From: an uncultured Pelagibacteraceae bacterium
GTDB taxonomy: Bacteria > Pseudomonadota > Alphaproteobacteria > Pelagibacterales > Pelagibacteraceae
Length of the DNA stretch: 64,000 nt
Direction: 5' to 3'
Assembly: GCA_902535255.1 (NCBI GenBank)
Contig: CACASQ010000003.1
Span: 5,102 to 69,101 of the forward strand
Part shown: piece after piece, positions 1-64,000 of the stretch
Numbering within the stretch: the first letter of the stretch is position 1
How the letters are laid out: every line of letters starts with the position of its first letter
Made by a program: the position numbers and the translations under genes
The notes under the pieces: model-generated
Told to the model about the DNA's origin: nothing
Database searches by the model: none
Seen by the model: the letters and a program-made list of their open reading frames with translations, nothing else

Positions 1-758
1 ATCCAAAAATTATTGCGTTATACCTTACACATCTATCAAAAAATTCTAAATTTAGTACATTAAAGAGACGCTTAGCATCTATAAATGTTATGCATAGGTA
101 TAAAGGTCATTATCTTGATACAAAGCATCCTGTGATAGTTGAAAATTTACTAGGCATCAAAAGACAAATAGGAGTTCACCAGAAAGCAAAAAAACCGTTG
201 TTATTTAATGATTTAAAACAAATAATTAAACAAATTAATTTATCAAAAGAAAATGATTTCAAAAAGTTGAGAAATAAAACCTTAATTCTAGTAGGTTTCT
301 CAGGTGGTTTTAGAAGATCAGAATTAGTTTCAATATCCAAAGAGGATCTTGAGTTTGTAAAAGAAGGCGTAAAAATATTTGTTAAAAGATCTAAGTCCGA
401 CCAATCTGGTGAAGGAATGACAAAAGCAATACCCTACTTTGATAATGAAAATTATTGTCCGGTAAACCATTTAAAAAAATGGATTTTAATTAACAAAAAA
501 AAATTAGTTTTTCCAATTTCAGATAAGAATGTTGCTTTAATTATAAAAAAGTATGCTTGTCTAGTTGGATTAGATGAAACAAAGTATGCTGGTCATAGTC
601 TTAGATCTGGTTTTGCTACAACTACAGCAGAGTCCGGTGCTACCGAAAGAAATATAATGGCTATGACAGGACATAAATCGTCTGATATGGTAAGGAGATA
701 TATAAAAGAAGCTGATTTATTTAAAAACAATGCTTTAAATAAACTTTTAAATAAATGA
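1..758 (+). CDS. Cre-like tyrosine recombinase / phage integrase family protein, 5'-truncated by the window edge
   Basis: Frame is open from position 3 (PKIIALYLTHLS...) into the track ORF 90..758. Catalytic motifs FRRSELV (R), RSKSDQ (K), HSLRSG (HxxR), TGH and RRY (Y nucleophile). Confidence 0.9.
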   Translation, partial: PKIIALYLTHLSKNSKFSTLKRRLASINVMHRYKGHYLDTKHPVIVENLLGIKRQIGVHQKAKKPLLFNDLKQIIKQINLSKENDFKKLRNKTLILVGFSGGFRRSELVSISKEDLEFVKEGVKIFVKRSKSDQSGEGMTKAIPYFDNENYCPVNHLKKWILINKKKLVFPISDKNVALIIKKYACLVGLDETKYAGHSLRSGFATTTAESGATERNIMAMTGHKSSDMVRRYIKEADLFKNNALNKLLNK

Positions 759-1592
759 GAATATATAATGATAAAAGTAAGTAATTTTACATTTTAAAAA
801 ATCTAAATAAAAAGATAAATTTTTATTTGGATCTTTTAATGGTCCATCAAATTTTTTATCTGACCTTAAATAATATTTTTTAAAAAATTTTATACTTACG
901 CCCCATTTTAAAAGAAAAGTCTTTGCTCCGTTGTTCCAGACTTTTTTTCTAAGCGACAAAGAGGAAAAATGATAAACCCTACATTCACCTAGTCCTTTAA
1001 ATAAACGAACTCCTAATTGCCAAAGTTTCATATTAAAATCTGGGTCTGACCCAAGTCCAGGTGAATATTCTTCGCTAAACCCCCCTACTTTTCTCCAAGT
1101 TTTAATGGGAATTAAAGACGGCTGCCAGTGAGTGCCTTGAAAATCATTAAATTTTATACCCGGAAGCTCAGAAAGAAGTTTTTGTTCATTAAAATTTTCT
1201 AAATTTTCACCACAATTAAGGTTAATGTACGACTCAAAAGGCTGCACCATTGTACCTGATAAAAAAAAATCGCTATTTTGAGGTAATTTTTTTAATTCGT
1301 TTTCAAAAGCAATGTCCCAATTAGGACAAAAATACATATCGTCGTGAGCTAACACAATAAAATTTTTAGAAGATTGAGCAACAGCTTTGTTGAAGGCCAA
1401 ACAAACACCTTCATTATTTTTGCTGTATGTTGTTTTAAAGTTTTTATCTTTTAAAAAATCAAGAGTTCCGTCAATGCCCTCATTAATATGTATTATAATT
1501 TCATGATTATATTTTGAGTTTTTATTTATACTATCAAGACAAAGCTTTAAATAATTTAAATTATTAAATGTTGGTATGATGATTGAGAACAT
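747..1592 (-). CDS. Glycosyltransferase family 2
   Basis: N-terminal FSIIIPTFN GT-A strand and a DxD-like AHDD motif. Confidence 0.85.
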   Translation of the reverse strand: MFSIIIPTFNNLNYLKLCLDSINKNSKYNHEIIIHINEGIDGTLDFLKDKNFKTTYSKNNEGVCLAFNKAVAQSSKNFIVLAHDDMYFCPNWDIAFENELKKLPQNSDFFLSGTMVQPFESYINLNCGENLENFNEQKLLSELPGIKFNDFQGTHWQPSLIPIKTWRKVGGFSEEYSPGLGSDPDFNMKLWQLGVRLFKGLGECRVYHFSSLSLRKKVWNNGAKTFLLKWGVSIKFFKKYYLRSDKKFDGPLKDPNKNLSFYLDFLKCKITYFYHYIFSFI

Positions 1593-3722
1593 CTAGTTTT
1601 CCCAAAAATACCTTTTATTCTTATTCACTTCCAAAGTTTTATTTACAATATATTCCGCAACAAGATTTGAATTAAAATATTTCATATATTTTTTCTTACC
1701 ATTTCTAGCAATTGATTTTCTTAATTTATCATCGTTTGCTACCTTTAAAATTTTTTCTGCTAGATCGCTCACATTCTTATAAAAAATCATTTCCTTATTT
1801 GAAAAAAAATTCTGATATTCTGTTTTTTCATCAATTAAACAAGCTAAGCCATTCCCAACAATTTGTGTAATTCTATCACTACTGTAATACTTTATTGCTG
1901 CACCTCTACTTAAATTTAAACCCATTTTTGCGTTAGATATAGTTTTAAAATAATGATCTGCCCAAATTGGTTGAATTTTTCCAATTCCATACAAATCAAA
2001 TTTAACATCAGGAGTTTTGGACGTAAGATTTTTTAAAAAAGTAATCCTATCATCAATTTTGCCACTTTTTAAAACACCACGATGCACTCCGTGACTTAAT
2101 GCAAAAAATACATCAACATTACAAGATTTTTTATAATTATCTAATATTTCAAATGACTTATCTGATGGATTTGGAATGTAAAAGCTATTCTCACTTTTTA
2201 AAAAATTTAAAACATCAGGGCTTGTGGTAAGAAAAGTAGAATCTACAACTTTAATCTTGTCTAAAATTCTATCTTTATTCCTCGCAAAGTCTGGTCCTTT
2301 TTTATTAAGAGGATCTAAAAACCATTGGCCAAATCTTGCGTTAGGATAATCTTCCTTGAGCTCTTTAATTTGATCTGGAGATATTAAATCTGCATGACCT
2401 AATATAATTAAATCAGGCTTGTAATTATAACAAGTTTTTTTTAATTTATCATTTAGAGTTTTTGCTCCTTTTAGATCGTGAAATCCTTTGTAATATTTTT
2501 GTATGTCTCTATCACTAAATCCTAAAACACTATGACCTAATCTTATGAATCCATTATTTATTCTTCTTCCAGTGTTAAAAAAAAGTCTTCCATCCAATCT
2601 TTCGTTAAAATTAGTAATATGAAGTATTCTTAAATTTTGTAAGCTCTTCTTAGTATTAAATTTATTAATTATCTTTAATTTTTCAGATCTAAAATTATCA
2701 ATCTTGTCAGTTATAAATTGGTGAGTGAGATAAAAATTCTTAAGAGATAGTTCTTGAAGTTTAGTTCTTAATTTTGAATTCTTAATTAAATTAACTATTG
2801 TTTTTTCTAAAGTTTTTACGTTTAATTTTTCTAAAATTTTTGCGTTTGTTACAGTCTCTGGCAAGCCACCTTTATTTGTTATAACTACCGCACAACCATT
2901 TGCTGATGCCTCCAAACTTGTTCTACCAAAAGGCTCTTCCCATCTAGAACAGGCTACAGCAATACTAGTTTTCTTAAAAATTTTAAGTACTTGATCGTGA
3001 TTTAAAAAACCTAATACATCCGCATTCACATGATCTAAAATTATTTTCTCTCTTTTTTCATCACCAATAATTTTAGCTTTCCAATCTGGATATCTGTCTA
3101 AAACTTTTTTAATGGCTTTTGCAAAAACATCGTAACCTTTTGCAGTGTTTAATTTACCTACGAATGTTATCCATTTTTTTTTATTTTTTAAAATTTGAAT
3201 TTTATTTTTCTTTGCTGATTGAAAAAAAACTACTAATTTGTCACTATTCACAAATTTATTTTCTAGACCATCTAAAAATCTTTTTTTTGACCAGTTACTG
3301 TTAAAGATAATCTTATAACAACTTTTAAGTAAATTTTTTCTATCATTTATAGTTTTTGATCCATCCATAGAAAGCGGATCATTATGAAAATAAAGAGCTA
3401 AAATTTTATTTCCTAAATTTTTTTTTAGTAAATTAATATAACTCGGTCTATTATGAACTTCTATTATTGAAAAATTATATTTTTTTTGAAGAGTAATAAA
3501 TTTATTTACGTAGGCTCTAGTTTGACTTCTTAAAGGATTATTGAATAGATCAATATTTTTATAGTTAATTCTAAATTTTTTCTTATGATGAGTATTACCA
3601 AAAACTGTAATATTCTTTTTGAATTTACTGTTTAGACTAGTTTCATTAACGAAAAGAGAAACTGCTCCAGGATAATCCGGGGAAAAATTTTCTTTATAGG
3701 GTAGTAAAATTCCAATTTTCAC
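1593..3722 (-). CDS. Two-domain glycosyltransferase (N-terminal GT4 plus C-terminal CgeB/Glyco_trans_1_2-like)
   Basis: FVGKL..KG and EEPFGRTSLEA (GT4 EX7E) in the first half; second half with KMGLNLSR..SDRITQ and IARNGKKK; 709 aa. Confidence 0.8.
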   Translation of the reverse strand: MKIGILLPYKENFSPDYPGAVSLFVNETSLNSKFKKNITVFGNTHHKKKFRINYKNIDLFNNPLRSQTRAYVNKFITLQKKYNFSIIEVHNRPSYINLLKKNLGNKILALYFHNDPLSMDGSKTINDRKNLLKSCYKIIFNSNWSKKRFLDGLENKFVNSDKLVVFFQSAKKNKIQILKNKKKWITFVGKLNTAKGYDVFAKAIKKVLDRYPDWKAKIIGDEKREKIILDHVNADVLGFLNHDQVLKIFKKTSIAVACSRWEEPFGRTSLEASANGCAVVITNKGGLPETVTNAKILEKLNVKTLEKTIVNLIKNSKLRTKLQELSLKNFYLTHQFITDKIDNFRSEKLKIINKFNTKKSLQNLRILHITNFNERLDGRLFFNTGRRINNGFIRLGHSVLGFSDRDIQKYYKGFHDLKGAKTLNDKLKKTCYNYKPDLIILGHADLISPDQIKELKEDYPNARFGQWFLDPLNKKGPDFARNKDRILDKIKVVDSTFLTTSPDVLNFLKSENSFYIPNPSDKSFEILDNYKKSCNVDVFFALSHGVHRGVLKSGKIDDRITFLKNLTSKTPDVKFDLYGIGKIQPIWADHYFKTISNAKMGLNLSRGAAIKYYSSDRITQIVGNGLACLIDEKTEYQNFFSNKEMIFYKNVSDLAEKILKVANDDKLRKSIARNGKKKYMKYFNSNLVAEYIVNKTLEVNKNKRYFWEN

Positions 3723-3967
3723 TTATATCCTTTTTTTATTTCATTCCTTAAAGTTCTATTATGCTTTATATAATATTCTCTAGAAATTGCTTCTTTTTTT
3801 GAATTAAGTTTTTCCTTATAAATCAGTTTCCATTTTCTTCCTCTAGTAAATTTTGCTCCTTTACTATTATTATGCGAATTGATTCTCTTTTTTAAGTTAT
3901 TTGTATAACCAACATATGTTAGAGATCTGCCGCTCAGAGACTTGAGCATGTAGACGTAAAAAGCCAT
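3719..3967 (-). CDS. GIY-YIG nuclease family protein (UPF0213/YhbQ-like)
   Basis: YVYML...YVGYT..LKKRI..HN..KGAKFT...REYYIK. Confidence 0.85.
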   Translation of the reverse strand: MAFYVYMLKSLSGRSLTYVGYTNNLKKRINSHNNSKGAKFTRGRKWKLIYKEKLNSKKEAISREYYIKHNRTLRNEIKKGYK

Positions 3968-3973
3968 TTAAGA

Positions 3974-4765
3974 TTAATATCCTTTTGAATCAGATTCTTT
4001 TTTTGTACCTTTTATCTTTTCAATTGCTACTTTTGAACCAGAGCTCATAAACCGTTGGTCAGATCCAACAGTAACTAGATTAAAACCTATAGAAACCATT
4101 TTTTTTGCATATTCCACACTACCATTATGAATTCCTGCCATCAGCTTTCTTTTTTTTGTAGCTTCTAAAATTCTTAATATTTCTTTATATGCAATTGTTT
4201 TTTCAGATTTGTCGAAACCAGGTTCCTCCCCTACAGCTAAACTTAAATCTGCAGGACCGATATAAATACCATCCAAATTCGGAGTATCAAGAATTTCGTC
4301 AAGTTTCTCCAATGCTTCTTTAGTCTCTATCATAGCGAGTTTTAAAATCTCTTTATCAGCTTGTTTTGCATAATCACTTCCGCCATATAATAATCCTCTG
4401 ATAGGCCCAAAACTTCTATAACCTTTGGGTGGGTACAAGCAAGCTTTAACAAAATTTTCTGCCTCTTTCCTATTACTTACCATCGGACAAATTATACCAT
4501 AACACCCAGCATCTAAAATTTTCATAATTTGCCCAGGCTCATTCCAATTTACTCTTGCTAGAGGAACAGTTTCTGTTGACGAGATGGCTTGCAACATGTT
4601 TAAAGCATTAGGATAATCAATTACACCATGTTGCATGTCAATCGTGCACGAATCCCATCCCTGATGCGCCATAACTTCTGCAGAAAAGGCACTAGGTATT
4701 TGAAGCCAACCATTTATAATTGGTTCACCATTTTTAAACATTTGTTTTAATTTATTTATTCTCAT
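3974..4765 (-). CDS. HpcH/HpaI class II pyruvate aldolase
   Basis: IDMQHG, ILDAG, PPKGYRSFG, MIET and IGPADLS motifs. Confidence 0.9.
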   Translation of the reverse strand: MRINKLKQMFKNGEPIINGWLQIPSAFSAEVMAHQGWDSCTIDMQHGVIDYPNALNMLQAISSTETVPLARVNWNEPGQIMKILDAGCYGIICPMVSNRKEAENFVKACLYPPKGYRSFGPIRGLLYGGSDYAKQADKEILKLAMIETKEALEKLDEILDTPNLDGIYIGPADLSLAVGEEPGFDKSEKTIAYKEILRILEATKKRKLMAGIHNGSVEYAKKMVSIGFNLVTVGSDQRFMSSGSKVAIEKIKGTKKESDSKGY

Positions 4766-6207
4766 TCGTAAGAGGAGCCAAAATGAGTATATTTTATATT
4801 TAGGTAGTCCTTTATCGCCATTGAACCACCTTCTCTACCATAGCCAGTTTGTTTTATACCACCAAATGGTGCCTCTGCTACCGCTACAACTGGAGTATTA
4901 ACAGCTACGCACCCTGTTTCAAGCTTTTCTGAGGCTTGATTTGCTCGTTTAAGGTCTGTTGTATAAACGTAACTGCAAAGTCCTAGATCATTATTATTTG
5001 CTCTCTCCATTACCTCATCAAAATTTTTAAAAGTTAAAATTGGAACTATTGGGCCAAATGGTTCTTCTTTCATAATTGTAAAATTATCTTTAACATTATC
5101 AAAAATTGTTGGTTCATAATAATAACCTTTATTAAAATTAGCTGCTCTTTTTCCACCTAACAAAATTTTTCCACCTTCTTTTTTTGTAGTCTCAACTAGC
5201 TTTTCAACTCCTTCTAATCTTTGCTTTGTACATAAGGGTCCTAGTAAAGTGTCTTTATCCATTCCATTTCCCATTTTTAATTTTTTGGTTTTTTTTACCA
5301 TTAAATCCGCAAATTCATCCTTTTTCTTTTCATGTATATAAAATCTATTTGGTGAGATACAAACTTGTCCATTATTTCTAAATTTTGCAGTAATAGCCAT
5401 ATCTGTAACTTTATTTAAATCAACATCATCAAATACAATAAAAGGTGAATGGCCACTTAATTCCATAGTAACTCTCTGAACTTTTTCTGCAGCTTGTTTT
5501 AAAATAAGTTTACCTACTCTAGTAGATCCTGTTATGGAAATTTTTTTTACTATATCTGATGAAATAAGTTCTGAAGATATTTCTGCTGGATCTCCTGATA
5601 ATAAATTTACTACACCAGGAGGAACACCTGCCTCACGACAAATATCTACTATTTCCATTACACTTCCTGGCGTTATTACGTCTGGTTTGACTATTACAGA
5701 ACAACCTGCGGCTAATGCAGTAGAAATCTTTCTTGAAGCTAAGATTATTGGGAAGTTCCATGGAACTAATGCTGCTACTACTCCAACTGGTTGGTAAATA
5801 ACATGAATTTTAGTATTAGGAAAACGACTTTGATTTATTTCTCCAAATATTCTTTTTGTTTCTTCTGAATTCCATTCAAAAATATCAGCGGCCCCTCCTA
5901 TTTCACCTGGCCCCTCTGTAATTGGTTTTCCTACTTCTAAAGTTAACCATTTAGATAAAACATCAACTCTTTTTCGTATTAGTTCTGAGATTTTTCTAAT
6001 TACTTTAGACCTTTCCCAAGGGGATGTGTTTCTCCAAATTGCTAAACCTTTTTCTGCTGAATGCAAAGCTCTTTGAACATCTTTACTATTTGCCTTAGAA
6101 GCTTTTCCAATAATTTCTTCTGTTGCAGGATTTATTACTTTGTATGTTTCTGCACTCGAGGATTGTTGCCATTTACCATCGATAAATTGACCAAATTTTT
6201 CGTACAT
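4762..6207 (-). CDS. NAD(P)-dependent aldehyde dehydrogenase, succinate/alpha-ketoglutaric semialdehyde dehydrogenase family
   Basis: PWNFP, ITGST, MELSG, NNGQVC (catalytic Cys), EEPFGP, APFGGIKQTGYGREG. Confidence 0.85.
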   Translation of the reverse strand: MYEKFGQFIDGKWQQSSSAETYKVINPATEEIIGKASKANSKDVQRALHSAEKGLAIWRNTSPWERSKVIRKISELIRKRVDVLSKWLTLEVGKPITEGPGEIGGAADIFEWNSEETKRIFGEINQSRFPNTKIHVIYQPVGVVAALVPWNFPIILASRKISTALAAGCSVIVKPDVITPGSVMEIVDICREAGVPPGVVNLLSGDPAEISSELISSDIVKKISITGSTRVGKLILKQAAEKVQRVTMELSGHSPFIVFDDVDLNKVTDMAITAKFRNNGQVCISPNRFYIHEKKKDEFADLMVKKTKKLKMGNGMDKDTLLGPLCTKQRLEGVEKLVETTKKEGGKILLGGKRAANFNKGYYYEPTIFDNVKDNFTIMKEEPFGPIVPILTFKNFDEVMERANNNDLGLCSYVYTTDLKRANQASEKLETGCVAVNTPVVAVAEAPFGGIKQTGYGREGGSMAIKDYLNIKYTHFGSSYE

Positions 6208-6263
6208 AAATTATATATAGTTATTGAATATAATAAGTTAATTAATTATCTTATAAAGAATTT

Positions 6264-8108
6264 ATGAAAAACATTCAACTTACTTGTGCTCAAGCACTAG
6301 TTAAATTCCTTATTAAACAAAAAATTTTAATTGAAGGAAAAAAAGAACCATTATTTCCAGGAGCATTTGGAATTTTTGGCCATGGCAATGTAGCATGCTT
6401 AGGTCAAGCTCTTCAGGAAAACCAAAAAGACCTTCCGACATGGAGAGGACATCACGAGCAAAATATGGCTCTAACAGGTATTGCATACTCTAGAGCGAAA
6501 AGACGGAAACAAATTTTTATTGCAACATCTTCGGTAGGCCCTGGATCTACGAATATGATTACCGCAGCAGCTGTTGCCATGAGCAATAGATTACCAATAC
6601 TTTTTTTACCGGGTGATACTTTTGCAAATCGAATGCCTGACCCAGTATTACAACAAGTTGAGCATTTTAATAATCCTGGCATTACACAGAACGATGGATT
6701 TAAGTCTGTTGTTAGATATTTCGATAGAATAACAAGACCTGAACAAATCATTTCAAGCTTACAACAAGCAATTCAAGTTATGTTAGATCCAGCTGATTGT
6801 GGACCAGCATGTATTTCTTTAAGTCAGGATGTTCAAGGTGAAGTCTATGATTATCCAGAAGAATTTTTTAAAGAGAGAATTCATATAATAAGAAGACCTA
6901 GGCCAGATGATTTTCAAATTAAAGAAGCGGCTGAGCTTATAAAAAAATCTAGTAAACCAATTATTATTGCTGGCGGAGGTATTTTTTATTCAGATGCTAC
7001 TGAAGAGTTAAGCACTTTCGCAAAAAAACATAATATTCCTGTGACTCAAACAGTTATGGGTTATTCATCTATTAAAAAAGATCATACTCATTATCTTGGC
7101 ACTATTGGAGGTTTAGGAGGAAAAGCAGCGAACAATTTAAGTAAAGAGACTGATACTGCAATAGCAATAGGAACTAAACTTGCTGATTTTACAACAGGAT
7201 CATGGGCTAATTTTGAAAATCCAAATTTTAAACTAGTTTCTATTAACGCTGCAAGATTTGATGCTAACAAACATATGGCTCAAGCAATAGTTGGAGATGC
7301 AAAAGTTTCATTAATTGAATTATCCCAAGCATTAGGGAATTGGAAAGCGGATGATAGTTGGCATAAAAAATCAAGAGTGGAATTAAAAAATTGGGAAACT
7401 TACGTTGAAAAAGAAAGTGGACCAACTAATCAAAAATTACCAAGCTATGCTCAAGTTATTGGAGCATGCTATAGAAATTCAGATCCCTCTGATATAGCCG
7501 TTACAGCGGCAGGAGGATTAGTTGGTGAGGTGATACAAGTTTGGAAGCCAAGAGAATTAAATACTCACGAAACAGAATGGGGTTTTAGTTGTATGAGTTA
7601 TGAGATTTCTGGAGCATTAGGTATCAAAATGGCTAATCCAGATAAAGAAGTTGTTTCGTTTGTTGGAGATGGATCTTATCTACTTTATAATTCTGATATA
7701 TATAGTTCAGTAATTACCAATAATAAATTAATACTCGTAGTTTGTGATAATGGTGGCCACGCTGTAATAAATAGACTGCAATTATACAAAGGTGGCAAAG
7801 AATTCAACTGTCTACTTAAAAGCTCAAAGACTCCTAATTTAGTACCTGTTGATTTTGCAGGGCATGCTAAGAGTATGGGAGCAGATGGTGAGCATGTTAA
7901 TTCAATAGCTGAATTAGAAGAGGCTTTCAAAAGAGCAAAAAAATCAAAAAAAACTTATGTAATTTCAATTCGTACAGATGGATATCAATGGCTAGAGGGC
8001 TCAGCTTATTGGGAAAGTCCAACTCTAGGGATAGCATCATCTGAAGAAAATAAAAAAGCCCTAAAAGAACACCTAGAAGGAAAGAAAAAGCAAAGAAAAG
8101 GTGTATAA
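6264..8108 (+). CDS. iolD: 3D-(3,5/4)-trihydroxycyclohexane-1,2-dione acylhydrolase (ThDP-dependent)
   Basis: LTCAQALVKFL, GIFGHGNV, PDPVLQQVE, EWGFSCMSYEI, GDGSY...DN ThDP motif. Confidence 0.93.
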   Translation: MKNIQLTCAQALVKFLIKQKILIEGKKEPLFPGAFGIFGHGNVACLGQALQENQKDLPTWRGHHEQNMALTGIAYSRAKRRKQIFIATSSVGPGSTNMITAAAVAMSNRLPILFLPGDTFANRMPDPVLQQVEHFNNPGITQNDGFKSVVRYFDRITRPEQIISSLQQAIQVMLDPADCGPACISLSQDVQGEVYDYPEEFFKERIHIIRRPRPDDFQIKEAAELIKKSSKPIIIAGGGIFYSDATEELSTFAKKHNIPVTQTVMGYSSIKKDHTHYLGTIGGLGGKAANNLSKETDTAIAIGTKLADFTTGSWANFENPNFKLVSINAARFDANKHMAQAIVGDAKVSLIELSQALGNWKADDSWHKKSRVELKNWETYVEKESGPTNQKLPSYAQVIGACYRNSDPSDIAVTAAGGLVGEVIQVWKPRELNTHETEWGFSCMSYEISGALGIKMANPDKEVVSFVGDGSYLLYNSDIYSSVITNNKLILVVCDNGGHAVINRLQLYKGGKEFNCLLKSSKTPNLVPVDFAGHAKSMGADGEHVNSIAELEEAFKRAKKSKKTYVISIRTDGYQWLEGSAYWESPTLGIASSEENKKALKEHLEGKKKQRKGV

Positions 8109-8116
8109 ACTTTAAA

Positions 8117-9274
8117 ATGCAAAAAATTGCTAATGTTGGATTGATTGGTTGCGGTCATATAGCCGAAACATATTTTAGAGCTCACAAATATTTTAATAAT
8201 TTTAAAATAATTAAGTGTGCAGATATAAATAAAAAAGCAGCTGAAAAATGCGCTAAGGCTTATAAGATTGAGTCTGCCTCTGTAAATGAGATATTGAAAG
8301 ATAAAAAGATTAAGATAATTCTAAATCTTACAATTCCTACATCACACTACTCAGTAACAAAAAAATCGTTACTCAATGGTAAGCATGTGTACTCTGAAAA
8401 ACCTTTGGCGGTAGATTTTAAAGAAGGTTTAAAACTTATAAAAATTGCAAAAAGAAAAAAACTTTTTATTGGAAATGCTCCAGATACATTTTTAGGAGGA
8501 GGCAATCAAAAAGCAAGAAAGCTTTTAGATAGAAAAATTATAGGTAAAATAAAGTTTGGGACTGCAATTTTTGCATTTCCAGGAATTCAATCATACCATC
8601 CTAATCCAGAGCCATGGTTTAAAAAAAAGGGAGGAGGTCCAGTTATTGATATGGGTCCTTATTATTTAACAGCACTTGTTAACTTGTTAGGCCCTGCTAA
8701 ATCTGTGACGAGTATTTGTAATTATAACACAAAAAAAAGAATTATAGGGATTGGACCAAAAAAAGGTAAAAAAATTAAAGTAGAATGTCCTACTACTTAC
8801 TTTTCGACTATAAAATTTAAAAATGGAACAACGATCAGATTGACTTTATCGTTTGATGTAATCTCCCACTTGAGAAATCATATTGAATTATATGGAGAAA
8901 AAGGATCTATGATAGTCCCAGACCCAAATATGTTTGGAGGATCTGTTTTGTTGAGCACGAAGTTAGGAAGTAAATGGAAAAATTATAAAACTAATAAAAT
9001 GATTTTAGGAAAAATTAATATTCGAACTCAAAGTTCTAGAGCGAATGAGTCTTCTACTAATGCTAATTATAGGGGCGTAGGACTTGCAGAAATGATACAC
9101 TCAATTCAAAATAATAAAAAACATAGATGTAGTGATAGTTTATCATTACATGTTCTTAATATTATAGATGGAATTCACAAATCAGCTAAAAGTGGAAAAA
9201 AATTTGATATCAAAACTACATGTGAAAAACCTAAATTTTTTACAAATAAAGATATAAATTCAATTATTAAATAG
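8117..9274 (+). CDS. Gfo/Idh/MocA family oxidoreductase
   Basis: GLIGCGHI Rossmann motif, HVYSEKPLA, APDTFLG, GGGPVIDMGPYY. Confidence 0.88.
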   Translation: MQKIANVGLIGCGHIAETYFRAHKYFNNFKIIKCADINKKAAEKCAKAYKIESASVNEILKDKKIKIILNLTIPTSHYSVTKKSLLNGKHVYSEKPLAVDFKEGLKLIKIAKRKKLFIGNAPDTFLGGGNQKARKLLDRKIIGKIKFGTAIFAFPGIQSYHPNPEPWFKKKGGGPVIDMGPYYLTALVNLLGPAKSVTSICNYNTKKRIIGIGPKKGKKIKVECPTTYFSTIKFKNGTTIRLTLSFDVISHLRNHIELYGEKGSMIVPDPNMFGGSVLLSTKLGSKWKNYKTNKMILGKINIRTQSSRANESSTNANYRGVGLAEMIHSIQNNKKHRCSDSLSLHVLNIIDGIHKSAKSGKKFDIKTTCEKPKFFTNKDINSIIK

Positions 9275-10166
9275 AATTTTGCCTACTCAAAATAGCAGCT
9301 CCACGCACGCCACTCGCATCTCCATATTTAGGTTTTAGAAAAACGGTTTTTAAGTTCGGCTCATTTATAAACTCTGATGTTTTATTTTTTATATCATCAA
9401 TAAAATCTATTTCATTTGAAATCCCCCCACCGAATACTATTGCGTCTGGATCAATTGTTGTAATGATTAAGACTAAACTTCTAGAAAGATTTTCTTTATA
9501 TTCATTAATAAATAATTGCGAATTTTTGTCTTTTTTTCTATAAAGCTCAAATATTTCTTTAGCAGAAATTTCTCTTTTATAAATTTCATAAAATCTTTTT
9601 TCGATAGATTTCCCTGATAAATAACCTTCAATTCTGTTTGAAAAATCCAAAACTTTATCTGATTTTAAATTTCCTACATTTTCAATTGGCATTTGATTTA
9701 AACTCCATTCACCACCTAAACCGTTTGCTCCAGATATTATTCTTTTATTTATTACTAATCCACCTCCACAGCCTGAACCTAGAATTATTCCAAATACAGT
9801 TTCGTAATGACTCGCAGAACCATCAAAGGCCTCAGATAAACAAAAACAATTTGCATCATTTTCTGTTAAGATATTGTTACTAATTTTTTTCTTTAAATCT
9901 TTAATTAGGTTTTTTTTATTTAACCACTTTGAATTATGAGCATTTTTTATTAAACCAGTTGTTTTGTCAATTGCTCCTGGGTGACAAATTCCAACATTAA
10001 ATTTTTCATTATCCTGATCAAATTTTTTTACGATATTTGCTAATTCTAAAATTGTATTTTCGTAATTAGGAGGTGTTCGGATTCTATCTCTACTTATTTC
10101 TTTATTGTTATTATCTAGAAGAACATACTCAATCTTAGTTGCGCCTAAATCAATTCCTATTTGCAT
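9267..10166 (-). CDS. ROK family sugar kinase (Mak/fructokinase-like) lacking the Zn-binding Cys/His motif
   Basis: IGIDLGATK, ENDANC, GIILGSGCGGG, DPDAIVFGGG, YGDASGVRGAA. Confidence 0.85.
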   Translation of the reverse strand: MQIGIDLGATKIEYVLLDNNNKEISRDRIRTPPNYENTILELANIVKKFDQDNEKFNVGICHPGAIDKTTGLIKNAHNSKWLNKKNLIKDLKKKISNNILTENDANCFCLSEAFDGSASHYETVFGIILGSGCGGGLVINKRIISGANGLGGEWSLNQMPIENVGNLKSDKVLDFSNRIEGYLSGKSIEKRFYEIYKREISAKEIFELYRKKDKNSQLFINEYKENLSRSLVLIITTIDPDAIVFGGGISNEIDFIDDIKNKTSEFINEPNLKTVFLKPKYGDASGVRGAAILSRQNSI

Positions 10167-10960
10167 TAATTAGCCGAAGACCTATTCATTTCTTGAAGCT
10201 CAACTTCTAATTTATTAAGTTCTTCACCGCCAGCCATCATACTTAGTAATTTTTCTCTTGTTATATCTTTCTTCGCATAAGTGCCTAAACTTTTTCCTCT
10301 GTTTAAAACAGTAAAACTATTACCAACAGGATAAGCATGATGAACGTTATGTGTTATTAAAATTACTGCTAATCCCTGAGAAGCAGCTTTAACTATATAT
10401 TTCAAAACAACTGACGCTTGGTGAACCCCAAGTGCTGACGTTGGTTCATCTAAAACAAGTACTTTAGCTCCAAAATATATTGCCCTGCTGATTGCTAAAC
10501 ACTGCCTTTCTCCACCTGACATAGTTCCAACCGCTTGGGATGGATCTCTTACATCAATTCCTATCTGCCCCATTCTTTCTGCAGCAATCTTATTTGCTTT
10601 CTTAATATCAAATGTCTTAAAAAAGGGAGGTCCCTTCATAGGCTCTCTGCCCATAAAAAAGTTTCTAGTCACGCTCATTAAAGACACCAAAGCTAAATCT
10701 TGATAAACAGTTGCTATGCCCATATCTAACGCATCTTTAGGACTATCAAATATAGTTTTTTTTCCTTCAACTATTATTTCTCCCTCATCAGGCTTGTGAA
10801 CGCCAGCTAATGTTTTTATTAGAGTTGATTTGCCAGCTCCATTATCGCCTAGAAGGCACATGATTTCACCTTTTCTTAATTTCATGGTCACGTCTTTTAA
10901 AGCAATTACTTTGCCAAAAAATTTACTAATATTATTAAATTGAACTAAGTAATCTGACAT
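10166..10960 (-). CDS. Sugar (inositol) ABC transporter ATP-binding protein
   Basis: Walker A GDNGAGKS, signature MSGGERQ, Walker [12 protein letters not shown]. Confidence 0.92.
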
Positions 10961-12087
10961 TATTTGCTCTCTGTTACCTTTCTTCTAATGTAATTATTAA
11001 ATATTACAGCAATTAACATCATTGCTCCTAAAAAAACTTTAAACCAATCAGTATCAACATCTGTATAAAAAATTCCCATTGATACAGTACCAAATATTAA
11101 AGCTCCAAATGCTGCTCCAATAGCTGACCCATATCCACCAGTTAACAAACACCCACCTACAACAGCTGCAGCTATAGCTTCTAGCTCTTTCAACGTTCCT
11201 CTCATTGTGTCTGCTGATCCAGCATCTAAAACTTGAATAGTAGCAAAAATTGTTGCCGCAACCGCCGTTCCAATAAATAAACTTATTTTCACTCTGCCAA
11301 CTGGTACACCTACGTTATTAGCACCATTCTTGTCTCCACCTGACGCAAAAATCCAATTACCATATCTGGTTTTCATTAATATCCAGGTAGTTAAAATTGC
11401 TAATGCTATAAACCAAATAACTGAAGGAGGAATGCCCGTAGCTAAGGGGCTGCCATCTGTTCTTAAAGCAATTAAATTCATTGAACCTAGCCATGTAAAA
11501 ACCCATTTAAATGTGTCCGTTGCAAATATCCAAGCTATAGGATCGTTTTCAATTAAAACTCTTAAACCTGGTACTTGTGTACGTCCTGTGATTAATCTTG
11601 TTAAAGCTAAAGTTGCTCCTCTTAAGATAAATAACATTGCCAGCGTTACTATAAAAGATGGTAAGCCAGTTCTGACTACGAGTATTCCATTAAAATAACC
11701 AACTAATACTGCCATTGAAAAAGCAAATATAATACTCATCCATAAAGGCCACCCCCAATAAATAGCTGGAATAGCTATACAGATTCCTGCAAAACCAATC
11801 ATTGAACCGATTGATAAGTCAAATTCTCCACCAATCATTAACATTGCTGCTGCGATAGCAATAATTCCAAGATTAGCTGATACATCTAAAAAATTTAAAA
11901 TTCCGTAAGCGCTAAACATACCGGTATCACCAGCAATAATACCAAAAAAAATAAATACTAAAATTGCTCCACCTAAAGCACCAAGTTCTGGTCTATTTAA
12001 TAATAATCTTAATTTTGAAACTTTTTTAAGTCTTTCATCCTGATTAAAATCAGTTTTATTTTCTATACTTTTAGACTTTGTTGACAT
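10960..12087 (-). CDS. Sugar (inositol) ABC transporter permease (RbsC-like)
   Basis: [31 protein letters not shown]; multiple hydrophobic helices. Confidence 0.92.
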
Positions 12088-12097
12088 ATTTAAAACT

Positions 12098-12132
12098 AAA
12101 AAAAAAGGCCTAGCGAAATATCACTAGGCCTT
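12098..12132 (-). terminator. Intrinsic terminator-like hairpin between the binding-protein and permease genes
   Basis: Minus strand AAGGCCTAGTGA-TATT-TCGCTAGGCCTT followed by a T run. Confidence 0.8.
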
Positions 12133-12145
12133 CTTTATATATTTT

Positions 12146-13069
12146 TTATCTATAACCTTGAGCAGCCCATTTAATTACACTCTTAGCGTTTTTAGGTGTA
12201 ACAAAACCAGGTCCTGTCATAACTACACCAGCTGGCATAGTTCCGTATCTCATATATTGAGAAAAGATAGCTATAGGTAAGTAACCTTGTAAGTACTGTT
12301 GTTGGTCAATTAAGAACTCAACTTTTCCTGCAGCGGCAGCTTTCAGCATTCCTGGTGACATATCGAATGTACCAAGTTTAACACTTCCAACTTTTCCAGC
12401 TGACTCTAAAGCTTTTAGAGCAGCTTCACCCGCAAGACCAGCTCCTAAAGTAAGAATGGTGTCATATCCACCACCTAATTTAGCAGCTACAGCTTTTTGA
12501 ATTTCAGTCGGGTCGTTTGATGTACCTAATATATCTACAGATCCACCAAAACCTTTTTTGAAACCAGCACATCTTCTATCTAAGGCAACGTTTCCTACTT
12601 CGTGGTTCACACATAGTGCTTTTTTACCACCAGCAGCCTTCATTTTTTGTCCGCCACCTACTCCTGCTTCAAACTCTGTTTGACCAACGTGAGCGCTTAT
12701 TCCAAGCTTCATGTAGTCATCAGAACCTGAGTTCATAGAGATCACTGGAATACCTGCAGATATTGCAGCTTTAACAGACTTACCTAGAGCGGCAGCATCT
12801 GGTAAAGTTATTACAATACCTTTTGGTTTTTGAGAAACAGCATTATCAATTAATTTTGCCATCTCTACCATGTCAAATGTTGCTGGAGCAGTGTATTTGC
12901 AAGATACTTTCATATCTTTACAAGCTTTATCAACTCCGTTTTTTGCAACAGACCAGAAAGGGTCATTTGCTTGCCCGTGAGAAACAACAATAATATCTAC
13001 AGCTAAAGCTGCTACTGACATCATTGCCCAACTCATAAGAGCAGCAATTGTTAAGTATACTTTTTTCAT
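12146..13069 (-). CDS. Sugar ABC transporter periplasmic binding protein, probably inositol-binding
   Basis: Signal peptide MKKVYL...ALA, SHGQANDPFW, IDQQQYLQGY. Start moved to ATG 13069, which follows a GAGGG SD. Confidence 0.88.
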   Translation of the reverse strand: MKKVYLTIAALMSWAMMSVAALAVDIIVVSHGQANDPFWSVAKNGVDKACKDMKVSCKYTAPATFDMVEMAKLIDNAVSQKPKGIVITLPDAAALGKSVKAAISAGIPVISMNSGSDDYMKLGISAHVGQTEFEAGVGGGQKMKAAGGKKALCVNHEVGNVALDRRCAGFKKGFGGSVDILGTSNDPTEIQKAVAAKLGGGYDTILTLGAGLAGEAALKALESAGKVGSVKLGTFDMSPGMLKAAAAGKVEFLIDQQQYLQGYLPIAIFSQYMRYGTMPAGVVMTGPGFVTPKNAKSVIKWAAQGYR

Positions 13070-13170
13070 GATTATTTCCCTCATTTGTTTGTTAATTTTG
13101 CATAATTAAAACAAAAAAATTTAATAAATTCAAAAGGAAAAAAAATCTATACAACTGCAGGTAGTTGAAA

Positions 13171-14166
13171 TTACTTCAATTTTACTACTCTTTTTTGGAT
13201 TAAAGATTTATATGCAGCATTAGCAATTTTTAATGCTAAATAACCATCTTCAAAAGTTGATCTTGGTTTTATTCTTTTTTTATGAAGGGAGATAAGTTCT
13301 TTTAATTGAAGATTATAAGCGTCTTTATATCTTTCAATAAAAAAATTTAAAAAAGGCTTTTGTGAATGAGATTGATTTGAATTAAAGATTTCTGTGGCAT
13401 TATTTTTATGATTTCCTGATAAAAGCATTCCTTTTTTTCCAAATAACTCAACTCTTTGATCATAACCAAAAGAACAATGTCTAGAATTTGTTATTACACA
13501 AATGACACCTTTTTTTGATTTCATTATTACTGTGGCTAATTCGTGATCTTTTATTTTTCTATAAAATGGCTCAAATGAGGTTGCTGACGAACTTATTTCT
13601 GAAATTTCATCATTTTTTAAATAATATCTACATAAATCAAAATCATGAATCATCATATCTCTAAAAATCCCACCGGATGATTTTAAATAAGATTTAGATG
13701 GAGGAGCAGGATCTCTACTAGTAATTATTATTTTTTCTAATCTTCCAATTTTGTTTTTATCTAAATCCATTTTTATGGAATGGTGGCCAGGATCGTATCT
13801 TCGATTAAATCCAAGCTGTAATTTTGATTTATTTTGTTTTACTTTTTTAAAAGTTTTGATAATTTTTCCTATATTTAAATCTAAAGGTTTTTCACAAAAT
13901 ATAGTTTTTTTATACTTAATACCCTCTTCTATAAATTTTATATGAGTGTTTGTGGGGCTCGAAATAAAAATTATATCTACTTTTTTATCTGAAAAAATCT
14001 TTTTATAGTTTTTTTCAAAGATGCAATTGTAAATTTTTTTAGCTTTTTTTCCTAATCTATCAACTTTTTCATAAACATATAATAGTTTGAGGTTTTTATC
14101 TTTATCTATATTTTGAGCATGCATTTGCCCTATTCTACCAAAACCCAAAAGTGCTACATTAATCAT
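13171..14166 (-). CDS. iolG: myo-inositol 2-dehydrogenase
   Basis: GFGRIG, CEKP, GFNRRYDP, ITSRDP, GGIFRDMMIHDFD, GYDQRVE, FFIERYKDAY. Confidence 0.88.
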   Translation of the reverse strand: MINVALLGFGRIGQMHAQNIDKDKNLKLLYVYEKVDRLGKKAKKIYNCIFEKNYKKIFSDKKVDIIFISSPTNTHIKFIEEGIKYKKTIFCEKPLDLNIGKIIKTFKKVKQNKSKLQLGFNRRYDPGHHSIKMDLDKNKIGRLEKIIITSRDPAPPSKSYLKSSGGIFRDMMIHDFDLCRYYLKNDEISEISSSATSFEPFYRKIKDHELATVIMKSKKGVICVITNSRHCSFGYDQRVELFGKKGMLLSGNHKNNATEIFNSNQSHSQKPFLNFFIERYKDAYNLQLKELISLHKKRIKPRSTFEDGYLALKIANAAYKSLIQKRVVKLK

Positions 14167-14225
14167 ATATTCTTTTGTAACTTTATTTTATTTATAATAT
14201 AAAATGATATTACTTTCTTAAAACT

Positions 14226-15125
14226 ATGTCGATAAGATTAGGAATAGCACCTATTGCATGGAGTAACGATGATATGCCAGAATTAGGAGGCAAAACTCCA
14301 TTAGAACAATGTTTAAAAGAAGCTAGTTTGGCCGGCTTTACTGGAGTTGAATATGGTGGAAAATTTGCAATGGATTCAAAAAAACTTATACCAAAACTCA
14401 ATAAAGAAAACCTGAAGCTATGTTCTGGTTGGTACGGGGCGCAACTATTAAAAAGATCTCCTAAAGAAGAATTTAAACTTATGCAGAAACAACTTAAATT
14501 ATTTAAGGATTGTAATTCTCCTTGTATGGTATTTGCCGAGATCACTGACTCTGTGCAAGGAGATCCTATAACTCCGTTATCTAAAAGACCAAAATTATCA
14601 AATGATGATTGGAAAAAATTAATCAATTCTATAAATGAAATAAGTAAAATGATGATGGATGAAAACATGCCGCTTGCATACCATCATCATATGGGAACCG
14701 TCATAGAGACAGAAGAAGACACGAGAAGGCTTATTGAGAATACAAAAGATACAGTTGGTTTATTAGTTGATACTGGTCATATGCTATTCGCTCAAGGTAA
14801 TTCAGTTAAACTAGTTGAGAGTTTTTATGAGCGAATAATCCATGTACATTGTAAAGACATTAGAAAAGATATTTTAGAAAAGTCTTTAAAAAATGATGTT
14901 ACATTCAGACGAGCATTTTTAGATGGAGCTTTCACTGTTCCAGGAGATGGATGCATTGATTATGTTCCTTTTTTAAATTCTTTAAGAAAAAAAAATTATT
15001 CAGGATGGCTTGTTGTTGAAGCAGAGCAAGATCCTGCGAAAGCAAATCCTTTCGAATATGCTAAAATTGGATTTAACTATTTGAACAAAACTGCAAAAGA
15101 ATGTGGTTTTGAAATTATAAATTAA
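14226..15125 (+). CDS. iolE: myo-inosose-2 dehydratase
   Basis: GIAPIAWSNDD, YHHHMGT, DTGH, HVHCKD, FTVPGDG, VVEAEQDP. Confidence 0.95.
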   Translation: MSIRLGIAPIAWSNDDMPELGGKTPLEQCLKEASLAGFTGVEYGGKFAMDSKKLIPKLNKENLKLCSGWYGAQLLKRSPKEEFKLMQKQLKLFKDCNSPCMVFAEITDSVQGDPITPLSKRPKLSNDDWKKLINSINEISKMMMDENMPLAYHHHMGTVIETEEDTRRLIENTKDTVGLLVDTGHMLFAQGNSVKLVESFYERIIHVHCKDIRKDILEKSLKNDVTFRRAFLDGAFTVPGDGCIDYVPFLNSLRKKNYSGWLVVEAEQDPAKANPFEYAKIGFNYLNKTAKECGFEIIN

Positions 15126-15631
15126 CGATAAAGAGATACTAATTCATTATTTCCTGCAGCTACGCAAGGTGATTTTATACAAGTGCCCACAACCCATTCG
15201 GATCCTGCTTCGGACTCAAAATCATTAGAGGATACAAAAATTATACCTTTGTCTGTAGATTGACCTGCCTTACCTTCAGCTTGTATTCTAGGATCTTGAG
15301 ATGATTGTATTAAAGGTTTATTGGTTGAGTAAGGGTTTTTTAATTCTATATTAGATAAAACATAATTTACAATTTTTTCAGATGTCCAAACAGAATTACA
15401 TTTCTCACCCCAAGAAGTAGATCCTTCAATATTTGAACTACAAATATTGACTTCTTTATTAATAAAATCAACAACTAATTTATGATTTGATTTTATATCA
15501 TTAGCCTTTTGTAAAACTTCTGACCTTGTAGAGGCGGTCCATAATAACATTAAAATAACGTATGTGATTGAACTTATAACTAAAGCTTCTAATGGCCCAA
15601 AATTTTTTAACTTTCTTTTAATATCAATCAT
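15122..15631 (-). CDS. Hypothetical membrane-anchored protein with a degenerate type IV pilin-like N-terminus
   Basis: Basic leader KRKLKN, then F-G-P-L-E (F+1/E+5), a hydrophobic helix and four Cys. Confidence 0.5.
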   Translation of the reverse strand: MIDIKRKLKNFGPLEALVISSITYVILMLLWTASTRSEVLQKANDIKSNHKLVVDFINKEVNICSSNIEGSTSWGEKCNSVWTSEKIVNYVLSNIELKNPYSTNKPLIQSSQDPRIQAEGKAGQSTDKGIIFVSSNDFESEAGSEWVVGTCIKSPCVAAGNNELVSLYR

Positions 15632-16584
15632 AATTTCACGATCATAGATTTATCAATCTTATTATCAAAAAAATCAATAATATTTTTTGTGGTCTCTAAA
15701 GACATTCTAGATTTACATTCATTAGTGAATGTTGCTGAATGAGGACTTAATAGTATTTTTTTGTTGCTTAGTAGCGGGTTATTTTTATCAATTGGTTCTT
15801 TTTCAAAAACATCTAATCCAGCTCCAAAAATTATATTCTCATTTAGCGCTTTATTTAAATCATCTTCATTAATTATTCCACCTCTTGCTGTATTTATAAC
15901 AATTGCCTCCCTCTTCATATTTTTAAGTTTAGAATAATCGATTAAATTTTTAGTATCCTTAGTTAATGGCACATGCAAAGATAGATAGTCACAATTTTTA
16001 AGTCCTTCTTCTAGATTTTCAATTTTTTGGCCTCCAAATTCTTCTATGATTTTTTTATTAATAAAAGGATCATAAATTTTTACTTTCATTTCAAAACCTT
16101 TACATCTTTTAATTAAACTTTGACCTATTCTTCCAAATCCAACAATTAAAATTTCCTTATTAAATAGCTCTAAAGTCTCTATAGAGGATACATTTTTTTT
16201 AAAATTTCCAATTCTTACCTCTTGATCAAATTGATTGTTGCTTTTGGAAATAGATAGCATCATATAAATTACATGTTCTGCTACAGCCACAGCATTTGCT
16301 GTAGCCGTAATTAACAATGTTATGTTATTTTTCTTAATGTAATTTAAATCAACATTATCATAACCAACACCATGTCTAGATATTACTTTTAAATTTTTAC
16401 AATTAGACATAATTTTTTCATTTAATTTGGACACTCTAAGTGTGCATGCATCAAATTTAGGTAGGACTTTTATTAAGTTTTCTTCAGATGTATCTTCGAT
16501 TATTTCAAACTCAAAGTCTGGATTCTCTTTTAATAAATCTATTCCGTCTTGATGAATATTTTCTATAATTGCTACTTTATGCAT
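15628..16584 (-). CDS. D-isomer-specific 2-hydroxyacid dehydrogenase (SerA-like, no ACT domain)
   Basis: RHGVGYDNVD, GFGRIG, LHVPLT, INTARGG, GLDVF, SPHSA. Start corrected to ATG 16584 because the longer track start lies inside the tRNA. Confidence 0.85.
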   Translation of the reverse strand: MHKVAIIENIHQDGIDLLKENPDFEFEIIEDTSEENLIKVLPKFDACTLRVSKLNEKIMSNCKNLKVISRHGVGYDNVDLNYIKKNNITLLITATANAVAVAEHVIYMMLSISKSNNQFDQEVRIGNFKKNVSSIETLELFNKEILIVGFGRIGQSLIKRCKGFEMKVKIYDPFINKKIIEEFGGQKIENLEEGLKNCDYLSLHVPLTKDTKNLIDYSKLKNMKREAIVINTARGGIINEDDLNKALNENIIFGAGLDVFEKEPIDKNNPLLSNKKILLSPHSATFTNECKSRMSLETTKNIIDFFDNKIDKSMIVKL

Positions 16585-16590
16585 TTTTTT

Positions 16591-16665
16591 TGGCGGTCCC
16601 AAGGGGAATCGAACCCCTCTTTGTTGGATGAAAACCAACTGTCCTAACCGATAGACGATGGGACC
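16591..16665 (-). tRNA. tRNA-Glu(TTC)
   Basis: Acceptor GGTCCCA/TGGGACC plus GCCA; anticodon arm GTTGG-TTTTCAT-CCAAC; T arm AGGGG-TTCGATT-CCCCT. Confidence 0.96.
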
Positions 16666-18428
16666 ATTTTTTTGAGTGTTTTATTAACAGAAATATCATC
16701 GATAATAAACTCTACATTTGATTGCCCCCTCCATTCATTTAGGGATAATTTTCCAGCAATATTAAATAATTTGTTATCTTTTTTGAGTAAATATGCGCCA
16801 ATTTCATTATCTACTGAATTAAACGCAATAGTTTTTATTGTTGAACCATTTGCACCTAAGAGAACTGATTTTATATGTTTTTCTTTAATTATTTTATGAT
16901 TCACTGTTTTAAGATTTTCAATTATGAACTTAGGTTCTGGATTTCCCGATCCAAATGGAGCTAGAACATTTACTTTATTATAAAATTCAAGATTAATAGC
17001 TGTAGGTGAAATAATGCTATCCAAAAATAATGATCTCTGTTTAATTGAATTTTGATTAAGTTTTGAAAATTTTTTAAATATAAATTTCTTAAAATTTTCT
17101 ATCTGATCAATTTTAATTGTAAATCCTCCTGCCATTTTGTGTCCACCTCCTTTCATTAAAATTTTCTCTTGAGTGGCAGCGATAATGACTGATCCAATGT
17201 CAAATCCAACAATTGATCTCGCTGAGGCCTTGCCTATATCTTTTTCTATTGAAATTATAATTACAGGTTTATTAAACTTATCTTTTATTCTTGCAGCAAC
17301 TATTCCTATGACACCTTCGTGCCAATTTTTGCCACAAATAATTATTACTGGATCAGATACATCAATCTTAATTTCTTTCTTTATTTTATCTAAAACATCT
17401 TTCTCTAGATATTGTCTTTCTTTATTAAACTGATCTAATTCAGTTGCAATCTTAAAAGCTTCCTTAGGATTATTATTTAATAATAAATTAGCACCATGCG
17501 AGGACTTTCCCACTCTACCACCAGCATTAATTCTTGGCCCCAACATATATCCAACATGATAAATATTAGGAGAGTTTTCAATTCCGCAAACATTCAAAAG
17601 TGTTTTTAAACCTAAATTTTTTTTTGTTTTTAGAATTTTTAAACCTTGCGCAACTATTGCTCTATTCAAACCAATCAGAGGGACAACATCACAAATTGTT
17701 CCTAATGTTACTAAATCTAAATATTCAATTAAATTGGGTTCTGCAATATTTTTATTTTTAAACCAATTATTTGTTCTCAACTCTTTATTAAGACCAACTA
17801 GAAACATAAAAGTTACTCCTGCTGCACACAAATATTTTAAATTTGACTTATCATCAATTCTGTTTGGATTAACAATAGAATGAGCTTTTGGAAGATTAAT
17901 TTTTGACTGATGATGATCTAAAACAATTACATCAATATCATTTTTTTTTGCATACTCGATTGCCTCAAAAGACAATGTTCCACAATCAACTGTAAAAATT
18001 AAATTAATCTTATTATCAATAAAATATTTAAAAGCTTCAATAGATGGGCCATAACCCTCTTTTTTTCTATCTGGAATATATGTAATGTAATTTGATCCTA
18101 GTGCAGAAAGATAATTTCCAAGCAGGGCTGTTGCTGAAGCTCCGTCAACATCATAATCTCCAAATATACCTATTTTTGAGTCTTTACTAATAATGTCGGA
18201 TACTTTTTTGCATGATTTCTCCATATCAATGAGAATATATGGATTAGGCAAGAAATTCTTTATAGAAGGATTCAAAAAACCTTTGACTTCGTCTTTATTA
18301 ATATTTCTTATCGATAATAATTTAGATGTAATTTCATCAAGTGAAAAATTGTCTTTAAAAAATACAACATCTTCTTGATTATATTGTTTTAATATCCAGT
18401 TTTTACTACTTACTGAAAGTGTATTCAT
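16644..18428 (-). CDS. recJ: Single-stranded-DNA-specific exonuclease RecJ
   Basis: GDYDVDG, TVDCG, LDHH, PRINAGGR, GGGHKMAGG, PFGSGNPEP. Confidence 0.95.
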   Translation of the reverse strand: MNTLSVSSKNWILKQYNQEDVVFFKDNFSLDEITSKLLSIRNINKDEVKGFLNPSIKNFLPNPYILIDMEKSCKKVSDIISKDSKIGIFGDYDVDGASATALLGNYLSALGSNYITYIPDRKKEGYGPSIEAFKYFIDNKINLIFTVDCGTLSFEAIEYAKKNDIDVIVLDHHQSKINLPKAHSIVNPNRIDDKSNLKYLCAAGVTFMFLVGLNKELRTNNWFKNKNIAEPNLIEYLDLVTLGTICDVVPLIGLNRAIVAQGLKILKTKKNLGLKTLLNVCGIENSPNIYHVGYMLGPRINAGGRVGKSSHGANLLLNNNPKEAFKIATELDQFNKERQYLEKDVLDKIKKEIKIDVSDPVIIICGKNWHEGVIGIVAARIKDKFNKPVIIISIEKDIGKASARSIVGFDIGSVIIAATQEKILMKGGGHKMAGGFTIKIDQIENFKKFIFKKFSKLNQNSIKQRSLFLDSIISPTAINLEFYNKVNVLAPFGSGNPEPKFIIENLKTVNHKIIKEKHIKSVLLGANGSTIKTIAFNSVDNEIGAYLLKKDNKLFNIAGKLSLNEWRGQSNVEFIIDDISVNKTLKKMVPSSIG

Positions 18429-19366
18429 TTGTTGTAGATATTTGTGACAATCTTATTAATCTTTTTGCTTTTGTGTAAAGCAAAAGTCGTTACTTCATAT
18501 TCATTTCCTAAATCTTTAACACCTTTTGCTAAATCTCCAGAAGTAACTCCTGTTGCGCAGAAAATGACATCTCCTTTAACCATATCATTAATATTGTATT
18601 TCTTTTTAAAGTCTTGAATTCCAAGTTTCTTTGCCCTAATTTTTTCCTCTTCATTTAAAACTAGACGACCTTGTATTTGACCTCCGTAACAAGAAAGAGC
18701 AGCAGCTGCCAAAACACCTTCTGGGCCTCCTCCAGTGCTATAATAGATATCATTTTTTGGTTGATTACCTATTACGCTTAATACTCCAGCTATATCACCA
18801 TCAGCAATATAATTTATTCGAACATCCATTTTTGAAAGCACTTTTACAATTTCGTCATGTCTCGGCCTTTTTAAAACACAGGCACTTAATTCAGAAATTT
18901 TCTTATTTTTTGCTTCTGCTAATAGTTTAATATTTTTTTCAACACCGAAATCAATATCTAAAAGATTTTCTGGAAGATTAGATCCCACAGCAATTTTTTC
19001 CATATAAGTATCTGGGGCAGACAAAAGGTCACCTTTTTTTGCAACCGCAATTACTGAAAAAGCATTAGGTTCATTGTTTGCTGTAAAGTTTGTTCCCTCC
19101 AAGGGATCAGCCGCGATATCAAATTTAGGTCCATTTAAAGTTCCTAATCTCTCACCAATGTAAAGCATCGGGGCCTCATCCATTTCTCCTTCACCTATAA
19201 CAATGGTTCCCTCCATATTTATCTTATTTAACTCTCTCCTCATAGAGTCAACTGCGCCTTTGTCAGCAGCAATTTTATCTTTTTTTCCAATAAATTTTGA
19301 AGCTCCAATCGCCGCTTTCTCAGTAGCTTTAAGGAAAAGATTAAGAAATTTTGAATCTATTGCCAT
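18425..19366 (-). CDS. glpX: Fructose-1,6-bisphosphatase class II
   Basis: VIGEGEMDEAPML, DPLEGT, APDTYMEK, GGGPEGV, ATGVTSG. Confidence 0.95.
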   Translation of the reverse strand: MAIDSKFLNLFLKATEKAAIGASKFIGKKDKIAADKGAVDSMRRELNKINMEGTIVIGEGEMDEAPMLYIGERLGTLNGPKFDIAADPLEGTNFTANNEPNAFSVIAVAKKGDLLSAPDTYMEKIAVGSNLPENLLDIDFGVEKNIKLLAEAKNKKISELSACVLKRPRHDEIVKVLSKMDVRINYIADGDIAGVLSVIGNQPKNDIYYSTGGGPEGVLAAAALSCYGGQIQGRLVLNEEEKIRAKKLGIQDFKKKYNINDMVKGDVIFCATGVTSGDLAKGVKDLGNEYEVTTFALHKSKKINKIVTNIYNK

Positions 19367-20652
19367 CAATTACTATCAATTCGAATTAATTTAGGTTTCT
19401 TTAATATATATTTCTTACTTGATACAGTTTTTAAGATCTTTCCTAAATATCTATCTTTTGAATTATGTGTAATTATAACAATTGATGAAATAGCTTTATT
19501 TTTTCTTGGGTTTTGAATTAATCTTTTCACTGATACCTTATTTTGTGAAAATATTTTTGTAATATCTGATAAAACACCTGGCTTGTCTATTACATCAAAT
19601 CTAAAGTAGGCAGAAAATAATCTTTCTGAAATATCTTCAAATTTTAGTTTCTTCCTTTCTTTGCTTGATATAGAAAAAGGAAATTTTATATTTCCTCTTA
19701 ATATGGAACATATATCTGATACTAATGCAGATGTTGTGGCTTGTGGACCTGCTCCCTCACCCTGAATAATGCTTTGACCAACGGGATCACCTTCAGTAAT
19801 AACCGCATTTAAAACTCCTTCAATACCTGCAACATAAGAGCTCTTTTTGATTAATGTAGGATGTACTCTTTGGTATATTTTATTATTTATTAGTTCGGAA
19901 CAACCAAGTAATTTAATTTTGTAACCTAAAAGATTAGCGTTTATTATGTCTTCTTTGTCTATATTACTTATTCCTTCTACGTGAATATTATTATTTAAAA
20001 ATGAATTAAAACATAGTGAAGTCAGTATTTTTAGTTTTGAAGAAACATCATTACCGTTTAAATCAGATATTGGGTTAGCCTCAGCATACCCTAATTTTTT
20101 TGCATTATTTAAAACATCTTTAAAATTTTTGTTTTCCTTCTCCATAGAGGAAAGAATATAATTAGAAGTACCATTAAAAATTCCATAAATCTTTTTAATT
20201 TTATTAGCAATCAAACCTTCTTTTAAAGACCTGATGATAGGAACGCCTCCACAAACTGATGCTTCAAATTCTAGATTAACACTGTTCTGTTCTGCAATTC
20301 TTGATAGTTGATCACCATATTTTGCAATAAGTGCTTTATTTGCTGTTACAACATGTTTTTTATTTTTAAGCGCATTAAACACAAGTTTCTTAGCAGCTCC
20401 CTCTGCGCCACCTATTAGCTCAATAATTAGGTCGACATCCTTTTTTTTGGTAGCATCTAAATAATTTTTTAGCCATTTCTTTTTATTAATTTTTACATTT
20501 CTTTTACGGTTCTTGTTTTTTGCAGAAACATATAAAACGTTTGGAATACAATTATTTTTCTTAGATAAAATTAATTTATTTTTATTTAAGAAATTATATA
20601 AATAACTGCCAATATTACCAAGGCCTATAATTGCAATATTTAATTTCTTCAT
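19366..20652 (-). CDS. hom: Homoserine dehydrogenase with C-terminal ACT domain
   Basis: GLGNIG, VVTANKA, FEASVCGGVP, NGTSNYIL, GEGAG, DKPGVLS. Confidence 0.95.
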   Translation of the reverse strand: MKKLNIAIIGLGNIGSYLYNFLNKNKLILSKKNNCIPNVLYVSAKNKNRKRNVKINKKKWLKNYLDATKKKDVDLIIELIGGAEGAAKKLVFNALKNKKHVVTANKALIAKYGDQLSRIAEQNSVNLEFEASVCGGVPIIRSLKEGLIANKIKKIYGIFNGTSNYILSSMEKENKNFKDVLNNAKKLGYAEANPISDLNGNDVSSKLKILTSLCFNSFLNNNIHVEGISNIDKEDIINANLLGYKIKLLGCSELINNKIYQRVHPTLIKKSSYVAGIEGVLNAVITEGDPVGQSIIQGEGAGPQATTSALVSDICSILRGNIKFPFSISSKERKKLKFEDISERLFSAYFRFDVIDKPGVLSDITKIFSQNKVSVKRLIQNPRKNKAISSIVIITHNSKDRYLGKILKTVSSKKYILKKPKLIRIDSN

Positions 20653-20660
20653 AGTATAAT

Positions 20661-21188
20661 CTAATTTCTTAAAGTTATATCAGGAAAACCCTTATCATTT
20701 CCTTTCTTTAGTAAATATTTTGAAATTTCTTCTATGCTACAATCTTTTTCAATGTACAAACAAATATTAAATATTTCCTGGCTTTTTTTATTATCAATTA
20801 TAGTTTCTTTTTTAATATCTCTATTAAACTCTTTTTTAGCATTTACTTTTCTTGTGACTTTTTTAGCAATTTTTTTCTTATTTATTTCAAGTTTCTTTTT
20901 TTCGATTTCGTCATTTGTCAAAATTCTAATATCTCTTTTTATCTTGTTTTTTTTTGAAATTATAATATTTTTCTTTTCTGTGTCTTTCATTAAATTTAAT
21001 TCTACAAGATTAATTTCTTTTTTTTCCTTTGGGTCTACAATCTTAACTTCAATTGACATATTTTCTTCAAAAAATTGCTGAGCCTCATCTTTATTTATAC
21101 AAACATGATCACCACATATCAAAACTGCCTTTGGTTTACTGCAGCTATTTAAAAATAAAATCAGTAAAAAAATTAAAATTACCCTCAT
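20661..21188 (-). CDS. Hypothetical lipoprotein
   Basis: Hydrophobic signal with LNSC lipobox, CGDHVC motif, Lys-rich middle segment; in-operon position. Confidence 0.6.
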   Translation of the reverse strand: MRVILIFLLILFLNSCSKPKAVLICGDHVCINKDEAQQFFEENMSIEVKIVDPKEKKEINLVELNLMKDTEKKNIIISKKNKIKRDIRILTNDEIEKKKLEINKKKIAKKVTRKVNAKKEFNRDIKKETIIDNKKSQEIFNICLYIEKDCSIEEISKYLLKKGNDKGFPDITLRN

Positions 21189-22216
21189 TTCAATCCTAAT
21201 GTTTCAGGGTATTTATAAATTAAATTCATATTTTGTATCGCTTGACCTGAGGCCCCTTTAAATAAATTATCTATAGCCGAAAGAATAATTATTCTATCTT
21301 TTATTCTTGTTTCACAAACGGATATTTCACAAAAGTTAGTATTTAAAACGTTACCTGATCCTAATGAAGAATTTAGTTTTAAAATTTTTACAAATTTTGA
21401 TTTACTATAATAATTTTTTAGTTCTTTAATTAAGACAGTTGCTTTATTTGTTTTTTTTAAACTCACATATATACATGAAAGAATTCCTCTAAATGTGGGT
21501 AATAAATGTGGATTAAAAGTAAATTGAACATTTTTCTTTGTATGAATTTCTAACTCTTGATCAATTTCACTTATATGTCTGTGATTTTTAGTACTATAGG
21601 CAAATGTAGACTTGAAAAGATTTTTATGTTTAAACTTTTTATGAAGGTTTTTACCTGCTCCTGAGTAACCTGATTTGGAGTCAATAGTTATTTTGTTTTT
21701 GTGAATAAAATTCTTTTTGATTAATGGAACTAATGGTAATTGTATTGAAGTTGGATAGCAACCAGGATTTGCGATAATTCTATAGTTATTTATTTTTTTT
21801 TTATTTAATTCACATAAGCCATATAAAGAATATTTAATCAAATTAGGTGCTTTATGTTTGATATTGTAAGTTTTAAAATACTTATTTTTATCCTTAATTC
21901 TAAAATCAGCAGATAAATCTATAAACTTTAAATGTGGATATTTAAAAAAAGTTTTTTTAATAAGTTTTTGCGCCTCCCCATTTGGTAAAGACAAGAATAC
22001 TAGATTAATATTTTTCCAGTCCACTTTTTTTACTTTAGAAATTAAAGGAAGTTTTTTTTTAATTCTCTTATCAAACATAGATATCTTTTTTCCTATGTTT
22101 TTTGAAGCGCATAAATTGATAATTTTAGCCCTAGGATGTTTTGATAATAAATAAACAAGTTCTAAGCCCGTGTATCCGGTTGCGCCAATTACAGCAATTT
22201 TTAATTTATTAATCAT
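21185..22216 (-). CDS. argC: N-acetyl-gamma-glutamyl-phosphate reductase
   Basis: GATGYTG, DLSADFR, ANPGCYPT, SGYSGAG, IDNLFKGASGQA. Confidence 0.95.
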   Translation of the reverse strand: MINKLKIAVIGATGYTGLELVYLLSKHPRAKIINLCASKNIGKKISMFDKRIKKKLPLISKVKKVDWKNINLVFLSLPNGEAQKLIKKTFFKYPHLKFIDLSADFRIKDKNKYFKTYNIKHKAPNLIKYSLYGLCELNKKKINNYRIIANPGCYPTSIQLPLVPLIKKNFIHKNKITIDSKSGYSGAGKNLHKKFKHKNLFKSTFAYSTKNHRHISEIDQELEIHTKKNVQFTFNPHLLPTFRGILSCIYVSLKKTNKATVLIKELKNYYSKSKFVKILKLNSSLGSGNVLNTNFCEISVCETRIKDRIIILSAIDNLFKGASGQAIQNMNLIYKYPETLGLK

Positions 22217-22263
22217 TTACATGATTTATATCATTGTCTCGAAAAATATAGAAATTTAAAAAA

Positions 22264-22704
22264 TTATCTTTTAGAAAACTGAAAGCTTCTTCGAGCTTTT
22301 CTGTGTCCGTATTTTTTTCTCTCGACCACACGAGAGTCTCTGGTGGTCAATTTATCTTTTTTAAGATTTTTTTTAAGGTTTTCATCATGAGATATTAAAG
22401 CTTTTGAGATACCTAAAATTATTGCTCCAGCTTGACCTGACAAACCTCCACCTTTAACCGAACATTTCACATCATAATTAGAGACTACTTCTGAAATCTC
22501 TAATGGTCTAGTAACAATAATTTGATGAACGGGTCTTTTAAAATACTCGTTCATTTTAAGACCGTTAACATGGATATTTCCGGACCCTTTTTTGACCCAA
22601 ACTTTTGCAATTGATTTTTTTCTTCTACCAGTTGCGTACTTGCTATCTTTAAAGTCTAGTTTAATTTTATTTTTTTTGCTTTTTATAATGTTGACGTTTT
22701 CCAT
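22264..22704 (-). CDS. rpsI: 30S ribosomal protein S9
   Basis: ATGRRK, GGGLSGQAGA, RDSRVVERKK, QFSKR. Confidence 0.97.
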   Translation of the reverse strand: MENVNIIKSKKNKIKLDFKDSKYATGRRKKSIAKVWVKKGSGNIHVNGLKMNEYFKRPVHQIIVTRPLEISEVVSNYDVKCSVKGGGLSGQAGAIILGISKALISHDENLKKNLKKDKLTTRDSRVVERKKYGHRKARRSFQFSKR

Positions 22705-22706
22705 TA

Positions 22707-23165
22707 TTATTTAATCAAATTTTTATTATTCAATTTATCAAAAGGTATTATAGTAGGTTTTTGAATATCATGAGGATGTTTTTCTCCACTGTAAATTTTT
22801 AATTTAGTTAGTTGTTTTTTCGCTAGTGGTCCACCTGGTAACATTCTTTTTACCGCTAGTTTTAATATATCTTGAGATTTATTTTTATTTTTTAATATTA
22901 AAGGTGTAGTTTCTTTTATACCACCTGGGTGTCCTGTATGTTTGAAATATTTTTTTTCATTAAATTTTTTTCCAGAGAATTTAATTTTATCAATATTAGT
23001 TACTATTACAAAGTCACCATTATCAATATGTGGATTGTAAGTAGGTTTATTTTTTCCTCTTAACACATTCGATATGTACGCAGCTAATCTTCCAACAGCG
23101 GCGTTTTGAGCATCAATTAGATACCAATTTTTTCTAAGTTCTTTCTTTTTAATAAAGGGTGTCAT
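22707..23165 (-). CDS. rplM: 50S ribosomal protein L13
   Basis: WYLIDA, GRLA, LRGKNKP, HTGHPGG, AVKRMLP. Start 23165 preferred because a predicted promoter overlaps the 23186 ATG. Confidence 0.95.
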   Translation of the reverse strand: MTPFIKKKELRKNWYLIDAQNAAVGRLAAYISNVLRGKNKPTYNPHIDNGDFVIVTNIDKIKFSGKKFNEKKYFKHTGHPGGIKETTPLILKNKNKSQDILKLAVKRMLPGGPLAKKQLTKLKIYSGEKHPHDIQKPTIIPFDKLNNKNLIK

Positions 23166-23177
23166 AACTTTTGGCGA

Positions 23178-23206
23178 TAAATACATATAATATTTGGCAA
23201 AGTCAA
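23178..23206 (-). promoter_or_regulatory. Putative sigma70 promoter of rplM-rpsI
   Basis: TTGACT-N17-TATTTA on the minus strand. Confidence 0.5.
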
Positions 23207-23207
23207 T

Positions 23208-24233
23208 TTATTTAGCGTGAAAATAATAGAGATTTAAAGCACTAAATAACAATAGCACACTACTTATTTGATGCGCTGAAGCTAAATAGATATTTAGATC
23301 ACTTATTAGGGTTAGAATTCCTAACACAATTTGAAATATTATAAAAATGAACATTACGAAATACGGCCTAATTAATTTTTTTAACTTTTTAATAAAAATA
23401 AAAAAACCTAAAAATAAAATATATAAACTTATAAGATATGCAAGGTTTCTATGATAAAACTGTACTAATGAGTGGTTGTTAAATTCGAAAAAGTTATTTA
23501 ATCCTTTAATTGTAAAATCAGTTGGGAAATATGATTGACCCATCAATGGCCAAGTCTGATATATTTTACCGGCATCTAATCCAGAGACAAAAGCCCCCAA
23601 GATTATTTGACTGAAAATTAATAAAAAAAGGAATAAAAATATTATATTTTTGTTTTCGAACAAAAAAAATTTTTTTTTAGTTTTTTTAATTGTATTTAAA
23701 AATATCCAAAACAAAATTGATATTATCAATAGGGCTAATGAAAGATGTAAAGATAATCTATAATGGCTGACAGTTACGTCATTCACTAAGCCACTTTGCA
23801 CCATATACCATCCGATAAATCCTTGTAAAATTATCAAAAAAAGAACCAAATAAAGCGGTGCAAGTAAGTTTTTGGGGATTTTATTTCTAAAATGAAAATA
23901 TATTAGTGGTATTAAAAAAACTAATCCAATTATTCTTCCCAATATTCTATGGAAATATTCCCAGTAAAAAATTATCTTAAATTCATTCAAAGACATGTTA
24001 AAATTTATTAATTGGTACTGAGGTATATTTTTGTAAGATTCAAAATAATCTAACCATACTTTTTCATTTAGTGGGGGCATGATACCTTTGAAAAGTTCCC
24101 ACTCTGTAATGGATAATCCTGAGTCTGTTAACCTAGTCAATCCACCTACAATAATCATAATGAATATCATAATTAAGGATGTAATTAGCCAAATTGAAAT
24201 TAATTTTGTATCTTTTTTATCGATCATATTCAT
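23208..24233 (-). CDS. ctaA: Heme A synthase (COX15/CtaA type 2)
   Basis: GGLTRLTDSGLSITEW, WEYFHR, GWYMVQSGL, VSHYRL, HQ. Confidence 0.93.
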   Translation of the reverse strand: MNMIDKKDTKLISIWLITSLIMIFIMIIVGGLTRLTDSGLSITEWELFKGIMPPLNEKVWLDYFESYKNIPQYQLINFNMSLNEFKIIFYWEYFHRILGRIIGLVFLIPLIYFHFRNKIPKNLLAPLYLVLFLIILQGFIGWYMVQSGLVNDVTVSHYRLSLHLSLALLIISILFWIFLNTIKKTKKKFFLFENKNIIFLFLFLLIFSQIILGAFVSGLDAGKIYQTWPLMGQSYFPTDFTIKGLNNFFEFNNHSLVQFYHRNLAYLISLYILFLGFFIFIKKLKKLIRPYFVMFIFIIFQIVLGILTLISDLNIYLASAHQISSVLLLFSALNLYYFHAK

Positions 24234-24284
24234 ATAATTTAATATATATATATTCTTGTTAATTAATAATTTTATAATGTCGCT

Positions 24285-24566
24285 ATGGTCAATAAATCAA
24301 TCATAAAAATAAGAAATAAATTAGATAAGTTGGACAACCAATTTTTAGACATAATCAAGAAAAGGACTATTTTAGTCAATGAGGTTATTAAAAATAAAAA
24401 ATATAAAAAAGATATAATTGATAAAAAAAGAATTAAAGTAATTCTAAAAAATATTTCAAAAAAATCAAAGAAAATGAAAATTGATTCAAAAATTACAAAT
24501 AGAATTTGGAAATCAATGATTAAAGCTTATATAGATTACGAATTTAGAAATTTTGGTAAAAAATAA
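24285..24566 (+). CDS. Chorismate mutase (AroQ)
   Basis: IRNKLDKLD..F...I.KR...V..K.......D..R pattern; 93 aa, helical. Confidence 0.75.
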   Translation: MVNKSIIKIRNKLDKLDNQFLDIIKKRTILVNEVIKNKKYKKDIIDKKRIKVILKNISKKSKKMKIDSKITNRIWKSMIKAYIDYEFRNFGKK

Positions 24567-24758
24567 CTATTTACTATGAGGTGGTAGTTTTTTTTCTACA
24601 AATATCTCGTGTTTTCTCGTGTTTGGATTATATTTTTTTAATTTAAGTTTATCTTTAGCCTTCTCACCTTTTGTGGGTTTTTTTGCGTAGTAAACAAATT
24701 TACTATCTGGATTATTTTCAGGAACTAATCTAACTTTAATGTGAGTTTTTTTTGCCAT
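24567..24758 (-). CDS. rpmG: 50S ribosomal protein L33 (Cys-free form)
   Basis: KLKLKKYNPNTRKHEIFVEKK. Confidence 0.92.
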   Translation of the reverse strand: MAKKTHIKVRLVPENNPDSKFVYYAKKPTKGEKAKDKLKLKKYNPNTRKHEIFVEKKLPPHSK

Positions 24759-25116
24759 AATTTTTGATCTTATTTATTTTATCTAAAATTTTTTTTGATC
24801 TTTCATTAATTTTTTTCTTATAGTAGTCAGCTTTTAAACTATTAGATTTATAATCGTCAAGTTTATTTATTCCAACATTTAAGATACTTTTAACTCCTTT
24901 AATAGTTAACCTTTTTTCTTTTAGAAGAAATTTGATTAATTTGATTAATTCAATCAATTTAGGAGTGTAGTATCTTCTATTATTGATTATTTTAGGTTTA
25001 ATTTGTTTAAATTCTTTTTCCCAATATCTCAATATATGATTATTAGGTTTTTGCGTTTCATTATTAACCAAATCTAATTCTTTAGCAACATCGCTTATTG
25101 AAGTGAATTTTTTCAT
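24736..25116 (-). CDS. MerR family transcriptional regulator
   Basis: SISDVAKEL...HILRYWEKEF..IKP...RRYY...LTIKGVK; usual position after ihfA. Confidence 0.88.
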   Translation of the reverse strand: MKKFTSISDVAKELDLVNNETQKPNNHILRYWEKEFKQIKPKIINNRRYYTPKLIELIKLIKFLLKEKRLTIKGVKSILNVGINKLDDYKSNSLKADYYKKKINERSKKILDKINKIKNYGKKNSH

Positions 25117-25118
25117 AC

Positions 25119-25406
25119 TTAAATATTAATTAATTTTATTAGATTCTTAGATGATTTAAAAATTATCACTTTTCTTTTTTTAATAATAAAATTTTCTTTA
25201 GTTTTAGGATTTCTTCCTATCCTTTCTTTCTTTTCTTTTAAAATGAAGCTACCTAAGTTTTTTAAATATAAATTGCCGTCAATAATTTGCATTTTCAAAA
25301 CATCAATTAAATCTTCAACGATTTTGCTAGAATACAAAACTGAAAATCCCAATTTTTTGCTAATTTCTAATGAAATATCTTTTTTTTTAAGATTCTTTAT
25401 TGTCAT
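25119..25406 (-). CDS. ihfA: Integration host factor subunit alpha
   Basis: LGSF....K.ERIGRNPKT, I..RKVIIFKSS; plsX-ihfA-merR synteny. Confidence 0.85.
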   Translation of the reverse strand: MTIKNLKKKDISLEISKKLGFSVLYSSKIVEDLIDVLKMQIIDGNLYLKNLGSFILKEKKERIGRNPKTKENFIIKKRKVIIFKSSKNLIKLINI

Positions 25407-26433
25407 TATTTACATGACTTAAATTTTTTTTAATTTGTTTTATTAAATCTCCTTTTATTATTTTGTAACACAAATCTATAGAATATGAAAAACCTAAAGC
25501 ATCTGTACCACCGTGACTTTTTACTACTGGTCCGTTTAATCCAAGAAAAATAGCTCCATTGTATTTTCTAGGATCAAGTCTCTTTTTAAATTTTTTTAGA
25601 GCGAAGTAAGAAAAAATTAATGAAAATTTAGAAAATAAATTTTCAGTTAATGACTTTTTTAAATTATCCGTAATAAATTTTGCAGTCCCTTCTGCGGTTT
25701 TCAATGCAACATTTCCTGTAAAACCATCTGTAACTATGACATTTGAGTTGCCGTCCATCATCTTATTTCCCTCTATATAACCATTGAAAATAAAATTATT
25801 TTCATTACTTAATAACTGTAATTTTTTGTAAGCTTTTTTTAATGTTTCAGTTCCTTTTATTTCCTCAGATCCAATATTTAATAAAGAAACAATTGGTTTA
25901 TCATTCGGAAATATAGATCTATACAAAGCTGCGCCAAGTTCACTAAATTCAACAAGGTTATCTTCATTACAATCAATATTAGCACCCAAATCTAGTACGA
26001 CGTTCATTCCTTTTTCATTAGGCCACAAACCTGCAAGAGCAGGTTTGTTTACTTCATTCATCATCTTTAAAATCATTCTAGATAAAATTAAAAGCACACC
26101 AGTATTACCTGCTGATAAACTAATATCAGCCTCGCCCTCAATTTGTGATTTAATACAATTCCACATACTTGTGTCTTTAGAATTTTTTACAGCAGTTAAA
26201 GGTGTCGCATCATCTGAAATTACAGATTTCGTATGAGTTATTTTAATTTTATCTTTATTAATATTATTTTTTGTAAGCTCTTTATTAATTTTTTCTTCAT
26301 CTCCAAATAAATGCAATATGAAATCAGAATTCGTAGAATTTTTTTTTAAGAAAATTTCTACTCCTTGAATTACTTTCTCCGGTGAGTGATCACCACCCAT
26401 TGCATCAATTGCAATAGTCAATTTTTTTGTCAT
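25387..26433 (-). CDS. plsX: Phosphate acyltransferase PlsX
   Basis: IAIDAMGGDHSP, SAGNTG, LDLGAN, DGFTGNVALK, VKSHG. Confidence 0.96.
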   Translation of the reverse strand: MTKKLTIAIDAMGGDHSPEKVIQGVEIFLKKNSTNSDFILHLFGDEEKINKELTKNNINKDKIKITHTKSVISDDATPLTAVKNSKDTSMWNCIKSQIEGEADISLSAGNTGVLLILSRMILKMMNEVNKPALAGLWPNEKGMNVVLDLGANIDCNEDNLVEFSELGAALYRSIFPNDKPIVSLLNIGSEEIKGTETLKKAYKKLQLLSNENNFIFNGYIEGNKMMDGNSNVIVTDGFTGNVALKTAEGTAKFITDNLKKSLTENLFSKFSLIFSYFALKKFKKRLDPRKYNGAIFLGLNGPVVKSHGGTDALGFSYSIDLCYKIIKGDLIKQIKKNLSHVNNDNKES

Positions 26434-26441
26434 TTATAATA

Positions 26442-26615
26442 TTAAATATCTAGGATTTTTTTTCCGTTATAGTAGCCAGATTTTAGATCAATATGGTGTG
26501 AGAGTTTATATTCCCCACTCTTTTTATCTTCAACTATATTGACCGAAGATAATTTATGGTGTGATCTTCTCATTTTCTTTTTGGAAATAGATGTTTTTCT
26601 TTTAGGTACTGCCAT
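26442..26615 (-). CDS. rpmF: 50S ribosomal protein L32 (Cys-free form); not in the ORF track
   Basis: Translated by hand: [57 protein letters not shown]; directly upstream of plsX. Confidence 0.95.
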
Positions 26616-27108
26616 AACTTTTTTTAAAATTTATTGCTTCTCTTATCATACTATCAAGAGGTAATTCAAAACAAAAATTGTAAAAATTTAAGAAATAGTC
26701 TTCAAAAAACACGTATTTTTCTTCTTCTAGTGACTCAAGTTCACTAAAATAGGTAAAAATCAATTTTTTATTTATCTTAAATTCATTAAATTTTGGATCC
26801 TGTAACTTAAGTAAAATATCATACAATATTTTGTTATAGTCTTTCATCTTTTTGTTGACCGAAACATCACCATAGCCCAATTCTCTAATATTATACTCAA
26901 TATTATTGAAAAAAGAGTCATAAGATGATTGATCAAATTTTGTACCTTTGTTTTTTGAAATAATCATCATTATTGAAAAGTGTATAAACATTAGATAAAT
27001 ACGTGTTTCAAAACGATCAGATAAATTTATCTTATTATAAAATAAAATATTTCTAGATAACGTTAATAGTGTATTATACAAAGTATTATTATGTTTTTTA
27101 AAAATCAT
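26602..27108 (-). CDS. Ubiquinol-cytochrome c chaperone (Cbp3/UPF0174) family
   Basis: LY.....SR...FY.....[19 protein letters not shown]; divergent from bamE as in other alphaproteobacteria. Confidence 0.8.
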
Positions 27109-27549
27109 AAAAATTTTTATTTATTACCCTTTTTTATTATTTTAATAGCATGTCAATTTCAAGAGCCATTAAAAACACATGGTATAATTTATTTAGAGAA
27201 TAGATCACAAAAAGTTATAGTTAATAAAAGCAACAAAAACGACATAATTAGAATATTTGGACAGCCTCAAGCCACTAGCCAAAATGAGGAAGACACCTGG
27301 ATATATTTTGAACGAATATTAACTAAGGGTAAATATCACAAATTAGGTAGACACGTAGTCAAAGAAAATAATGTTTTAGTTTTAGAATTTGATAAATTTG
27401 GAATTATTAAAAATAAAAAATTATATACAAAAGATGATATAAATAAGATTGCATTCTTAGAAAAAAAAACAGAAAATAAGTTGTCTCAGAAAAGTTTTGT
27501 TGAGTCTTTTTTGCAAAGTGTTAGGCAGAAAATGTATAAAAATAGGTAA
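27091..27549 (+). CDS. bamE: Outer membrane protein assembly lipoprotein BamE (SmpA/OmlA)
   Basis: Lipobox LIAC, SNKNDIIRIFGQP, TWIYFE, LVLEFDKFG. Confidence 0.82.
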   Translation: MFFKNHKNFYLLPFFIILIACQFQEPLKTHGIIYLENRSQKVIVNKSNKNDIIRIFGQPQATSQNEEDTWIYFERILTKGKYHKLGRHVVKENNVLVLEFDKFGIIKNKKLYTKDDINKIAFLEKKTENKLSQKSFVESFLQSVRQKMYKNR

Positions 27550-27556
27550 AATTTCT

Positions 27557-29662
27557 TTAGTGCGCAATTACAGCTAATAAAAGTAAAGCTACAATATTTG
27601 TTATTTTAATCATTGGGTTGACTGCTGGCCCTGCTGTATCTTTGTAAGGATCTCCAACTGTATCACCTGTTACAGCTGATTTGTGAGCTTCAGATCCTTT
27701 TCCCCCGAAGTTTCCGTCTTCAATATATTTTTTTGCGTTATCCCAAGCGCCTCCACCTGCTGTCATTGATACAGCTACAAATAGACCAGTGATGATAACC
27801 CCTAATAACATAGCACCCAAAGATGACAAAGCTGCTTCTTTACCTCCAATTTGTAGTATTACGAAATAAAGAACAATCGGAGATAGAACTGGGAGTAAAG
27901 ATGGAACAATCATCTCTTTTATAGCTGCTTTCGTTAATAAATCTACAAGACGTCCATAGTCTGGTTTTCTTTTTCCTTTCATAATACCAGGAATTTTTTT
28001 AAATTGTCTTCTAACTTCAATTACGACAGCTCCACCTGCTCTTCCCACTGCTTGCATTCCCATTGAACCAAAAAGATAAGGGAGCATTCCGCCTATAAGC
28101 AAACCAGCAACCACAAATGGATTTGATAAATCAAATGTAACGTTAACACCTTCTAATGCGGAACCTTTAACTTTTGAAAAATATTTTATATCTTCTGTAT
28201 ACGCTGCAAATAAAACTAATGCCCCTAAACCTGCAGAACCAATAGCATATCCTTTTGTCACTGCTTTTGTTGTATTACCAACAGCGTCCAAAGCATCTGT
28301 TGTTTTTCTAACATTTTTAGGAAGTTTCGACATTTCAGCAATTCCTCCAGCGTTATCTGTTACTGGTCCGTAAGCATCAAGAGCTACAACCATACCAGTT
28401 AGAGCAAGCATAGCGGTAACTGCTATAGCAATTCCGTATAATCCAGCCAAACTATTAGTATATAATATTCCAGCTACGATTATTAGTGCAGGGATAGCAG
28501 TTGCTTCCATTGAAATTGCTAAACCTTGTATAACGTTAGTTCCATGCCCCGTTGTTGAGGATTTAGCCACGGTTTTGACTGGCCTGTAATCAGTACCTGT
28601 ATAGTACTCTGTAACCCAAATAAGAAGTCCGGTAATTATGAATCCTACAACTCCGCAGATATATAAGTCTAAACCAGAAAAAATTGCCCCTGCATTATTA
28701 TTATAAGTACTTTTCAAACCTATAATTGAGTCTGTTATTGGGTACATAATGATTAAAGAAGTGATAGCGGTGACAATAAAACCTTTATATAAAGCTCCCA
28801 TAATATTTTTATTTTTACCTAATTTTACAAACCATGTTCCTATTATAGAAGTAATTATACAGGCTCCGCCAATTGCAAGTGGGTAAACCATTAAATTATA
28901 ATCTTGAGGAGAAAATATTGAAGCCAAGACCATGGTTGCTACAATTGTAACAGCATAGGTTTCAAATAAATCTGCAGCCATCCCTGCACAATCACCAACA
29001 TTGTCACCAACGTTGTCAGCTATTACTGCTGGATTTCTCGGATCATCTTCGGGTATTCCGGCTTCTACTTTTCCAACCAAATCAGCACCAACATCAGCTC
29101 CTTTTGTGAAAATCCCTCCACCTAACCTAGCAAATATAGAAATTAGAGATGCGCCAAATCCTAGAGCAACTAAGGCATTTATTATTTCTCTGTTGTCAAC
29201 TTCAAGGTTAATTAGAATTATATAATAAATAGTTATAGATAATAGAGCTAAACCCGCAACTAGTAATCCTGTTATTGCACCAGATTTAAAAGCGATAGTT
29301 AGACCGTTCTGTAAACTATGTCTCGCTGCTTCAGCAGTCCGAACATTAGCTTTTACTGAAATTAACATTCCGACATAACCGGCAACACCCGATAAAAAAG
29401 CTCCAATGAAATAACCTAAACCAACAAGATAATTAAAAAAATAAGTTACAATGGCTAAAACAATTACACCAACAACAGCTATAGTTTTATACTGCCTATT
29501 AAGATAAGCTTTAGCTCCAATTTGTATTGCCTCAGCTATTTCTTGCATTTTTGAATTACCAGGGCTTGATGAAATAATTTGCCCTGAAAGAAGATAGCTA
29601 TATGCAACCGCAAGAATTCCGGTAAAAGAAATTAGATATAGAAGTTCTAAATAATTTGTCAT
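27557..29662 (-). CDS. hppA: Membrane-bound H+-translocating pyrophosphatase (K+-independent signature)
   Basis: [40 protein letters not shown]. Confidence 0.95.
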
Positions 29663-29675
29663 TTTGATAAAGCGA

Positions 29676-29704
29676 TAAATGCCAAAAAAGTATTAAAAAC
29701 GCAA
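29676..29704 (-). promoter_or_regulatory. Putative sigma70 promoter of hppA
   Basis: TTGCGT-N17-CATTTA on the minus strand. Confidence 0.4.
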
Positions 29705-29731
29705 GCTAAAGTTAGTAAATTTCGCAATATT

Positions 29732-30133
29732 TTACTCATCTTTTCTAATAACTTTAGAAATTTTATCTAAAATAGCGTTTAAATAACCAATTTGAACTTT
29801 TTCTAAAAAGTATTCTGCAGTTAGAACATATTCACTAATTATTACATTCTTAGGATTATTGTGTTTAAATAAAAGTTCAAATACAGCTGCGAAAAGTACT
29901 ATTTTGAGCAATTTATCTGTTTTCTTTAAGTCTATATCATCCTTTAAATGTTCATTTATAAAAGTTTCAATCAATTCAGATCTTTCCATGGTTCCTTCTA
30001 CAACATCTTTGATAAATTTTTTGTACTGACTTTTTGGGTACTCAACTTGAGTATTTGGATTCATTAACAAGTTATAAATTTTTTGTACAATTTTTACTCT
30101 AGGTAATGAACTTTTGTTTGCTTTCTCTGGCAT
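29732..30133 (-). CDS. nusB: Transcription antitermination factor NusB
   Basis: PKNVIISEYV, GYLNAILD; follows ribH. Confidence 0.88.
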   Translation of the reverse strand: MPEKANKSSLPRVKIVQKIYNLLMNPNTQVEYPKSQYKKFIKDVVEGTMERSELIETFINEHLKDDIDLKKTDKLLKIVLFAAVFELLFKHNNPKNVIISEYVLTAEYFLEKVQIGYLNAILDKISKVIRKDE

Positions 30134-30556
30134 TTAATTCAATTTCAAAGGTTTACGACCGTTGAAAAAATTAACAATTGCTGCAGCAGCTTCTGCGCCC
30201 TTTTTCTTCCTTGCCTCAGCTTGTTTACCATTAAAACAAGTTATAATTCCATTCCCTATTGGTTTTTTATGCTTAATTGATAAGTTTATTATAGCATCAG
30301 TAACAGATTGAGAAATTAATTCAAAATTATTTGTTTCACCTTTAATAATACACCCGAGAGCAATAACTCCATCATATCCTTTTATATACTTTTCTATTAT
30401 AAAAGGAATTTCAAATGCACCAGATGCTTCCACAACATGTTTCTCAAAAGAACTGTTATTTGACAAATAATCAATTGTATGTCTTTCCAAACCGCTAGTT
30501 ATTAACTCGTTATACCTAGACACAACAATTAAAATTTTTTGACCTTTTTTTTTCAT
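30134..30556 (-). CDS. ribH: 6,7-dimethyl-8-ribityllumazine synthase
   Basis: SRYNELIT, SGAFEIP, ALGCIIKGET. Confidence 0.93.
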   Translation of the reverse strand: MKKKGQKILIVVSRYNELITSGLERHTIDYLSNNSSFEKHVVEASGAFEIPFIIEKYIKGYDGVIALGCIIKGETNNFELISQSVTDAIINLSIKHKKPIGNGIITCFNGKQAEARKKKGAEAAAAIVNFFNGRKPLKLN

Positions 30557-31602
30557 TTAATTATTTCTTGTTTCTTTATTTTTAAACCAAATCCTTCTAA
30601 ACCAATGATTTTTTTTCTTGTCCTGGTGACTAATATCATATTTTTAACTTTTAAATCTTTAATAATTTGCGCTCCTATACCGTAATATCTTAAAGTAAAG
30701 TTTTCCTTTTCATTTATTTCTTTAATTCTTTTATTAATTATAATTAAAGCAAAATTTTTATTCCTCATGAGATATTTGAGTGATTTCTTAACAAGAGAGT
30801 TTTTTAAGATCAACTTATAATTTTTAATGTTTGTTGAGATTACTCTTATACGAATTGATTTATTTCGATTAAACTTTCCTTTTTTGATCACATAATTACT
30901 TAAATTATTGAGTTTGTTTTCATATGTAATAAATTCACAATTTTTGATTTTAATTTTTTTATTATGAGATTTTGAAATTAATTTTTCATTTCTAAGCCTA
31001 TAAGCAATAAGATCCTCAATTGATGCAATTTTAATTTTATGTTTGATAGAAAATTTTTGAAGATCTTTTAGTCTTGCCATTCTTCCATCTTCATTCATAA
31101 CTTCACAAATAACAGCACTAGGATTTATTTTTGCAAGTTTAGAAATGTCCACCGACGCTTCTGTATGACCCGCTCTCTCTAAGACTCCTCCTTGCCTGGC
31201 AACCAAAGGAAATACATGACCCGGGGACACAATATCATTTTTTTTTGCTCTTTTGTTTATTGCTACACTTATAGTTTTAGCTCTATCATAAGCTGAAATT
31301 CCTGTAGAAATACCTTTTTTAGCCTCTATAGAAATAGTAAAAGCAGTTTGCATTCTTGATTTATTTGTTCGAGACATAAGAGGCAGTTTAAGTTTTTCAA
31401 TTTGTTGTTTTGTCAACGCTAAACATATTAAACCTCTACCATGTTTAGCCATAAAATTTATACTTTGCGAATTACACTTAGAACCCGGAATTATTAAATC
31501 ACCTTCATTTTCTCTATCTTTATCATCAACTAAAATAAACATTTTACCTTTTTTTGCATCATTTATAATCGACGAAATATTTGAAAATATATTATTCGAC
31601 AT
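30553..31602 (-). CDS. ribB: 3,4-dihydroxy-2-butanone-4-phosphate synthase with a degenerate GTP cyclohydrolase II-like C-terminal domain (RibBX-like)
   Basis: DDKDRENEGD, TGISAYDRA, PGHVFPL, RAGHTEA. C-terminus has RYYGIGAQII but no Cys triad. Confidence 0.9.
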   Translation of the reverse strand: MSNNIFSNISSIINDAKKGKMFILVDDKDRENEGDLIIPGSKCNSQSINFMAKHGRGLICLALTKQQIEKLKLPLMSRTNKSRMQTAFTISIEAKKGISTGISAYDRAKTISVAINKRAKKNDIVSPGHVFPLVARQGGVLERAGHTEASVDISKLAKINPSAVICEVMNEDGRMARLKDLQKFSIKHKIKIASIEDLIAYRLRNEKLISKSHNKKIKIKNCEFITYENKLNNLSNYVIKKGKFNRNKSIRIRVISTNIKNYKLILKNSLVKKSLKYLMRNKNFALIIINKRIKEINEKENFTLRYYGIGAQIIKDLKVKNMILVTRTRKKIIGLEGFGLKIKKQEIIK

Positions 31603-31603
31603 A

Positions 31604-32191
31604 TTATTTTGTATATTTGTAAATATATTTAGCGAAAATATCTAACTCAATATTTACCACATCATTAACTTTTAAATTTTTTAAATTAGTTAATTTTAAA
31701 GTATGGGGTATTATATTTAAAATAATATTTTTTTTTAAAACTTTAGATATTGTCAGAGAGACCCCATTAATTGAGATAGAAGCTTTTTCCTCTAAATATT
31801 TCAATAATTTATCATCTTTGATTTCAAGATTTAAAATCCATGAATTGTCTATTATGATAATCTTTTTTACTTTAGCAATCGTGTCAACATGTCCTTGCGT
31901 AAAATGACCTGAAATTTGTTGACCATACAATAATGATTTTTCTAAATTAACTTCATCTCCTAAATTAATTTTGCTAAAATTTGATCTCTTTATCGTTTCA
32001 ATTGAAATATAAAAATATATGATTTTTTTGAAAATTTTGAAAAGTGTAAGACAAACACCGTTACAGCATATAGAGGAGCCTAGGTCGTTTTTCTTAACTT
32101 TTAAATTTGACTCTATTCCAATTAAAATACTTTTTTTATTTTTCTTTATGCTTTTAATTATCCCTTTATTAAATATTATCCCATTAAACAT
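31604..32191 (-). CDS. ribE: Riboflavin synthase (alpha chain)
   Basis: MFNGII, SICCNGVCLT, VNLEKSL, GHFTQGHVD, SINGVSLT. Confidence 0.93.
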   Translation of the reverse strand: MFNGIIFNKGIIKSIKKNKKSILIGIESNLKVKKNDLGSSICCNGVCLTLFKIFKKIIYFYISIETIKRSNFSKINLGDEVNLEKSLLYGQQISGHFTQGHVDTIAKVKKIIIIDNSWILNLEIKDDKLLKYLEEKASISINGVSLTISKVLKKNIILNIIPHTLKLTNLKNLKVNDVVNIELDIFAKYIYKYTK

Positions 32192-33258
32192 TAGCTTACC
32201 CTTGATTTAAATAAACTATCGTTATTTAAGTTTACATTAACTTGTTTTAAATTTTTCAAACTCTTCAGAAAATTTATTTTTGTATTATTAAATCCGCTAG
32301 ATCCAAGTTTAACACTAGACTTAAATAGATATAAGTTGTTAATGAGTCCCATTTTAAATAATTCATTTAAAAAAATTAATCCTGTCTCAATTAAAATCCT
32401 TCTTTTTCCTAGTCGAAATAATTGTTTAAATAAATCTAAAAAATTTTTTCTTGTTGATAATGAATTAAATCTAATAACTTTGATATTTTTTTTTCTAAAA
32501 AAAGATATCTTTTTTAAATTATTAGATGTTGTAAACAGAAAAGTTTTTCTTTTTTTGGCTAATGTAAAGAGAGATAATCTTTTTTTAAGCTTTAATTTTC
32601 TATCTATTATTACAAGATCTGGTTTTAAATTGTTCAAACCTTTTATCCTACAATTTAATAAAGCATTATCTGAATTTATTGAGGTTGATGTGGAAATTAT
32701 ACAATCATATTTTGATCTTATTAAGTGACCTACATTTCTTGATCTAAGATTTGTTATCCATTTACCTTTTTTTTTGATTGTAAAAAAATCTTTTGAAAAC
32801 GCAATTTTAGCATCAACCAAAGGAAGTCTTTTTTTTTTATTTAAAAAATAACTTTTGTAAAAATCTTTATTTTTATAATCTATTTTTTTTACTCTTTTAA
32901 TTTTTTTATTTAAAACTTTTTTTGCTTTTTGATAAGTACGAGGGTCTGGATCATCAAAACTGTAATAGACAGTTTTAATACGTTTTTTCTTAATAAGATT
33001 TGTACAAGGAGGTGTTTGACCGTAATGAGTGCATGGTTCTAATGTAAGATACATAACTGCATCTTTAAAGTTAAGATTTTTATCGAGCGCATTATATTCA
33101 GCGTGTGGTCTACCGTTAACTGAGGTCACACCAGAGCTAATAACAGTATTGTTTTTTACAACAACACACCCTACTGATGGGTTTTCTTTTGTTTTGCCTA
33201 AGTTATTTGCAGCTAAATTAAATGCTAAATTCGAAAAAAAATTATGATTTTGCTTCAT
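32191..33258 (-). CDS. ribD: Bifunctional pyrimidine deaminase/reductase RibD
   Basis: [24 protein letters not shown]. Confidence 0.93.
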
Positions 33259-33703
33259 CGATATTGCCTACGAATTCCTCAAAATCTTTTGCTTCTTTGA
33301 AATTTTTATACACAGAGGCAAAACGTACATAAGCAACTTTATCTAATGATGAAAGACCCTCCATAATAAACTTACCTATGGTTGGTGTTGGAATTTCACT
33401 CTCGCCTAGTCCTTCCAAATTTCTAACAATTTTTGAAATAAATTTTTCTATAGTTTCTGAATCGATTGGTCTTTTTCTAGTAGCAATTCTTATTGATTTT
33501 GAAATTTTATCTCTATCAAAAGGCTCTCGTTTACCGTTTCCCTTTATAACGGTTAGTTCTTGGAATTGAACCCTTTCAAAAGTTGTAAATCTTTCTTTCC
33601 TCTCGCAACCACATAATCTTCTTCTTCTGATTGCGGTACCGTCCTCGGTTGGACGAGAGTCTACAACTGATGTGTCTTTTTCTCTACAAAATGGACAAAG
33701 CAT
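33242..33703 (-). CDS. nrdR: Transcriptional repressor NrdR
   Basis: CPFC..VVDSR..IRRRR..RFTTFE, ATP cone, AYVRFASVY. Confidence 0.95.
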
Positions 33704-33708
33704 AAATA

Positions 33709-35010
33709 TTAACTACTATATATAGGAAAAGACGAGCAAAGTTCAATTATTTCTTTTTGAACTTCCTTTTCTATTTTTGAGTTATCTTCTTTATTTTTGC
33801 TTAAGCCATCTACTACTTTAAAAATTAATTCTGCAATTAGTTCAAATTCTTGGGAACCAAATCCTCTAGTGGTACAAGCTGGAGTACCAAGTCTTATTCC
33901 AGAAGTAATCATTGGGCTTTCACTATCAAATGGAATTCCATTTTTATTACAAGTTATGTTAGCTCTGCCTAAAGATGCTTGGGCATCTTTTCCAGTTACA
34001 CCAAAAGATCTTAAATCTATTAACATTAAGTGAGTATCAGTACCTCCAGAAAAAATTTTAAAACCTTTTTCTGTTAGTTTTTTTGAGAGAACTTTGGCAT
34101 TGTCAATAACATTTTTTGTATAATCTTTAAAATCATCTGATAAAGCTTCTTTAAAACAAACTGCTTTCGCTGCTATTACATGCATTAAAGGTCCACCTTG
34201 CAATCCAGGAAATATTGCACTATTGAATTTTTTAATTAAATCTTCTCTATTGGTAAGAATAATTCCACCTCTTGGTCCTCTTAAAACTTTATGAGTAGTA
34301 GATGTAACTACATCAGCATACTTTGTGGGATTTGGATAAGCGCCTCCAGCAACAAGACCAGAAAAATGAGCCATATCAACTAGGAAATAAGCTCCAACTT
34401 TATCGCAAATCTCTCTAAATTTTTTGAAATCGATTATTCTTGAATAGGCACTTCCTCCAGCAATTATAAGTTTGGGTTTATTTTCTTGTGCAATTTTTTC
34501 AATACTCTCATAGTCAATTAATCCTGTATCTTTATCAACTTCATAATGAAGAGCATTAAACCATTTTCCTGACTGAGCTGGTTTTGCACCATGTGTAAGA
34601 TGTCCGCCGGAATTTAAACTCATTGCAAGTGTTGTGTCACCTGGTTTTAATAAAGCTAAATAAACAGCTCCATTCGCTTGGGCGCCAGAATGAGGTTGCA
34701 CATTAGCAAATTTACAATCAAATAATTTTTTAGCTCTTTCAATTGCTAAATTTTCTGATACATCAACATGTTCACAGCCGCCGTAATATCTTTTTCCTGG
34801 ATAGCCCTCAGCATATTTATTCGTAAGAACTGATCCTTGAGCTTCAAGTACAGCTTTCGAAACAATATTCTCAGAGGCAATTAATTCGATATGATTTTGT
34901 TGTCTAGAAAATTCTTGCTCTATTGATTTGTATAATTCTTTATCAGCTTCTTTTAAATTTAATTTAAAGAAACTATTTAAATATTTATTTAATTTAAAAG
35001 CAATTGACAT
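33709..35010 (-). CDS. glyA: Serine hydroxymethyltransferase
   Basis: [42 protein letters not shown]. Confidence 0.97.
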
Positions 35011-35012
35011 AT

Positions 35013-35465
35013 CTAAATTTTTTTAACCCTTCTTAAATGCCTTCCTCCTTCAAATTTAGTTTTTAAAAAAACCTCAACTAATTTTAAAGATAATTTTTTT
35101 TTTGTTAATCTTGATCCTAATGCAATTATATTAGCATTATTATGTTGTCTAGACAATCTTGTAGATCTTAAATTATAGCAAACTGCAGCTCTAATTTTTT
35201 TGATTTTATTAGCAGAAATTGCCATGCCTGTGCCTGATCCACAAACAAGTATGCCCATATCGCTTTTTTTTAATTTGATTCTATTCCCTAGTTTCTTTGC
35301 ATAATCTGGATAATCAACAGATTTTTCGCTAAAAGGGCCTAAATCAAATATTGAAACACTTTTATCAACTAAATGGTTTTTTATATCTTCCTTTAAATTG
35401 AAACCTGCATGATCTGAGGCAATACATACAGTTTTAAATATTTTATTTAGTTTTATATTGCTCAT
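35013..35465 (-). CDS. rpiB: Ribose 5-phosphate isomerase B
   Basis: ASDHAG, DYPD, CGSGTG, HNNAN, FEGGRH. Confidence 0.95.
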
Positions 35466-35542
35466 ATAATCTAATTAAATTACACTATTTATAATTATAA
35501 TAATATATTTGTCGCATTACATTAAATTATTCGGGATTTTTC

Positions 35543-36532
35543 ATGAAAATTGTAGGCTCCTACCCTAAAACAAGGCTAAGAAGATTAAGAAAATCGAAGT
35601 GGAAGAGAGATCTTATTGCGGAATATAACATATCACGCAACGATTTAATTTTACCAATTTTTATTAGAGAGGGAAAAAATAAAATCGAATCTATAAAAAC
35701 TATGCCGGGTGTTTATAGATATACAGTCGATAAATTAAACATAGTTCTAAAACAAGTAAAAAAATACAATATCCCTTTAGTTGCAATTTTTCCCTATACT
35801 CCAAAAAACAAAAAAAATAATTTAGGTACAGAAGCTTTAAATCCAAATAATCTTGTTTGTAAAAGTATAAGATATATTAAAAAAAAATTTCCAAAAATAG
35901 GAGTTATGTGTGACGTTGCACTTGATCCATATACGTCACATGGACATGACGGTATTATCATTAATAATAAAATTGATAATGATGAAACAAATAAAATTTT
36001 AATAAAACAAGCTTTACTTCAAGCAAAAATGGGCTGTGATATAATCGCTCCTTCAGATATGATGGATGGAAGGATCGGATTAATTAGAAAAGCTTTAGAT
36101 AAAAAAAAATATTATGACGTTAGTATTTTATCTTATGCTGTTAAATATGCATCATCTTTTTATGGCCCCTTTAGAGAAGCTGTTGGAAGTAAATCACAAT
36201 TAAAAAAAGATAAAAAAACGTATCAAATGGATTTTAGAAATTCTAATGAAGCCTTTAGAGAAGTTGGTTTTGATATTAAAGAAGGGGCAGATATGGTTAT
36301 GGTTAAACCTGGTATGATTTATTTAGATATTATTAAAAAGATAAAAGATAATTTTAAAATTCCAGTTTTAGCTTATCAAGTTTCTGGCGAGTATAGCTCA
36401 ATAAAATATGCAATTGAAAATAAAGTTTTAGATGAAAATTCAATATTGGAAAGCATCGTTGCTTTTAAAAGAGCTGGGGCTTGCGCTATCATTACTTATT
36501 TTGCTTTAGATATAGCAAAAAAAATTAAATAA
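35543..36532 (+). CDS. hemB: Porphobilinogen synthase (non-Zn, Asp-rich type)
   Basis: DVALDPYTSHGHDG, APSDMMDGR, FYGPFR, MVKPG, YQVSGEY. Confidence 0.96.
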   Translation: MKIVGSYPKTRLRRLRKSKWKRDLIAEYNISRNDLILPIFIREGKNKIESIKTMPGVYRYTVDKLNIVLKQVKKYNIPLVAIFPYTPKNKKNNLGTEALNPNNLVCKSIRYIKKKFPKIGVMCDVALDPYTSHGHDGIIINNKIDNDETNKILIKQALLQAKMGCDIIAPSDMMDGRIGLIRKALDKKKYYDVSILSYAVKYASSFYGPFREAVGSKSQLKKDKKTYQMDFRNSNEAFREVGFDIKEGADMVMVKPGMIYLDIIKKIKDNFKIPVLAYQVSGEYSSIKYAIENKVLDENSILESIVAFKRAGACAIITYFALDIAKKIK

Positions 36533-36533
36533 T

Positions 36534-37211
36534 CTAGTTAAAATAATTTTCAAATATTATTCTTCCTCTAGGAAAAATTAAATTATTTGGAATAAAAAAT
36601 CTATTTTGAATTACATTTCTAGTAAAATAGAGAGATTTTTTTATCAAATTATTTGATATATTTTCTGGTATTTTTTTCGAAATTAAATATTCAGGTACCT
36701 CATAAGTATATGTGTCAATTTTTATTTTTCTAAATTCAATTTCAGAGTTCTCATCATTAAAATAATTTAAATTTGTGTCATATCCTAAAAATTTAATTAG
36801 ATTCAGTTCAAAAAAAATATAAAGGATGATCCAGTTTTTTAAACTTATGGATTTTATGAATTCTTCAAATGCTTGATAAATATTTTTATTAGGTTGAGCT
36901 TCCGGAAGCAATATATTAAGCATAGAACATAACGAAATAAGTGCAGAAGTTCTCTCTTTATCATTGAAAAATAAGGGAGTGATAGGTTTTATCAACTCAG
37001 TTTTAAAATATCCTAATTTATTTTCATTTTTAGAATTGTAAATAATATGAAGTTTATTAGAAATTTGAAGATAGTTTCTTATTTTTCTGGAATTCCCTCC
37101 GTAAACTAATCCAGAAACTTTACCTTTAAATTTTGAAAATACATTTATTATGTTAGTATTTTCACTAAATTTTCTTTTAGACAATAAGTAACACTCATCT
37201 TCCCAATTCAT
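36534..37211 (-). CDS. recO: DNA repair protein RecO
   Basis: MNWEDECYLL..RKFSE N-terminal OB fold, FELNL...LGY; position after rnc. Confidence 0.85.
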   Translation of the reverse strand: MNWEDECYLLSKRKFSENTNIINVFSKFKGKVSGLVYGGNSRKIRNYLQISNKLHIIYNSKNENKLGYFKTELIKPITPLFFNDKERTSALISLCSMLNILLPEAQPNKNIYQAFEEFIKSISLKNWIILYIFFELNLIKFLGYDTNLNYFNDENSEIEFRKIKIDTYTYEVPEYLISKKIPENISNNLIKKSLYFTRNVIQNRFFIPNNLIFPRGRIIFENYFN

Positions 37212-37873
37212 ATATTTAAAATTTTTATTAACTTCGCAGCTGCATTTTGTTGTGCATTTTTTTTTGATGACCCAATACCAATTATTTTTTTTGATTCTGG
37301 AATCTCAACTTCTGTTTTAAATAAAGGTTTGTGTTGGGGACCAGATTTTTTAAAAAAAGTGTATTTTGGAAGTTTTTTAAATCTTTTTAAGCTATATTCT
37401 TGTAATTTAGTTTTTGAGTCTATTAAAGTAACTACGGACCTACTAATATAAGCTTGCCAAAATTTTAAAATAAATTTTTCAGATGATCTTAACCCGCCAT
37501 CTAAATGTATAGCTCCAACTAAAGCCTCTAAACTATCACTGACAATTTTATCATTAGATCTTTCTAGATTTTTATTTGAGAAACCTAAATAAAGATATTT
37601 TCTTAAGTTTAATTTTTTTGCAATATTAACACAAGTTTTTTTGTTAACTAAATTGGCAAATTTTTTATCTATGATACCCTCTTTTTCATTAGGGTATATA
37701 TCTAAAAGTTTTTTTGAAATAACTAATCCTAAAACTCTATCCCCTAAGAATTCTAATTTTTCATTATTCTTATCATTATTATAACTTTTATGTGTTAAAG
37801 CCCTATTTAATAAACCTTTATCTTTGAAACTGTATTCAAGTATTTCTTCAAATTCTTTTAATGATTTGTTCAT
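37208..37873 (-). CDS. rnc: Ribonuclease III
   Basis: ALTHKS, NEKLEFLGD, EALVGA, DSKTKLQE dsRBD. Confidence 0.96.
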   Translation of the reverse strand: MNKSLKEFEEILEYSFKDKGLLNRALTHKSYNNDKNNEKLEFLGDRVLGLVISKKLLDIYPNEKEGIIDKKFANLVNKKTCVNIAKKLNLRKYLYLGFSNKNLERSNDKIVSDSLEALVGAIHLDGGLRSSEKFILKFWQAYISRSVVTLIDSKTKLQEYSLKRFKKLPKYTFFKKSGPQHKPLFKTEVEIPESKKIIGIGSSKKNAQQNAAAKLIKILNI

Positions 37874-38613
37874 TATAAACCTTGAAAAGTCCTTTCGATT
37901 CTAAATGAATTTTTTAGATTCCAAAATTTTAATAATCTACCTTTATTTGTGTCATTAGAGAAAAAAATAACTTTTGCTTCTCCAACTAAATTAAGTTTAT
38001 TTACATATCCTACGGTTCCTAAAAATCTACTATCCTTTGAACAATCTCTGTTATCTCCCATTAAAAAATAATGACCGCTTGGAACTTTATATTTTGGAGT
38101 ATTTTGAAGAGTTCCTACCGTGTTATAAGATGCTAAATACTGAATTCCATTAGGCAATGTTTCTAAAAAAGTTTCGGTTTTAAGCAAAAAACTTCCGCAT
38201 CTTATGGATTCGGAATTTTTCACTTTTTGCCTAATAATCTTTTTTTTATTAATAAATAATTCTCCATTAATAAATTGAATTTCGTCACCCGGTAGTCCGA
38301 TTAATCTCTTGATGTAGTCTGTTCTATTGTCAGCTGGTGTTTTGAAAACAACCAAGTCTCCTTGTTTAGGTTCTTTGAAAAAAAAACGATCGTTAGAAAG
38401 ATTTGGGCTAAATGGAAATGAATGTTTACTATATCCATATGAATATTTTGAAACAAATATCCTATCTCCTACTAATAAAGTTGGTTCCATTGAAGATGAT
38501 GGAATGTAGAAAGGCTGAATAATTAATGATCTTATTAAAATTGCTATTATTAAAGCAATTGTCAGAGTTTTTAAATTATCAAAAAAAATAGATATATATT
38601 TATTTTTCTTCAT
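37873..38613 (-). CDS. lepB: Signal peptidase I
   Basis: IPSSSMEPTL, YIKRLIGLPGD, MGDNRDCSKDSR. Confidence 0.96.
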   Translation of the reverse strand: MKKNKYISIFFDNLKTLTIALIIAILIRSLIIQPFYIPSSSMEPTLLVGDRIFVSKYSYGYSKHSFPFSPNLSNDRFFFKEPKQGDLVVFKTPADNRTDYIKRLIGLPGDEIQFINGELFINKKKIIRQKVKNSESIRCGSFLLKTETFLETLPNGIQYLASYNTVGTLQNTPKYKVPSGHYFLMGDNRDCSKDSRFLGTVGYVNKLNLVGEAKVIFFSNDTNKGRLLKFWNLKNSFRIERTFQGL

Positions 38614-38993
38614 ATTGAAATGGTTACAAAAGCAACTGCATAATTCTCCTCATCAGATAATGATAATGAAATTTTATATTTTTTCTTTTTTAATCTTTTT
38701 TCAACAATTTTTTTGGTCATATTAATCAATTTAATAAAGGGTTTACCGCGTTTATCGTTTTGAACAACTATTTGATTAAAATTTATACCTTTGGAAACTC
38801 CTGTACCTAACGCTTTTGAAAACGCTTCTTTTGCAGCAAATCTTTTGGCATAACAATTATAATTATTTTTTGTTTTTTGACATTTAACAATTTCTTTTTT
38901 GTTAAATAATCTAGATTTAATAGATTTTTTTTTTAAAGAATTTTTAATTCTACTTACTCGTATGATATCTGTTCCAATTCCGTATATTTTCAT
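38610..38993 (-). CDS. acpS: Holo-ACP synthase
   Basis: GIGTDI, KRFAAKEAFSKALGTG, GKP. Confidence 0.95.
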   Translation of the reverse strand: MKIYGIGTDIIRVSRIKNSLKKKSIKSRLFNKKEIVKCQKTKNNYNCYAKRFAAKEAFSKALGTGVSKGINFNQIVVQNDKRGKPFIKLINMTKKIVEKRLKKKKYKISLSLSDEENYAVAFVTISI

Positions 38994-39715
38994 CTTTTAA
39001 TTATCTTTTTAAAATTTTCAATAGATTTGCCTAGACCAATATAGATTGACTCGCCAATCAGAAAATGACCAATATTAAATTCTTTAATACCTTTTATCTT
39101 TGATAAAATTTTTGCAGATTTGTAAGTAAGGCCATGTCCAGCATGAATTTCTAGACCAAGTAAATTTCCCAAATTTACAGCTTTTCTGATTCTATTTAGC
39201 TCATCTTTATAACTTTTTCTCTCGTTTATTAATCTGCATAATTTTCCTGTGTGAATTTCAACACAATCTGCGTTTAAAAGTTTAGAGTCTTTAATATCTT
39301 TTAAACTTGGTTCTATGAATAGACTTACTCTAGATTTATTTTTTTTTAATTTATTAATAATCTTTTTTAAAAGTTTTCTTTTATAATTTAATTTAAGACC
39401 ACCTTCTGTTGTAATTTCTTGTCGTTTTTCAGGAACTATACATATAAAAGATGGTTTATTATTCATTGCTATTCGTAACATTTCTTCGGTAGCAGCAATT
39501 TCAAGATTTAAAGGAATTTTTAATTTTGATTTAATTTTTTTTAAGTCATTCTCGTTTATATGTCTTCTATCCTCTCTTAAATGTATTGTTATTGAATCAG
39601 CACCTTTTTTTTCTGCTAATATTGCGGCTCTGAGTGGGCTTGGGTAAGACTCACCTCTCGCATTTCTCACAGTTGCAACATGGTCTATATTAACACCAAG
39701 TCTAATTTTACTCAT
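38990..39715 (-). CDS. pdxJ: Pyridoxine 5'-phosphate synthase
   Basis: LGVNIDHVAT, HLREDRRHI, TTEGGL, HAGHGL, NIGH. Confidence 0.96.
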   Translation of the reverse strand: MSKIRLGVNIDHVATVRNARGESYPSPLRAAILAEKKGADSITIHLREDRRHINENDLKKIKSKLKIPLNLEIAATEEMLRIAMNNKPSFICIVPEKRQEITTEGGLKLNYKRKLLKKIINKLKKNKSRVSLFIEPSLKDIKDSKLLNADCVEIHTGKLCRLINERKSYKDELNRIRKAVNLGNLLGLEIHAGHGLTYKSAKILSKIKGIKEFNIGHFLIGESIYIGLGKSIENFKKIIKR

Positions 39716-40296
39716 TAAAGATTTCTGCTTCCTGGTTTTATCGCTTTTATTGAAGAAAGATCTTTTGGTAAATCTTCCTCTTTATAAGTAGGTATATTTA
39801 ATTTTACCTGTGATATTATTTTTTGTTTGATAAGTGTTTGCTGATTAGATCTATCAATTATACAAGCATAACCAATTATTATTCCACCTAGTTTATCTAC
39901 TATCTTTGAGCATTCTAAACTGGATTTTCCTGTTGTTATTACATCTTCAACTATAAGTACTTTTTGATTTTTTTTTATTGTAAAGTCTCTCCTGAGTTTA
40001 AATTCACCATTAACTCTCTCTGAAAAGATAGTATCCTTTTTTAATAATTTGCCTATTTCGTAACCGATTATCACACCTCCCATAGCTGGAGACAATATTA
40101 GATCAATTTCCTTAAACTCTTGATTTATTTTTTCTGATAGAGCTACACAAATTTTGTGTGCCTTGTCTGGTTTACTTAATAATTGAGCACACTGAACATA
40201 TTGAGGACTATGCAGTCCAGATGATAAAATAAAATGTCCCTCTAAAAGTGCGTTAGTCTCTTTTAAAATTTTCAAAGATTCTTCTAATGAAAGCAT
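39715..40296 (-). CDS. pyrE: Orotate phosphoribosyltransferase
   Basis: LEGHFILSSG, VLIVEDVITTGKS, KPGSR. Confidence 0.94.
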   Translation of the reverse strand: MLSLEESLKILKETNALLEGHFILSSGLHSPQYVQCAQLLSKPDKAHKICVALSEKINQEFKEIDLILSPAMGGVIIGYEIGKLLKKDTIFSERVNGEFKLRRDFTIKKNQKVLIVEDVITTGKSSLECSKIVDKLGGIIIGYACIIDRSNQQTLIKQKIISQVKLNIPTYKEEDLPKDLSSIKAIKPGSRNL

Positions 40297-42001
40297 TTTT
40301 TTTCTGTTTATGTCGAATAATTTTAAACTTTAAATTACTTTGCTTTATCTGACTTATCAAGTTTGTAAAATTTTTCAAATCTTTAATTTGTAAATCAAAA
40401 GAAAATGTTAAATAGTCCTTTTTTCGTTTAATAATTTCTAAATTAATTATATTTCCTTTATTAAGGCCAATTAAAGAGGTTATGTGACCTAATACACCCG
40501 GTTTATGGGGCAAATCAACTTCAATTGTACTTGTGTAATTTTTTTCAGCTACTTTGAGATTTTCAGTTGATTTATCTTGCCAATATCTTCTTATAGCAGA
40601 ACGAGCTTTTCCAGTGGCAGAAGATGAAAGCCAATGTAATGAGGGAGAGGAATTTTTTGATGTTTCAATATTTACCAAATCTCCATTTTTTAAAATTGTT
40701 TGAAGTGTAGCGTGACTACCGTTTATAGAACACCCTGTAGCACTGTTTCCAATTTTGGTATGTACAGCATAAGCAAAATCAATAGGCGTAGCATTTTTTG
40801 GTAATTTTATTACTGAGCCTTTAGGTGTAAAACAAAAAACATTTTCTTGGAACATTTGAAGTTTCGTAAATTCATAATAATGTTCTGGACTTGTGCCTGC
40901 CTCAATAATTTCAACAAGATCACGCAACCAGTCATATTCTTTCCAAGAAAGTTCAGAAAATTTCTCTGAAGATTTATATTTCCAGTGAGAGGCTATACCT
41001 CTTTGAGCAAATTCATGCATTTCATTTGTTCGAATTTGTATTTCTATTCTATTTTTTTTAGGTCCTATAACAGCAGTATGTATTGATTTGTAATTATTTA
41101 TTTTTGGCGTTGAAATATAGTCTTTAAATTTACCGGGAATTGTTGAGAATTTACTATGGAAAATTCCTAATGTTTTATAACAATCTTCAATACTTTTAAC
41201 TATAACTCTAAAACCCATGATGTCTGTCAACTGCTCAAGAGAAATTTTTTTATTTTGTATTTTTCTCCATATTGAAAAAGGTGTTTTCTCTCTTCCAGTA
41301 ATTGTAGCAGTGATACCATTATTTTTCAAAAGTTCAATAAGATCGAAAGAAATTGATTTGAATGTATCATCTCTGTTATTTTTGATAAAATTTAACCTTT
41401 GCAAAATTAAATCTCTTGCTGGTTTATTTAATACAGAAAAAGATAGATCTTCCAGCTCATCTCTGATCCTGTTCATTCCCATTCTATCTGCTAAGGGTGC
41501 ATAAATTTCCATTGTCTCTTTTGCTTTTCTTATGATTTTTTCTTTGTCTTTAACAAATCCTATGGTTCTCATATTGTGCAATCTGTCCGCAAGCTTTACT
41601 AATAAAACTCTTATATCTTTAGAAGTTGCTAAAATTAATTTTCTAAAATTTTCAGCCTTAGAATCACTTGATGCTTTATCTTCTAGTGCTGAAATTTTTG
41701 TCACTCCTTCAACAAGATTTGCAACCTCTTCACCAAATTCTTTTTTTACTGTCTCGTAAGTGACATTTGTATCTTCTATCGTATCATGTAATAAGCCAGT
41801 AGTAATAGTAGCACTATCCAACTTTAATTCTGTTAATATTTTAGCGACTGCTACAGGATGGATTATATAAGGTACCCCTTCTTCTCTTTTTTGATGTTGA
41901 TGGGCTTCTAAAGCAAAATTGTAAGCCTTATTTAACGACTCAGAATTTAAAAACTTGTTATATGACTTAATCTGATCAATTAATTCATTATTGTTAATCA
42001 T
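40253..42001 (-). CDS. spoT: Bifunctional (p)ppGpp synthetase/hydrolase Rel/SpoT, shortened C-terminal region
   Basis: HD (LLHDTIED), KLADRLHNMRT, synthetase KDYI/YKSIHT/EIQIRT, TGS (TPIDFAYAVHT), C-terminal ACT. Confidence 0.93.
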   Translation of the reverse strand: MINNNELIDQIKSYNKFLNSESLNKAYNFALEAHQHQKREEGVPYIIHPVAVAKILTELKLDSATITTGLLHDTIEDTNVTYETVKKEFGEEVANLVEGVTKISALEDKASSDSKAENFRKLILATSKDIRVLLVKLADRLHNMRTIGFVKDKEKIIRKAKETMEIYAPLADRMGMNRIRDELEDLSFSVLNKPARDLILQRLNFIKNNRDDTFKSISFDLIELLKNNGITATITGREKTPFSIWRKIQNKKISLEQLTDIMGFRVIVKSIEDCYKTLGIFHSKFSTIPGKFKDYISTPKINNYKSIHTAVIGPKKNRIEIQIRTNEMHEFAQRGIASHWKYKSSEKFSELSWKEYDWLRDLVEIIEAGTSPEHYYEFTKLQMFQENVFCFTPKGSVIKLPKNATPIDFAYAVHTKIGNSATGCSINGSHATLQTILKNGDLVNIETSKNSSPSLHWLSSSATGKARSAIRRYWQDKSTENLKVAEKNYTSTIEVDLPHKPGVLGHITSLIGLNKGNIINLEIIKRKKDYLTFSFDLQIKDLKNFTNLISQIKQSNLKFKIIRHKQKKNAFIRRIFENFKRD

Positions 42002-42513
42002 AAGTCAATGTTAACATTTTTCCTCAATCTTGTAATCTCTATCCTAGATTTTTGACTTAATTTATTTATCAAAAATTGGGCATTTTTCTTTAATATAGGA
42101 TGTGACCATTTATGATCAATTTCTAAAATAGGAAATAAAACGAAATTTCTTAAATGTGATCTAGGATGAGGCAATTTAAAAATATTAGATTTTAAAACTA
42201 ATCCGTTAAAATCAATAATATCAATATCTATTATTCTAGGATAATTCTTATTAGTTTTTACTCTACCAATTTTTTTTTCTATTAAATTAATTATTTTAAA
42301 AAGTTTTGGGTAATTATGTTCACAAGTAGCTAGAATGCCAATATTTACAAATTTAGGAAAATTTTTATTAGGATAGGATGGTGTTTCATAAAAATTTGAA
42401 ATTTTTTTAATTTCAATTTTTGAATCTTTTAAAAGATTAGTTGCAATTACAATGTTATCAAATCTGTTTCCATGATTTGAATTTAAATTTGAACCAATAT
42501 TAAAATGTATCAT
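41998..42513 (-). CDS. folK: 2-amino-4-hydroxy-6-hydroxymethyldihydropteridine diphosphokinase
   Basis: [28 protein letters not shown]. Confidence 0.93.
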
Positions 42514-42983
42514 TTATTATTTTTACTCAATAATCTAGCTTTTTCTCTATTCCAATCTTTAGTTTTTTTAACCTGTCTTTTATCATAAAGTTTTTTTCCT
42601 TTAGCAACAGCAATTTCTACTTTTACCTTTCCTTTCACGAAATACATTTTAGTTGGAATTATAGTTAATCCTTCTTGATTAATTCTCCCAATTAATTTGT
42701 TAATTTCTTTTTTTTTTAAGAGAAGTTTCCTATCACCTTTTGGATTATGATTGTTATATGATGATTGTCTGTAAAGAGGTATGTGTGAATTAATTAAAAA
42801 TATCTCTCCATTATTGTCTAATGCATATGAATCAGCAATACTCCCTTTGCCATCTCGTAGAGATTTTACTTCAGAACCTTTTAGTGCTATTCCGGCTTCT
42901 AAAGTTTCTAATAAAAAGTAATTAAAACTTGCTTTTCTATTTAAACAAATTATTTTTCTTCCTAGAACTAAATTTTGCTTCAT
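42510..42983 (-). CDS. smpB: SsrA-binding protein SmpB
   Basis: [36 protein letters not shown]. Confidence 0.96.
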
Positions 42984-43852
42984 TAAAGTAATTTTGCTAC
43001 TTTAAGTGCTGCTGAAACCTTTTTTTTGGTTTCTTCCCTTATCTCTACTAATGGTAATCTCACAGAAGGATTGCACATGCCTAATAATGATGCTGCATAT
43101 TTAACTGGTGATGGATTGCTCTCTATAAATAATGCCGAATGTAATGGTTGTAATAGCTTGTCTAGTTTTTCTGCATCTTCTGTGTTTTGTTTACAAGCTT
43201 TTTGAAAATCGGAGGACATTTTCGCTGCTATATTTGCTGTAACACCAATTGCTCCTACTCCCCCCCTTTTATTAAATTCAAAAGCATTATCATCGTTTCC
43301 AGTTAGTTGAATAAAATCTTTACCCATTGCTTTGAGTTGTTGATCTACTCTATTTAAGTCACCAGTAGCATCTTTTACACCGGTAATATTTTTAAGTTCA
43401 TACAATTTAGACATTGTTTCAACTGACATGTCTATTACTGATCTAGATGGTATATTGTAAATTATAATTGGGATACCGACGCTGTCATTTATTTTTTTGT
43501 AATGTTGATATAAGCCTTCTTGAGTGGGTTTATTATAATATGGTGTAACTACTAACAATGCATCAGAACCAGCTTTCTCAGCAAATTTTGATAATTCAAC
43601 GGCTTCATCTGTCGAATTTGATCCTGTTCCAGCTATCACAGGTATTTTACCTTTACATTGACTAACAGCTATTTCTATTATTTTCTTGTGTTCACTATGA
43701 GATATAGTTGGAGATTCGCCGGTAGTACCGCCTGGGACTACTCCATTGGTGCCATTATTTAGGTGATAATCAATTAATTTTCTGTATGTATTTTCATCAA
43801 GATTATCATCTTTGAATGGGGTTATTAATGCAACAATTGATCCTTTAAGCAT
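42983..43852 (-). CDS. dapA: 4-hydroxy-tetrahydrodipicolinate synthase
   Basis: Start corrected to [13 protein letters not shown]; GTTGES, TPYYNKP, YNIPSR, GVKDATG, SNPSPVK. Confidence 0.96.
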
Positions 43853-43883
43853 AAAACAATATAAGGTAGATACCCTTAAACTT

Positions 43884-46139
43884 ATGCTTAATAGATTAAT
43901 TAGTCTAGTATTTTTATTATCATTTTTGAAAATTAGTATCGCATACTCTGAAACAGACTTCTTATTACCGAAGGAAAAACCATCAATTTTCAAAAAGTCT
44001 GAAAAACAAATCCAAGAAAGTATTAATAAAAATTTACCCGTACCAAAGCCATCATTAAACAAAAAGGTTGAGGTAAAACCTTCTATAATTGAACAAAAGA
44101 AAGAACCAACTCAAAAGAAAGAAATAAAAACGGAGCCTGAAAAAGAGATTAAAAAACAAGTATTATCATCATTTATATACCCTCAAAAAAAACCTATTAC
44201 ATATAAAGTATCCACAAAAGAAGTAGAAAATTCTAAAATTCTCAATAGAAAAGATTTTGAGAGGGCTAAAGAAACTATCAATTTTATAAAACAAAAAAAA
44301 TGGAATAGTGCTCTAAAAAGCGCTCAGAATGTAAAAGATAGTGAATTCAGAAAATTAATTACTTGGATGCATCTTAAAACTACAAGAAATGGGGCATCAT
44401 TTAATGAGTATAAAAAATTTATTGAACAAAATGATTATTATCCTAGAATTAATAGAATAAGATATTTAGCTGAAGAGAAAATATATTTAAGAAATAATTC
44501 GCCCACATCAATAATTAATTGGTTTGAAAAGTACCCTCCATTAGGTGGTATGGGTAAAATTAAATTAGCTGAAGCCTATCTAGAACAAGGAAAATTCGAA
44601 AAAGTAAAAGAATTAGTAAAAGAAGGATGGGTTACTGCTGAAATAAGAAAAAATGATTTAGGTTATTATAGAGCTAAGTTTAAAAAATTTATCTCATCAG
44701 ATGATCATATTAAAAGAGCTGATTATTTAGCGTGGGAGAGAAAATATTGGGATTTAAAAAGAATGCTTAAGTATTTACCGACAGATCAAAGAGCTCTTTA
44801 CAATGCAAGGCAAATTTTAATGAGTAACTCTTATGGCGTAGATAATGCAATAGCAAAAGTTCCGCAATATTTAAAAAAAGATCCCGGTTTAGAATTCGAT
44901 AGATTGAGATGGAGGAACCGACGAGGACGATTAGACGGATCATTAGAAATTTTATATCAAAACGCAAATAAAACTGAGAAACAAATGGTAAGGCCAGATA
45001 AGTGGTGGGAACAGAGAGAGAGTGTTACGAGGAGTTTGATTTATAAAAAAAGATATAAGACAGCATATAAAATTGCTAGTGAACATTCGCTATCGTCTGG
45101 TCCTTCGTTTGCTGAGGCTGAGTGGTTATCTGGTTGGATAGCTCTAACTTTTTTAAAATCACCTGAATATGCAATTAGTCATTTTCAAAATTTTTATAAT
45201 AATGTCGGATATCCAATTAGTTTAGCTAGAGGAGCATATTGGCTAGGAGAGTCATATGAAAAATTAAATGAAAAAGAAACTGCGAATAATTTTTTTTCAG
45301 AGGCAGCAAAATTTCCAATGACTTATTATGGGCAACTTGCTTTCAATAAGGTAAATCCCGGTGGGAATTTTGAACTTAAAGATGAAAGTAATTTTGATAA
45401 AGATTATGAAAAAGAGTTTAAAAAAAGTAAACTTATTAAACACGTTATTTTACTACATGAACTTGATGCAAGCCAATATGCTAAAGATATTCTCAAACAT
45501 TTGGCTGAACTCAATATTGAGAAAGGTAGCGAAGTTTTAGCAGCAGAATTATCTACATCTGTTGAAAGATACGACTTTGCAATTCAAATATCAAAAAAAG
45601 CATCCTATGAAAAAAGATTTTTGAATAAATATAATTATCCAGTTATTGCTACTCCGAAAATTGTAAATAATAAACAGATGCCTAAACAAGAAATTGTTCT
45701 TGCAATAATAAGACAAGAAAGTGAATTTGACAGGAAAGCAAATAGTTGGGCTGGAGCTAGAGGTATGATGCAGTTAATGAAGTACACTGCTAAGATTGTG
45801 GCTAAACAGGCAAAACTACCTTACAGCATTAGTCGACTAACAACTGATCCAGAATATAACATTAAACTTGGTTCATATTATTTTAATGGATTGCTTAATG
45901 ATTATAATGGGGTTTTCCCGTTTGCTATTGCCGCGTACAACGCAGGTCCAAATAGAGTAAAAACTTGGAGAAGAGTAAATGGAGATCCATCTAAGGGTCA
46001 AATTTCTTATATTAATTGGGTTGAACAAATAAGATTTGAAGAAACTAGGAATTACGTTCAACGAGTTCTAGAAAACATTAATGTTTACAAATATATTTTA
46101 AGAAAAGAACCAGTACAAATAGATAGTTATTTTAACTAA
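43884..46139 (+). CDS. Soluble lytic murein transglycosylase (Slt70-like)
   Basis: Start corrected to MLNRLIS (signal peptide); IIRQESEF, GARGMMQL, AAYNAG, ETRNYV. Confidence 0.92.
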   Translation: MLNRLISLVFLLSFLKISIAYSETDFLLPKEKPSIFKKSEKQIQESINKNLPVPKPSLNKKVEVKPSIIEQKKEPTQKKEIKTEPEKEIKKQVLSSFIYPQKKPITYKVSTKEVENSKILNRKDFERAKETINFIKQKKWNSALKSAQNVKDSEFRKLITWMHLKTTRNGASFNEYKKFIEQNDYYPRINRIRYLAEEKIYLRNNSPTSIINWFEKYPPLGGMGKIKLAEAYLEQGKFEKVKELVKEGWVTAEIRKNDLGYYRAKFKKFISSDDHIKRADYLAWERKYWDLKRMLKYLPTDQRALYNARQILMSNSYGVDNAIAKVPQYLKKDPGLEFDRLRWRNRRGRLDGSLEILYQNANKTEKQMVRPDKWWEQRESVTRSLIYKKRYKTAYKIASEHSLSSGPSFAEAEWLSGWIALTFLKSPEYAISHFQNFYNNVGYPISLARGAYWLGESYEKLNEKETANNFFSEAAKFPMTYYGQLAFNKVNPGGNFELKDESNFDKDYEKEFKKSKLIKHVILLHELDASQYAKDILKHLAELNIEKGSEVLAAELSTSVERYDFAIQISKKASYEKRFLNKYNYPVIATPKIVNNKQMPKQEIVLAIIRQESEFDRKANSWAGARGMMQLMKYTAKIVAKQAKLPYSISRLTTDPEYNIKLGSYYFNGLLNDYNGVFPFAIAAYNAGPNRVKTWRRVNGDPSKGQISYINWVEQIRFEETRNYVQRVLENINVYKYILRKEPVQIDSYFN

Positions 46140-46140
46140 T

Positions 46141-46235
46141 TGGCGGTGAGAGAGGGATTCGAACCCTCGGTAGCATAGTTAAATACTACGGAAGTTTAGC
46201 AAACTCCTGGTTTAAACCAACTCACCCATCTCACC
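46141..46235 (-). tRNA. tRNA-Ser(GCT)
   Basis: Acceptor GGTGAGA/TCTCACC plus GCCA; anticodon arm GGAGT-TTGCTAA-ACTTC; long variable arm; T arm GAGGG-TTCGAAT-CCCTC. Confidence 0.95.
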
Positions 46236-46290
46236 ATAACCTTTACGTATCTTTATAAAGAAAATTAACTTATATTGCACCAACTTTGTA

Positions 46291-47163
46291 ATGCAACAAA
46301 AACAATTATCAGGAATTTTTTATGCTACTTTTGCATCTCTTTGGTGGGGTGTTGTTGGAACAATTTTTTTCAAATTTGTATCTTTTGCATCATTTATTGA
46401 ATTAACTGTTCACAGAACTATTTGGACTGCAGTTCTTTTAATTCTAACAACAAGTTTTTATAAAAAATGGCCAGAATTTGTTGAAATTTTTAAAAAGAAA
46501 AAAAATCAATTATTACTTTTTATATCAGGTTTATTGGTAAGTATAAATTGGGGAACCTGGCTTTATGCCGTCAGTGTAAATAGATTATTAGACTCAAGTC
46601 TAGGATATTATATCTATCCAATAATAAGTGTTTTTTTAGGAAGTGTATTTTTGAAAGAAAAACTTAATAAAAATCAATTTATAGCTGTAATGCTAGTTGT
46701 AATTTCCTTATTTTACTTTTTACTAAAGTTAGGTGAATTACCGTGGATTGGTTTAACAGTTGCAATAACTTTTAGTATTTATGGATTAATAAGAAAAAAA
46801 ATTAAAGTCTCATCAGATATAGGCCTACTAATTGAAACATTGCTAATTTCTCCAATAGCAATTGCGCTATTTATTTATCTAATAAATTTAAATCAAAATG
46901 TCTTTTCATATGCTGAACCCCTTTTATCTTTTTATTTATTTTGGTCTGGATTTATGACTTTGGTGCCTCTCTTCTTATATACGTTAGGTTTTAAAATAAT
47001 TGGAATCGGTCCAGCTAGCATGATTTTATTTTTAACTCCAACATCTCAATTTCTTTTGGGAATAACTTATTTTGACGAAATTTTAACCTTAGAAAAATTT
47101 TTTGGTTTCCTGATAATTTGGATAGCTGTGTTTATTTATCTTAATGAATTACGTAAAGAGTAA
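46291..47163 (+). CDS. rarD: EamA/DMT family transporter RarD
   Basis: SLGYYIYP, FLKEKL, LPWIGL...TFSIYGLIRKK, ETLL. Confidence 0.85.
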   Translation: MQQKQLSGIFYATFASLWWGVVGTIFFKFVSFASFIELTVHRTIWTAVLLILTTSFYKKWPEFVEIFKKKKNQLLLFISGLLVSINWGTWLYAVSVNRLLDSSLGYYIYPIISVFLGSVFLKEKLNKNQFIAVMLVVISLFYFLLKLGELPWIGLTVAITFSIYGLIRKKIKVSSDIGLLIETLLISPIAIALFIYLINLNQNVFSYAEPLLSFYLFWSGFMTLVPLFLYTLGFKIIGIGPASMILFLTPTSQFLLGITYFDEILTLEKFFGFLIIWIAVFIYLNELRKE

Positions 47164-48590
47164 ATTGTAATTATTACAAGTGGGACAATTATGGCTACAA
47201 CAAATGAAATAAATAGTAAGTTTGATAAGATAATCGGGCTAAAATTATCTGCAGACATAATATTACCTACTAACAAACTTGATTGAAAATTCTGACTTGG
47301 AAAAAATAATAGCCCTGAACTTAAACCTAGAATTATTGATATTAAAGATAATCTTTTGTTAATGTCTTTCTTAAAAAAACCGTAGAATACCGTAACAACA
47401 GCTGCACAACAAAGGAGATCTGCAAATAAAAATAAATATAAGATACTATAGCCTTTAGAAGATAAAACAAAAACAATCACACATATTAATAAAATTAATT
47501 TATTGCTTTTATTTTTTATTTCTCTACCACTTAAAAATTTATTAATTTCATTTCCATTAATAATTATAATGCTTGAAATAGCATTTATTAATGTATCGAT
47601 CGTGCTTAAAGTTAAAGCTAGAGCTAAAACTAAAATAGAAACAATTATTAAAACATCATCATTTAATAACATTAATTTAAAAAAAGCTAAATCAGGTATT
47701 ATTTTAGAGTCGATTGAAAAGGATATTAGACCTGTGTAACCCATCCATAAAACAATCAAAAAAGAAATAATTGATGAATAAATTAAACTTTTTTTTAGAA
47801 TAAGGTTATTTTTTGCAGAAAATACACGTTGCCAATTACCCTGATGAAATAAATTTGTTGCAGCTACAGCAATAAAAAATGTCAGACCAGCAGTGTAATT
47901 TGGGATATAATTTTTACTTACTAGTTTTGTAGAATTTTTTTTGATTAACTCATAACTATTTATTTCTAAATTTCCTAAAATTAAAAATATAGAAAATAAT
48001 ATTATGCCTAAGACTATTAAAAATTGATATTTATCTGTGATAATTGAAAGCTTAAATCCACCTCTTAATATATATAAAAGACATATGATTAAAGTTAGTC
48101 CAGATGTCATCCATAAAGGTGTTTTTGAGATTAAATTTAATAAAAAAGCTATTGCTGTGACTTCGGCTATTAAGAAAATTGTTAAATAAAATAAAATTAA
48201 AATTAGTATTATCTTTAAAATTCTAGTCCCAAATCTTCTTTTTACTAATTCAGTTAAAGACATCCCGTTAGGAAATTCTCTCCTTATTTTTGGTCCAAAA
48301 TTTAATAAAAATAACATAGGTGCAGCCGTGCCTAACGCATATCCAATTACTGCCCCTATTCCTCCCCAAGTAGCTGCTGAAGCAGGGCCAAATAATATCC
48401 AAGCTCCTAAGGCAGATGCTGATAAACTTGTTGTTAATGAAAAAACACTCTCGTTTCTGTCACCAACTATGTGACTTTTTTTATTTTCTGAAATTTTTTT
48501 TAAATTTATATAACCTAGAGCGATAAAAAATCCTCCTACCGCTAGAGTAATAATTAATGTTGTTTGTGTTGATAAGTATATATCTTTCAT
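47136..48590 (-). CDS. thiV: Sodium:solute symporter under a TPP riboswitch, ThiV-like thiamin-precursor (HMP) transporter
   Basis: Multi-TM SSS-like protein (GAWILFGP, HQGNWQR, STID) with a TPP aptamer directly upstream. Confidence 0.72.
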   Translation of the reverse strand: MKDIYLSTQTTLIITLAVGGFFIALGYINLKKISENKKSHIVGDRNESVFSLTTSLSASALGAWILFGPASAATWGGIGAVIGYALGTAAPMLFLLNFGPKIRREFPNGMSLTELVKRRFGTRILKIILILILFYLTIFLIAEVTAIAFLLNLISKTPLWMTSGLTLIICLLYILRGGFKLSIITDKYQFLIVLGIILFSIFLILGNLEINSYELIKKNSTKLVSKNYIPNYTAGLTFFIAVAATNLFHQGNWQRVFSAKNNLILKKSLIYSSIISFLIVLWMGYTGLISFSIDSKIIPDLAFFKLMLLNDDVLIIVSILVLALALTLSTIDTLINAISSIIIINGNEINKFLSGREIKNKSNKLILLICVIVFVLSSKGYSILYLFLFADLLCCAAVVTVFYGFFKKDINKRLSLISIILGLSSGLLFFPSQNFQSSLLVGNIMSADNFSPIILSNLLFISFVVAIIVPLVIITIYSLRNSLR

Positions 48591-48592
48591 TT

Positions 48593-48656
48593 ATCCCTCA
48601 CTGAATTACCGGTCAGGTTCTGTGGGTATGATCTCAGTCCTTATGACACCCCTTAT
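48593..48656 (-). ncRNA. TPP riboswitch (compact)
   Basis: Minus strand GGGGTGTC-ATAAG-GAC-TGAGA-TC-ATACCC-ACA-GAACCTGA-CCGG-TAAT-TCAG-TG-AGGGA, then TAA-ATG. Conserved UGAGA, ACCUGA, UAAU and AGGGA. Confidence 0.88.
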
Positions 48657-48660
48657 ACAA

Positions 48661-48690
48661 ATTATATATTTATTTTAGGCAAGAAGTCAA
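48661..48690 (-). promoter_or_regulatory. Putative sigma70 promoter for the riboswitch-symporter transcript, embedded in the 3' end of umuC
   Basis: TTGACT-N18-TATAAT; the -10 box contains the umuC TAA stop. Confidence 0.6.
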
Positions 48691-49939
48691 ATGAAGCTGT
48701 ATCTATTCTAGATGAGTGTTCTCTTCTCATTTTCCAATCATTACTTATGCCAGCTTGAGCTATACTGATTGCGTTTCGACCATATTTTACATTAGTAAAA
48801 TCAATTGCTCTCATTAATGATTTAGATTTGCTCTCTAAAATTGGTGCTAATAAATTTAGCTCTTTTTCAGAAGCATCTCTAAGCTTCGATAAAATGACTC
48901 CAGCTTTTTGGTAGAAATAACCGTATTTATAAATCTTTTCCAGTCCACTAATCGCAGTTTTTACAAGTTCAATGCTGTTATTAGTCGCCACTGGCAATTC
49001 AATAGTAATAGAATTTGAATAGTATTTTCTATTTTTATCAAATGGACTTGTTCTTATAAATACAGTGACAGCTCTCGTAGTTTGTTTATCTGTTCTTATT
49101 TTTTCTGCCGCATTTAAACAATGAGTAGTTATAGACTCTTTTAATTTATCTAAACTCTCAACTTTTTTTCCAAACGATCTTGATACACAACAGCTTTTTC
49201 TTTTTGTTTCCTCGGTTTCTAAATCTATACAAGGAATTCCTCTTAACTCCATTACTGTTTTTGCACCTAAAACATTAGTACTTTTCTTAACCCATGTGTT
49301 TGAAATATTTTTTAGTTTATAAGCATTGTCTATTCCATTTTTAATATATAGCTTTGATAACTGTCTTCCAACTCCCCATACATCTGTAATATCAAAATCT
49401 TTTAGTATATTATCAATATTTTCTTTTAGAAATATCACTCCTGCTTTATTTTTTTTGGCAATATGATTTGCAACTTTGCTTAAAGTTTTTGTATTTGAAA
49501 TTCCTACACTTGTTGGTATTCCTGTCCATTTTAAAACTCTTTCTCTTATTTGTTTTCCATATTCTTCAACTTGTTCATTTTTAATATGCGATAAATCTAA
49601 AAATGCTTCGTCTATAGAGTAGATTTCAATTTTATCAGTGAAACCTTTTAAAACTTTCATCACTCGTCTAGAAAGGTCTCCATATAATGCATAGTTTGAA
49701 GAAAATATCTGAACGTTGTTCTTTTTAACTAAATCTTTAACTTTAAAATATGGTTCTCCCATTCTTATTCCAAGTTTTTTTGCTTCAGTAGATCTTGATA
49801 TCACGCATCCATCATTATTAGATAACACTACGACTGGTACATTTTGTATTTTAGGATTAAATAATCTTTCGCAAGAAACATAAAATGAATTACAGTCAAT
49901 TAATGCAACTTTTTTTCTACTGCTGTTTGTGTATGACAT
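48662..49939 (-). CDS. umuC: Y-family translesion DNA polymerase V catalytic subunit
   Basis: [46 protein letters not shown]. Confidence 0.94.
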
Positions 49940-50312
49940 ATGTTACTACTCCCCAAATTATTATTTCTGGATTATCTGTTAAATTAATTCGATCTGATGT
50001 GTTTTTTGACCCTGATGTTAGGTAGTTGCTACCCTTACTTTTAATCAGAGTTTTAACCACAAGTTCTTCGTTGATATTTGCTATAACAGTGGAGAAATTT
50101 TTTGGATTTAAGCTTTTGTCTACTATTAATAGATCTCCATCATATATACCGACATTAGTCATAGATTTACCCTGCACTCTTATAATGAAAGTAGCTGGCG
50201 CATTTGTTATTAGATGAGAGTTTAAATCTATATCATCTTCAATGTAATCGGTTGCTGGAGAAGGAAAGCCAGCTCCTACTTTGTGTAAATAATAAGGTAT
50301 TGTTAGCTTCAT
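49917..50312 (-). CDS. umuD: DNA polymerase V accessory subunit UmuD (S24 peptidase)
   Basis: VGAGFPSPA cleavage region, GKSM (Ser), VVK (Lys). Confidence 0.93.
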
Positions 50313-50316
50313 AAAT

Positions 50317-50361
50317 GTTCTTGTTTTGTTCTTTATAGCTGATAAAATACCAACCAGTCAA
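50317..50361 (-). promoter_or_regulatory. umuDC promoter with an alphaproteobacterial LexA box
   Basis: TTGACT(50361-50356)-N18-TATAAA(50337-50332), immediately followed by GAAC-N7-GAAC (50331-50317), 4 nt before the ATG. Confidence 0.85.
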
Positions 50362-50436
50362 CCCTTTTAATTTAGATTATTAAAGTGGGTCAAATTGCAA
50401 ATCGAAATAAGGGAGAAGTTTAGCTATTAACATCAT

Positions 50437-51207
50437 GTGATAAAAAAATTATTTACAATTTTATTCTTCTTATTCTTTGCCACAAGCATACAAGCAGAGT
50501 CTAAACTAGATGCGATCAAAAAAAGTGGTGAGTTGAGAGTTGGAACTACAGGTGATTGGGATCCAATGTCAATGAAAGATCCTGCTACGAACAAGTATAA
50601 AGGATTTGATATCGATGTTATGAATGAGCTAGCTAAAGATCTAGGAGTGAAAGTGAAATTTGTTCCAGCAGAATGGAAAACAATTGTTGCTGGAATTACC
50701 GCTGACAGATACGATATTTCAACAAGTGTAACTAAAACACCGAAAAGAGCTGAAGTTGCAGGTTTTACAGCAACATACTACAAATACGGTACTGTTCCTT
50801 TAGTATTAAAAAAAAATTTAACAAAATTTCCTACTTGGGACTCATTAAATAATAAGAAAGTCACGATAGCAACTACGTTAGGTACTTCTCAAGAAGAAAA
50901 AGCAAAAGAATTTTTTCCTAAATCAAAATTAAGATCAATTGAAGCTCCAGCAAGGGACTTTCAAGAAGTTTTAGCTGGAAGAGCAGATGGTAATATAACT
51001 AGTTCGCTGGAGGCAAATAAGCTCGTGGTGAAATATCCACAATTAGCTATTGTGCCGGATGGTGGAAAAAATCCTGCGTTTCTAGCAATGATGGTTCCAA
51101 AAGGAGATAAAGTTTGGAATGATTATGTTAGTAGTTGGATAAAAAGAAAACAAACTTCTGGGTTTTTTATGACTTTAGAAGCAAAATATAATCTAAAAAG
51201 TTTATAA
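50437..51207 (+). CDS. Polar amino acid ABC-type solute-binding protein (family 3), cyclohexadienyl dehydratase (PheC)-like
   Basis: Signal peptide, [28 protein letters not shown]. Confidence 0.8.
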
Positions 51208-51245
51208 TTTAAGTTTAAATAATTCTCATTTACAAATATAGTTGT

Positions 51246-51983
51246 TTGGTGAAGATTTTTAAAATTGCATCTTTGTTATTATTACTACAAGGATGTAGTT
51301 CAAACTATGAATGGGGTTGGTATATTTTAAGTCCAGAAAATATTGAAGGACTTACTAATCTAAAATTTTTAATAAGCGGAATTACTACTACTATATATAT
51401 TTCAGTAGTTTCAATAATTTTAGCTATGATTATTGGTTTGATAGTTGCTCTGCCTTCGTTATCAAATAATAAATTCTTAACATATTTTAACGTAATATAT
51501 GTAGAAATTGTTAGAGCTATCCCTTTATTAGTTTTAATTCTTTGGATCTATTATGGCCTTCCAATCATGATTGGAGTAAGTTTTTCACCATTTGTTTCTG
51601 GAATAATAGCTTTGACCATTAGTGAGAGTGCGTTCCAAGCAGAAATTTTTAGAGCTGGAATAAATTCTATTTCTAAAGGACAGCATGAAGTTTCTGAGTC
51701 ACTTGGAATGGATTTTTGGAGAAAAATGAGATTAGTAATTCTTCCACAAGCAATAAAAGTAGTATTACCAGCAATGGGAAATCAATTTGTTTATGTTTTA
51801 AAAATGTCCTCTTTGGTATCAATTATAGGTATAGGAGATTTAACAAGAAAGGCCAATGAGCTAGTCACCACTACCTATAGACCTTTGGAAATTTATACTT
51901 TTTTAATTCTAGAGTACTTAGTGCTAATCCTAGTGGTATCTTATTTTGTAAGAAAATTAGAAAATAAACTAGAATACAAATAA
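51246..51983 (+). CDS. Amino acid ABC transporter permease (HisM/GlnP-like) with an N-terminal lipobox
   Basis: YVEIVRAIPLLV, AEIFRAGINSISKGQHE, LPQA, LKMSSL; N-terminal LLLLQGC. Confidence 0.88.
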   Translation: MVKIFKIASLLLLLQGCSSNYEWGWYILSPENIEGLTNLKFLISGITTTIYISVVSIILAMIIGLIVALPSLSNNKFLTYFNVIYVEIVRAIPLLVLILWIYYGLPIMIGVSFSPFVSGIIALTISESAFQAEIFRAGINSISKGQHEVSESLGMDFWRKMRLVILPQAIKVVLPAMGNQFVYVLKMSSLVSIIGIGDLTRKANELVTTTYRPLEIYTFLILEYLVLILVVSYFVRKLENKLEYK

Positions 51984-53330
51984 TTTTTTCAATGAAATCC
52001 TAAATATTCTCTTCAAAAAGAATGGTACAAAAGTTAATACAACTAATCCCATCATCCAATTTGTTACTAAAATTGTATAGAAAATATCTTGGTACTCGCC
52101 ATTTCTAATATTTATGACATACCATAGTGACATAAAAGGAATTAATGTTAGTCTAAGAATTGTCATGTACAAACTAAAAATTGGTCTTTTGAGCGCCTGG
52201 AATAAAGCAGAGGTAATAAAGAAAACTGGATAAACCGGCCCAATTAAAGCTGCTACCTGTAAGTAAAGTGCTCCTCTTCGGATAACTTCTAAATCATTAG
52301 TGAAAAAAGAAATTATAATTTCTGAGGTTAGATAAACGAATATGCCCGCTAAGACCATAAATCCAGAGCCAAATATCAAAGCTTTTCCATATACTTCTTT
52401 TACTCTAAAATACATTTTTGCTCCAAAATTTTGTCCAGCAATAGATAAAACAGCGGTGTTTAAACCTATGACTGGTAACAATAAAACTTGTTCAATTCTT
52501 ACAGCAGTACCATAACCAGCTGTGGCTAATTCTCCAAACTGACCAACAAAATAGAAAATATTAAATACTCCAAACATTATCATCAACATAGTAAACATTA
52601 TTGGTACTGATTGCTTAAAGAGCAAACTTAAGTAATCAATTTTTGGTTTAAAGCATTCTAGATAAAGGAATCTTTTCAATTTACAGCAATAAACTTTATT
52701 GGCTAAGTAAATTAAACCAATACACTGAGAAACTAGAGTAGCGATAGCTAAACCAGTAATACCGAATGCTGGTATGAACCCATAGCCAAAAATAAATAAT
52801 GGATTTAAAAAAATATTTAAGAAAAAGGTAAAAATTAAAACATTCCTATAACTTTTGGTATCACCTTGAGCATTTAAAGTTCCATTCAAAGATAATTGAA
52901 CTAATACAATGATAGCTCCAAAAAAAATGATATCTAAGTATTCACGTGTTAAAACAATACTTTCTTCACTAGAACCCATAATTCTTAAAAGTTCATCAGA
53001 AAAATTTAAGCCAAATAAGGTTACGAAAATTGAAATTACAATTGCTAATACTATTGACTGAGCAACATACATTGATGCTTTCCTGTCCTCTTTTGCTCCA
53101 ATTGAATTACTGATTAAAGCCGTAGTTCCTGCTCCAATACCAACTGCCACAGCTATTGCTATAAAATAAATTGGCCATGATTTTGCAATTGCTGCTAGCG
53201 CTTCTGGTGAAATTCTGCCAGCAAAATAAGTATCAACTAAATTATAAAAAGTTTGAAAAAGAGACCCTGTGCTTGCAGGTACTGTCACTTTTCTTAGAAG
53301 CTGCCATATAGAACCTTTAGTCAAATCCAT
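51969..53330 (-). CDS. MATE family efflux transporter
   Basis: DLTKGSI, YNLVDT.F.G, GDTK, NIFLNPLFIFG, GQNFGA. Confidence 0.92.
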   Translation of the reverse strand: MDLTKGSIWQLLRKVTVPASTGSLFQTFYNLVDTYFAGRISPEALAAIAKSWPIYFIAIAVAVGIGAGTTALISNSIGAKEDRKASMYVAQSIVLAIVISIFVTLFGLNFSDELLRIMGSSEESIVLTREYLDIIFFGAIIVLVQLSLNGTLNAQGDTKSYRNVLIFTFFLNIFLNPLFIFGYGFIPAFGITGLAIATLVSQCIGLIYLANKVYCCKLKRFLYLECFKPKIDYLSLLFKQSVPIMFTMLMIMFGVFNIFYFVGQFGELATAGYGTAVRIEQVLLLPVIGLNTAVLSIAGQNFGAKMYFRVKEVYGKALIFGSGFMVLAGIFVYLTSEIIISFFTNDLEVIRRGALYLQVAALIGPVYPVFFITSALFQALKRPIFSLYMTILRLTLIPFMSLWYVINIRNGEYQDIFYTILVTNWMMGLVVLTFVPFFLKRIFRISLKKLFVF

Positions 53331-53332
53331 AA

Positions 53333-54238
53333 TTAAAATTCCTTTTGAAACTTATGCTTTCTTCCATCTTTTTTAGCAAGATTAATTTGATTTTGCCTCA
53401 TACGAAATCTTATTTTTTGTGCATTTGAGAGTGTGTCATAACACCTTGGACATGAAACCCCCTCTTCATATTTGTTAGATTCTTTGTCTTTTGGTGAAAA
53501 AGGTTTTCGACAACCACTACATACAGAGTAAGTTCCTTTTTTTAATTTGTGTTTTAGGGATATTCTATTATCAAATACGAAACACTCTCCTTTCCATAAA
53601 CTGTCTTTTTTTTCAACTTTATTTAAATAATTAAGTATCCCACCTTTTAACTGGAAAACATTTTTAAACCCTTTTCTCTTTAAAAATATGGAGGCTTTTT
53701 CACACCTAATACCCCCAGTACAAAACATTGCTACAGGTTTAGTTTTATCAATTTTTTTTAAATATTTTGGAAAGTCTCTAAAATTTTGAATATTTGGATT
53801 TATAGAATTTTTAAAAGTGCCAACATCATATTCAAATGGCTTTCTAGCATCTATAACTAAAGTTTCTTTATTTGAAATTAGTTTGTTCCATGGCTTTCCA
53901 GAAATATATCTATTAAGTTTTTTATTTTTTGAGTTAATTTTTAGACCTAATGGAACAACTTCATTTTTGATTTTTATTTTACCTTTGTGGAATGGTTGAA
54001 AATGGCTTTGAGACATATTCTTGCTATCAAAATCCCTCAAGCGAAATTGTCTTTTTATAATCTTTATTATTTTGCTTATGTCCTCTTTTTTACCAGCAAT
54101 TGTTCCATTCATACCTTCTGCTGATAAAATTATTGTGCCCCTCACATTATTTTTTAAAATTTCTTTTTGAAATAAAGATTTATATTTTTTCAAAAATTTA
54201 ATCTTTTTAAACTTGTAAAAACCAAAAATTGTATACAT
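53333..54238 (-). CDS. trhO: tRNA uridine(34) hydroxylase TrhO (UPF0176 rhodanese-domain protein)
   Basis: FYKF, GTIILS.EGMNGT, MFCTGGIRCEKAS, GECFVFDNR, YEEGVSCPRC. Confidence 0.85.
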   Translation of the reverse strand: MYTIFGFYKFKKIKFLKKYKSLFQKEILKNNVRGTIILSAEGMNGTIAGKKEDISKIIKIIKRQFRLRDFDSKNMSQSHFQPFHKGKIKIKNEVVPLGLKINSKNKKLNRYISGKPWNKLISNKETLVIDARKPFEYDVGTFKNSINPNIQNFRDFPKYLKKIDKTKPVAMFCTGGIRCEKASIFLKRKGFKNVFQLKGGILNYLNKVEKKDSLWKGECFVFDNRISLKHKLKKGTYSVCSGCRKPFSPKDKESNKYEEGVSCPRCYDTLSNAQKIRFRMRQNQINLAKKDGRKHKFQKEF

Positions 54239-54891
54239 TATTTTTTAATACAAATTGTTAGACCATCACCTATAGGAATAATATTTTTTACTACTCTACT
54301 ATCTTTCTTAATATGTGCGTTAAATTCTCTTATAATATTTGTAAGTTTATCATTTTTCGTGTCATCTGTTACTTCTCCGTGCCATAAAACATTATCTATA
54401 ACAATAAGACCATTTTTATTAATAAGATCCATACATTCTTCATAATATTTAAGGTAATTTTCCTTATCAGCATCTATAAAAATAAAATCAAATTTTTGAT
54501 TTGAGTCTTTTAGTTCTTTTAGACTTTCAATAGCAGGTTTAATTATTTGTTTTATTTTTTTTTCATTTGCTTTTTTGTAAAATGATTGTGCCTTCATACT
54601 AAATTCAGAACTTTTATCTAAGCTAATTAGTAGACCATCAGATGGAAGGGCTAAAGCCATGGATAAAGCACTAAAACCTGTAAAACTTCCTATTTCTAAA
54701 ATCTTTTTAATATTTGAAATCTTAATTAATGTTTGTAAAAATTGTGCTTGGGAAACTGAAATCTGTAACCTCTGTTGGTCACCAAGACTTATATTATATT
54801 GAATTATCTCTTTCTGAACATCACTTAAAGCCTCTGAATGGTTAATAATGTACTTTTCAAGATTTTCAGTTAAATCTAATTTTTTAGGCAT
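54238..54891 (-). CDS. Cation-dependent class I SAM O-methyltransferase (Methyltransf_3 family)
   Basis: LEIGSFTGFS, FDFIFIDADK, IDNVLWHG, IGDGLT. Confidence 0.88.
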   Translation of the reverse strand: MPKKLDLTENLEKYIINHSEALSDVQKEIIQYNISLGDQQRLQISVSQAQFLQTLIKISNIKKILEIGSFTGFSALSMALALPSDGLLISLDKSSEFSMKAQSFYKKANEKKIKQIIKPAIESLKELKDSNQKFDFIFIDADKENYLKYYEECMDLINKNGLIVIDNVLWHGEVTDDTKNDKLTNIIREFNAHIKKDSRVVKNIIPIGDGLTICIKK

Positions 54892-54893
54892 AA

Positions 54894-56363
54894 TTAGCCT
54901 TTTAAAAGTTTTTTTAGAATTTCATTTGTTAATTGGGGGTTTGCTTTACCGCCGGATAATTTCATAACCTGTCCAACAAAAAAACCAAATAATTTTTCTT
55001 TTCCAGCTTTATATTGATCAACTTTATCTTTATTTTTTGATAGTATTTCATTAATCATTTTTTCTAATTCTTTAGGATCGCTTTGTTGTTTCATTCCTTT
55101 TGACTCTATAATTTTTTTTGGATTATCTCCGCTTTCAACCATAATTTCGAAAACTTCTTTTGCTATTCTTCCTGAAATTTCTCCAGATTTAATTGATTGA
55201 ACTAACTCAGCAAAATCTTTAGCAGAAATTGGTGAATTATAAATATTAAGTCCTTTATCATTTAGCATTGCAAATAAATCACCCATCATCCATGTAGCTG
55301 CAAGTTTTTTGTCAGATAATTTTGCAACTTCCTCATAATAATCAGAAATCTCTTTTTCAGAAACCAATACATTTGCTTCATATGAATTAAGCCCATATTC
55401 TTGAATAAATCTATCTTTCTTATTGTCTGGCAACTCAGGTAAAGATTTTTTTAAGTCATCAATTAGTTTTTGTTCAAGTTTTAAAGGTAAAAGATCTGGA
55501 TCAGGAAAGTATCTATAGTCGTGAGCATCTTCTTTTGATCTCATTGATCTTGTCTCATTTTTTTTTGTATCAAATAATCTTGTTTCTTGATCAATCTCTT
55601 TTCCATCCTCTATTAATTCAACCTGTCTATTGGCCTCATATTCTATCGCCATTTGCATAAATTTAATTGAATTTACATTTTTGATTTCACATCTAGTGCC
55701 AAAATTTTTATCACCTACTTTCCTTACCGATACATTTACATCTGCTCTTAATGAACCTTCTTGCATATTGCCATCACATGTGCCCAAGTATCTCATAATT
55801 GTTCTTAATTTTTTTATATAAGCATTTACTTCATCAGGTGAACGAAGGTCTGGTTTGCTAACGATTTCCATTAGAGCAATTCCAGAACGATTTAAATCAA
55901 CATAAGTGCTCGCGGGATCCATATCATGAATACTTTTGCCTGCGTCCTGTTCTAAATGAAGCCTTTCAATACCTATTTCTTTTGAACCATAAGGCATATC
56001 TAATAAAACTTTACCTTCACCAACAATAGGATTTTTATATTGAGAGATCTGATAGCCCTGAGGAAGATCTGCATAAAAATAATTTTTTCTATCAAAAACT
56101 GAATAATTATTTATTTTTGCATTTAAACCTAAGCCTGTTCTTACAGCTTGTTTAACGCACTCCTCATTAATTACTGGCAACATTCCTGGAAAAGCAGAGT
56201 CAATTAAACTTACTTGTTTGTTAGGATCAGCTCCAAATTTAGTTGATGAACCTGAAAAAAGTTTTGAATTAGAAAGGACTTGAGCATGAACCTCTAAACC
56301 AATAACTACTTCGTACTTCCCTTTCTCTCCATTAACAAAATAATCAAATTTTTCTTTGCTCAT
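54894..56363 (-). CDS. gatB: Asp/Glu-tRNA amidotransferase subunit B
   Basis: [35 protein letters not shown]; start at the ATGA overlap with gatA. Confidence 0.97.
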
Positions 56364-57817
56364 GACCACCACTTTTTAATTTTATTTTTATAACCACAAT
56401 TTTTTTCAAATGCATAACCAATATTAAGAATTTTTTGTTCATCTAAAGCTTTACCTATCAATTGTAAACCAAGAGGGAGACCTTTTTTATCTAATCCAGC
56501 AGGTAGAGATAAGGCTGGTAATCCAGCTAAATTTACAGGCACTGTAAAAATATCATTTAGATACATTGATACAGGATCATTAGTTTTTTCTCCTATCTTA
56601 AATGCTGAATTTGGTGTTGAGGGTGTTAAAATAGCATCAACTTTCATAAAACTATCATCGAAATCTTTTTTTATTAATTGTCTAACCTTTTGGGCTTTTA
56701 AATAATAGGCATCGTAATAACCTGAAGATAAAACATAAGTGCCTATTAATATTCTTCTCTTCACTTCGTCACCAAATCCTTCTGACCTAGTATTCTCATA
56801 CATTTCAATTAAATCTTTTCCTTTTTGTGACCTATAACCGTATCTCACTCCATCATATCTTGCTAAATTTGATGAAGCTTCTGCAGGAGCAACTATATAA
56901 TAAGTTGGTAAAGCATATTTTGTATGTGGTAATGAAATATCAATTAAGTGAGCGCCTAAATCTTTTAATATTTTTTTTCCTTTTTCCCAAAGATCATCAA
57001 TTTCCTTTGGCATATTATCTACTCGATACTCTTTTGGAATTCCAATTTTTAATCCTTTAATGTTATCATTTAAATTTTTTGAGTAAGTTTCTTTTTTTTT
57101 ATTAATTGAGGTTGAGTCTTTTTCATCAAAACCAGACATTGCTTCAAGCATAATTGAACAGTCATTAACAGTTTTAGTCATGGGTCCTGCTTGATCTAGT
57201 GAAGAAGCAAATGCAACGATACCCCATCTAGAACAAAGCCCGTAAGTTGGTTTAAGACCTACAGTACCAGTAAAGGAAGCCGGCTGTCTAATTGACCCAC
57301 CTGTATCTGTGCCGATTGTTGCAGGAGTAAGATCTGCAGCTAAAGCCGAAGATGATCCCCCTGAAGAACCTCCTGGAACTAAATGATCTCCTACAGGATT
57401 AATTACATTTCCGAAAAAACTTGTCTCATTAGATGAACCCATAGCAAATTCATCGCAATTTAATTTTCCGAGCAAAAAAGCTCCGTTATTCCATAAATTT
57501 TTCGTTACTGTTGATTCATATGAAGGAATAAAATTATTTAAAATATTGCTTCCAGCCGTCGTTTTTACATTTTCAGTACAAAATAAGTCTTTTACAGCTA
57601 AAGGAATTCCGCTAAGGAGTTGTTCGTTGTTTGTTTTATTATCAAATTTTTTTGCATTTTCTAATGCTTGATCAAAAGTTGTTGTAACGAAAGAATTAAG
57701 TTTCTTTGCATTCTCAATGTTCTTTATGTATGCTTGCGTAAGTTCTAATGAGGAAATTTGTTTAGATTTTATACTTTCTAAAATTTCACTTAAGCTTTGA
57801 CTTGTTATATTACTCAT
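56360..57817 (-). CDS. gatA: Asp/Glu-tRNA amidotransferase subunit A
   Basis: Amidase signature [28 protein letters not shown]. Confidence 0.97.
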
Positions 57818-58104
57818 TACTCAACCACCTTTGGAACTACAAAAAACTCATCGTTTTTTTTAGGAGAATTTTTAAGAATTTTTTCTCTTATCTTACCATC
57901 ACTGATTTCATCTTTCCTTGATCTCAAAGACTGGTTTAAAATCGATGTTAATGGCTCAACTTTATCAGTATTAAGTTCATTTAATTGTTCAATAAACTTA
58001 AAGATTGAGTTTAAATCTTTTGTTAAGCTATCTACTTTAGCTTCATCAACTGAAATTCGAGCTAATTTAGCTACATGTTTAATTTTCTCTTTATCTAAGG
58101 ACAT
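57817..58104 (-). CDS. gatC: Asp/Glu-tRNA amidotransferase subunit C
   Basis: [20 protein letters not shown]. Confidence 0.95.
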
Positions 58105-58154
58105 TTGTGCAATAAGTTAATTAAATGTGTTTTATCACAAATTAGGTAAATTTC

Positions 58155-58619
58155 ATGCTCGATATTGACGTATTTATTGAAAAAACTAAGAAAAAATCAA
58201 GATTAATAGGTATTGATCCTGGTGGTAAGAGAATTGGAATAGCTCTATCAGATGAAAATAAAATTGTAGCTACGCCATACACCACAATTATTAAAGAAAA
58301 TTATAGAAACTTAGTTGATCAAATTCGGAAAATTGTTAGGGAGTATAACATTGATGGAATAGTTATAGGCAATCCAGTTAATATGGATGGAACGGAGGGG
58401 CCGTCTTCGCAATCAGCTAAAGATCTAGCTAAAAATCTTTCAAAAGATATTACAGAAAATATCACTTTATGGGATGAAAGACTATCTAGCCAGGGAGCCT
58501 TTAATCTATCTAATGATTTAGCAATAAATTCTTCAAAAAAAGTGAAGAAATTAGACGAGAATTCTGCTCAATTTATACTTCAAGGGATGCTTGATTATTA
58601 TCATAAAAAAAATACTTGA
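58155..58619 (+). CDS. ruvX: YqgF/RuvX pre-16S rRNA nuclease
   Basis: GIDPGGKRIGIALSD, G.P.NMDG, WDERLSS. Confidence 0.9.
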   Translation: MLDIDVFIEKTKKKSRLIGIDPGGKRIGIALSDENKIVATPYTTIIKENYRNLVDQIRKIVREYNIDGIVIGNPVNMDGTEGPSSQSAKDLAKNLSKDITENITLWDERLSSQGAFNLSNDLAINSSKKVKKLDENSAQFILQGMLDYYHKKNT

Positions 58620-58644
58620 TATAATACAGTAAAAGGCCTATAGA
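58616..58644 (+). promoter_or_regulatory. Putative promoter of pyrB-pyrC-plsY
   Basis: TTGATA-N17-TATAGA ending 10 nt before the pyrB ATG. Confidence 0.4.
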
Positions 58645-58654
58645 GTTGATTTTA

Positions 58655-59599
58655 ATGGCAATTGCTAAAAAAGTTTCAGCTATTAAAAACACTCCAAAAC
58701 ATTTATTAGGTATTCAAAATTTATCAGTTCTTGAAGCAAAAAAGATTTTAACAGAAGCAAAATCCTTCATAAAATTAAACAGAGGAAGTTCTAAAAAACT
58801 AGATGTCCTTAGAGGAAAAACTCAAATTAACTTATTCTTTGAACCTTCTACGAGAACACAGAGTTCATTTGACTTAGCTGGGAAAAGACTAGGTGCAGAT
58901 GTGATGACGATGAATATGGGTAACTCTGCATTAAAAAAAGGTGAAACATTAATTGACACTGCTATGACATTAAATGCGATGCATCCAGATATAATTGTTA
59001 TAAGGCATCAAGACTCTGGCGCGCCAAATCTTCTTTCACAGAAAGTAAATTGTACAGTAATAAACGCTGGCGATGGAAGAAGAGAACATCCTACACAAGC
59101 TTTACTTGATGCTTTAACAATCATTAATAGAAAAGATAGCATTGAGGGATTAAAAATTGCAATATGTGGGGACATTCTTCATTCAAGAGTTGCTAGGTCT
59201 AATATTTATTTAATGAATATGTTAGGCGCAGAAGTAAATGTCATTGCACCAAAAACTTTAATGCCTATAGGTATAGAGAACTTAGGAGTGAAATCATTTA
59301 CGGATATGAAAAAAGGATTGGATGGATGCGATATTGTTATGATGTTGAGATTACAAAATGAAAGAATGCAGGGATCATTTCTTCCATCTAAGCGAGAGTA
59401 TTATGAATTTTTTGGACTGACTCCTGAAAAACTAAAATTTGCAAAAAAAGATGCTTTGCTGATGCATCCTGGCCCAATGAACAGAGGAGTTGAAATTGAT
59501 ACCAAACTAGCAGATGACATAAATGTCAGTCTTGTAAAAGAACAAGTTGAATTAGGAGTAGCGGTCAGGATGGCATGTTTAAAATTGTACTGTAAATAA
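58655..59599 (+). CDS. pyrB: Aspartate carbamoyltransferase catalytic subunit
   Basis: [35 protein letters not shown]. Confidence 0.97.
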
Positions 59600-60880
59600 A
59601 TGAAAGAAAAAATTTTAATTAATGCAAGAATTATTGATCCATCTCAAAAGATGGACGAGATAGGAAATATAGTTATTGATGAAAAAGGGAAAATAAAATC
59701 GATTGGAAAAAAATCTTATACATCAGATTCAGCAGAAAAAATTGATTTGAAAGGCTTAATAGCTATTCCTGGATTAGTTGATATGAAAGCTTTTGTTGGT
59801 GAACCTGGCTTTGAGTATAAAGAAAATTTTAGAACACTAAGCCAAGCAGCTTTGGCAGGTGGAGTAACTTCAATCGTAACAATGCCAAATACTAACCCGA
59901 TTATAGATAATGTTTCTATGGTGGACTTTATAATTAGAAGAGGTAGGGATAAAGCTAAAGTAAATCTTTTTCCATGTGCTTCAATTACTAGACAGAAAGA
60001 AGGTAATCAAATGACTGAATTTGGATTATTAAAAGCTAGGGGAATCATCGGATTTAGCGATGTTAATAAAACTATTCAAAATACTGAATTGATGTCTAGA
60101 ATAATGAATTATGCTTCAGACATTGATGTTCTCATTATGCAACATGCCGAGGACTATGAATTAGCTAGAAATTCATGCATTAATCAAAGTGAAGTAGCAA
60201 CAAGATTGGGTTTACAAGGAGTTTCAGATATTGCTGAAAAGATTATTATTGAAAGGGATTTATCTTTATTAAGTGAATATCCTTGCAGATATCATATTAA
60301 TCAAATTTCCTCAAAAAATTCTCTTGATGTTATAAAAAAAAATAAATCTAATGGAATTAAATTTAGTACAGGAGTTTCTATAAACAATTTATCATTAAAT
60401 CAAAATGACATCGGAGAATTTAGAACTTTTTTAAAACTATCTCCCCCTCTAAGGAGTGAGGAAGATAGGCTTTCATTAATAGAAGGTATAAAAAATGATC
60501 TCATAGATGTAATAGTATCAGATCACATACCTGAAGATGAAGAAAGCAAAAGGCTTCCGTTTGCACAAGCAGCTAGTGGTTCGATTGGAATAGAGACAAT
60601 GCTATCTCTATCTTTAGAACTTTACCATAATGAGTCATTATCTTTGGAAAAAATAATCAAGTGTTTAACAATTAATCCAGCTAAGATACTTAAGATAAAC
60701 AAAGGAACACTTAAAGAGGGATCGGACGCAGATATTTGTATATTTGACTTGGAAAAACCATGGGTAGTTAAAGCTGAAGAGTTAAAATCAAAATCAAAAA
60801 ACACTGCAATTGAAAATAGAAAGTTGCAAGGAAAAGTAAAAATGACTTTACTTCAGGGCGAAGTAGCATACTCAATCTGA
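59600..60880 (+). CDS. pyrC: Dihydroorotase-like protein, probably inactive PyrC' partner of ATCase
   Basis: PGLVD..., MPNT.P, PPLR, SDH. The HxH metal motif is replaced by DMKAF. Confidence 0.85.
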   Translation: MKEKILINARIIDPSQKMDEIGNIVIDEKGKIKSIGKKSYTSDSAEKIDLKGLIAIPGLVDMKAFVGEPGFEYKENFRTLSQAALAGGVTSIVTMPNTNPIIDNVSMVDFIIRRGRDKAKVNLFPCASITRQKEGNQMTEFGLLKARGIIGFSDVNKTIQNTELMSRIMNYASDIDVLIMQHAEDYELARNSCINQSEVATRLGLQGVSDIAEKIIIERDLSLLSEYPCRYHINQISSKNSLDVIKKNKSNGIKFSTGVSINNLSLNQNDIGEFRTFLKLSPPLRSEEDRLSLIEGIKNDLIDVIVSDHIPEDEESKRLPFAQAASGSIGIETMLSLSLELYHNESLSLEKIIKCLTINPAKILKINKGTLKEGSDADICIFDLEKPWVVKAEELKSKSKNTAIENRKLQGKVKMTLLQGEVAYSI

Positions 60881-61461
60881 TGGATATAAATTTAATTATT
60901 GTAGCAATTTACTCATACCTTTTGGGATCAATTCCATTTGGATTAGTATTAACTAAGGTATTTCTTAAAAAAGATATCAGGACTGTTGGCTCTGGAAATA
61001 TCGGAACCACAAATGTACTTAGAACGGGAAATAAATTTCTAGCAATAACTACATTGGCTCTTGATTTATTAAAAGGATACATTTCAGTTTATATTTCAAT
61101 ATTTTATTTTGAAAGCTTCACCTCATTATCTGCATTAATTTGTTTCATCGGACATATTTTTCCTATTTGGTTAAATTTTAAAGGAGGAAAAGGCGTAGCA
61201 ACATACCTTGGAGTAATTTTAGCTTTGTCTTATAAACTTTTTTTTATTTTTTGCATAGCTTGGGTTTCTTTATCTTTATTATTTAGATTTGCATCCTTAT
61301 CTTCAATGATTTCTACATTAATAGTTTTTCTTTATGCATATTTTTATGGAATCAATAACCATGCTCTAATACTTTTTATATTTTTCGTAATGATTCTTTT
61401 TACTCACAAAGAAAATATTTTAAGACTTAAAAATTCTACAGAAAATAAAATTAAGTTATAA
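60880..61461 (+). CDS. plsY: Glycerol-3-phosphate acyltransferase PlsY
   Basis: YLLGSIPFG, GSGNIGTTNVLR, GHIFP, GGKGVAT, HKENI. Confidence 0.95.
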   Translation: MDINLIIVAIYSYLLGSIPFGLVLTKVFLKKDIRTVGSGNIGTTNVLRTGNKFLAITTLALDLLKGYISVYISIFYFESFTSLSALICFIGHIFPIWLNFKGGKGVATYLGVILALSYKLFFIFCIAWVSLSLLFRFASLSSMISTLIVFLYAYFYGINNHALILFIFFVMILFTHKENILRLKNSTENKIKL

Positions 61462-61529
61462 GTGCTGTCTTTTATAGTTTTTCAATAATAAATTTGACAA
61501 ACTCGTTTAATTTTGAAAATAAACAATTA

Positions 61530-64000
61530 ATGAACTTAGTAATTGTTGAAAGTCCAGCTAAAGCAAAAACAATAAATAAATATTTAGGGAAAGATTATTT
61601 AGTTTTAGCAAGTTATGGACACATAAGAGATTTGCCTTCGAAAAATGGATCGGTCGATCCTGAAAATAAATTTCAAATGGAATGGGAAATTGATTCTTTT
61701 TCAAAAAAATATTTAAAAGAAATTACAAATGCAGCTGAAGAATCAGATAAAATTATCTTAGCAACAGATCCAGATCGTGAAGGTGAGGCTATAGCTTGGC
61801 ATGTTAAGGAAGTTTTAGAAAAAAAGAAATTGCTGAAAGATAAAAATTTGGAAAGAGTTGTCTTTAATGAAATTACAAAGAAAGCAATACTTGATGCTAT
61901 AAAAAATCCAAGACAAATTCATTTACCTTTGGTTGAAGCTTACTTAGCTAGACGGGCATTAGATTATCTTGTTGGATTTAATATCTCTCCAATTCTTTGG
62001 ACTAAACTTCCTGGATCAAAATCAGCTGGAAGAGTCCAATCTGTAGCTTTAAAGCTTATAACTGAAAGAGAAAAGGAAATAGAGTTATTTAAACCAGAAG
62101 AATATTGGACACTTACGTCAGATTTTACAAATAAAGATAATAAAAATATTTTTTCAAAATTAAGTTTATTTAATGGAGAAAAAATTGAAAAATTTTCCTT
62201 TAAAAATAAAGAGGAAATACAAAAAGCAGTTGATGTTATCAATAAAACAAAATTTAAAATTGCGGATGTGAACACAAAAATATTTAAGCGTAACCCCCTA
62301 GCACCTTTTACAACTTCAACTTTGCAACAAACCGCATCAGGGAGATTTGGATTTGGAGCTTCTAGAACAATGCAAATTGCACAGCGGCTTTATCAAGGAG
62401 TAGATATCGAGGGTGAAACTACAGGGTTAATTACTTATATGAGAACTGATGGAACCAATATTTCAAAAGAAGCAATTGATGATTTCAGGAAATTCATTAC
62501 TGATGATTATGGTGATAAATATTTACCAGAAGCACCTAATAGTTATACAGGAAAAAAAGCGAAGAACGCACAAGAAGCTCATGAAGCTATTAGACCCACT
62601 AATATAGGCAGAAAACCTGCCGATATCAAAAAATATGTGAATGCAGATCAATTTAAACTCTATGAATTAATTTGGAGTAGAGCCTTATCATCTCAAATGA
62701 CCCCAGCAGAGTTTGATAGAAATACTATAATTATTTCCTCAAATGATAATCTAATTAATTTTAGAGCTAGCGGTTCTGTAGTAAAATTTGATGGATTCCT
62801 AAAAGTTTATCAAGTTCAAGAAACTGATGAAGATGCAAAGAATTTTTTGCCTAAAGTAAAAGTTGGGGAAGAAATTAGTATTCTTAAGATAAATGATGAG
62901 CAGCATTTTACAGATCCGCCACCAAGATACTCTGAAGCTAGTTTGGTGAAAAAGATGGAGGAATTAGGCATAGGAAGACCTTCCACTTATGCTAGCATTA
63001 TCTCAGTATTATCAACGAGAAATTATGTCGAATTAATTAATAAAAGGTTTAATCCAACTGATAGAGGTAAACTGATTTCAGCTTTTTTAGAGAAATTGTT
63101 CTCCAAATATGTAGATTACAACTTCACTGCAGATCTAGAAAATCAGCTAGATGAAATTACAAGTGGTAAAATTGAATGGATACAAGTTTTAGATAAATTT
63201 TGGAAAGATTTCTACGAAAATGTTGGAAAAGTTAAAGAGAAGAGAACTAGAGAAGTATTAGACTTATTAAATGAAAGTTTAGGAGCTTTAATATTTGAAA
63301 GGGATGATAAAGACGCTATAGATCGAAAGTGTAAGTTATGTGCAAATGGAGAACTAAGTTTAAAGAACAGTTTTAGAGGTGGAGCTTTTATAGGATGTTC
63401 AAATTATCCAGAATGTAAATTTACTAGACCTTTGTCTAAAGCTAAAGCTGCAGCTCAATACAATTTAGCAGAGCCTAAATTACTGGGTCAAAACGAAAAA
63501 GGTAAAGATATATATTTAAAAAACGGAAGATTTGGTCCTTATTTACAATATGAGAAAGAAAAAGATGAAATTGAATTAAAAAAGAAAAAAGGTAGAAAGA
63601 AAAAGATCGAAAACGAAAATCTAAAAAACGTTTCAATACCCAAGGGTATAGAAATAGATAGTGTAGATTTAGATAAAGCAAAATATTTATGTTCACTTCC
63701 AAAAATTTTAGGTCAGCACCCAGAAAATGGTAAAGATATAACTTTAAATTCAGGTAGGTTCGGACCATATTTAAAGTGTGAAAATAAATCTGCTAGGCTT
63801 GAAAATGTAGAAGATATTTTCTCTATCGGTTTAAATAGAGCGATCACATTGATTGCTGAAGCAAAGCCAGGACGTATATCTTCGTCATTAATAAAAGATT
63901 TAGGCGAACATCCCGATGATAAAAAACCTGTAAGAATCATGAAGGGACAATATGGGCCTTATATTAAATATAAATCGCTTAATGCTACAATTCCTGAAGA
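61530..64000 (+). CDS. topA: DNA topoisomerase I, runs off the window end; not in the ORF track
   Basis: Translated by hand: MNLVIVESPAKAKTI, GHIRDL, ATDPDREGEAIAWH, SAGRVQS, ITYMRTD, QEAHEAIRPT, GIGRPSTYA, C-terminal GRFGPY repeats. Confidence 0.96.
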   Translation, partial: MNLVIVESPAKAKTINKYLGKDYLVLASYGHIRDLPSKNGSVDPENKFQMEWEIDSFSKKYLKEITNAAEESDKIILATDPDREGEAIAWHVKEVLEKKKLLKDKNLERVVFNEITKKAILDAIKNPRQIHLPLVEAYLARRALDYLVGFNISPILWTKLPGSKSAGRVQSVALKLITEREKEIELFKPEEYWTLTSDFTNKDNKNIFSKLSLFNGEKIEKFSFKNKEEIQKAVDVINKTKFKIADVNTKIFKRNPLAPFTTSTLQQTASGRFGFGASRTMQIAQRLYQGVDIEGETTGLITYMRTDGTNISKEAIDDFRKFITDDYGDKYLPEAPNSYTGKKAKNAQEAHEAIRPTNIGRKPADIKKYVNADQFKLYELIWSRALSSQMTPAEFDRNTIIISSNDNLINFRASGSVVKFDGFLKVYQVQETDEDAKNFLPKVKVGEEISILKINDEQHFTDPPPRYSEASLVKKMEELGIGRPSTYASIISVLSTRNYVELINKRFNPTDRGKLISAFLEKLFSKYVDYNFTADLENQLDEITSGKIEWIQVLDKFWKDFYENVGKVKEKRTREVLDLLNESLGALIFERDDKDAIDRKCKLCANGELSLKNSFRGGAFIGCSNYPECKFTRPLSKAKAAAQYNLAEPKLLGQNEKGKDIYLKNGRFGPYLQYEKEKDEIELKKKKGRKKKIENENLKNVSIPKGIEIDSVDLDKAKYLCSLPKILGQHPENGKDITLNSGRFGPYLKCENKSARLENVEDIFSIGLNRAITLIAEAKPGRISSSLIKDLGEHPDDKKPVRIMKGQYGPYIKYKSLNATIPE

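Follow-up and report, generated by a model that had tools for sequence, protein, structure and literature searches.

A candidate phosphorylation-free lower pathway for inositol catabolism in SAR11 bacteria

The window, a 64,000-nucleotide stretch of DNA analysed as a whole, comes from a SAR11 genome (84.6% complete) and encodes inositol import and ring opening together with an aldehyde dehydrogenase (ALDH), a D-2-hydroxyacid dehydrogenase and an HpcH-family aldolase, a trio that probably forms the lower pathway. Our preferred reading is an oxidise-oxidise-cleave scheme with myo-inositol among its substrates, to which we assign a probability of roughly 0.55. An inositol-type cyclitol would enter the cell through the ABC importer and be converted by IolG, IolE and IolD to a deoxy-hexuronate, which for myo-inositol is, by established chemistry, 5-deoxy-D-glucuronate. 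The trio would then stand in for IolB, IolC and IolJ without phosphorylation: the ALDH would oxidise C1 to give 5-deoxy-D-glucarate, the D-2-hydroxyacid dehydrogenase would act on the hydroxyl at C2, which has the D configuration, and oxidise it to yield (3S,4R)-3,4-dihydroxy-2-oxoadipate, and HpcH would cut this compound between C3 and C4 into hydroxypyruvate and malonate semialdehyde. Malonate semialdehyde would be turned into acetyl-CoA by MmsA, encoded outside the window, and hydroxypyruvate would probably be reduced to D-glycerate in a step that the D-2-hydroxyacid dehydrogenase may also catalyse. Phosphorylation of D-glycerate, probably by the core GLYK-type glycerate kinase, would then lead into lower glycolysis. 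We infer the substrates and the order of these steps; none of the family models names the substrates proposed for the trio.

The upper part of the pathway was confirmed by family models and coordinates, as the earlier note had claimed for iolG, iolE, iolD and a full ABC importer, and all ten of its genes lie where it had placed them. IolD, the ThDP-dependent trihydroxycyclohexanedione hydrolase (6264–8108, forward strand), and IolE, the myo-inosose-2 dehydratase (14226–15125, forward), scored above the cut-offs of TIGR04377 (795.9 vs 715) and TIGR04379 (394.8 vs 290), respectively. IolG, the inositol 2-dehydrogenase (13171–14166, reverse), fell slightly below the TIGR04380 cut-off (337.9 vs 355), with TIGR04380 being its best model by far. 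The inositol-type CUT2 importer (10166–13066, reverse) consists of an ATPase (10166–10960), a permease (10960–12087) and a binding protein (12146–13066), all on the reverse strand. The top PDB match of the binding protein was 4RU1 (E 5.8e-42), which PMC10747050 describes as a verified myo-inositol transporter, and its score against the rhizopine-SBP model (321 bits) was below the cut-off of 420.

The window contains no IolB, IolC, IolJ or IolR, as had been noted before, and searches of the whole 84.6%-complete genome were likewise negative. IolB (PF04962) was found in neither the host genome (0/1) nor the further sets searched (0/151, 0/5 and 0/201 genomes), with positive search controls, and closed isolate genomes that carry IolD also lack it. 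No IolC kinase (TIGR04382) or DUF2090 fusion scored above the cut-off in 151 and 5 genomes, the top IolC-model score being about 116 bits against a cut-off of 300; the PfkB proteins of the host genome resemble ribokinase, the adenosine-kinase type and ThiD. A tblastn search of the host genome (84.6% complete) with the Ruegeria iol-cluster aldolase gave no match to an IolJ/class II aldolase, and no RpiR/IolR regulator was detected anywhere in it. The reported absence of IolA holds for the window and not for the genome, since MmsA is encoded at G000:C5:27805-29232 and exceeds the TIGR01722 cut-off (700 vs 448.5). The cluster has the importer, IolE, IolD and a probable IolG in common with the canonical myo-inositol pathway (B. 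subtilis IolG-E-D-B-C-J-A; proteobacterial iolCDEB), and malonate semialdehyde is the predicted C3 product here too, with MmsA in the genome; IolB, IolC/DUF2090, the class II aldolase and IolR were not found in the host genome, which instead has the ALDH, the D-2-hydroxyacid dehydrogenase and HpcH and would use no ATP before cleavage. An inositol route without IolB, IolC and IolJ exists in Thermotoga maritima (IolG, IolM, IolN and IolO), but it also bypasses IolE and IolD, runs via 5-keto-L-gluconate and uses unrelated enzymes.

The hpcH gene (3974–4765, reverse) encodes an HpcH/HpaI class II pyruvate-type aldolase of the hydroxyketoacid-aldolase subfamily and overlaps by 4 nt with aldH (4762–6207, reverse), which encodes a non-acylating ALDH of the SSADH/KGSADH type and lies 56 bp from the divergent iolD. 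The third core gene, for a PGDH/glyoxylate-reductase-like D-2-hydroxyacid dehydrogenase, is located at 15628–16584 (reverse) and belongs to the module, so that the extent of 3974–15125 given by the earlier note ends too early. The neighbouring gene for a 169-aa protein of no known family (15122–15631, reverse), with no Pfam or NCBIfam matches and only hypothetical Atlas clusters, often follows the dehydrogenase gene, is not present at several loci and is not core; a tRNA-Glu gene (16591–16665, reverse; ARAGORN) marks the cluster edge. A promoter/terminator scan showed no excess (58 vs 60.7 in shuffles), and 20 marine metatranscriptome runs covered small shares of the stretch (0.07–0.15).

All three enzymes retain their active sites. 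The ALDH is SSADH-like, scores below the TIGR01780 (GabD) cut-off (485 vs 646) and has its catalytic Cys and Glu intact (C283 and E249, together with R277); we predict that it turns the uronate into the aldarate. The D-2-hydroxyacid dehydrogenase, below every named equivalog cut-off, keeps the Arg234, Glu263 and His282 triad and a Rossmann fold with the NAD-type Asp (D172), and it would oxidise C2 and probably also reduce hydroxypyruvate. Membership of HpcH in PF03328 is indicated by the Pfam match, the catalytic His, Arg and Asp and the metal ligands Glu and Asp, and H46, R71, D85, E147 and D173 are invariant among 80 SAR11 copies, whereas its scores lie below the GarL (TIGR03239, 125 vs 406.75) and HpaI (TIGR02311, 160 vs 368.8) cut-offs. 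Its top PDB match and nearest solved relative, SwHKA of Sphingomonas wittichii (PDB 6R62; E 1.5e-54, compared with 3.5e-38 for HpaI), shares the metal ligands and catalytic residues, accepts hydroxypyruvate and runs in the opposite direction to the cleavage predicted for HpcH, but SAR11 HpcH has His213 at the position of Phe210, and SwHKA adducts are 3S,4S, not the gluco form 3S,4R. HpcH-family aldolases form 3,4-dihydroxy-2-oxo acids that are 3S, with either 4S or 4R (PMC7610986). We rejected residue 213 as a specificity marker: it fails to separate cassette from galactarate copies, and His213, being common to galactarate-operon copies, is no mark of hydroxypyruvate use.

The nearest plasmid relatives of HpcH (53%) are located in garD/gudD operons, and close kin of both HpcH and the hydroxyacid dehydrogenase occur in galactarate/glucarate and tartrate contexts. 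The proposed route resembles oxidative hexuronate/aldarate catabolism (Udh, lactonase, GudD or GarD, GarL, GarR, GarK) in that a uronate becomes an aldarate, a PF03328 aldolase splits a 2-oxo-hexarate and the exit is via glycerate; it differs in its 5-deoxy substrate, in the oxidation of C1 by an ALDH at most loci and in the origin of the 2-oxo group from a dehydrogenase and not a dehydratase. The earlier note had proposed that a dehydratase, encoded elsewhere, converts the 5-deoxyglucarate made by the ALDH to 4-hydroxy-2-oxoadipate for cleavage by HpcH into pyruvate and malonate semialdehyde. This route would be in keeping with GarL-like chemistry in these HpcH relatives and with the pyruvate carboxylase genes described below, and might draw on a possible promiscuity of the biosynthetic IlvD. 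We consider it improbable because the required sugar-acid dehydratase was not found: every cassette examined lacks a dehydratase besides IolE, GudD/GarD gave no match in the host genome, no sugar-acid dehydratase family is common to the IolD-positive genomes checked, and the host and five IolD-positive congeners have one IlvD/EDD each. Strong enolase-superfamily matches were confined to two of five genomes, with none in the host, and the UxaA-family gene of relatives appears SuyB-like from its context next to aprBA and xsc. The dehydratase route would, moreover, assign no function to the conserved hydroxyacid dehydrogenase; with that enzyme in the module, no dehydratase would be needed.

Across SAR11, the trio accompanies IolD. 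Window-type IolD occurs in 103 of 201 family genomes, against 0 of 201 for IolB; IolD, HpcH and the hydroxyacid dehydrogenase are found jointly in 99 and are all missing from 88, and the dehydrogenase accompanies IolD in 101 of the 103, although these genomes are kin and the counts are not independent events. Among near-complete family genomes, 85 of 161 contain the cluster and none has IolB, and cultured strains with the cluster include nBUS_30, nBUS_36, Uisw_136 and HTCC8051. hpcH, aldH and iolD are contiguous in all 89 SAR11 loci with iolD, and the hydroxyacid dehydrogenase gene immediately follows hpcH in 22 SAR11 loci. Exceptions to joint occurrence are G043 (same locus) and G157, with aldH and a divergent dehydrogenase in the absence of iolD and hpcH, and G271 and G189, with hpcH and no iolD. 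A distribution over two SAR11 families was ruled out: the five genera that carry the module all belong to one family, and 0 of 60 genomes sampled from the other have it. In SAR11, the trio is the only lower route found.

Outside SAR11, an aldH-hpcH-hydroxyacid dehydrogenase operon lies inside the iolD clusters on 14 plasmid records from alpha- and gammaproteobacteria, with hosts including Klebsiella, Pantoea, Paracoccus and Rhizobium; in all plasmid cassettes with aldH, the hydroxyacid dehydrogenase gene immediately follows hpcH, and none of six iolC-type clusters examined contains the operon. At two rhizobial loci, iolD is followed by a uronate-dehydrogenase-like gene, the hydroxyacid dehydrogenase gene and hpcH, in that order; an SMP-30 lactonase is encoded close by, and the window ALDH has no ortholog there. 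The window IolD is sister to the IolD of these uronate-dehydrogenase variant loci in the tree (99/99). This substitution of a uronate-dehydrogenase-like gene for aldH points to uronate oxidation after IolD.

The same cassettes bear on the main rival to the myo-inositol scheme, in which the three reactions are retained and the actual substrate is a deoxy-inositol of the quercitol type or another stereoisomer. A deoxy-inositol would give 2,4-dihydroxyadipate semialdehyde, then 4-hydroxy-2-oxoadipate and finally pyruvate and malonate semialdehyde by the textbook HpcH reaction, and another inositol would yield a uronate beyond the reach of IolB, IolC and IolJ. Deoxy-cyclitols serve as stored osmolytes in haptophyte algae. 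Both Paracoccus clusters retain iolC and iolB beside the trio, suggesting that it may act on a different substrate there; a pyruvate carboxylase or PEP synthase (ppsA) gene adjoins the trio at four loci, hinting at pyruvate as a product, and a glycerate kinase gene does so at one locus only. Many iolD clusters also contain additional genes of the Gfo, TIM-barrel, PhyH and desaturase-like kinds, which points to varied cyclitols, and cassette IolDs cluster in clades separate from the sampled iolC-linked IolDs. A single clade of cassette IolDs, in contrast, was recovered in 16% of bootstrap trees, with few canonical rows in the tree. With the binding protein nearest to a myo-inositol binder and IolE and IolD passing the myo-inositol models, we regard a different substrate as possible but rather unlikely; the two readings are not exclusive, since both substrates could share one enzyme set.

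Two further genes are SAR11 companions of the module. The Gfo/Idh/MocA oxidoreductase gene (8117–9274, forward) directly follows iolD in 85 of 89 SAR11 loci and has no close relative in the non-SAR11 cassettes examined; its product, with DgpA as the top PDB match (E 1e-15), is a candidate second cyclitol dehydrogenase or glycoside oxidase, and orthology to IolY was dismissed at 24% identity to S. meliloti IolY. Its position would suit a scheme in which it performs the oxidation after IolD, the ALDH only converts malonate semialdehyde to malonate and the dehydrogenase only reduces the aldolase product; short acid aldehydes are substrates of SSADH-type enzymes, and one variant locus has malonate decarboxylase-like genes at a distance of about 6 kb. 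The lack of close relatives of this gfo in the non-SAR11 cassettes, the presence of MmsA in the host genome and the replacement of the ALDH by a uronate-dehydrogenase-like and not a semialdehyde enzyme make this unlikely.

The second companion, a Mak-fructokinase-like ROK kinase (9267–10166, reverse; below cut-off), was found in 97 IolD-positive and 14 IolD-negative genomes (n=196), in no IolD-negative genome of genus g1, inside the retrieved locus at 56 of 89 SAR11 loci and near the relocated hpcH in G158, G200 and G020. This linkage favours the other route of the earlier note, in which the canonical intermediates are kept and ROK, HpcH and the ALDH replace the kinase, IolJ and IolA. However, the isomerase search was negative, 5-deoxyglucuronate offers no primary hydroxyl for phosphorylation, and HpcH-family substrates are 2-oxo acids, which must bind the metal (PMC10099721), not DHAP-type ketose phosphates. 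The plasmid and other non-SAR11 cassettes examined contain no ROK, and the ROK alleles (38 to 86%) often flank other sugar transporters; with PFK and class I aldolase motifs in the host genome, ROK may simply supply hexoses to glycolysis. We consider this replacement highly unlikely. The genomic results give good support to the claim that the ALDH and HpcH form the basis of an alternative, IolB/IolC/IolJ-independent lower pathway, with neither of the two routes first put forward fitting best.

For the products of the oxidise-oxidise-cleave scheme, a D-glycerate 3-kinase homolog was found in the host genome and in 185 of 201 relatives; as a core gene, it is uninformative for hydroxypyruvate versus pyruvate. 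No DUF4147-type glycerate kinase was present in five genomes, and a serine exit for hydroxypyruvate was rejected, as the same number of genomes had no strong class V aminotransferase besides the SufS type. Enolase and PPDK motifs were detected in the host genome, and a crude motif scan found no phosphoglycerate mutase. The PFK motif of the host fits SAR11 subclade II. For myo-inositol, from which the aldolase would give hydroxypyruvate, the suggestion that the route supplies pyruvate would apply only in an indirect sense, by way of glycerate; a direct supply would follow only from a deoxy-inositol.

SAR11 are the ocean's most abundant bacteria, with few, well catalogued carbon sources. Our literature search found no paper describing this route, gene set or its intermediates, and none naming inositol catabolism among SAR11 carbon sources. 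A published iol survey demanded three of iolB/C/D/E (PMC9430895), so SAR11-type clusters were excluded by definition and would be missed, and myo-inositol, a 6 uM supplement of one SAR11 isolation medium (PMC12789548), may be an unnoticed substrate. We put at about even the chances that roughly every second species in the main SAR11 family degrades myo-inositol ATP-free via 5-deoxyglucarate and 3,4-dihydroxy-2-oxoadipate, a previously undescribed route. If so, the SwHKA-type hydroxyketoacid-aldolase subfamily would gain a natural pathway, a further bacterial inositol pathway would be present also in rhizobia, Paracoccus and enteric plasmids, and algal cyclitols would provide glycerate or pyruvate to cells that require such a C3 acid.

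The positions that the earlier note assigned to ten genes of the inositol cluster were all confirmed in the window. In profile searches, IolD (6264–8108, +) and IolE (14226–15125, +) scored above the cut-offs of their curated models and IolG (13171–14166, −) slightly below its own; the SSADH-type aldehyde dehydrogenase (ALDH; aldH, 4762–6207, −), the ROK kinase (9267–10166, −), the Gfo/Idh/MocA oxidoreductase (gfo, 8117–9274, +), and the HpcH aldolase (3974–4765, −) matched broad families only. The importer (10166–13066, −) is a CUT2 sugar ABC system, and the nearest PDB entry to its binding protein (12146–13066) is 4RU1, whose protein has been described as a verified myo-inositol transporter (PMC10747050). 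This binding protein is 94–100% identical in most congeners versus 60–90% for the flanking enzymes, and its GC content (0.40) is the cluster maximum, suggesting either strong constraint or recent spread. A D-2-hydroxyacid dehydrogenase gene (15628–16584) with an intact catalytic triad had been omitted from the earlier note. Next to it, a conserved 169-aa protein (15122–15631) has a hydrophobic N-terminus and no assigned family; one weak Atlas neighbor bears a pilin N-methyl motif. A truncated XerD-like recombinase gene (90–758) with variable glycosyltransferase genes flanks the cluster on one side and tRNA-Glu (16591–16665) on the other; gene content between xerD and hpcH varies among congeners, resembling a small hypervariable region.

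IolB, IolC, IolJ, and IolA had all been reported as missing from the window. IolB (PF04962) was found neither in the source genome (G000; SAR11, 945 kb, 84.6% complete), 151 relatives, and five locus-derived genomes (three titled complete) nor among 201 family genomes ≥85% complete, whereas the control searches gave hits. No PfkB protein of the 151 relatives and five locus-derived genomes reached the IolC cut-off, DUF2090 had no match in G000, and tblastn with queries from real iol clusters likewise detected no IolB, IolC, RpiR, or class II aldolase orthologs in G000. However, MmsA (IolA) was present above cut-off on another contig, between sdhB and mdh; thus, the missing set comprises IolB, IolC, and IolJ, but not IolA.

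Window-type IolD occurred in 103 of the 201 family genomes (85/161 near-complete genomes; 5/11 genera). An HpcH ortholog occurred in 104, 100 of them together with IolD, and 94 genomes had neither. In the three genomes with IolD alone, the gene lies at a contig end; of the four with HpcH alone, two are contig-end cases adjoining aldH and two are real (G271 and G189). The hydroxyacid dehydrogenase was found in 101 of the 103 IolD-positive genomes, and IolD, HpcH, and this enzyme were all present in 99/201 genomes and all absent from 88/201. The order hpcH–aldH–iolD was kept in all 89 iolD-holding SAR11 loci, most of which were chosen through hpcH, and the hydroxyacid dehydrogenase gene directly followed hpcH in 22 loci. 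The chromosomal site of the module differs from genus to genus. Since the genomes are kin, these counts represent linkage rather than many independent events.

In two genomes (G158, locus L217 on C4; G200, L216 on C5), hpcH has moved away from the iol locus, leaving aldH–iolD–gfo in place; there and in L056 (G020:C16), the neighbors of the relocated hpcH include a tartronate-semialdehyde-reductase-like gene as well as a divergent ROK gene (38–40%). At the same chromosomal site, G043 (L220, C2:170000-185058) retains just aldH (81%) and a divergent hydroxyacid dehydrogenase (58%), without iolD, hpcH, importer, iolG, or iolE. A comparable pair lacking iolD in G157 (L212) adjoins methylamine-utilization-like genes. 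In many loci of genus g10 (L116, L120, L123, L138, L149), a block of PanB-like, DUF1907, ketopantoate-reductase-like, and 2OG-Fe(II) and PhyH dioxygenase genes separates hpcH from the dehydrogenase, and some also carry a second hydroxyacid dehydrogenase, a CUT2 importer, and RbsD-like and ribokinase-like genes.

IolG, IolE, and IolD convert myo-inositol to 5-deoxy-D-glucuronate. We propose that ALDH would oxidize this to 5-deoxy-D-glucarate, that the D-2-hydroxyacid dehydrogenase would oxidize its C2 hydroxyl to give 3,4-dihydroxy-2-oxoadipate, and that HpcH would cleave the latter to hydroxypyruvate and malonate semialdehyde, the malonate semialdehyde being taken by MmsA. The C2 hydroxyl has the D configuration, matching the preference of the dehydrogenase family. 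The solved aldolase nearest to HpcH is SwHKA, a hydroxyketoacid aldolase that uses hydroxypyruvate (PMC10099721), and products of this family combine 3S with 4S or 4R (PMC7610986); the gluco series requires 3S,4R, which SwHKA itself does not form. Close HpcH relatives occur in galactarate and glucarate operons. Close dehydrogenase relatives adjoin a tricarboxylate-type transporter and a Bll6730-type enzyme, a D-tartrate dehydratase. The contexts of the HpcH and dehydrogenase relatives both point to hydroxylated diacids. Two loci, L213 (G194:C1:352000-371999) and L214 (G225), combine a Bll6730-like gene with a transporter of the tripartite tricarboxylate type and with a hydroxyacid-dehydrogenase paralog (52%), possibly for tartrate use in some SAR11. 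Candidates in G000 for the onward use of hydroxypyruvate are a plant/fungal-type D-glycerate 3-kinase (GLYK) homolog (G000:C13:11535-12452; L176:2536-3453), which is present in 185/201 family genomes, and enolase and PPDK motifs, but a motif scan found no phosphoglycerate mutase there.

The earlier note had proposed two other lower routes. One, via 5-deoxyglucarate and a dehydratase before HpcH cleavage, is improbable: no more than one IlvD was found in G000 and in each of five congeners, the UxaA-family gene resembles SuyB, and the occurrence of enolase-superfamily genes is patchy among the genomes checked. The other, in which ROK, HpcH, and ALDH replace the canonical enzymes on canonical intermediates, is more improbable still, failing on chemistry and on plasmid cassettes that lack ROK. 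Within SAR11, ROK does track IolD (97 genomes with both, 14 with ROK but not IolD), and gfo follows iolD in 85/89 loci; both patterns weigh against the oxidation–cleavage route proposed here. Since the best PDB match of gfo is DgpA and its relatives neighbor glycosidases and TIM-barrel epimerases, the two genes may serve a hexose or glycoside side branch.

Outside SAR11, aldH, hpcH, and the dehydrogenase gene form a single operon inside an iolD cluster in 14 plasmid records (Klebsiella, Pantoea, Acidiphilium, Paracoccus, Qingshengfaniella, Jiella, Rhizobium, and Shinella); iolE, iolG, and a regulator gene of the RpiR type are usually present as well. The records with the closest IolDs are largely those with the closest hydroxyacid dehydrogenases. 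None of the 14 contained a ROK kinase or a dehydratase other than IolE, and the three-gene set was absent from all six iolC-type clusters examined. Both Paracoccus clusters additionally carry iolC and iolB. A deoxy-inositol substrate, passing through the same three steps to 4-hydroxy-2-oxoadipate and pyruvate, would account for these two routes being retained together and for pyruvate carboxylase or PEP synthase adjoining four loci; we consider it unlikely, though the strongest competitor to myo-inositol. The loci of Rhizobium NXC24 and Shinella zoogloeoides have iolD followed by an extended-SDR gene, the dehydrogenase gene, and hpcH, with an SMP-30 lactonase in the operon and no window-type ALDH ortholog. 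The best named PDB matches of the extended SDR are uronate dehydrogenases (E 3.6e-14, distant), and SAR11 IolD forms a sister branch to the IolDs of these two rhizobial loci (support 99/99). This swap provides the strongest indication that IolD is followed by oxidation of a uronate to an aldarate. About 6 kb from the NXC24 cluster lie malonate decarboxylase-like and malonate transporter-like genes (L167:2400-6654). Two MocD-like desaturase-family genes adjoin the cassette on the R. leguminosarum Vaf-108 plasmid (L165), possibly for O-methyl cyclitol demethylation.

The window cluster shares its upper half with the canonical iol route, whereas its lower half qualifies neither as that route nor as the Gud/Gar route, though it would function like an aldarate pathway. 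We found no paper describing this lower route, and one survey required three of iolB/C/D/E before a cluster was counted (PMC9430895). New here are the lack of IolB throughout a family in which half of the species have IolD, the substitution of a uronate-dehydrogenase-like gene for aldH, and the case against a dehydratase step. Judged from gene content and context, the cluster is a real, widespread, and undescribed variant with a specific proposed mechanism.
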